Source: Candidatus Hermodarchaeota archaeon (GTDB lineage: Archaea > Asgardarchaeota > Heimdallarchaeia > Hodarchaeales > Hodarchaeaceae). Taken from it: a DNA stretch of 22,743 nucleotides. Location of the stretch: the NCBI GenBank assembly GCA_048886185.1, contig JBHLKY010000021.1, positions 36,886-59,628 on the forward strand. Reading direction: 5' to 3'. Below the pieces are notes generated by a model, which saw only the letters and a list, made by a program, of their open reading frames with translations, made no database searches and was not told the origin of the DNA. How positions within the stretch are numbered: the stretch's first letter is position 1; each line of letters starts with the position of its first letter. Below, piece by piece: positions 1 to 22,743 of this stretch. The position numbers were made by a program, and so were the translations under genes.

Positions 1-1425
1 TTGGATGGTCAAGATATTTGCAATAAAACAGTTGAATTAGCTTTAGAAAACGATGCTACTTATGCAGAGGCCAGATTTGAGTCATCACAATATACCCAAT
101 TTGTTTTGAAAAATGGAATACCAGAGCTAGGAGAGTTTGATCGAACCTCTGGAGTTGGGGTTCGAGTCCTTGTTGATGGGGCAATGGGGTTTGCATCTTT
201 TAATGTTTTAGATAAAGAAAACATAAGAGAAGCAGTGAAACAGGCAACCAAACTAGCAAGAACCAGTGGACGACTAAGAAAACATCCCATTGTGTTCTCC
301 GAAGAAAAAGCTCAGGAAATGAAATATGCGGCAGAAGTATCTCAAGCTCCAAGGGAAACGGATCCTGAAGAGAAAATGAAGATATTATTTGATATTGACA
401 AAGGAATTTCATCCCTTCCTATTCCATATAGAATTGTTATCCTGCTTGATACAGAGAGTCAAGGATATTATGTTAATTCTGATGGTTCCCGAATTGAAAG
501 CTATATTCCCAGAATATTTTTCTATGGATTGTTAACTGCTGTCGATCAATCTAGAGGAGCTATGGAACAGGCCTATTTTTCAAAGGGCGCTACAGGTGGT
601 TACGAATGGATCGAGAAGTGGAATCTAATTACTTTTTTAGAACAAGAAGCGAAAATTCTATCACGAGTAGCCTCTGAGGCTAAAGACCCACCAAAAGGAA
701 TGGTTGATTTCGTGATAGGCCCAAGTGTAGCTGGAATAATAGCTCATGAGAATTGTGGCCATCCTTCAGAGGCTGACCGGATTCTTGGGCGGGAAGCAGC
801 TCAAGCAGGGGAATCATATTTGGGACCTGATAAATTGGGGGAAAAAATAGGATCTGATTATCTTACAATAATTGATGATCCTACAACAATCGGCTCTTAT
901 GGATATTATCTGTTTGACGCAGAAGGAGTGCCTGCTAGACCTCGCTATCTGATAAAAAATGGAGTTTTTACTGAAATGTTACATAATAGGGAATCAGCTG
1001 GATTTTTGAACACTCAATCAACTGGAGCAGCACGTGTATCGGCTTATAATCGTGAACCAATTCCAAGGATGTCCAATACTTATATTACTGGAGGGGATTA
1101 TGAATTTGAAGAGATTTTCGAAGATGTTAAGGTGGGTATTTTCATGAAAAATCACTCTGAATGGAATATCGATGATCGTCGTTTCCAAAGTAAATATATC
1201 GGTAGAGAAGCCTATCTCATTCGTAATGGTGAATTGACTGATGAATTAGTAAGAAGACCCGTATTAGAGACCACAACACCTGATTTATTTCGTGCTATAG
1301 ACGCTGCGAGTAAAAAATTAGAATTTGATGCTGCCATGTGTGGTAAGGGTGATCCTATGCAAGTTGCACCTGTATGGAACGGTGGAGCTGAAGCAACTCG
1401 AATTAGGAGTATTATGGTGAGGTAA
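1..1425 (+). CDS. tldD: TldD family metalloprotease (TldD/PmbA family, catalytic subunit)
   Basis: 474-aa ORF with the TldD zinc motif HExxGH (AHENCGHPSEADR), RMSNTYI and the C-terminal CGKGDPMQ motif. It abuts a PmbA paralogue. The TTG start is base 1 of the window, so the true start could lie upstream. Confidence 0.93.
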   Translation: MDGQDICNKTVELALENDATYAEARFESSQYTQFVLKNGIPELGEFDRTSGVGVRVLVDGAMGFASFNVLDKENIREAVKQATKLARTSGRLRKHPIVFSEEKAQEMKYAAEVSQAPRETDPEEKMKILFDIDKGISSLPIPYRIVILLDTESQGYYVNSDGSRIESYIPRIFFYGLLTAVDQSRGAMEQAYFSKGATGGYEWIEKWNLITFLEQEAKILSRVASEAKDPPKGMVDFVIGPSVAGIIAHENCGHPSEADRILGREAAQAGESYLGPDKLGEKIGSDYLTIIDDPTTIGSYGYYLFDAEGVPARPRYLIKNGVFTEMLHNRESAGFLNTQSTGAARVSAYNREPIPRMSNTYITGGDYEFEEIFEDVKVGIFMKNHSEWNIDDRRFQSKYIGREAYLIRNGELTDELVRRPVLETTTPDLFRAIDAASKKLEFDAAMCGKGDPMQVAPVWNGGAEATRIRSIMVR

Positions 1426-2793
1426 ATGACGAGTAATCAGACAGAAGTTTTAACATTAGATACAATCTTGGAGAAATCTCTTAGATATTTGGAGAAGACA
1501 TCTCCTGAAGATGTGATTGTATATGGGAATGACAATATAAATTTTCAGATACGATTCACTAGGAATGATATAATTGTGAGTAAACGATGGGCAAATATTG
1601 AGTTAGGATTTTTTTATGTTAAAGATAAAAAAATGGCAGCAACAGAAATCTCAGACATTTCATCTCTTGAATTAATCTATCACACATTGGATGACTTGAT
1701 TAAGTTCAGTCGAGCTCTTCCTCCAAAAGAAGATTATGGAGGTATAGCAGAAGGGCCTTTTGAGTACCAGTCTGTTCCAGATTTATACGATGAAAAGATA
1801 ATGGATTTCTCTGATAAAGCTGTCGATCAAATAGAACAAGGTCTTAACAGTGCTTTGGAGGCTGGGGCTAAACATAGCGCTGGAATTCTTGAATGGGGTT
1901 ATTCTAATCATAAGACTCTGACTAATCATGCTATAGACGTTACTGAAATCTTTTCGAGGTTTGAATTCTTAATTCGATCATTTGTTGAACCAACAGAGTC
2001 TGGTCAAGGAATGAGTGTTGGAAGAATGCTCAGATCACTAGATACTTTGCAAGCAGGGAATACTGCGGGGACCATTGCCGCTTTAGCGAGAGGAGCAAAA
2101 TCTGGTAAAGCAGGAATCTATAATGCACTGTTATCACCTACAGTAGTTGCAGATATCATTGCAGGTACAGTGAAGAACGCAAATCCCTTCACAATTGAAA
2201 TTGGCCAATCTTGGTTGAAAGATAAGGTAGGAGAACAAATAGCATCTAGTCTCTTCTCCGCGTATGATAATGCAGTAATTCCCGATGCTTTGGGAAGTCG
2301 CAAAGCAGATATGGAAGGAGTCCCGAGTCAAAATACAAGTATCTTAGAAAAAGGTGTATTAAAGAATCTCATCCATAATACAAGCACAGCTAATAAAGCT
2401 GATACAGAAACAACAGCTAATGCTGGGATTATTGCTCCCCAAAATAGTAATATAATGATTAAACCAGGGAATTACTCCTTTAAGGAGATGATAGATGAAT
2501 GTAGAAAACCTACAATCTATGTTACATCTAATTTTTATACAAGAACAACTAATGCAGCAGAGGGTACATTTAGTACCATTCCCAGAGATGGTATGTTTTT
2601 GATTGAGAAAGGTGAGATTAAAAAACCTATTCGGGAGCTTCGGATTTCTGATACATTTCCTAACCTCGTGAATAACATAATTGCAGTTCAGAATAAAACC
2701 CGTCAAATAAAATGGTGGGTCGAGGTGACCACTCCAACGTTAGCTCCAGCAATGTTGATTGAAAATGTCAACTTCACAACAGGTACCCAATAA
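1426..2793 (+). CDS. pmbA: PmbA/TldE family protein (non-catalytic partner of TldD)
   Basis: 455 aa; its ATG follows the tldD TAA directly (TAAATG). TldD/PmbA-type segments DMEGVP...ILEKGVL, GMFLIEKGEI and PAMLIENVNFT are present, but there is no HExxGH motif. Confidence 0.9.
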   Translation: MTSNQTEVLTLDTILEKSLRYLEKTSPEDVIVYGNDNINFQIRFTRNDIIVSKRWANIELGFFYVKDKKMAATEISDISSLELIYHTLDDLIKFSRALPPKEDYGGIAEGPFEYQSVPDLYDEKIMDFSDKAVDQIEQGLNSALEAGAKHSAGILEWGYSNHKTLTNHAIDVTEIFSRFEFLIRSFVEPTESGQGMSVGRMLRSLDTLQAGNTAGTIAALARGAKSGKAGIYNALLSPTVVADIIAGTVKNANPFTIEIGQSWLKDKVGEQIASSLFSAYDNAVIPDALGSRKADMEGVPSQNTSILEKGVLKNLIHNTSTANKADTETTANAGIIAPQNSNIMIKPGNYSFKEMIDECRKPTIYVTSNFYTRTTNAAEGTFSTIPRDGMFLIEKGEIKKPIRELRISDTFPNLVNNIIAVQNKTRQIKWWVEVTTPTLAPAMLIENVNFTTGTQ

Positions 2794-2798
2794 ATTCG

Positions 2799-4205
2799 TT
2801 ACTTATCTAATTGTGGTTCTACATAAATGTAGATATGAGTTTTCCCTTTAACTTCCCTTGCTATCGCCTCCTCTAAGTCCTTTGTGGCCTTGTGAATTTC
2901 TTCAATTGATAAATTTGGATCAGCATTACAATGAAGTATAATAAAAATCCCAGATGGTATTGTAGATAATTTAATACCATGAGGATTATAAAGAATCTCA
3001 TTTTTTTCGGTTAATAACCTAATTCTATCTTCTAATCCTTCTAAATTTACCTTTATACTTTCTACATCCTTAAAAGGTTCTATATGAATCGTTAAGAGGT
3101 TATCATCAATACGAGAATCAATTTCATGTAATCTTTTTTTGTAATTATCGAGTTTGTCATGGATCTCTCCTAAGGATTTTTGGCCTTCGACTTCAATGTG
3201 AAGAGCTGTTGATAATTTTCCTTTATATTCTACTGTAGAAATATTATGAATATTAAATATCCATTCAGCACGCTTTCCTTCTTTTCTAATCGCTTTAATT
3301 ACTGGTGCCAAATCTTCAGATGTTGGATCCATGTGTACACTTACGTCAGCGTGTTTTATGACTTCCTGAATTGCTATTGTAACGTTTTCTGCAATTGAAT
3401 GAGCTTTCTCTAATGATAGATTTGGATCGACAACAATAGTGAGATCTACAAATGTGATGATACCTGATTTCCTTAATCGTATTTTCTCACAAGAAATAAC
3501 CCCCTCTACGTGTTCTGTTACTAATCGGACTTTCTCTTTTTCTCCAAGAGGCGCACGATCTAGAAGAGAATCTACTGTTTCCTTTCCTAAATTGATTGTC
3601 ATTACTAGAACGATAATAGCGACCCCTATTGCTGCGAGCGGATCTCCTATTGGATAACCAATCATAGCAAAGATCAATCCGACAAAGACTACTGAAGAGC
3701 TTAAGATGTCTGTACTAAAATGAAGAGCATCCGCTTTAAGTGCTTGACTGTCATATTTTTTTGCCATCCTATATAGTAATCTACTTCTAGAATAATCAAT
3801 TATGATTGCTAAGATTACAACTCCAAAAGTAATGGGATGAGTGATGATTTCTAGTTCATTAAGTACAATTCTCCTCACAGCTTCATACATAATCCAAATT
3901 ATCGTGATTAAGAGGAGAAGCGTTTCAACTAACGCTGATAAGCTTTCTATTTTCCCATGACCAAACTGATGATCTAGATCTGCAGGTTTTGAGGAAGATC
4001 GAACCGCTAAAAGTGTGACTCCTGCAGCTAAAAGATCTAAAGCTGAATGGAGTGCTTCAGAAAGGATCCCCAAACTACCACTCCAAATACCAACAACAAA
4101 CTTTATTACTGTTAAGAATATTGCTGCAATAACGGAGGAAGAAGCTGCGTATGTTTTTTCATCCATTTTCAAAAATTCTAATATTTTGGATTTATTTTCA
4201 GGCAT
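2799..4205 (-). CDS. Cation diffusion facilitator (FieF/CzcD-like) metal transporter with three tandem C-terminal dimerisation domains
   Basis: Six hydrophobic TM segments. Metal-site motifs HSALD (TM2) and HFSTD (TM5), plus HQFGHGKIE. Three C-terminal repeats end VHMDP, IHIEP and IYVEP. I chose the ATG at 4205 because GGAG lies 6 nt upstream; the ORF track extends to a TTG at 4217. Confidence 0.92.
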   Translation of the reverse strand: MPENKSKILEFLKMDEKTYAASSSVIAAIFLTVIKFVVGIWSGSLGILSEALHSALDLLAAGVTLLAVRSSSKPADLDHQFGHGKIESLSALVETLLLLITIIWIMYEAVRRIVLNELEIITHPITFGVVILAIIIDYSRSRLLYRMAKKYDSQALKADALHFSTDILSSSVVFVGLIFAMIGYPIGDPLAAIGVAIIVLVMTINLGKETVDSLLDRAPLGEKEKVRLVTEHVEGVISCEKIRLRKSGIITFVDLTIVVDPNLSLEKAHSIAENVTIAIQEVIKHADVSVHMDPTSEDLAPVIKAIRKEGKRAEWIFNIHNISTVEYKGKLSTALHIEVEGQKSLGEIHDKLDNYKKRLHEIDSRIDDNLLTIHIEPFKDVESIKVNLEGLEDRIRLLTEKNEILYNPHGIKLSTIPSGIFIILHCNADPNLSIEEIHKATKDLEEAIAREVKGKTHIYIYVEPQLDK

Positions 4206-4452
4206 ATTTTTCTCCAAAAGCTACCATTCCTGATTAAAGAGTCGGAAATCGAGATTCCAGTTAGATTTAATAGAGTTTATGAATGTTATAAGGAAATTTG
4301 TCATTATCGATATCGTGACAACTTTAATCTTACACTTTTCTATTTAGAGTTTTTTTGTTTAATTCAACCCAAAATTTTTTCAGTGATTATAAAATCTTAG
4401 CAACTGCATTTATGGATCAGCGGGAACTGTCTTATTTGGTGAATTCTTAGGT

Positions 4453-5493
4453 ATGAAAACTTATCATAAGATTTTTTTTAGTAATTCTAGTAATATGAAG
4501 GAAATCCTTTCTGAAAGTGTTGATCTAGTAGTAACAAGTCCCCCTTACCCGATCATTGAATTATGGGATGAGCTCTTTGCTGGAATAAACCCAGAAATTC
4601 AAAAAGCATTAGCTGCACATGATGGGCTTTTGATATTTGAATTAATGCATAAAGAACTTGATAGAGTCTGGAGAGAAGTCTATCGTGTTTTGAAAAAAGG
4701 TGGAATTGCTGCTATTAATATTGGAGATGCTGTTCGAACAATTGGAAACAACTTTATGCTCTATCCAAACCATTCAAGAGTATTAAATTATTTTCTTGAT
4801 CTAGGATTCAGTTCCTTACCAGTGATCATATGGCATAAACCAACAAATGCCCCTAATAAGTTCATGGGATCTGGAATGTTACCTCCTGGCGCATATGTCA
4901 CATTAGAGCATGAATACATCTTGATCTTAAGAAAAGGTGGAAAAAGAGAGTTTAATGAATTCCAAGAAAAGATGATTAGACAAAAAAGCTCTTATTTTTG
5001 GGAAGAACGGAATACTTGGTTTTCTGACCAATGGTACATGAAAGGAATGCCTCAAAACCTTGATGTTGGAACAAGAGATAGAAGTGCTGCTTTCCCTTTC
5101 GAGTTGCCTTATCGTCTCATAAATATGTTTTCAATCAAATATGATTTGATTTTAGACCCATTTCTTGGTACAGGTACAACAACGCTGGCAGCGATGACTT
5201 CAGGTAGGAATAGTATTGGTTTCGAATTAGACGCAAAGCTGGAAGAAATAATTTTTCAACGAATAAATAATATTCAGAAACTTGCTAATCAATACCTAGC
5301 AGAACGCTTGCGGAGGCATGAAATTTTCGTTCAAGAAAGACTGGCCAAGGGAAAACCTTTGAAACACATAAATAATGTGCATAATTTTCCTGTGATAACA
5401 AAACAAGAAGAATACCTGACTTTTGATTTTTTAAGAGCTGTATATCCAAAAGAAAACAATCACTTTGAAGTAATTTATGAGGAGAAGGTATAA
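4453..5493 (+). CDS. Orphan beta-class DNA methyltransferase (N4-cytosine type, SPPY)
   Basis: Catalytic motif IV (DLVVTSPPY) precedes SAM-binding motif I (ILDPFLGTGTT), which is the beta-class order. A GGTGA RBS lies at 4438-4442. No nuclease gene is adjacent. Confidence 0.93.
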   Translation: MKTYHKIFFSNSSNMKEILSESVDLVVTSPPYPIIELWDELFAGINPEIQKALAAHDGLLIFELMHKELDRVWREVYRVLKKGGIAAINIGDAVRTIGNNFMLYPNHSRVLNYFLDLGFSSLPVIIWHKPTNAPNKFMGSGMLPPGAYVTLEHEYILILRKGGKREFNEFQEKMIRQKSSYFWEERNTWFSDQWYMKGMPQNLDVGTRDRSAAFPFELPYRLINMFSIKYDLILDPFLGTGTTTLAAMTSGRNSIGFELDAKLEEIIFQRINNIQKLANQYLAERLRRHEIFVQERLAKGKPLKHINNVHNFPVITKQEEYLTFDFLRAVYPKENNHFEVIYEEKV

Positions 5494-5521
5494 TTCCCCC
5501 TTCAAAAGTACGTGAATCATT

Positions 5522-6745
5522 ATGGGTGTAAAAATTCCTCAAATTACTCCAAACGAATTAAAACGGGTGTTAATTGTTGGTTGTCATTTACATCATTGGC
5601 AAGGTAACGATATTAGAAGAATAATTCAAGAACAGGGAATAGTTCAACTTGATCCTTTAAATCCAGCAGGCAGATATCATGATATCTTTTTCAGCTCTCG
5701 TACGCAAAAATATCAACAAGGAGACTTTGAAAAAATTGTCTATCCTGAAAAATTAGTATTTGAATCTTATTTTCATAATTTAAACGCGATTCATATTGAT
5801 CATTTTCCTCTTTTCTATTCTCAAACTCTTGATAAAGAACATCTAGGTAGATATTATAGCCGAGCGCTAAGAATACTTGAACAATCACACCCAGATATGC
5901 TTGATCAGGTTTTAGATTATGTACAAGCTCATAGTATAATACGGGGTTCTGATCTAACCACTCTAGGAAAAGCTGACCCCAAATATGCAGTATGGAAAAC
6001 TAGTAGTAATTCAGGAACAGCTCTTGAGTTACTCTGGGCTATGGGGAAATTGGCTGTTATTCGTGACGATAATTTTAGAAAAACTTATGTTACTATAGAA
6101 AATTATATTGAACCATCTAAGCTTGTTAAGAAATCTTATTCAAAAGAAGAACAACAATATTTGAAGATGAAACTTAAACTACAGAGTTTTCCCATCATTT
6201 CTGTAGGCAAATTGTCTATTAAGAAGGACGGAAATGTAAGATTTGGAAAAAAAACAGGTATTTCTCCTAAAAAAGTGCTTATAGATGAGGAATCTAGCGA
6301 GAGATTATCACCCACCCTCGTTCAGTTAAACAATGAAGCTACAGGATATATTATACCTTCAAACTGGAAGGATTTGTGTCAAAAAAATTTAGATGAAGAA
6401 ATGAGAGTTATTGGTCCATTAGATCCACTTATTTGGGATAGACAACTATTGAATAAGTTATTCAGCTTTGATTATGTATGGGAAGTCTACAAAAAAGTTG
6501 AAGATCGAATTTGGGGTTATTATGTCTATCCAATTCTTTTTCAAGGTAATTTTATTGGAAGATTAGAAGCAAAGTATGAATCCAAGTCATTAAAACTTCG
6601 TCTGTTCAATTTTCAAGCTGAAAATCACTTATCTCTTAGCCCAGATACAGAAGAAGCATTTAATCGAATGTTAAGTAGGTGGAAGAATATGGTTGGGGCA
6701 GAAAAACTTGAATATGATAAATCAATACCATTCGCAATGATTTGA
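5522..6745 (+). CDS. ycaQ: YcaQ/AlkZ (HTH_42 winged-helix) family DNA glycosylase, interstrand-crosslink repair type
   Basis: N-terminal Q-x-D catalytic motif (VQLDP). The C-terminal blocks PLDPLIWDR, FDYVWEVY and RIWGYYVYPIL...FIGRLE match the YcaQ pattern. Confidence 0.88.
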   Translation: MGVKIPQITPNELKRVLIVGCHLHHWQGNDIRRIIQEQGIVQLDPLNPAGRYHDIFFSSRTQKYQQGDFEKIVYPEKLVFESYFHNLNAIHIDHFPLFYSQTLDKEHLGRYYSRALRILEQSHPDMLDQVLDYVQAHSIIRGSDLTTLGKADPKYAVWKTSSNSGTALELLWAMGKLAVIRDDNFRKTYVTIENYIEPSKLVKKSYSKEEQQYLKMKLKLQSFPIISVGKLSIKKDGNVRFGKKTGISPKKVLIDEESSERLSPTLVQLNNEATGYIIPSNWKDLCQKNLDEEMRVIGPLDPLIWDRQLLNKLFSFDYVWEVYKKVEDRIWGYYVYPILFQGNFIGRLEAKYESKSLKLRLFNFQAENHLSLSPDTEEAFNRMLSRWKNMVGAEKLEYDKSIPFAMI

Positions 6746-6854
6746 TCTCTAAATTTTCTTTTAATGTAGAACAATTTGTATTAATAGAAAAAATTTTGGC
6801 TATTTTTGAAGCTTGTAGTAATTAAAAAAGTAAATATACGGTGAGAGATGAAAA

Positions 6855-8159
6855 TTGGCAAAAGAGAAAATTGAATGGTACCATGATTTTATAGATAGAG
6901 AATATCAACCTAAGGAAAACGACCTGGTTGCTCTTTTTTACTTTGAGAAATCGAATGAAGTGTCTATAGACGATACTATAGGCAGATTGGCATCTGAGTC
7001 ATCAATTGGAACTTGGACCACTTTAGAAACACTCGATGATCGAATTTATGATATGCGTGGACGTGCTTTCTGGAATGAAGAGCATTTAGTTAAAATTGCT
7101 TATCCTTTAGTTTTATGGGAGCTAGACAACATTCCACAACTCATGTCAGGAATAGCTGGAAATATCTTTGGAATGAAAGCTGTCCAGAATTTAAGATTGA
7201 TTGATGCTACTTTACCATTAGATTATATTAAGGGTTCCAAAGGCCCTCATTTGGGTACTGAAGCCATTCAGTCAATTTTCAAGAGGGAGGAAGGACCATT
7301 GCTTGCCTGTGTTCCTAAACCAAAGATTGGTTTGACTGTGGAACAGCATTGTGCCATTGCATGGGACTTTTGGAGTGCTGGAGGGGATCTAGTGAAAGAT
7401 GACGAAAATCTAACCTCTCAATCGTTTAATATTTTTGAGAAACGCGTCGAACAAATGGCGAGAGTTCGAGATAAGGCAGAGAATGAAACAGGTGAAATAA
7501 AAGATGCGCTTATCAATGTAACTGCCGAAACACATGAGATGGAAGAGCGGGTCAAGCTTATTCATAATCATGGATTTAGGTATTTTATGATTGATGTCGT
7601 TACAACTGGTTTTGCAAGTGTTCAGACCATAAGGAATCTTGCCGAGGATCTTGATATGGCAATACATGCACATAGAGCTATGCATGCAACCTTTACTAAA
7701 CATACATCCCATGGGATCAGTATGTATTTCTTGGCGAAATTAATGAGATTAATTGGTGTCGATAATATCCATATTGGAACTGTAGTAGGTAAGCTTGACA
7801 GTCCGAAAGAAGATGTTTTAGATATGAGAGATCTTTTACTCAAATCAGAAGTAAGTGAGGTAAAGAATAGAAGACTCTCTCAATCATGGGGTAATATTAA
7901 GCCTACATTACCAGTTGCTTCTGGAGGACTGCACCCTGGCGTAATTCCTGAAGTATTATCTGTCTATGGAACGACTGATATGCTTCTTCAAGTTGGTGGG
8001 GGCATTCACGGTCATCCTGACGGCACCTATGGAGGAACGAAAGCTACTGTTCAGGCAATAGAAGCATTTCAAGAAGGAATTTCGTTGGAAGAAAAAAGTA
8101 AATCACATCCTGAGCTTCAGAAAGCCTTGAAGAAATGGAGTTATTTAAAACCAATCTAG
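6855..8159 (+). CDS. rbcL: Form III (archaeal) ribulose-1,5-bisphosphate carboxylase large subunit
   Basis: All canonical active-site motifs are present: ESSIGTW, AGNIFGM, VPKPKIG, GGDLVKDDEN (carbamylated Lys), HAHRAMH, HIGTVVGK, VASGGLH and GGGIHGHP. 434 aa, no small subunit nearby. TTG start with GGTGA about 10 nt upstream. Confidence 0.96.
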   Translation: MAKEKIEWYHDFIDREYQPKENDLVALFYFEKSNEVSIDDTIGRLASESSIGTWTTLETLDDRIYDMRGRAFWNEEHLVKIAYPLVLWELDNIPQLMSGIAGNIFGMKAVQNLRLIDATLPLDYIKGSKGPHLGTEAIQSIFKREEGPLLACVPKPKIGLTVEQHCAIAWDFWSAGGDLVKDDENLTSQSFNIFEKRVEQMARVRDKAENETGEIKDALINVTAETHEMEERVKLIHNHGFRYFMIDVVTTGFASVQTIRNLAEDLDMAIHAHRAMHATFTKHTSHGISMYFLAKLMRLIGVDNIHIGTVVGKLDSPKEDVLDMRDLLLKSEVSEVKNRRLSQSWGNIKPTLPVASGGLHPGVIPEVLSVYGTTDMLLQVGGGIHGHPDGTYGGTKATVQAIEAFQEGISLEEKSKSHPELQKALKKWSYLKPI

Positions 8160-8216
8160 ATCCCTTGACAAACTTCTCAAGATAATCAACAATACCCAAA
8201 AAATTAGGAAGAAGAA

Positions 8217-9038
8217 TTATTTTTTGTGTTTCTTCCTCAAAATGATTAACAGTCCGATTGGAACAACTGATATGAATAGCGATGGGTAATTTGCACCAGT
8301 AGGAGGATGAATATCTACTGTGTTGCTTACAGTGAGGTTATCAAATACTGTGTCGCCAAACCATGATCCGAATATGAAGTTTTCAGAAGTAGTGGTAGTT
8401 TTATCGACAACTTTGAAAACATGCTCACTGTTAATATAGATATTAAATTCTCCAGCAATATTACGGGTAATGTCTATGTGAAACAATCCTTCTAGTGCCT
8501 TTGGGAATTGAAAATAATTTAAAATGACCCAATACTTGGAGGTTTCAATGAATTCAGCTAATGTTACCGCGTGAGGCTTAAGTGAATCTTCTCGTTTCTC
8601 ATCCGAAGTTAAAACTAGCACATACCCAGTGAAATTCTTGGGGATCTCCCCAGATTCTTCAGTGGGACCATAATTATTCGCAATGAAGCAAACAACATCA
8701 TATGCTTGATGATCTGAACCAATGCTGATAAGCCAGTCAAAACTCCACGTGCCATACGCAATGGCACTAGAATGAACAGCTTGACTATAATTCCATTTAT
8801 CTTGAGTATTGGGCATTTTTAAAATTCCATTTTCAATTGTCGGAGCGAAATTTTGATTCATAACACAATCAAGTGTTACGCTTATCAAGTCAAATCCTTG
8901 GAGTTTCCACTCATCTGCAGTAGTAAAATCTTCTGACCAGACTATTTTTGCTGTTCCTTGAATTATCGGACTGATGATTAGAAATTCAAGTAAAATTCCT
9001 ATTAGCACGATTAATATGCTATATTTTTTTCGTTTCAT
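8217..9038 (-). CDS. Secreted/surface protein, probable concanavalin A-like beta-sandwich, with C-terminal TM anchor and basic tail
   Basis: Signal peptide MKRKKYSILIVLIGILL... A beta-rich core carries WSEDF, HIDITRNIAGEFNIYIN and FDNLTVS. The C-terminus is a Thr/Pro linker, a hydrophobic helix and RKKHKK. The fold call is pattern recognition only. Confidence 0.75.
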   Translation of the reverse strand: MKRKKYSILIVLIGILLEFLIISPIIQGTAKIVWSEDFTTADEWKLQGFDLISVTLDCVMNQNFAPTIENGILKMPNTQDKWNYSQAVHSSAIAYGTWSFDWLISIGSDHQAYDVVCFIANNYGPTEESGEIPKNFTGYVLVLTSDEKREDSLKPHAVTLAEFIETSKYWVILNYFQFPKALEGLFHIDITRNIAGEFNIYINSEHVFKVVDKTTTTSENFIFGSWFGDTVFDNLTVSNTVDIHPPTGANYPSLFISVVPIGLLIILRKKHKK

Positions 9039-9121
9039 ATTTTTTCTTCCCTTATTCTAAAATAGAGTTTTCATGTCATATCAAGTTTAACTTTCTCTAA
9101 ATATTGCTTCATTGTGATTCG

Positions 9122-10504
9122 TTACAAATCTAAAAATACCATTTTTATTGATAATATGCCTACAACAAGAATAACAACTATAAGGCCTTCTACCAGAAAT
9201 AAAACAGCTATACGCGTGAATGCTATGGATCCAATCAAATTATTTTGAGTAACTGTTAATATTTCAAGATTATCTCCTCTATAAGTATGGTTCCATTGAA
9301 TGACACCAGATTCATCGGTTTTTACTAAATATATGTCATATCCACCTTCAGATGAGTCAATGTGTCCTGCAAGGGCGAAATCCCTATTTGAAGTTAGGGT
9401 CATGGTGCCATCCCCCATATTGCCATAACTTTGGTTCCACTGGATAATTCCTGATGGATCGGTTTTCACTAGGCACAACCCTCCAGCCTCGAAGGCAAAA
9501 CCTCCATCGTGAGTTTGAACCATAACGTCTATACGACTCCACTCCTCACCAAATTCCCCATATGTCTGGTTCCATTGGATGACTCCAGTTGGGTCTGTTT
9601 TCACCAACCATGTGCTAGTATGAAGACATATGCCATGAGATATTCCCTTCGTAGCACCTGCGAGAGCAAATCCTCCATCCTTAGTTTGGATTAAATCAGT
9701 AGTGGCATCATAATCTGTTCCTCCGTAAGTTTGGTTCCATTGGAAATCACCATTCAGATCAATTTTCACCAGCCACATATCATTCCCTCCTGCTCCGAAT
9801 GAATCAGTAGCACTCGCGATGGCAAATCCTCCATCCGTGGTCTGAACTAAAGAAGGAGCACTATTGCAATCAATTTTTTCATAGGTTTGAGTCCATTGGG
9901 TTACTCCATTGGAGTCAGTTTTCACTAGCCACATTTCATTTACATCACCAGCATCATTTGGCCAGTCGTAGCCCGTAATGGCAAATCCACCATCCGTAGT
10001 TTGGACAAGGGAAACATCAGTAGTACGATCCGCAGGATCTGTGAAAGTCTGACACCATAGAATAACTCCGTTTTTGTCTGTTCTCACCAATAAATGACCT
10101 CCAGCAATGGCAAAACCTCCATCTGCAGTTTGAATAATGGCAGAATGAGGATCAAAATTATAAGCCTGGTTCCAAAGGGGTATTCCGTTAGCATCGATTT
10201 TCATCAACCACAAGTAACCACGACCAAAATTTTCAGAATAATAATGAATGAAATCCCCTGCCATGACAAAACCCCCATCTATGGTCTGGAAAAGTGTTTG
10301 TATATAATATTGTCTTGACCTTCCTCCATTAAACACTTCAGGATTTGTGTCCTCCCCAGGGAGTAGGGGGGGGAAAAAGAATGAGAAAACTAAAATAAAA
10401 ATGATCGAGCTTCTTCTACGGAAAAAATTGCGTGGCTTTGAAGGATTTCTTCGGCAATGAGGTTGGAATAATGTATTCTTTCGGAGTCTAAGATTCCAAG
10501 TCAT
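9122..10504 (-). CDS. Membrane-anchored surface protein with seven QTxDGGF...WLVKTD.NG..QWNQTY repeats (probable 7-bladed beta-propeller)
   Basis: 460 aa. A basic N-region and hydrophobic stretch are followed by seven 40-55 aa repeats and a C-terminal TM helix. The start overlaps the upstream stop codon (ATGA at 10504-10501). Confidence 0.85.
   Translation of the reverse strand: MTWNLRLRKNTLFQPHCRRNPSKPRNFFRRRSSIIFILVFSFFFPPLLPGEDTNPEVFNGGRSRQYYIQTLFQTIDGGFVMAGDFIHYYSENFGRGYLWLMKIDANGIPLWNQAYNFDPHSAIIQTADGGFAIAGGHLLVRTDKNGVILWCQTFTDPADRTTDVSLVQTTDGGFAITGYDWPNDAGDVNEMWLVKTDSNGVTQWTQTYEKIDCNSAPSLVQTTDGGFAIASATDSFGAGGNDMWLVKIDLNGDFQWNQTYGGTDYDATTDLIQTKDGGFALAGATKGISHGICLHTSTWLVKTDPTGVIQWNQTYGEFGEEWSRIDVMVQTHDGGFAFEAGGLCLVKTDPSGIIQWNQSYGNMGDGTMTLTSNRDFALAGHIDSSEGGYDIYLVKTDESGVIQWNHTYRGDNLEILTVTQNNLIGSIAFTRIAVLFLVEGLIVVILVVGILSIKMVFLDL
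9275..10300 (-). repeat. Intragenic tandem protein repeats (7 units, consensus LVQTxDGGFAIAG-x-WLVKTDxNGxIQWNQTYG)
   Basis: Visible in the translation and as recurring DNA, e.g. gcaaatcc(t/a)ccatc and tggttcca(t/c)tgg. Boundaries are approximate. Confidence 0.85.
10366..10373 (-). repeat. C8 homopolymer tract (G8 on + strand) at the end of the signal-peptide region of the propeller gene
   Basis: The minus strand reads TTC CCC CCC CTA. This is the longest G/C run I found in this AT-rich window; others reach 6. Confidence 0.8.
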
Positions 10505-10974
10505 CTTTCGCTCATCTCCTTAATCTTCTTGAACAAAAGATCACTGAGATCGGTGGGACGGAGGCTTTTATTGGGTATTTTGATATTTCTCTCTTTAAAT
10601 TCCTGGATCAATGTCTCTCTACAATCACTAAATTCCTCACAGCTCGTACAGTCTCCTTTGTGTTCGTACCATACCTGTAAGCCGTTTTTAGGGGAAAAGG
10701 TTATATGAGCTGAAATGTTGAAAATGTGACTATGTCCTTGGGCAATTCCCAGTTCACTATTAATGAAAACAAGCTTGATTTTATTCATTCTCGCCGCTTC
10801 CTCCAACATTCCCCTAATTCTTTTGTTTGCTTCCTTGATGGATCTACTCACATACCCTGGATCCACATCTATTCGTTCTGCTATCTCTCTTCCCGTTAAT
10901 TTGTTCCGTTTCAAAGCCCAAATAGTTATCTGACTTTCAGTCGGAGGTTTATGTTTATGTGAAAATGAAAACAT
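10501..10974 (-). CDS. HTH DNA-binding protein with a C-terminal His/Cys cluster (putative metal- or redox-sensing transcriptional regulator)
   Basis: N-terminal HTH pattern: TESQITIW...LTGREIAERIDVDPGYVSRSIKEA. The C-terminal WYEHKGDCTSCEEFSDC carries H, CxxC and a third C. Confidence 0.8.
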   Translation of the reverse strand: MFSFSHKHKPPTESQITIWALKRNKLTGREIAERIDVDPGYVSRSIKEANKRIRGMLEEAARMNKIKLVFINSELGIAQGHSHIFNISAHITFSPKNGLQVWYEHKGDCTSCEEFSDCRETLIQEFKERNIKIPNKSLRPTDLSDLLFKKIKEMSER

Positions 10975-10995
10975 GGTTGACTATTATTGTCAACC
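10975..10995. promoter_or_regulatory. Palindromic operator 1: GGTTGAC-N7-GTCAACC
   Basis: Perfect 7-bp inverted arms directly abut the start codon of the HTH gene. Confidence 0.75.
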
Positions 10996-10998
10996 CCT

Positions 10999-11006
10999 CT
11001 TATAAA
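10999..11006 (-). promoter_or_regulatory. TATA box (TTTATAAG) for a probably leaderless HTH-propeller transcript
   Basis: The minus strand reads TTTATAAG, ending 25 nt upstream of the ATG at 10974. This is the usual archaeal TATA-to-start spacing. Confidence 0.65.
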
Positions 11007-11026
11007 GTTGACTATGACAGTCAACT
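11006..11026. promoter_or_regulatory. Palindromic operator 2: AGTTGAC-N7-GTCAACT
   Basis: Same GTTGAC/GTCAAC arms and 7-nt spacer as operator 1, offset by 31 bp. It covers the expected BRE position of the minus-strand promoter. Confidence 0.75.
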
Positions 11027-11238
11027 ATTATTTTTCAAATCAAAAAAAGAAAATTTTGGCGATTTTTATTACATTATTTAATTGAGAAACTTAATTAGAA
11101 TTTGGGTATATTCATCAATTATTGCATGACGGGGAAAATAATTCACTTTTTTATCGAATTTTCTTGTTGAACTTCAAAAGGTTCTCGAGAATTGGGCTAT
11201 TTGAAACCATTGTAAAATCTTAAGGAAAAAAGGAGAAC

Positions 11239-12204
11239 TTACCATAAATCAGTACTTAAATACTTAAGCCCTGAATCAGGGAGTACCACAAACACTGTTT
11301 TTCCTTCTAACGGTCCATTTAAGAGTTGGATTGCTCCATGAACATTAGCACCAGAAGAAGGGCCAGCAAAAATCCCTTCTTCTTTAGCTAAGCGTCTTAC
11401 AGTGATATAAGCTTCCTCATCTGTCACCTGTAAAGTTCCATCAATAGAAATATCCTTGAGAAATTTCAAAGCTGACATTGAATACCCCCCTCCTTGTATT
11501 TTATGATCCCCTTTATTTAGAACTTTTTTCCCTGCTATAATAGCAGCATTTGCAGGCTCAATTATATAACACTGGATATTTGGATTAAATTCCTTAAAAG
11601 CTTTACATAATCCTGCAAATGTTCCTCCCGTACCCATAAAATCGCAGAAAGCATCAAAAGACCCATTGGTTTGTTGGATGATTTCTTTTGAAGCACGAAA
11701 ATACCACGTATTGAAATTTCCGTTTGAATTGAATTGATCACATCTAAACGCTTCACGTTCTTTTGCTATACGATTTGCTTCTTGTTCTACTAATTCTAAG
11801 GATTCTCCAGAAACTGTCCCTGTTCTTGATCCTGGAGCTTGCTCAACAAGAATAACTTCAGCCCCCAAAGCTCTCATCATACGAACTCTTTCGTCTGTAT
11901 TCCCCTTACTCATTACTGCGACAAATGGATATCCCTTATGTCCACACACAATTGCTAATCCCGTTCCTGTATTACCACTGGTCATTTCTACAACAGTTTG
12001 ATTTGGTTTTAAGGTGCCTGATTGTTCTGCCTCTTCAATCATTTCTAAGGCTATTCTATCTTTTTTAGAGAAACCAGGGTTCAGATAATCTAATTTAGCT
12101 AATATTCTCCCATTTAAATTCTTTGTCAAACGAGTTAAATCGACAATTGGTGTGTTTCCAATTACATCCAAGACTGATTTGTAAATTCTTAAACCACGAT
12201 CCAT
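11239..12204 (-). CDS. Cysteine synthase / cystathionine beta-synthase family PLP-dependent enzyme
   Basis: IGNTPIV, the PLP-lysine motif NPGFSKKDR, the substrate loop TSGNTG, the phosphate loop GTGGT, HKIQGGG and GPSSGA. The start is placed at MDRGL (12204) because the ORF-track extension to 12285 overlaps the upstream gene. Confidence 0.9.
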   Translation of the reverse strand: MDRGLRIYKSVLDVIGNTPIVDLTRLTKNLNGRILAKLDYLNPGFSKKDRIALEMIEEAEQSGTLKPNQTVVEMTSGNTGTGLAIVCGHKGYPFVAVMSKGNTDERVRMMRALGAEVILVEQAPGSRTGTVSGESLELVEQEANRIAKEREAFRCDQFNSNGNFNTWYFRASKEIIQQTNGSFDAFCDFMGTGGTFAGLCKAFKEFNPNIQCYIIEPANAAIIAGKKVLNKGDHKIQGGGYSMSALKFLKDISIDGTLQVTDEEAYITVRRLAKEEGIFAGPSSGANVHGAIQLLNGPLEGKTVFVVLPDSGLKYLSTDLW

Positions 12205-12265
12205 AATTCTATAAAACTCCAAATGATCTTTATTTTGACAAATAAGCAATTTAAAATTGTAAATT

Positions 12266-13075
12266 TTAGCTTTTAAGAAATTCAATTAGAGCTTGAGTAT
12301 ACTCATCACTCATAATTAGATAAGGGAAATGATTTGCCTTTTTTCTAAATTTCTTTACAGAAGCTTGGGGATATGTCTTTTTTAATTCATCTTGCAGTTG
12401 CTTGGGTACCAATGGATCCTCTATTGTTTCTATGATCAGTATTTGATTTGTTGGAGATTTATTGATGATATCGTTTGTAATGAAGCTCTTTAATCGCGCC
12501 ATCAATATCTCTTTTGTTAAATGCTGCTCTAATTGTACAAAAAGATAATCACGGGTTTGATCATGTTCAATTGACTTTAATCCTTTTTTCATGAACCTTT
12601 TTATCAGAAAGTTGGGTATAAATTTTTCAATCATCAGTAATTTTTTATATTTCTGGTTATAAAGGTGCGTAGTAATAAATGTATTTGAAAGAACAAGTTT
12701 TTGAACTATTGCTGCATAATTGAAAGAAAAAAATTAGGCCAAGTACCCTCCAAACGATGTCCCAACTAATACTATTTCCTTTATTCCACATCTAATGAGT
12801 ATTTCATAAATTCCTTTCGATAATTTGTCAAGTCCAATTATAGGAGGAAGATCGAAACTTACTATACGATTTGTTTTCATTAATGACTGCATTTGAATCC
12901 AAAAGATATCTTTACTTCCTGTAGTACCATGTAAAAAAACTATGGCGAAATCTGACTCTAATTTTCCCAAATCATAATATTGCCATTTCACATGATTTAG
13001 GATAACTTCATTAGTTTCATGTTGTTGCTGAAACGATCTTAGATCTTCTATAGACCAAGACATTTCATTCCACAT
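12266..13075 (-). pseudogene. Maspardin-like alpha/beta hydrolase interrupted by one in-frame TAA (12736-12734)
   Basis: ORF-track pieces 12734..13075 and 12266..12634 are in the same frame. Reading through gives GTSFGGYLA*FFSFNYAAIVQKLVLSNTFITTHLYNQKYKKLLMIEK with no other stop, 269 codons in total. Confidence 0.85.
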
Positions 13076-13103
13076 CCTCTAAGACTGAATGATAAATTTT
13101 TTA

Positions 13104-13607
13104 CTAGCGCCAACTTATTCGTTGGCAATTTGAATCCCGTAGTACTTTATTCAATTCCCCAATATGGTGCATATTGTGTCTTAATAAATATATCATCTTT
13201 TCTAAAACAAAAAGGTTTCCCTGATCAAAACTATCAACTTTAAAAAAATCGTCATCCGTAGAGGTGTTTAGAATAACCAGAATTCTATTCTCTATCTCCT
13301 CAAGATATGGTAAAAGAGACTCTTTTGTTATATTAGATAACTTCCTATTAATTTCATCTTCAGAATTTGTTTCCCAATTGATCCCTGCTCGTTCTCCCCA
13401 ATTCATACCTATAGGTGTATCACGGCTATAAAATTCAGCAGTTTCAATTATATGGAATACATTCCATGAATAGGACCAATCGTTTATTTTTGTAAACCAA
13501 TTCTCTTCAGTAATATTTTCAAGAGCTTGTCGTAACATATTCCAGCTATTTTGGAATTCCTTAGCTAATATTGAGCCTATTTTTTTTTCTGGTTTTAGGT
13601 TGTTCAT
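13104..13607 (-). CDS. DinB/YfiT superfamily four-helix-bundle protein
   Basis: Typical length (167 aa). An N-terminal His (VFHIIE) and C-terminal LLRHNMHHIGEL form the metal triad. An AGGTGA RBS lies upstream. Confidence 0.85.
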   Translation of the reverse strand: MNNLKPEKKIGSILAKEFQNSWNMLRQALENITEENWFTKINDWSYSWNVFHIIETAEFYSRDTPIGMNWGERAGINWETNSEDEINRKLSNITKESLLPYLEEIENRILVILNTSTDDDFFKVDSFDQGNLFVLEKMIYLLRHNMHHIGELNKVLRDSNCQRISWR

Positions 13608-13713
13608 GCTTAATCACCTTTAAGTTCACCTTTCAATTTACTTTATGAAAACTTGCCTCTTTCAAAGTGTTTTTAATTCAATGAAAAATTATTTTGTTCA
13701 CTGAGGCATATTA

Positions 13714-14526
13714 GTGTATATTAATACTCATTTCCATCTAGATGATCCTTGGTTAAAGGGAAACCAAAGACGTCAAGAAGTAATTCAAGATATTGATAAA
13801 AATCAGATTCTTACTTTTGCTCAATCATGTAGTATCCCCTCGTATAAGAATATTTTATCTTATTCAAATCAATCAAGATTTATTTTCCCATCCTTCGGTA
13901 TTCTTCCTTGGTATGCCCATGAGTGCATAGATAGCCTTGATGAAGTAGCAAAGCTTTGTGATGAAGCAATGATGTTAGGGGAGGTAGGATTAGATGAAAG
14001 AAACGCTCGTGATAAAGCCTGCATTCCTCATCAACGTCCCCTCTTTAAGATATTTTTAGAATTTGCAGAAAAAAGGAACATGTTAATGAATCTCCACTTT
14101 CGTGGAACTGAAGAAGAAGGGCTTAATCTGCTAAAATCCTATAATATTAAGAAAGCTATCTTTCATTCATATTCAGGTACGTTAAAATTAATGGAACAAA
14201 TCACGGACCAAGGATATTATTACTCTATTGGACTTACAAGTCTTTTATTGCATCGTATGAAAAATGAAAGAAAAAATCTCTTTATTGAAAAAGTTAAGAG
14301 AATTCCTGAGGATTTACTGGTTCTAGAAGTCGATGAATTACCAACAATAGAATGGTTCAAGATGGACTTCGAACTGAATTCAACTTTATTTCCTAAGATT
14401 ATCAAATCAGTAGCAGAAATAAGAAATAGTACTCCAGAAGAAATTAAATCCCTTTGTCATAGAAATGTGTTGAATCTTATAGGCAACGATTCAAAGCTAA
14501 AAGAAGCCAGAAAAATCCTTAATTAA
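13714..14526 (+). CDS. tatD: TatD family metal-dependent hydrolase/DNase
   Basis: NTHFH (canonical DxHxH), GILPW, GEVGLD, LHFRG, FHSYSG and LVLEVD. GTG start with GAGG upstream. Confidence 0.88.
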   Translation: MYINTHFHLDDPWLKGNQRRQEVIQDIDKNQILTFAQSCSIPSYKNILSYSNQSRFIFPSFGILPWYAHECIDSLDEVAKLCDEAMMLGEVGLDERNARDKACIPHQRPLFKIFLEFAEKRNMLMNLHFRGTEEEGLNLLKSYNIKKAIFHSYSGTLKLMEQITDQGYYYSIGLTSLLLHRMKNERKNLFIEKVKRIPEDLLVLEVDELPTIEWFKMDFELNSTLFPKIIKSVAEIRNSTPEEIKSLCHRNVLNLIGNDSKLKEARKILN

Positions 14527-14563
14527 TCTGAAACGATTTTTTTATGATCGGATAAATTTAGAG

Positions 14564-15046
14564 ATGAATACAATAATGGAAAAATACACTCAAGATTATA
14601 TTTGGGAGAAAATTCGTTTGATTAGACTGAGTTGGAGAGACCCTGAGAGATTACATACCTTACTCGATGATTGGGAAAGTAATTTTGGTGATAAATATCA
14701 TCAATTAGCAGAAGAATTAGTGGCAAAACATACTTATTCTACTTGGTCAAAATATTCCTCCCAAAAAGAGAAATTATCTTTAGATAACTTGATTCAGTAT
14801 CTCTGGGAACAATGGACTGAAGGTGAATTTACCATCGAACGAAATAAAACAGAAGTACAAGTATATTGTACAAAATGTCCAATAGCAGATGCTTATCGAT
14901 CAATTAACAAAGAAAAGTATGGATTACTTTTTCATTGCAGTGAGGATCCTTTCATTGTCAAAGGATATAATCCTAAAATAAAATTTAGGCGTACAAAAAC
15001 ACTTATGAATTCTGATGAATATTGTGATCATCATTATTCTTTATAA
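14564..15046 (+). CDS. L-2-amino-thiazoline-4-carboxylic acid (ATC) hydrolase-like protein
   Basis: Characteristic Cys pattern: CTKCPIA...LFHCSEDP...NPKIKFRRTKTLM..DEYCDH. The true function of this family member is uncertain. Confidence 0.8.
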   Translation: MNTIMEKYTQDYIWEKIRLIRLSWRDPERLHTLLDDWESNFGDKYHQLAEELVAKHTYSTWSKYSSQKEKLSLDNLIQYLWEQWTEGEFTIERNKTEVQVYCTKCPIADAYRSINKEKYGLLFHCSEDPFIVKGYNPKIKFRRTKTLMNSDEYCDHHYSL

Positions 15047-15121
15047 TATAACAGAGGGGATTTGAGGTTTTTTAATAAGTTTTTTTTCCAAATTATTCTA
15101 AAAATAATCAAGGTAATTGAG

Positions 15122-16462
15122 ATGTTTTTGAAAGACGAACTTGAAGCTTTTTATGGAAAACGACCAAAATCAAAAAAATTATGGGAAAAGTCATTACAAG
15201 TGTTACCAGGAGGGATTTCGCATAATATAAGAAATTTTGGACTTCCTTCTATTGGAGCATTTCCTCCATTTATTCGTTCTGCAGATGGCGCAATGATAAC
15301 AGATATTGATGAGAATGAATACATTGATTGTTGGAATGGGCATTTTGCGATGATTCTAGGTCACAATCATCCTGAAATTCAAAAGATTATTGAAAAACAT
15401 TCAAAATATGGATGGCATTTTGGAACAAACACTGAAAATCAAGTTAAATTAGCAGAAACACTTATTCATGATAATGAGAGTATTGATAAGGTTCGATTTT
15501 GTACTAGTGGTACCGAAGCTACAATGTATGCTATCAGATTAGCGCGAGCATTCACTAACAGAAGGTTGATAGCAAAGGCAAAGCTTGGCTGGCATGGAGC
15601 AAATGATACCCTATTTTATGATGTTGGTGGTCTTATTGTTGGAAAAGATACCCCTGGCATCTTAGAACAAGATGAAGCAGGAGTAATGTCTTTTCAAATA
15701 AACAGCAATGAAGTATTTGATTTCATTCAAAAAAATGCATCCAAGCTTGCTGCAGTGATTTTGGAACCTGTTCTAGGAGGAGGGGGTGGATTTCCTGTAG
15801 ACACTGATTTTATGATGAGATTGAGAGAAGAAACAAGTAAAAATGATATTCTATTGATCTTTGATGAAGTGATTACAGGATATAGATTTACTTATGGATT
15901 ATTTCAGAATAAGCTCAAGATTTTTCCAGATCTAACAACCATGGGAAAAATTATTGGAGGGGGGTTCCCAGTTGGAGCTGTTGGTGGACGCAAAGACATT
16001 CTCGAACAAGCAATCCCTCAATCAAAAAATCAGGTGTTGATAGGTGGTGGTACTTTTTCAGGATTCCCTCTTAGTATGGCTACAGGATTAAAGACTTTAG
16101 AATTATTAAGAAAATCAGTTAAAGAATACCAGCGTATTAATACTGAAGGGACTAAACTTCAATATAAATTGAATCAATTTTTAAATGACCAAAAGATACC
16201 GATTGTTGTAACAGGCTTCAACTCAATAGTGATGCTTCATGTTCTATCCAAGTGGGTAGAAGAACCTACAATCAACGACATCATTGAACTGACGGAACGA
16301 AAACGTGAATCACTACTCCAACTTGCATTATTCAATCGCCATATCATTGGATTACATGGTTTAGGCTCTTTATCAATGGCTCACACACAATCCCAGGTTC
16401 TTTATCTTCAACAAACAGTAGAGGAAATCGCCAAACCTGTTACCAAATCACCTATAGTATGA
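15122..16462 (+). CDS. Class III PLP aminotransferase, glutamate-1-semialdehyde aminomutase (HemL)-like
   Basis: YIDCW...ILGH, RFCTSGTEATMYAIRLAR, FDEVITGYR and the PLP-lysine motif TMGKIIGGGFPVG. The start is placed at the ATG at 15122 (AGGT upstream) rather than the TTG at 15062. Confidence 0.88.
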   Translation: MFLKDELEAFYGKRPKSKKLWEKSLQVLPGGISHNIRNFGLPSIGAFPPFIRSADGAMITDIDENEYIDCWNGHFAMILGHNHPEIQKIIEKHSKYGWHFGTNTENQVKLAETLIHDNESIDKVRFCTSGTEATMYAIRLARAFTNRRLIAKAKLGWHGANDTLFYDVGGLIVGKDTPGILEQDEAGVMSFQINSNEVFDFIQKNASKLAAVILEPVLGGGGGFPVDTDFMMRLREETSKNDILLIFDEVITGYRFTYGLFQNKLKIFPDLTTMGKIIGGGFPVGAVGGRKDILEQAIPQSKNQVLIGGGTFSGFPLSMATGLKTLELLRKSVKEYQRINTEGTKLQYKLNQFLNDQKIPIVVTGFNSIVMLHVLSKWVEEPTINDIIELTERKRESLLQLALFNRHIIGLHGLGSLSMAHTQSQVLYLQQTVEEIAKPVTKSPIV

Positions 16463-16530
16463 TAATAGTCATCTGATATGAAAAGTGGTAATTTTCAAGA
16501 TAGAAGTTATCTCTGCTTAGCTTTAGCTCT

Positions 16531-17562
16531 TTAAAATCTCTTCTTCTTAGTGGGATAAGCCTTGAATGGAGTACGAGGTTCAAGACTTAACCAATCTGTG
16601 GTATCATCTAAGTGAGAAAGAGAATGTAATAAATCATAAGTCACCCAGCGAGATGCTTGAGGATGAGGGGAGTATTCCCATAACCCATAAGGCCCTTGTA
16701 AGTTAATAACAAAATCTAAGAAGCTTGCTATTCTTTCATCTTCAAGACTAGCTTTAATTCGCCAACATAAGTGAAGAATGAAAGCGACATCAAATTTAGC
16801 AAAATGAGTAAAGTATCCACCCATTGGTTCTAACCCAATCGTACGAGCAACCTCAAATCCAAGAGTGTGCTTCTCATGGGTTTCACGGGCAAGAAGTAAG
16901 TTCAATGCCTTACGAGCTGCTTTACCTGTTCTATGTTGAGGATGTAAAGCCAAACAGTGTATTATAGCAGTAGTATTTGTACGGCATCCCCAACGGGAAT
17001 GAGCAAGTCTTCGATATCCTGCAATGAAACCTTTTGTTCCAGCTTTTGTGCCCGCTGGCCATGACCCATCTTTTAATTGATGAGCAATTAACCATTCATA
17101 GCCACGCTCAGCTCGTTTATCAGTAGAATATCCACATGATGCTATGGCTCGCAAGGGAAAAGCTGTTTGTAAAGGAATCATATCATATCCTCCATCAATT
17201 TTTTGGCTCTTGGCTGGAAGAGGCCAGGAACCATCATCCAATTGCCTTGTAAAGAGAAATTCCACTCCATTCTTAACGGATGGATGACGAGATGAAAACC
17301 CTAAGAATCCAAATCTTAGTAAAACCATTGATGTAGCTGTAATTTTATCGGTATATGTGAATAAATGTGAGAAATCACTACCTTTCCATGAACCATCATC
17401 CTTTTGGAATTCAATAAAGTCTATTATTAGAGGATCTGAATCAAGAATTTCTCTTAATTCCTTTACTTCTTGGTCTGATTCTGATTTATGGAGTAGATTC
17501 TTCAGCACCAATAAACGCAAACAAGGCGATGGATCAGCCAACAATAATGGTATTCGATTCAT
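16531..17562 (-). CDS. Prenyltransferase/squalene-cyclase QW-repeat (alpha/alpha)6 barrel protein of unknown function
   Basis: Four QW motifs: QKDDGSW, QLDDGSW, QLKDGSW and QGPYGLW. No DxDD cyclase motif. The ATG at 17562 overlaps the uvrA stop (ATGA). Confidence 0.85.
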   Translation of the reverse strand: MNRIPLLLADPSPCLRLLVLKNLLHKSESDQEVKELREILDSDPLIIDFIEFQKDDGSWKGSDFSHLFTYTDKITATSMVLLRFGFLGFSSRHPSVKNGVEFLFTRQLDDGSWPLPAKSQKIDGGYDMIPLQTAFPLRAIASCGYSTDKRAERGYEWLIAHQLKDGSWPAGTKAGTKGFIAGYRRLAHSRWGCRTNTTAIIHCLALHPQHRTGKAARKALNLLLARETHEKHTLGFEVARTIGLEPMGGYFTHFAKFDVAFILHLCWRIKASLEDERIASFLDFVINLQGPYGLWEYSPHPQASRWVTYDLLHSLSHLDDTTDWLSLEPRTPFKAYPTKKKRF

Positions 17563-20500
17563 GAACAATTCCCCAATACTTTTTGAATGTAAGGAGCAGT
17601 TGGAGTCTTGTGAGTTGCCACTTTGGAAGGGGTTCCATTTGCAAGAATATGACCCCCTTCTGGCCCCCCGACGGGTCCAAGTTCAATTACCCAATCACAT
17701 GCTGCAAGTACGTATGGATGGTGTTCAATTACTACGACAGTGTTTCCCTCGTCGACTAACTGATGAAGAACTTTCATTAATTGAGATATATCTTGTAAAC
17801 TCTGGCCTATGGTAGGTTCATCTAAAATATATAGAGTTGAAGGTTCTGATTTTGACTTCTTTCGGCATAATTCTTTTGCAATCTTTAATCGTTGACATTC
17901 GCCTCCTGATAAATGGATTCTTGGTTGACGTAAGATTAAATATCCAAGTCCCACTTTTTTTGCCATTTTTATTGGACGAGAAATTCTCTCATCATAATTG
18001 AATAAGTCATATATTTGATTAAGTGTTAAATCATATAGTTCTGGTAATGTGTAGCCATGTAATCGAACCATCCATGCTTCTGCTGTGAGACCAGTTCCTT
18101 CACAAATATCACAACGAATATATACATCAGGGAGGAACCCCATGTCCATTTTAATCATACCTCTCCCATTACAATGTGAACATTGTCTATATAACTGTGT
18201 TTCATCCAATTCAACAGCTTTTGCATCATCACTCTCTGCATATAGGGAATAAAGGGGCTTTTTTAAGTTCAAATAAGTAAGGGGACTACTCACCTCTTGT
18301 TTTGATTGATCGATGATTATTGTTCTTGATGGAACTCCTTCAATAGAGTCATATCTTCCAGGTTCAATTGGCTCTTGTGCAACTGATGTTGTGTGTTTCT
18401 TAGGAGCTAAAATACGTCCTAAAGTATCAATTAAGAGTGTACTTTTCCCTGAGCCAGAAACACCACATATTCCTACAAGTGTACCTAATGGTATTTTAAA
18501 GGGTTCTCCTTTAAGGTTATTTTGTGATGCACCGTTCAAAGTTAACCACCCTTGAGGATTTCTATATGATCCATACTTCGTAGGGCGTTTAAATCGCCTT
18601 TTTCCGCTTAACCATAAAGCAGTGATCGTATCAGAGTTTATGATATCCGATACTGTACCTTGAGCTGTAATTGTACCCCCCAACACCCCTGGCCCTGGTC
18701 CTATATCTATTATATAATCAGCAGCCTTTATCATCTGAGGATCGTGCTCAATTACAATAACAGTGTTACCTTCATCACGAAGACTAATTAACGCACTGAG
18801 TAATCCATTAATTTCATTCGGATGAAGTCCTCTAGTTGGTTCGTCAAGTAATACAGTAAGAGAGGTGAGACTACTACCAAGTAATCCTGCTAGTTTTATA
18901 CGCTGTGCTTCTCCAGCACTTAAGGTCATTAATATTCGTGAAGCATTCATATATCCTAAGCCGACTTGATTTAAGAACTCTAAACGTCGAATCATTGTAT
19001 CTAGACTGTATTTGGCAACATGAGTGTCAATATCTGGTAGAATAAGGTTATTTAATACTTGTTGAAGTTGTATAAAAGGCATTTCATTTAGTTCGTGAAT
19101 ATTGTAAGTACTTAGTGTCACCGTAAGATATTCTGGTCTGAGTCTGGTCCCATTACATTCAGAACATGTTTCTGAGGATGTGTAGGTTCCACCTACGTCC
19201 CAATCACCAATCCATCCATAAAAACCTTTAAAATTAATAATCCTAGTATAATCCCCAAGTTTTTTACTTTTACTTTCAAAATTTACTTCTAAAGGTTGTT
19301 GATCTCCAAATAGAAATGCCTGTTGAGCTTCAGATTTCATCTCATTCCAAGGAGTAACCATTGGATCGAATCCATAACGATTAGCCAAAGCCTGAATTAT
19401 ATAGTATCCTCCATTATATCGTTTACACAGGTACCCTTTCGGAAAGAAACCTGGGGAAAACATAGCTCCTTTACACAATGGTTTTTCAGGATGAATAATT
19501 AATTTTTCTGGGTTAGGTATTTGAATGGTTCCAACCCCTTGGCATGCTTGACACGCAGATGCATAATTAGAAGGCGAGAAATACTTTGGTTTTGGAACTG
19601 GAGAAATTTTTCTGCATTTAGGGCAAATCCATTCATTTTGACTTTTCCGACATGATAAACCACAGGTGGGGCAAAAATAATCTCCAAAATTCGAGATTAA
19701 AACTGTTAAATGATGAGAAATCTCAGTTATTAAACCAACAGTTGAACGATAATTATACCATCTGCCTATTCGCTTGGGGTCAATGCTAATAGTTACACCA
19801 AGACCTGAAACGGAGTCAACGGGTGCTTCAGGACCCTCACTTAAGCCTTGTCGTTCATAAAGGGATAATGTCTCAAGATATCGCCTTTCTGCTTCAGCTT
19901 TTAAAACATCATTGATCAAACTTGATTTTCCAGAACCAGATACTCCTGTAATTACTGTTAATGCTCCTTTTGGAAATTCTACTGATATTTTTTTCAGGTT
20001 ATTAGCTGAAGCATTTTTAATTTGGATTGTGTCTGATATTCTGGATAGTTTAGTTTGTTTTGCTTCAGGATTTATTGATTCTTCATAATGAAGTCCTTGT
20101 GTTGTCAAGGACTCTATTTTGTTTAATAATCCTTGGGGAACCCCGCTATATATTAATTCTCCTCCTAATGGTCCTGCACCAGGTCCAAGATCAATGATCC
20201 AATCAGCTGCTCGAATGAAATCTGAATTATGCTCTACAACCACCACTGTTGCTCCAGTACGAATTAGTTTATCCAAAACAGACAAAAGACATGAAATATC
20301 ATAGGGGTGAAGCCCTGTAGATGGTTCGTCCAATAAAATAAGCTGATCTTCTAGCGATTTTTTTCCCAGATATTTAGCCAATTTTACTCGTTGAGCTTCT
20401 CCTCCAGAGAGCGTTGGCGATGGTTGACCTAGAGGGAGATATCCCAATCCAACATCTTTTAACGCTTCAAGAATTCGTTTTACAGTGTTTCTATCTTTTT

Positions 20501-22463
20501 GCGTTAAATTCAGATTACTACTTTTAATAAACCACTCGTAAGCTTCGTCGACTGATAGCTTATAGAAGTCTGCTATTGAAAGCGATTCTTTTTCGAATTG
20601 TACTTTTAGAGACAGGACTTCTCTTGAAAAACGTTCTCCCTCACAGATACTGCATTGAATCCAAGTTGAAGGTAGATAACGCATTTTTACCTCAACTGCT
20701 CCCATTCCTTTACAATCTTCACACCATCCTTCTTCCCGATTGAATGAAAAGTGAGAGGGAGATAACTTCGTTATTCTCGCAAAAATATCCCTAATGACTG
20801 CTGCTAAGTTAGTATAGGTTGCTGGATTTGACCGTGGATTTTTCCCAATTGGTGATTGATCAACAAGAAGGGGTTTTAACTCCTTTCCTTTAATTTCTTT
20901 ACATCCAACTGGTTTTTTCTTCGATAATGATGCATGTAACACATCATCAATAAATGTGCTTTTACCACTTCCACTAGGCCCTGTTATGACTGTTAAACGT
21001 CGTAGTGGAATTCTAATGTTAATACTTTTAAGATTCCTGAAATTTGCTTCAATGATCTCTATAAATTGAGATGGAGGTGACCGATGTTCAGGAATCTTTA
21101 CATGCTCACGCATACTGAAGAAACGACCAGTATAACTCTCTTCTCGCCATAATGAAGGTAATGCTCCTGAAAATATTATTTTTCCTCCTTCTTTACCTGC
21201 TCCAGGTCCAAGATCTATGGCTTGATCTGCAGCAGCCGCTGCAACTCGATCATGTTCTACAAAAATAACAGGTCCACTAAATTGTTGGAATGCTGGAAGA
21301 AGGTTAGTTACATCCATTATACTTAAACCAATAGTTGGTTCATCTAACACATGCACCATATCTTCTAATCTGCTAATTAATGCAACCGCTAAACGGACTC
21401 TCTGAGATTCACCTCTTGATAATGTAGGTGATCGACGATTTAAGGTAATATAACCTAAACCAACTGTTATTAAAGCTTCTAATCGTCTCTGAATTTCAAA
21501 AATCACACGATTTGCTGATGAGGCTTCTTTTGGATCCTTAAAAATGGTAGAAAGCTCATCAACTGATCGAGCTAGAAGCTCTGGTAAATGAGAGCCATTC
21601 CAAGTAATTGATAAAGCTTCCGGATGTACTCCAGTCTTCTGACATTGATCACATCCGTTCCTGTTACAAAATGGACAGGGAGTGTTAAATATTGTTGTTT
21701 TTATACCTTTAATCCATTGGCCACATTCAGGACAAACATTAGTAAATGAAAGTGTAGAACGATTCCGATTTTGTGATTCATACTGCACACTAATACAATT
21801 TGCACCAAGAGATTTTATTTTTTGGACACATTTTCTAATTGTACTCAAAGAGATTGAATTATCAATAGCTGCGATTCGAATTTCAATATCATGAGAGTCA
21901 TGTGGATCTAATTCTTTAAATTGATATTGAAATCCATCCACTAGTAGTGCTTCCTTCCCAAATTCTTCAACAAGTGTATCTAATAAAGTTCTATGGCTTC
22001 CTTTTACTCCCTTTACCAAAGGAGCATAAATACTTATTGAATCAACTTTAGCAATACTGAATAGTTGATCGATGATCTCATCCTCTGAATAAATGCGAAT
22101 GGCTGTTCCACACGCTGTACAATGACGTTGACCAAAATTTATATAGAAGATTCTTAAAAAAGGATGTAATCCAGAAGCAGATGCGAGGGTGGATAGAGGA
22201 TTCCGATTGAGGATGTTCTGTTCGATTGCAATTGTTGGACCCAATCCTGAAATCCGTTGAACATTAGCTGGGGCTAGACGGGGTTTAGATCCTCGCGTAA
22301 ATATCTCCGAAAAACGTCGACGGGCTTCATGATATAATGTTGAGAAAATAAGAGAACTTTTTCCACTACCCGATATTCCAGTAACGACAGTTAAACCATC
22401 TCCAAATTCAATATCAATATTTTGAAGGTTATTTTCATTAGCTCCTTCTATCTGAATTTTCAT
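17559..22463 (-). CDS. uvrA: Double-length (tandem-fused) UvrA-family ABC ATPase, four nucleotide-binding domains
   Basis: 1634 aa. Four Walker A motifs ([24 protein letters not shown] x2), four signatures (LSRGE, LSGGE, LSAGE, LSGGE), four DEP Walker B motifs and many CxxC zinc modules. UvrA-specific motifs include ANxNNL and DLGPGAG. Confidence 0.93.
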
Positions 22464-22525
22464 GATTTCACAATCATTATAGAAGTGTTAAATAGAGAAA
22501 AATGGCTTAACAACGACTATTCTGC

Positions 22526-22535
22526 TTTATATAAA
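22526..22535 (-). promoter_or_regulatory. Candidate TATA box (TTTATATAAA) upstream of uvrA
   Basis: Strong archaeal TATA consensus about 65 nt upstream of the ATG. It is self-complementary, so it could also serve a plus-strand gene outside the window. Confidence 0.4.
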
Positions 22536-22743
22536 TCATTTATCTGGTGGAGAAGTGATCGAAGAAAAAAAACTAGAGTAAGATAACCACCTTGATATTA
22601 TTCAACATACTAGCAAGATATTCAACTAAATCACTAGGAATATATGACAATGGGTCGTTTAGTCCCAAGTCATCATCACAAAAGTAGAATCTTGCTATTG
22701 ATCAATTAATGTCTTCAGTAATTTCTTTAACATAAAATACTTA

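Follow-up and report, generated by a model that had tools for sequence, protein, structure and literature searches.

The window, by which we mean the whole 22,743-nt stretch of DNA analysed here, contains two adjacent genes which are best explained, at a probability of roughly 55%, as a single-chain asymmetric UvrA sensor that would carry a toroid effector in place of UvrB, within a two-gene operon. As judged from the alignments, the double UvrA unites two UvrA units covalently in one asymmetric chain, a state conserved across the family; together with the toroid gene it forms a conserved and translationally coupled two-gene operon. The pair probably marks an unstudied DNA-surveillance system acting without UvrB or UvrC, and our literature searches returned no publication describing the double UvrA + toroid module.

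Architecture and conservation of the double UvrA

The double UvrA is encoded by an uninterrupted ORF of 1634 aa (17559–22463; this and all features below lie on the reverse strand), which comprises two UvrA units and four ABC ATPase modules. Unit 1 (aa 1–790; 20094–22463) consists of NBD-I, a UvrB-binding-type domain and NBD-II, the insertion domain being absent; unit 2 (aa 813–1634; 17562–20027) consists of NBD-I, the insertion domain and NBD-II, the UvrB-binding domain being absent. The linker between the units (aa 791–812; 20028–20093) is the least conserved part of the chain, its anchor-to-anchor length being 24–26 residues in 97 of the 119 aligned family members. This distribution of the accessory domains, one in each half, had been proposed in a sequence-only reading of the same DNA; Pfam, TIGR00630 and the alignment to E. 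coli UvrA agree on it, and the positions given there for both inserts and the junction are accurate.

When the whole chain was searched with Pfam, UvrA_inter (PF17760) gave a single match at aa 126–201 (30.3 bits against a cut-off of 23.3) and UvrA_DNA-bind (PF17755) a single match at aa 987–1080 (27.5 bits). The former lies in the UvrB-binding-type domain with its Zn module 1 (aa 115–247, with C115, C118, C244 and C247; 21723–22121), which is also delimited by the E. coli UvrA alignment and is the predicted toroid docking site. The latter lies in the insertion (DNA-binding) domain with Zn module 2 (aa 971–1103; 19155–19553), which has invariant motifs specific to the double UvrA family, e.g., SPGFFPKGY, and a mean column identity of 0.76. 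The corresponding modules of the opposite units are collapsed, as the sequence-only reading had recognised for both zinc pairs: in Zn module 2 of unit 1 (C263, C266, C271, C274; 21642–21677) a four-residue spacer between the CxxC motifs replaces the insertion domain, the same in 119/119 members, and in Zn module 1 of unit 2 (C931, C934, C947, C950; 19614–19673) the CxxC pairs are 12 residues apart, with a spacing of 11–23 residues in all 119. The TIGR00630 model is covered at positions 1–273 and 401–922 by unit 1 and at 2–131 and 249–924 by unit 2; these gaps recur in phmmer alignments to PDB sequences, and in the alignment to E. coli UvrA approximately residues 284–405 are missing from unit 1 and 124–245 from unit 2.

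More than 119 full-length homologues were found (55–75% identity, 100% coverage), and the lopsided two-unit layout is invariant in 119/119 of those aligned, which belong to Asgard archaea, Bathyarchaeia and Chloroflexota. Across these members the UvrB-binding domain measures 118–154 aa and the insertion domain 122–125 aa, and four Walker A, four Walker B and four H-loop motifs are kept together with all 24 Zn cysteines. A misassembly of two ordinary uvrA genes, a hazard named in the sequence-only reading, is ruled out because the layout and an identical junction recur throughout the homologues. In the tree, unit 1 and unit 2 each form a clade with 100% support and their branching orders agree, indicating a single fusion preceding the family radiation. 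The units share 32% identity, and the unrooted tree shows a three-way split (unit 1, unit 2, canonical + class II) with long branches meeting, which internal duplication and fusion of paralogues fit alike.

Following the scheme of proximal and distal sites described for UvrA, with an adenine-stacking Arg in the distal site and a Gln in the proximal one (PMC6486640), we assigned the deviant ABC signatures in the two signature domains I to distal-type sites. These are LSRGE in unit 1 (21408–21422), with Arg in 119/119 members, and LSAGE in unit 2 (18909–18923), with Ala in 119/119; in both units the Arg of the distal site (R343 and R1176) and the Gln of the proximal site (Q680 and Q1513) are retained. 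The unusual D-loops pointed out earlier, GLS in NBD1 and GQS in NBD4, are real; they characterise subclades, Ser replacing His in 16/119 and 4/119 members, respectively, against a family consensus of GQH. The FSFN motif had been called degenerate in the same two modules; in the E. coli UvrA alignment this holds for NBD1, whereas in NBD4, that is in signature domain II of unit 2, FSFN is lost altogether, as is GRTPRSN. The C-terminal Zn hairpin was correctly attributed to both units according to this alignment, and both mostly retain the residues forming the ATP-binding domain I dimer interface in canonical UvrA. In the structure model of aa 1–1200 (pTM 0.67), pLDDT falls below 50 at aa 54–63, 79–87, 866–878 and 891–911, which are interface loops. 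Among the DNA-binding residues of E. coli signature domain II (R712, R722, R724, R730), one is kept in unit 1 and none in unit 2; DNA binding by the double UvrA may differ from that of UvrA because most of these basic residues are not kept.

The toroid gene and its predicted docking site

Downstream of the double UvrA lies a gene for a 343-aa QW-repeat (alpha/alpha)6 toroid (16531–17562; PF13243, 42.2 bits against a cut-off of 26.1), which was overlooked in the sequence-only reading. The two genes overlap in an ATGA read from the sequence (17559–17562), where the stop TGA of UvrA falls within the toroid start ATG. In species-representative genomes, the double UvrA is located immediately upstream of the toroid on the same strand in 53 of the 58 assessable loci, all from species other than that of the source genome, and the 4-nt start/stop overlap occurs in 39/45 loci of other species having an intact upstream ORF. 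The pair was also seen in each of four loci read individually on their encoding contigs. After removal of shadow ORFs, no conserved third gene was found at the toroid/UvrA loci, and the pair alone is universal. Two matches resembling natural toroid–UvrA fusions were rejected as frameshift artefacts: both are N-truncated gene calls in which the end of UvrA continues in the wrong frame into the beginning of the toroid. The toroid family has approximately 1900 database matches in taxa identical to those of the double UvrA, and 170 relatives in species-representative genomes. Databases label the double UvrA as “ABC domain protein” or “excinuclease ABC subunit A” and the toroid as “hypothetical protein”.

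The toroid model has a pLDDT of 85.9 and a pTM of 0.88, and its fold matches are generic alpha/alpha barrels (Foldseek E 2.5e-5; VIA Z 14–15, the best value of 14.8 being at the background level of helical repeats); a protein atlas search with the toroid returned its own clusters. NCBIfam cyclase models score it at 35–46 bits, below their cut-offs of 322–851, and the 343-aa sequence has neither DxDD, the catalytic acid motif, nor CGEQ, the thioester motif. The family has the invariant residues R184, H188, R190, C193, R194, N196 and H207 and the invariant motif GYRRLAHSRWGCRSNTT, of which we know no counterpart. The invariant residues are equally compatible with catalysis, metal binding or DNA contact.

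The structure prediction has the toroid docking on the UvrB-binding-type domain of unit 1. In the predicted complex of the toroid with this domain, ipSAE is 0.78 (runs 0.78, 0.81, 0.78) against 0.00 for the best of three controls, and swapping out the UvrB-binding-type chain reduces the score to 0.00. The runs share at least 40% of contacts at a partner pLDDT of at least 79. This mark is attained by 58/80 solved complexes and 2/110 mismatched pairs, a calibration which is only rough here because the alignments were self-made and the job contained three chains; the input consisted of isolated domains in one structure prediction. To our knowledge there is no solved complex of the toroid/UvrB-binding-domain kind, so the score is unlikely to be due to a memorised structure. 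The unit 1 residues predicted to contact the toroid are aa 149–164, 187, 193, 215–222 and 240–250, and conservation is higher at the predicted interfaces than in the remainder of the respective domains (0.67 vs. 0.50, 0.86 vs. 0.72, 0.88 vs. 0.74). A second predicted contact, with the insertion domain of unit 2, found no support by itself, the control retaining the insertion-domain chain scoring 0.00.

The sequence-only reading had pictured a covalent pseudo-heterodimer which loads one partner. The covalent asymmetric chain stands, and the predicted toroid docking, the fate of the UvrB-contacting residues and the gene content of Bathyarchaeia speak against UvrB as that partner; the partner of the unit 1 domain is probably not UvrB. 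R216 and E222 of E. coli UvrA represent its UvrB/Mfd interaction surface (PMC3025350), and their equivalents are unconserved in the double UvrA family, being variable residues and Gln, respectively. If the double UvrA did serve UvrABC repair, unit 1 would load a single UvrB, the insertion domain of unit 2 would clamp DNA, and the toroid would be an accessory or an unrelated co-transcribed gene. The UvrA_inter score above the Pfam cut-off agrees with such a role, which we nevertheless hold to be unlikely: besides the changes at R216 and E222, the toroid is predicted to sit on the UvrB-binding-type domain itself, and the GRTPRSN and FSFN motifs are gone from signature domain II of unit 2, which would have been the second UvrB contact.

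Gene content of the hosts and possible function

The same question can be addressed with uvrA, uvrB and uvrC of the host genomes. The window has neither uvrB nor uvrC, as had been stated from the sequence alone, and the search for these genes and for a canonical uvrA elsewhere in the genome, proposed at that time, found all of them, uvrA twice. UvrB is thus already served by two canonical uvrA genes in the source genome, and canonical uvrA + uvrB accompany the pair in four other hosts as well. The presence of uvrB and uvrC in the source genome and in 23/26 other toroid-bearing Asgard genomes, with uvrB in the four further hosts, might be taken in favour of UvrABC repair. However, uvrB is frequent in Asgard genomes regardless of the toroid (24/27 toroid-bearing genomes, the source genome included, vs. 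113/151 overall), and its co-occurrence within this group is uninformative. The pair was found in six Bathyarchaeia genomes, four of which have intact double UvrA ORFs of 1630–1669 aa. In these pair-bearing genomes uvrB was found in 0/6 (one of the six is a known-complete chromosome, and its double UvrA is truncated), uvrC in 0/5 searched, and canonical uvrA in none of the six, again with one known-complete chromosome. The intact pair thus occurs in Bathyarchaeia where uvrB, uvrC and canonical uvrA were not found, which argues against UvrABC repair as its function.

The preferred reading, a UvrA sensor with the toroid as its effector, has a more specific sub-case which we consider rather improbable, though less so than UvrABC repair: protection against DNA-binding or alkylating natural products similar to that by DrrC and Ecm16, where the UvrA part would dislodge the ligand and the toroid would capture or modify it, with no incision. 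Class IIa UvrAs such as Ecm16 and DrrC need ATPase activity and work without UvrB and UvrC (PMC9328131). Unit 2 lacks the UvrB-binding domain as in class II, and alpha/alpha barrels of the toroid type bind terpenoid and other hydrophobic ligands. Some neighbours point in the same direction: a gene of the glyoxalase/bleomycin-resistance family follows the toroid in approximately 10 Promethearchaeota loci, an AlkD-like gene adjoins the pair here and in three related loci, and an AlkZ-like glycosylase gene is located within the window. Patchiness of the pair among close relatives (2/7 in its own genus) would also suit such a function. Yet each of these neighbour hints is limited to one lineage, neither a biosynthetic cluster nor an efflux pump is consistently nearby, and the two genes alone are universal; present evidence points to no ligand, and the invariant residues of the toroid fit catalysis, metal binding and DNA contact alike.

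Patchiness, together with occurrence in both archaea and bacteria, might also suggest a module defending against phages or plasmids, whose UvrA-like ABC ATPase would sense foreign or modified DNA, with the toroid as the effector. In PADLOC, the ATPase modules are recognised by two models of the MADS defence system, mad3 and mad8 (E 1e-120 and 2e-50), and UvrA-like ATPases have therefore been recruited into candidate defence systems. But the PADLOC matches are limited to the generic UvrA-type NBD, the toroid has no match among PADLOC models, and a nuclease, toxin or other usual effector is absent. The neighbours represent housekeeping and repair genes, not defence islands, and retention of the pair in 16/19 genomes of one Asgard family is more suggestive of stable inheritance. 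We regard a defence function as very improbable.

Under the preferred reading of a toroid-carrying UvrA sensor, we suppose that units 1 and 2 fold back onto one another in the manner of a UvrA dimer and use ATP to scan duplex DNA, with all four nucleotide sites retained and each accessory domain supplied once, by different units. The former UvrB-binding domain is predicted to carry the toroid, so that the toroid, not UvrB, would be brought to the site where the sensor stalls. Speculatively, the barrel of the toroid might there bind or process either a small molecule on the DNA or a bulky adduct. Such a system would be independent of UvrB/UvrC and would operate in parallel to the canonical UvrABC genes of the genome. 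More tentatively, at somewhat less than even odds, it would be a third UvrA-based machine beside UvrABC repair and class II drug resistance: ATP-driven, UvrB/UvrC-independent, handing a lesion or DNA-bound toxin to a barrel protein, and common to Asgard archaea, Bathyarchaeia and Chloroflexota.

Because UvrA is a symmetric homodimer, its four ATP sites, its pair of UvrB-docking domains and its pair of DNA clamps cannot be assigned separate roles. The double UvrA offers a natural single-chain UvrA in which each site can be mutated separately, and in which evolution has already left each accessory domain in a single copy and changed the two distal signatures. Should the toroid dock at the UvrB site, the UvrA scaffold would have been put to new use in delivering another effector, and, if true, this would represent a widespread unannotated DNA-protection system. 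Its hosts include Asgard archaea, whose DNA-repair repertoire bears on ideas about the origin of eukaryotes.

Comparison with known UvrA and barrel proteins

Each unit has the same build as class I UvrA (E. coli; 2R6F/3UWX, 3PIH, 3ZQJ, 9GXK; TIGR00630/NF001503), with two ABC modules (proximal and distal), three Zn modules and the C-terminal Zn hairpin, and scores 495–537 bits against solved UvrAs. The double UvrA differs in having two units per chain, each accessory domain once, two Zn modules collapsed to knuckles, the LSRGE/LSAGE distal signatures, loss of R216/E222 and of most signature-II arginines, and an obligate toroid partner gene. Neither unit alone passes TIGR00630 (662.0 for unit 1 and 661.8 for unit 2, cut-off 729.8) or NF001503 (657.5 and 663.4, cut-off 1147); the whole chain passes because the two unit scores add up. 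With two ABC modules per unit the double UvrA is built like class I, but the UvrB-binding and insertion domains, which class I has in every protomer, are each confined to one unit.

Class II UvrAs (D. radiodurans UvrA2, 2VF7; DrrC; Ecm16, 7SH1) resemble unit 2 in having no UvrB-binding domain, and, like them, the double UvrA is an accessory paralogue beside canonical UvrA and probably UvrB-independent (PMC9328131). However, they form homodimers of single units, and in class IIa the first Zn motif is missing, whereas unit 2 retains four cysteines of Zn module 1. Unit 2 is moreover fused to a unit with a UvrB-binding-type domain, a domain found nowhere in class II, and a partner protein is dedicated to the double UvrA. 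Both units of the double UvrA fall outside the group of canonical and class II proteins in the tree.

The fused UvrAs of Planctomycetes and Chlamydiae are the housekeeping UvrAs of their organisms. A “class III” of duplicated UvrA may have been defined in earlier nomenclature. The double UvrA shares with fused UvrAs in general two complete units and four NBDs in one conserved ORF, and it scores 855 bits with the chlamydial double UvrA model (NF001885, 1809 positions), far below the cut-off of 3054. Unlike the fusions of both phyla, which are approximately 170–330 aa longer, it accompanies canonical uvrA as an additional paralogue and is linked to the toroid gene. For Planctomycetes, Mahajan et al. 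(2021, PMC8567305) mention a UvrA fusion double the length of the E. coli protein.

The toroid has the QW-repeat (alpha/alpha)6 barrel in common with single-barrel class II terpene cyclases and with proteins of the prenyltransferase fold (SHC 1GSZ, MstE 6SBB, 6IJ1), but lacks the DxDD protonation motif. Its likeness to the thioester domains of complement and alpha2-macroglobulin is one of fold only (Z 14.8), CGEQ being missing, and its sequence identity to these barrel proteins is 10–19%. [quoted passage not shown] According to the model, the toroid would likewise be a partner held by the small domain that interrupts signature domain I, and its predicted contacts at aa 215–222 would adjoin the helix which bears R216 and E222 in E. 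coli. The contact is made by domain 2 in UvrB and Mfd, whereas here an alpha/alpha toroid is predicted to dock via its conserved N-terminal helices.

Architecture and origin of the double UvrA

The frame at 17559-22463 (-) runs uninterrupted for 1634 codons, and Pfam restricts the UvrB-interaction domain (PF17760) to aa 126-201, in unit 1 (aa 1-790), and the DNA-binding/insertion domain (PF17755) to aa 987-1080, in unit 2 (aa 813-1634). The UvrA equivalog model TIGR00630 is covered at positions 1-273 and 401-922 by unit 1 and at 2-131 and 249-924 by unit 2, and both gaps recur in alignments to solved UvrAs. When the chain is aligned with E. coli UvrA and the two canonical UvrAs of the host genome, 4 residues between CPFC and CDQC replace the insertion domain of about 120 residues in unit 1, while 12 residues between CPTC and CPKC replace the UvrB-binding domain in unit 2. 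The sequence-only reading had placed a UvrB-binding domain in the first half only and an insertion domain in the second only, and all three comparisons bear this out; its remarks on the FSFN motif and on the C-terminal zinc hairpins of both halves are also correct in the alignment.

In a protein search, at least 119 homologues matched over the full length (1611-1743 aa, 55-75% identity, 100% query coverage); they belong to Asgard archaea (the closest among the matches listed), Bathyarchaeota and Chloroflexi/Anaerolineae, labelled in the databases just as “ATP-binding cassette domain-containing protein” or “excinuclease ABC subunit A”. Across the 119 aligned members, unit 1 invariably has a spacer of exactly 4 residues and unit 2 one of 11-23. 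The UvrB-binding-type domain measures 118-154 residues, the insertion domain measures 122-125, and 97 members have an inter-unit linker of 24-26. Misassembly of ordinary uvrA genes is ruled out, since the same layout is a family trait in at least 119 full-length homologues.

The two units are 32% identical (321 bits), and each is closer to canonical UvrA (511 and 537 bits) than to the other. In a quick maximum-likelihood tree built from 20 family members (split into units), 10 canonical and 2 class II-like UvrAs, three groups emerge: unit 1 with support 100, unit 2 with 100, and the canonical and class II UvrAs together with 97. Since the sub-trees of the two units are congruent and each forms a supported group, the tree indicates a single fusion predating the family radiation; it fits either an internal duplication or two paralogues as the source of the units.

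Walker A, Walker B and the H-loop are conserved at all four ATPase modules (NBD1-NBD4), as are all 24 zinc cysteines, in the 119-member alignment. This protein does have the Ser-for-His change noticed earlier in the D-loops of NBD1 and NBD4, but the change is confined to subclades (16/119 and 4/119); GQH is the consensus of the family. [quoted passage not shown] All four sites probably bind nucleotide, as the adenine-stacking Arg of the distal sites (R343, R1176) and the Gln of the proximal sites (Q680, Q1513) are retained.

Most of the dimer-interface positions of ATP-binding domain I listed in PMC12796330 are retained in both units. At the DNA wedge given by the same source (Ct Y62, Q65, F66), unit 1 has G/P/R and unit 2 has Y/Q/G. 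DNA binding by E. coli UvrA requires four arginines of signature domain II (PMC3025350); one is retained in unit 1 and none in unit 2, from which the GRTPRSN and second FSFN motifs are also lost.

The toroid gene and its linkage to the double UvrA

Directly downstream lies the gene of the toroid, a 343-aa protein (16531-17562, -) matching the squalene-hopene-cyclase C-terminal repeat (PF13243, 42 bits), whose ATG overlaps the double-UvrA stop TGA in the ATGA at 17559-17562. The toroid family has about 1900 matches, almost all of 340-354 aa, in the same taxa as the double UvrA; many lie on contigs of equal length to those of double-UvrA matches, among them a pair with adjacent locus tags (A2Z14_13060, A2Z14_13065). 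The pair with its 4-nt overlap was present in 4/4 other loci read.

Searching species-representative genomes with the alignment of the toroid family gave 170 relatives, of which 80 loci were fetched and 58 had enough upstream DNA to be assessed. The fetched loci are archaeal (Heimdall-, Hod-, Prometh-, Thor- and Hermodarchaeota, Bathyarchaeia) and bacterial (several Chloroflexota classes and single KSB1, Zixibacteria, Aminicenantes and Patescibacteria bins). In 53 of the 58, a double UvrA lies immediately upstream in the same orientation; four have a partial one and one has none. Of 45 intact upstream frames, 39 share the 4-nt overlap with the toroid start. No universal third gene was found across the neighbourhoods examined. 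The toroid is an obligate, translationally coupled partner of a conserved, asymmetric, four-site UvrA-like chain.

The sole assessable stand-alone toroid (L067, a 1.24 Mb contig of an uncultured Chloroflexia) has no UvrA-like gene within the 13 kb fetched. The double UvrA is interrupted or truncated (ORFs of 308-807 aa) in locus L050 of a Bathyarchaeota chromosome (G152, CP070784.1) and likewise in long-read Chloroflexia or Bathyarchaeota bins (L032, L057, L064, L075, L076, L085, L088), through either assembly frameshifts or real decay.

The toroid model is an (alpha/alpha)6 barrel (pLDDT 85.9, pTM 0.88); its best fold matches are the complement C5 thioester domain (Z 14.8), squalene-hopene cyclase (14.6) and drimenyl diphosphate synthase (14.4), values of about 14-15 that the comparison tool calls common for helical repeats. 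Neither the DxDD nor the CGEQ motif is present in its sequence. The invariant stretch GYRRLAHSRWGCRSNTT, together with H207 and the conserved C-terminal tail, may make up a site for metal binding, catalysis or nucleic-acid contact.

Predicted docking and probable independence from UvrB

The toroid was co-folded with two UvrA segments, aa 112-250 (the UvrB-binding-type domain) and aa 968-1106 (the insertion domain), using the family alignment of each chain. The docking score was 0.78 (runs 0.78, 0.81, 0.78), whereas none of three controls scored above 0.00; the mark of 0.78 is attained by 58/80 solved complexes and 2/110 mismatched pairs, counts that hold roughly here, being calibrated on single-chain pairs and other alignments. 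At least 40% of contacts are shared between the runs, the partner pLDDT is at least 79, and swapping out the UvrB-binding-type chain abolishes the score. The tightest predicted contacts lie between UvrA aa 149-164 (also 215-222) and the conserved N-terminal helices of the toroid (aa 5-13, 20-36), and the predicted interface residues are better conserved than the remainder of their domains. To our knowledge, no comparable complex has been solved. In E. coli, the double substitution of R216 and E222 disrupts the UvrB/Mfd surface (PMC3025350), and these residues align to variable residues and Gln in the double-UvrA family. The toroid is predicted to dock on the former UvrB-binding domain of unit 1. 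A further contact is predicted for the invariant AHSR segment of the toroid, with three family-specific motifs of the insertion domain (GFF, YNG and WIGDWDV); it is an attractive candidate, though not supported in its own right, and may conflict with the canonical dimer geometry.

The host genome (4.84 Mb, 96% complete) carries on other contigs two canonical-length UvrAs (1366 and 1067 bits), UvrB (992 bits) and UvrC (478 bits), so that the uvrB, uvrC and canonical uvrA sought elsewhere are all present and the double UvrA is an extra paralogue, as it is in one Heimdallarchaeota chromosome and three Chloroflexota genomes. The canonical-length genes lie at G000:C18:46181-48970 (L002) and G000:C1:182723-185500 (L001) of this genome; the second UvrA (961-aa ORF, 1067 bits) belongs to a divergent clade common to a Heimdallarchaeota and a Caldilineaceae genome and also lacks an R216 equivalent.

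The toroid is patchy in the phylum (27/151 sampled genomes; 2/7 in its own genus, 16/19 in one family), and uvrB occurs in 113/151, so that their co-occurrence there is uninformative. Six Bathyarchaeia genomes possess the pair, four with intact ORFs of 1630-1669 aa; uvrB was found in 0/6, uvrC in 0/5 and canonical uvrA was not found, completeness being established for only one of the six. Since the three genes are unlinked and missing throughout, it is improbable that incompleteness alone accounts for their loss, and this absence is the strongest evidence for UvrB- and UvrC-independence of the module. The pair is accessory beside canonical UvrABC in the host and is present without UvrB or UvrC in Bathyarchaeia.

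Possible mechanism and comparison with known UvrAs

We suggest that the two units would pair intramolecularly as a UvrA-like dimer, scan DNA and stall at a distortion. The complex would be polar, because the docking domain sits at just one end and the clamp at just the other, and the toroid instead of UvrB would be delivered to the site, where, more speculatively, it might bind or chemically process a bulky adduct or a DNA-bound small molecule.

Neighbouring genes give weak, lineage-restricted hints at genotoxin handling. About 530 bp upstream of the double uvrA start, outside the window, a divergent gene (L011:880-1644, +, equal to G000:C21:59879-60643) encodes an AlkD-like protein of 254 aa with HEAT repeats (DNA_alkylation family, PF08713, E 5e-7), and a Methyltransf_10 gene comes next; three related loci (L022, L015, L016) have homologues of the AlkD-like gene (59-74% identical) at most 7 kb from the pair. 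A 137-aa glyoxalase/bleomycin-resistance-superfamily gene follows the toroid immediately on the same strand at L040:7980-8393; about 10 Promethearchaeota loci share it (L043, L044, L046, L049, L051, L058, L072, L079, L083), the copies being 67-88% identical and confined to one lineage.

Another weak hint of this sort is an AlkZ-like DNA glycosylase within the window (407 aa, 5522-6745, +; PF06224, E 1e-26), which is flanked by an N6/N4 DNA methylase (4453-5493) and a RuBisCO large-subunit gene (6855-8159), which adjoin each other without it in the related locus L016. Four ORFs on the (-) strand have no Pfam match (9122-10504, 460 aa; 10501-10974, 157 aa; 12266-12634, 122 aa; 8217-9038, 273 aa), the first two sharing a 4-nt overlap. 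An adjacent PmbA/TldD metallopeptidase pair occupies 1-1425 and 1426-2793 (+), the first ORF extending past the window start.

Neither a double UvrA with complementary losses nor a UvrA-toroid pair is described in the papers covered by the literature search. There is a substantial chance that the pair represents a new type of UvrA-based system. Fused uvrA genes are known from Planctomycetes (PMC8567305), and the UvrA of Chlamydiae has its own model (NCBIfam NF001885, cut-off 3054), against which our double UvrA scores 855 bits. Class II UvrAs lack the UvrB-binding domain and function without NER partners (PMC9328131); they are single-unit proteins with no dedicated partner, whereas the double UvrA combines two units with a toroid partner.

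Follow-up and report, generated by a model that had tools for sequence, protein, structure and literature searches.

A polar single-chain double UvrA paired with a terpene-cyclase-fold toroid: a candidate accessory DNA-damage module of archaea and bacteria

What is the function of a UvrA dimer that is fused into one lopsided chain and tied to a protein with the fold of terpene cyclases? Decades of work on UvrA have dealt with a symmetric homodimer, whose only partners are, to our knowledge, UvrB and Mfd. The pair of genes considered here lies in a window of 22,743 nucleotides, the whole stretch of DNA that was analysed, from the genome of a Candidatus Hermodarchaeota archaeon (contig JBHLKY010000021.1). 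As an answer we tentatively favour an accessory complex of UvrA and toroid, which would work beside the UvrABC system on bulky adducts in DNA or on genotoxins bound to it.

The features of the locus are collected in Table 1. The overlap of the uvrA stop with the toroid start, given in the preliminary description, can be read directly in the sequence. The boundaries proposed there were found as well. The convergent gene on one side encodes a class III aminotransferase, and the stretch of at least 280 bp on the other side is non-coding up to the end of the window. In the full contig this gap amounts to 530 bp, with a divergent gene at its far side. This region may serve as promoter of the pair. 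A scan of the locus for bacterial-type promoters and terminators stayed at chance level, which for the promoters was expected since the host is an archaeon.

Table 1. Features of the uvrA–toroid locus (positions within the window; residues refer to the respective protein).
Feature	Position	Strand	Remarks
Tandem uvrA gene, 1634 aa	22463..17559	minus	single-chain double UvrA; four ABC ATPase sites, zinc modules in both halves
UvrB-binding-type domain, half 1, residues 116-225	21789..22118	minus	diverged; without counterpart in half 2
Insertion (DNA-binding) domain, half 2, residues 976-1100	19164..19538	minus	none in half 1
Toroid (barrel) gene, 343 aa from ATG	17562..16531	minus	(alpha/alpha)6 toroid, QW repeats, without DxDD
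Stop/start overlap ATGA	17559..17562	minus	uvrA TGA and toroid ATG; read from sequence
G-rich Shine-Dalgarno-like run GGGG	17571..17574	minus	9-12 nt 5' of toroid ATG, within final uvrA codons
Toroid signature loop, residues 178-198, G..GYRRLAHSRWGCRTNTT	16969..17031	minus	nearly invariant
Toroid C-terminal tail, residues 326-343, ..EPRTPFKAYPTKKKRF	16534..16587	minus	conserved
Class III aminotransferase gene	15062-16462	plus	converges on toroid gene, 68 bp off
Non-coding region 5' of uvrA, presumed promoter	22464..22743	minus	TATA-like boxes 22525-22536 and 22475-22482, A/T-rich

Of 75 related loci, 62 share an overlap of the type NTGA (43 ATGA, 14 GTGA, 5 TTGA), which is therefore beyond chance. 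At the position of the GGGG run most of these loci carry GGAGG, inside conserved V-L-E-G codons, and a role of this run in translational re-initiation appears plausible. The list of open reading frames contains an alternative TTG start of the toroid two codons upstream (17568); the homologues align from the ATG. From its arrangement the overlap is predicted to couple the translation of both genes.

The pairing itself is strict. All 75 related genome loci that have DNA upstream of the toroid gene encode there, in the same orientation, a full-length double UvrA. For an Actinomycetota subfamily of the toroid (39% identical) the same pairing was observed in 13 of 13 metagenome loci with upstream DNA. 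Double UvrA and toroid are the only gene families common to all loci. The pair is carried by Asgard archaea, Bathyarchaeia, Chloroflexota and Aminicenantes. Among 301 Asgard genomes, 65 contain both genes; in the 11 with only one, it lies at a contig end or is a fragment. The symmetric double UvrA of 1961 aa in other Asgard genomes has no adjoining toroid, so that the toroid goes specifically with the asymmetric type. Close and distant homologues of the toroid are thus linked to a double UvrA wherever upstream DNA exists, so that the initial claim has passed its own test for refutation: at the genomic level the toroid is the dedicated partner in a two-gene system not described before. It may be an obligate subunit of the double UvrA. 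No description of the pair was found in the literature searched, including PMC9328131 and PMC7835731. Two fusions of UvrA and toroid (741 and 1289 aa) were considered as evidence of interaction and rejected; both are frameshift read-throughs, as the UvrA reading frame is interrupted shortly ahead of the junction.

Summed over both halves, the double UvrA scores 1405.6 bits against TIGR00630 and 1315.1 bits against NF001503, and it can be aligned with two ordinary UvrAs that the same genome encodes together with UvrB and UvrC. The nearest solved structure is the class I UvrA 9gxk with 588.8 bits. Each of the four ATP sites is intact, and its Walker A, signature, Walker B and H-loop motifs are conserved at about 100% in 49 orthologues; signature motifs 1 and 3 deviate family-wide (LSRGE and LSAGE). 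The asymmetry of the UvrA stated before is confirmed, with a UvrB-binding-type segment in half 1 only and an insertion domain in half 2 only. For the former, Pfam UvrA_inter gives a weak match (29.3 bits, E 8.5e-7, residues 126-201), and UvrB-binding domains of solved UvrAs are its top PDB matches (9gxk residues 145-226, E 0.0033; 3fpn, E 0.017). With a mean conservation of 0.40 it is among the least conserved parts of the protein. In the alignment with the ordinary UvrAs this domain is deleted from half 2. The insertion domain of half 2 is matched by Pfam UvrA_DNA-bind with 26.2 bits (residues 987-1080) and exhibits a conservation of 0.64, and in half 1 the zinc module runs directly into the ABC core. 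On the basis of these alignments the double UvrA is described as a polar pseudo-dimer, whose halves are incomplete in complementary ways.

The UvrB-binding-type domain is retained in half 1 family-wide, which would agree with a specialised entry into ordinary excision repair. Here, the domain would load the UvrB of the cell on one defined side of the lesion with the toroid as adaptor or specificity factor, or the toroid would dock there and replace UvrB. Besides this genome, 66 of the 73 module-bearing Asgard genomes contain uvrB; however, the gene is present in 237 of the 301 genomes overall and in about 75% of the module-free ones, and because it is so common its co-occurrence is uninformative on dependence on or independence of UvrB. 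The low conservation of the half-1 domain and its weak Pfam and PDB scores speak against this route. Moreover, toroid divergence does not co-vary with the half-1 domain (partial r ≤0 in three sets, comprising all sequences, archaea alone and bacteria alone). In an exploratory analysis, the UvrA segment co-varying most with the toroid was instead the half-2 insertion domain, with a partial Mantel r of 0.47-0.51 in each set, a test that over-calls among related sequences and a signal that recombination within the operon could mimic. This tentatively locates a functional contact of the toroid on half 2, near the insertion domain and not at the UvrB-binding-type domain. Altogether, we consider an entry into ordinary excision repair doubtful.

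The second protein was assigned to the terpene-cyclase fold by Pfam SQHop_cyclase_C (6.5e-11) and by an AlphaFold2 model (pLDDT 79.6, pTM 0.82). Squalene-hopene cyclase (Z 15.4, rmsd 4.8, 259 residues) and drimenyl diphosphate synthase (Z 14.6) are the top structure matches of the model. The fold is generic: many further toroids match at Z 11-14, and epimerases, glycoside hydrolases, LanC and thioester domains score nearly as high as terpene cyclases. Scores for cyclase families remain far under the cut-offs (TIGR01787, 46.1 bits, cut-off 322.7), and look-alikes in the Protein Atlas are generic cyclase-fold clusters only. Three of the four QW motifs reported before are canonical QxxDGSW (residues 53, 107 and 162); the fourth, QGPYGLW at residue 289, is degenerate. 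As stated before, DxDD is absent, with no D.DD in any of the 343 residues. A search of the toroid for known catalytic motifs gave none. Assignment as a thioester domain was rejected, as CGEQ is lacking, the sole invariant Cys is located in GCR(S/T)NTT and the likeness of the fold is generic (Z ~12).

Mean column identity of the toroid is 69% over 18 archaeal and bacterial homologues. The basic patch (GYRRLAHSRWGCR from residue 182) and the basic tail (PFKAYPTKKKRF from residue 332) of the preliminary description are present. Its argument from basic charge is weak in view of a family pI of 5.2-9.2; what can be retained is that patch and tail are signatures of the family. The signature loop follows the pattern GYRRLxHSRWGCRxNTT; it persists in members with as little as 37% identity and is missing in unlinked paralogues. 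For residues 172-190 the pLDDT falls below 50, so that the loop is probably ordered only in the presence of a partner or ligand. A zinc site was also considered, since zinc-dependent toroids (protein prenyltransferase beta subunit, LanC) have conserved Cys/His/Asp ligands in the cavity. The candidate ligands H188, H207 and C266 are invariant in close homologues and variable in members of 37-45% identity; only C193 is retained. The tail has five invariant residues, E328, P329, R330, P332 and F333, and ends in a conserved basic-aromatic pair. The tail shares the pLDDT below 50, the retention down to 37% identity and the absence from unlinked paralogues, and it could act as a docking peptide.

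Hints on the substrate come from the neighbouring genes. In four lineages the pair is flanked by AlkD2/AlkC-like or AlkZ-like glycosylases, class II UvrA, glyoxalase-family proteins or DNA ligase. An AlkD2/AlkC-like gene is divergent and adjacent to the pair in this genome as well as in two related loci (L009 and L012). In an Anaerolineae clade, genes for an AlkZ-like glycosylase, a methyltransferase and a phosphoesterase are located directly 5' of the pair, and one actinobacterial locus shows a Glyoxalase_6 protein and an NAD-dependent DNA ligase on its flanks. In 13 Loki loci the pair is enclosed by a class II-type UvrA and a glyoxalase/bleomycin-resistance protein, accompanied by BtrH-like and methyltransferase genes. 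Across independent lineages these genes suggest a link to DNA damage, the associations being lineage-specific and possibly in part inherited synteny. SOS control was considered and dropped: an exact GAAC-N4-GTTC (Cheo-type LexA box) occurred in 1 of 24 bacterial upstream regions, a motif that may not suit these phyla.

The Loki neighbourhood, and the class II layout of half 2 without UvrB-binding domain, recall drug removal by DrrC and Ecm16. The latter works without UvrB or UvrC and requires ATP hydrolysis (PMC9328131). Accordingly built, the UvrA of the pair would strip a non-covalent binder from DNA, and the cavity of the toroid would trap or modify the freed molecule and block its rebinding; toroids of the same fold do hold hydrophobic ligands in their central cavity. 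However, no recognisable biosynthetic cluster was observed in the loci examined, and the presence of glycosylase and ligase genes nearby rather suggests covalent damage. The very high conservation of the toroid across domains is also unexpected for a lineage-specific drug binder. Archaeal and bacterial copies share about 55% identity for both proteins, a value that seems easier to reconcile with a universal substrate such as DNA than with a drug restricted to one lineage. Removal and sequestration of drugs therefore appears improbable to us.

The distribution of the module is patchy, with 73 of 301 Asgard genomes and 7 of 20 in its own genus, and some transfers took place between the two domains of life. 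Both observations would suit a defence against phages or plasmids, in which the ABC ATPase senses foreign or abnormal DNA and the toroid is the effector. ABC ATPase and effector pairs are common in defence, and the double UvrA matches ABC models of PADLOC such as mad3. These matches extend to several unrelated systems, the one to mad3 being generic ABC similarity over seven stretches, whereas the toroid matches no model of PADLOC-DB 2.0. The flanks of the pair are not defence islands, and in the tree the slow-evolving sequences cluster by taxon. Searching 72,556 plasmid records, only a squalene-hopene cyclase was obtained with the toroid; the UvrA query gave ordinary single uvrA genes. A role in defence is thus very unlikely.

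Returning to the accessory complex, we assume that the probable task of the pair is to protect DNA from bulky chemical damage. It would constitute a two-protein DNA-surveillance module beside ordinary UvrABC. The double UvrA would represent a UvrA dimer in one chain with four working ATP sites and the full set of zinc modules, and the single UvrB-binding-type domain in half 1 together with the single insertion domain in half 2 would give it a fixed polarity on DNA. The toroid would be translated from the uvrA mRNA by termination-reinitiation at the NTGA overlap. Driven by ATP, the UvrA part would most likely find bulky adducts of the alkylation type, crosslinks or genotoxins that bind DNA tightly, and the pocket of the toroid would capture, verify or chemically remove the adduct or ligand. 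In this scheme the loop with the invariant Cys193 and the C-terminal tail would do the work and the docking. Gene pairing, coupling signals, intact ATPase and zinc motifs, asymmetry, fold and neighbourhoods were observed; that the two proteins form a complex, that damaged DNA is its substrate and how the pocket takes part are what we infer. A bolder version, which we regard as unlikely, treats the toroid as a new kind of DNA-repair subunit that binds or processes lesions found by the polar single-chain UvrA. It would imply a pathway for bulky or crosslink damage without UvrB or UvrC, common to Asgard archaea, Bathyarchaeia, Chloroflexota and Actinomycetota via gene transfer.

If the complex of UvrA and toroid forms, a natural asymmetric UvrA becomes available to ask how the halves of the dimer share the work. 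It would also introduce a new class of partner for excision-type repair or genotoxin tolerance, and a DNA-related role for a fold familiar from the chemistry of lipids and peptides. That a fused and lopsided UvrA dimer and a terpene-cyclase-fold protein are held together at about 55% identity across both prokaryotic domains underlines the relevance of these questions. Bench testing is possible because cultured actinomycetes appear to carry the toroid subfamily; source records name Actinopolymorpha pittospori, Actinopolymorpha cephalotaxi, Kribbella antiqua and Microlunatus speluncae.

Several known systems share single aspects with this pair. Class II terpene cyclases (squalene-hopene cyclase 1gsz, drimenyl diphosphate synthase 8zg0, MstE 6sbb) have the (alpha/alpha)6 toroid and the QW repeats in common with the partner protein. 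Unlike these two-domain enzymes, it is a single toroid of 343 aa without the DxDD proton donor; its signature loop and tail are not known in cyclases, and its gene context is DNA repair and not isoprenoid synthesis. Small lesion-binding proteins of the alkyltransferase-like (ATL) type hand alkylated bases to UvrA, which widens or sharpens recognition in excision repair. They resemble the toroid in logic only, as their fold is unrelated and their genes are not known to be coupled in translation with that of a dedicated UvrA.

The symmetric double UvrAs (NF001885/PRK00635, 1809 aa; 1961-aa Asgard form, L091:4525-10410) likewise contain two units per chain. In contrast to the asymmetric protein, which reaches 855 bits against NF001885 at a cut-off of 3054, they possess both accessory domains in both halves and no adjoining toroid gene. 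Class II UvrAs (DrrC, Ecm16 7sh1, Deinococcus UvrA2 2vf7) are accessory paralogues and, like half 2, have no UvrB-binding domain. They are homodimers of single units without a known dedicated partner gene, whereas the double UvrA consists of two fused units with a toroid partner and retains in half 1 a UvrB-binding-type domain without an insertion domain. Their structures score 436 and 416 bits, compared to 589 for class I.

Class I UvrAs (TIGR00630/NF001503; 9gxk, 3pih, 2r6f, 3zqj) provide the best matches in sequence and structure databases. Two ABC modules, signature domains and zinc modules are found in each half, and the halves jointly hold one UvrB-binding-type and one insertion domain. 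However, class I UvrA is a homodimer of chains of about 940 aa with both domains in every protomer, while the double UvrA carries each of them once, and diverged, in one chain of 1634 aa. Furthermore, it is always accompanied by the toroid gene and occurs as an extra copy beside ordinary uvrA, uvrB and uvrC.

A scan with one genome per species yielded 169 relatives of the toroid, of which 80 loci were retained. All 75 loci having upstream DNA carry a double UvrA upstream of the toroid gene on the same strand, so that the linkage proposed in the preliminary description of a candidate two-gene system is found in other genomes as well; the remaining five begin at the toroid gene. The upstream proteins are 52–74% identical, mostly matching residues 1–1630. 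In the window, uvrA stop and toroid ATG share ATGA at 17562–17559, as first read, and a four-base overlap occurs in 62/75 loci (43 ATGA, 14 GTGA, 5 TTGA). A GGAGG-like run lies 8–12 nt 5' of the toroid start within the conserved uvrA codons V-L-E-G. Unrelated genes are inserted between uvrA and toroid in four loci. The pair is bounded, as had been described, by a convergent gene on one side and a non-coding gap of at least 280 bp on the other: 280 non-coding bases reach up to the window end, and contig-wide the gap measures 530 bp, followed by a divergent gene. Coordinates are collected in the table.

Features of the module, its flanks and related loci (coordinates refer to the window unless a locus is named)
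Feature	Position	Strand	Remarks
Double uvrA ORF	22463–17559	minus	1634 aa
UvrA_inter	residues 126–201 of double UvrA		Pfam, weak
UvrA_DNA-bind	residues 987–1080 of double UvrA		Pfam, weak
Toroid ORF	17562–16531	minus	343 aa, 3' of double uvrA
Class III aminotransferase gene	downstream of pair, 68 bp off		convergent on pair
AlkD2/AlkC-family HEAT-like-repeat protein	source contig G000:C21, L093:580–1344, past window end	plus	254 aa; divergent, ~530 bp upstream of uvrA
TldD/PmbA metallopeptidase tandem pair	1–2793	plus	474 and 455 aa
N6/N4 DNA methyltransferase	4453–5493	plus	directly followed by AlkZ-like gene
AlkZ-like DNA glycosylase	5522–6745	plus	Pfam 1.2e-26
RuBisCO large-chain homologue	6855–8159	plus	PF00016 1.1e-80
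Three ORFs without Pfam match	8217–10974	minus	273, 460 and 157 aa
DinB_2 superfamily gene	13104–13607	minus	adjoins TatD-type gene
TatD-type DNase gene	13714–14526	plus	
DinB_2 gene, closest relative's locus	L009:18057–18557		
Second toroid paralogues near module	L029:863–1879; L049:11172–12098; also L024, L025		308–373 aa
UvrA C-terminal remnants	L039:8166–10004; L051:2904–3917		612 aa or 337 aa
Symmetric double UvrA	L091:4525–10410; L092:4746–10631		adjoins N6/N4 DNA methylase and NTP-transferase/HD protein

Clustering of ORFs over the 80 loci revealed the double UvrA and the toroid as the only families common to all. Of 301 Asgard genomes sampled, 73 carry the toroid, 68 the asymmetric UvrA and 65 both; the 11 genomes with a single member of the pair represent contig ends or fragments. 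The module is accessory, occurring in 24% of these genomes and in 7/20 of its own genus. An actinomycetotal toroid subfamily with 39% identity, which includes proteins named by their sources as from cultured Actinopolymorpha, Kribbella and Microlunatus, shows the pairing in 13/13 metagenome loci with upstream DNA. Toroid and UvrA distances correlate with r 0.94, and the toroid tree groups by taxon, with few moves across the two domains of life. In two loci (L039, L051) the toroid is intact and just a C-terminal remnant of the upstream UvrA is left, which could reflect gene decay, a variant with a deletion or faulty assembly.

The 1634-aa protein matches TIGR00630 with 1405.6 bits in five stretches, corresponding to UvrA twice over. 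Alignment of its halves with the two ordinary UvrAs of the genome (965 and 950 aa) showed that half 1 keeps the UvrB-binding-domain segment between the first zinc-module cysteines but no insertion domain; in half 2 the insertion domain persists and the UvrB-binding segment has been lost. Together with the Pfam matches this supports the asymmetry noted initially. For the half-1 segment alone, the best PDB matches are UvrB-binding domains of solved UvrAs (9gxk, E 0.0033; 3fpn, E 0.017). Each of the four ATP sites has its Walker A lysine, signature motif, Walker B Asp-Glu pair and H-loop histidine; among 49 full-length orthologues these motifs are ~100% conserved, and the deviant signatures LSRGE and LSAGE occur family-wide. 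Four intact, conserved sites and the split domains thus point, at the sequence level, to an active-looking, intrinsically polar pseudo-dimer. Since the genome also carries uvrB and uvrC besides the two ordinary uvrA genes, the module supplements the cell's principal excision repair rather than constituting it.

The toroid matches SQHop_cyclase_C (Pfam, E 6.5e-11), and its AlphaFold2 model, based on an input of 18 homologues (pLDDT 79.6, pTM 0.82), predicts an (alpha/alpha)6 toroid. The model is structurally most similar to squalene-hopene cyclase (Z 15.4), next to drimenyl diphosphate synthase (Z 14.6). Scores of Z 11–14 are reached by epimerases, GH76 enzymes, LanC cyclases and thioester domains; with so many other toroids in this range, the fold by itself gives little indication of function. 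Four QW motifs had been reported: three are QxxDGSW and the fourth is degenerate. The absence of DxDD holds, and the basic patch and basic, aromatic tail pointed out earlier are both present in the 343-aa protein. The family is strongly conserved, mean column identity being 69% among homologues from Asgard archaea, Bathyarchaeia and Chloroflexota. Its hallmarks are the loop GYR(R/K)LxHS(R/K)WGCRxNTT and a tail at the C terminus, EPRTPFxxYPxxx(K/R)R(F/Y); each is retained down to 37% identity and absent from more distant paralogues without an adjoining double UvrA. In the monomer model the pLDDT of both is <50, as might be expected of parts that become ordered upon binding a partner or ligand. 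Family members differ in overall charge (pI 5.2–9.2). Candidate zinc ligands vary in divergent members, where only Cys193 is retained. The second toroid paralogues near the module lack both loop and tail.

An exploratory partial Mantel test compared toroid divergence with that of each UvrA segment after correction for the rest of UvrA. The clearest signal comes from the half-2 insertion domain, with partial r 0.50 for all sequences (archaea alone 0.51, bacteria alone 0.47), followed by the first part of the second ATPase module of half 2 (0.35–0.48). The highest score does not fall on the segment closest to the toroid gene, so the signal is not a simple effect of DNA distance; since kinship of sequences inflates such tests, it is a lead. 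For the half-1 UvrB-type domain, partial r was <=0. It appears unlikely that the module serves as a specialised route into UvrB/UvrC repair, or that the toroid docks at the UvrB site which half 1 retains.

The neighbours of the pair vary by lineage yet repeatedly concern DNA damage. The divergent neighbour on the source contig belongs to the AlkD2/AlkC alkylpurine-glycosylase family (5.3e-7 for Pfam DNA_alkylation; PDB 6m9m, E 1.4e-15, and 5vhv, E 1.4e-13), and homologues lie near the pair in loci L009 and L012. In one clade of Anaerolineae, the pair is directly preceded on the same strand by genes for an AlkZ-like glycosylase (E 3.8e-65), a methyltransferase and a metallophosphoesterase. Thirteen Loki loci (L027, L029, L033, L034, L037, L040, L046, L055, L057, L064, L071, L080, L088) hold one same-strand array of DUF3795, BtrH_N/DUF4872, SAM methyltransferase, an 835-aa class II-type UvrA, double UvrA, toroid and a protein of the glyoxalase/bleomycin-resistance family. 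In one actinobacterial locus a Glyoxalase_6 protein and an NAD-dependent DNA ligase are found 3' of the pair. A class II-like mode in which drugs are stripped off DNA and sequestered, which the Loki arrays might bring to mind, is quite improbable beside the glycosylases and the ligase. A defence system is very doubtful: the toroid matched no defence model and was not found on plasmids.

Elsewhere in the window, the AlkZ-like gene, 10 kb away from the module, is a second one for repair of bulky adducts or crosslinks. A RuBisCO large-chain homologue occurs here in an Asgard archaeon. Of the three ORFs without Pfam match, those of 460 and 157 aa overlap by 4 nt (10501–10504) and so may form another coupled pair.

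The best-supported explanation, held tentatively and with somewhat less than even confidence, is an obligate UvrA–toroid complex. It would recognise bulky adducts, crosslinks or DNA-bound genotoxins and operate alongside ordinary UvrABC, with the toroid supplying a pocket for capture, verification or chemistry. What is shown is the pairing with its coupling signals, the motifs, the fold and the gene neighbourhoods; complex, substrate and chemistry are inferred.

In the parts of the literature accessible to our search, nothing was found on the double UvrA–toroid pair. A symmetric double UvrA of 1961 aa was detected in seven of the 301 Asgard genomes, all from one Asgard family, and is not accompanied by an adjacent toroid in these seven; the toroid therefore accompanies the asymmetric form and not fusion as such. 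In contrast to the toroid-linked UvrA with one UvrB-binding and one insertion domain, the symmetric protein possesses two of each, both kinds per half. Set beside the published classes I and IIa/IIb, as given in PMC9328131, the module would represent a form of UvrA-based DNA surveillance whose partner is without precedent.
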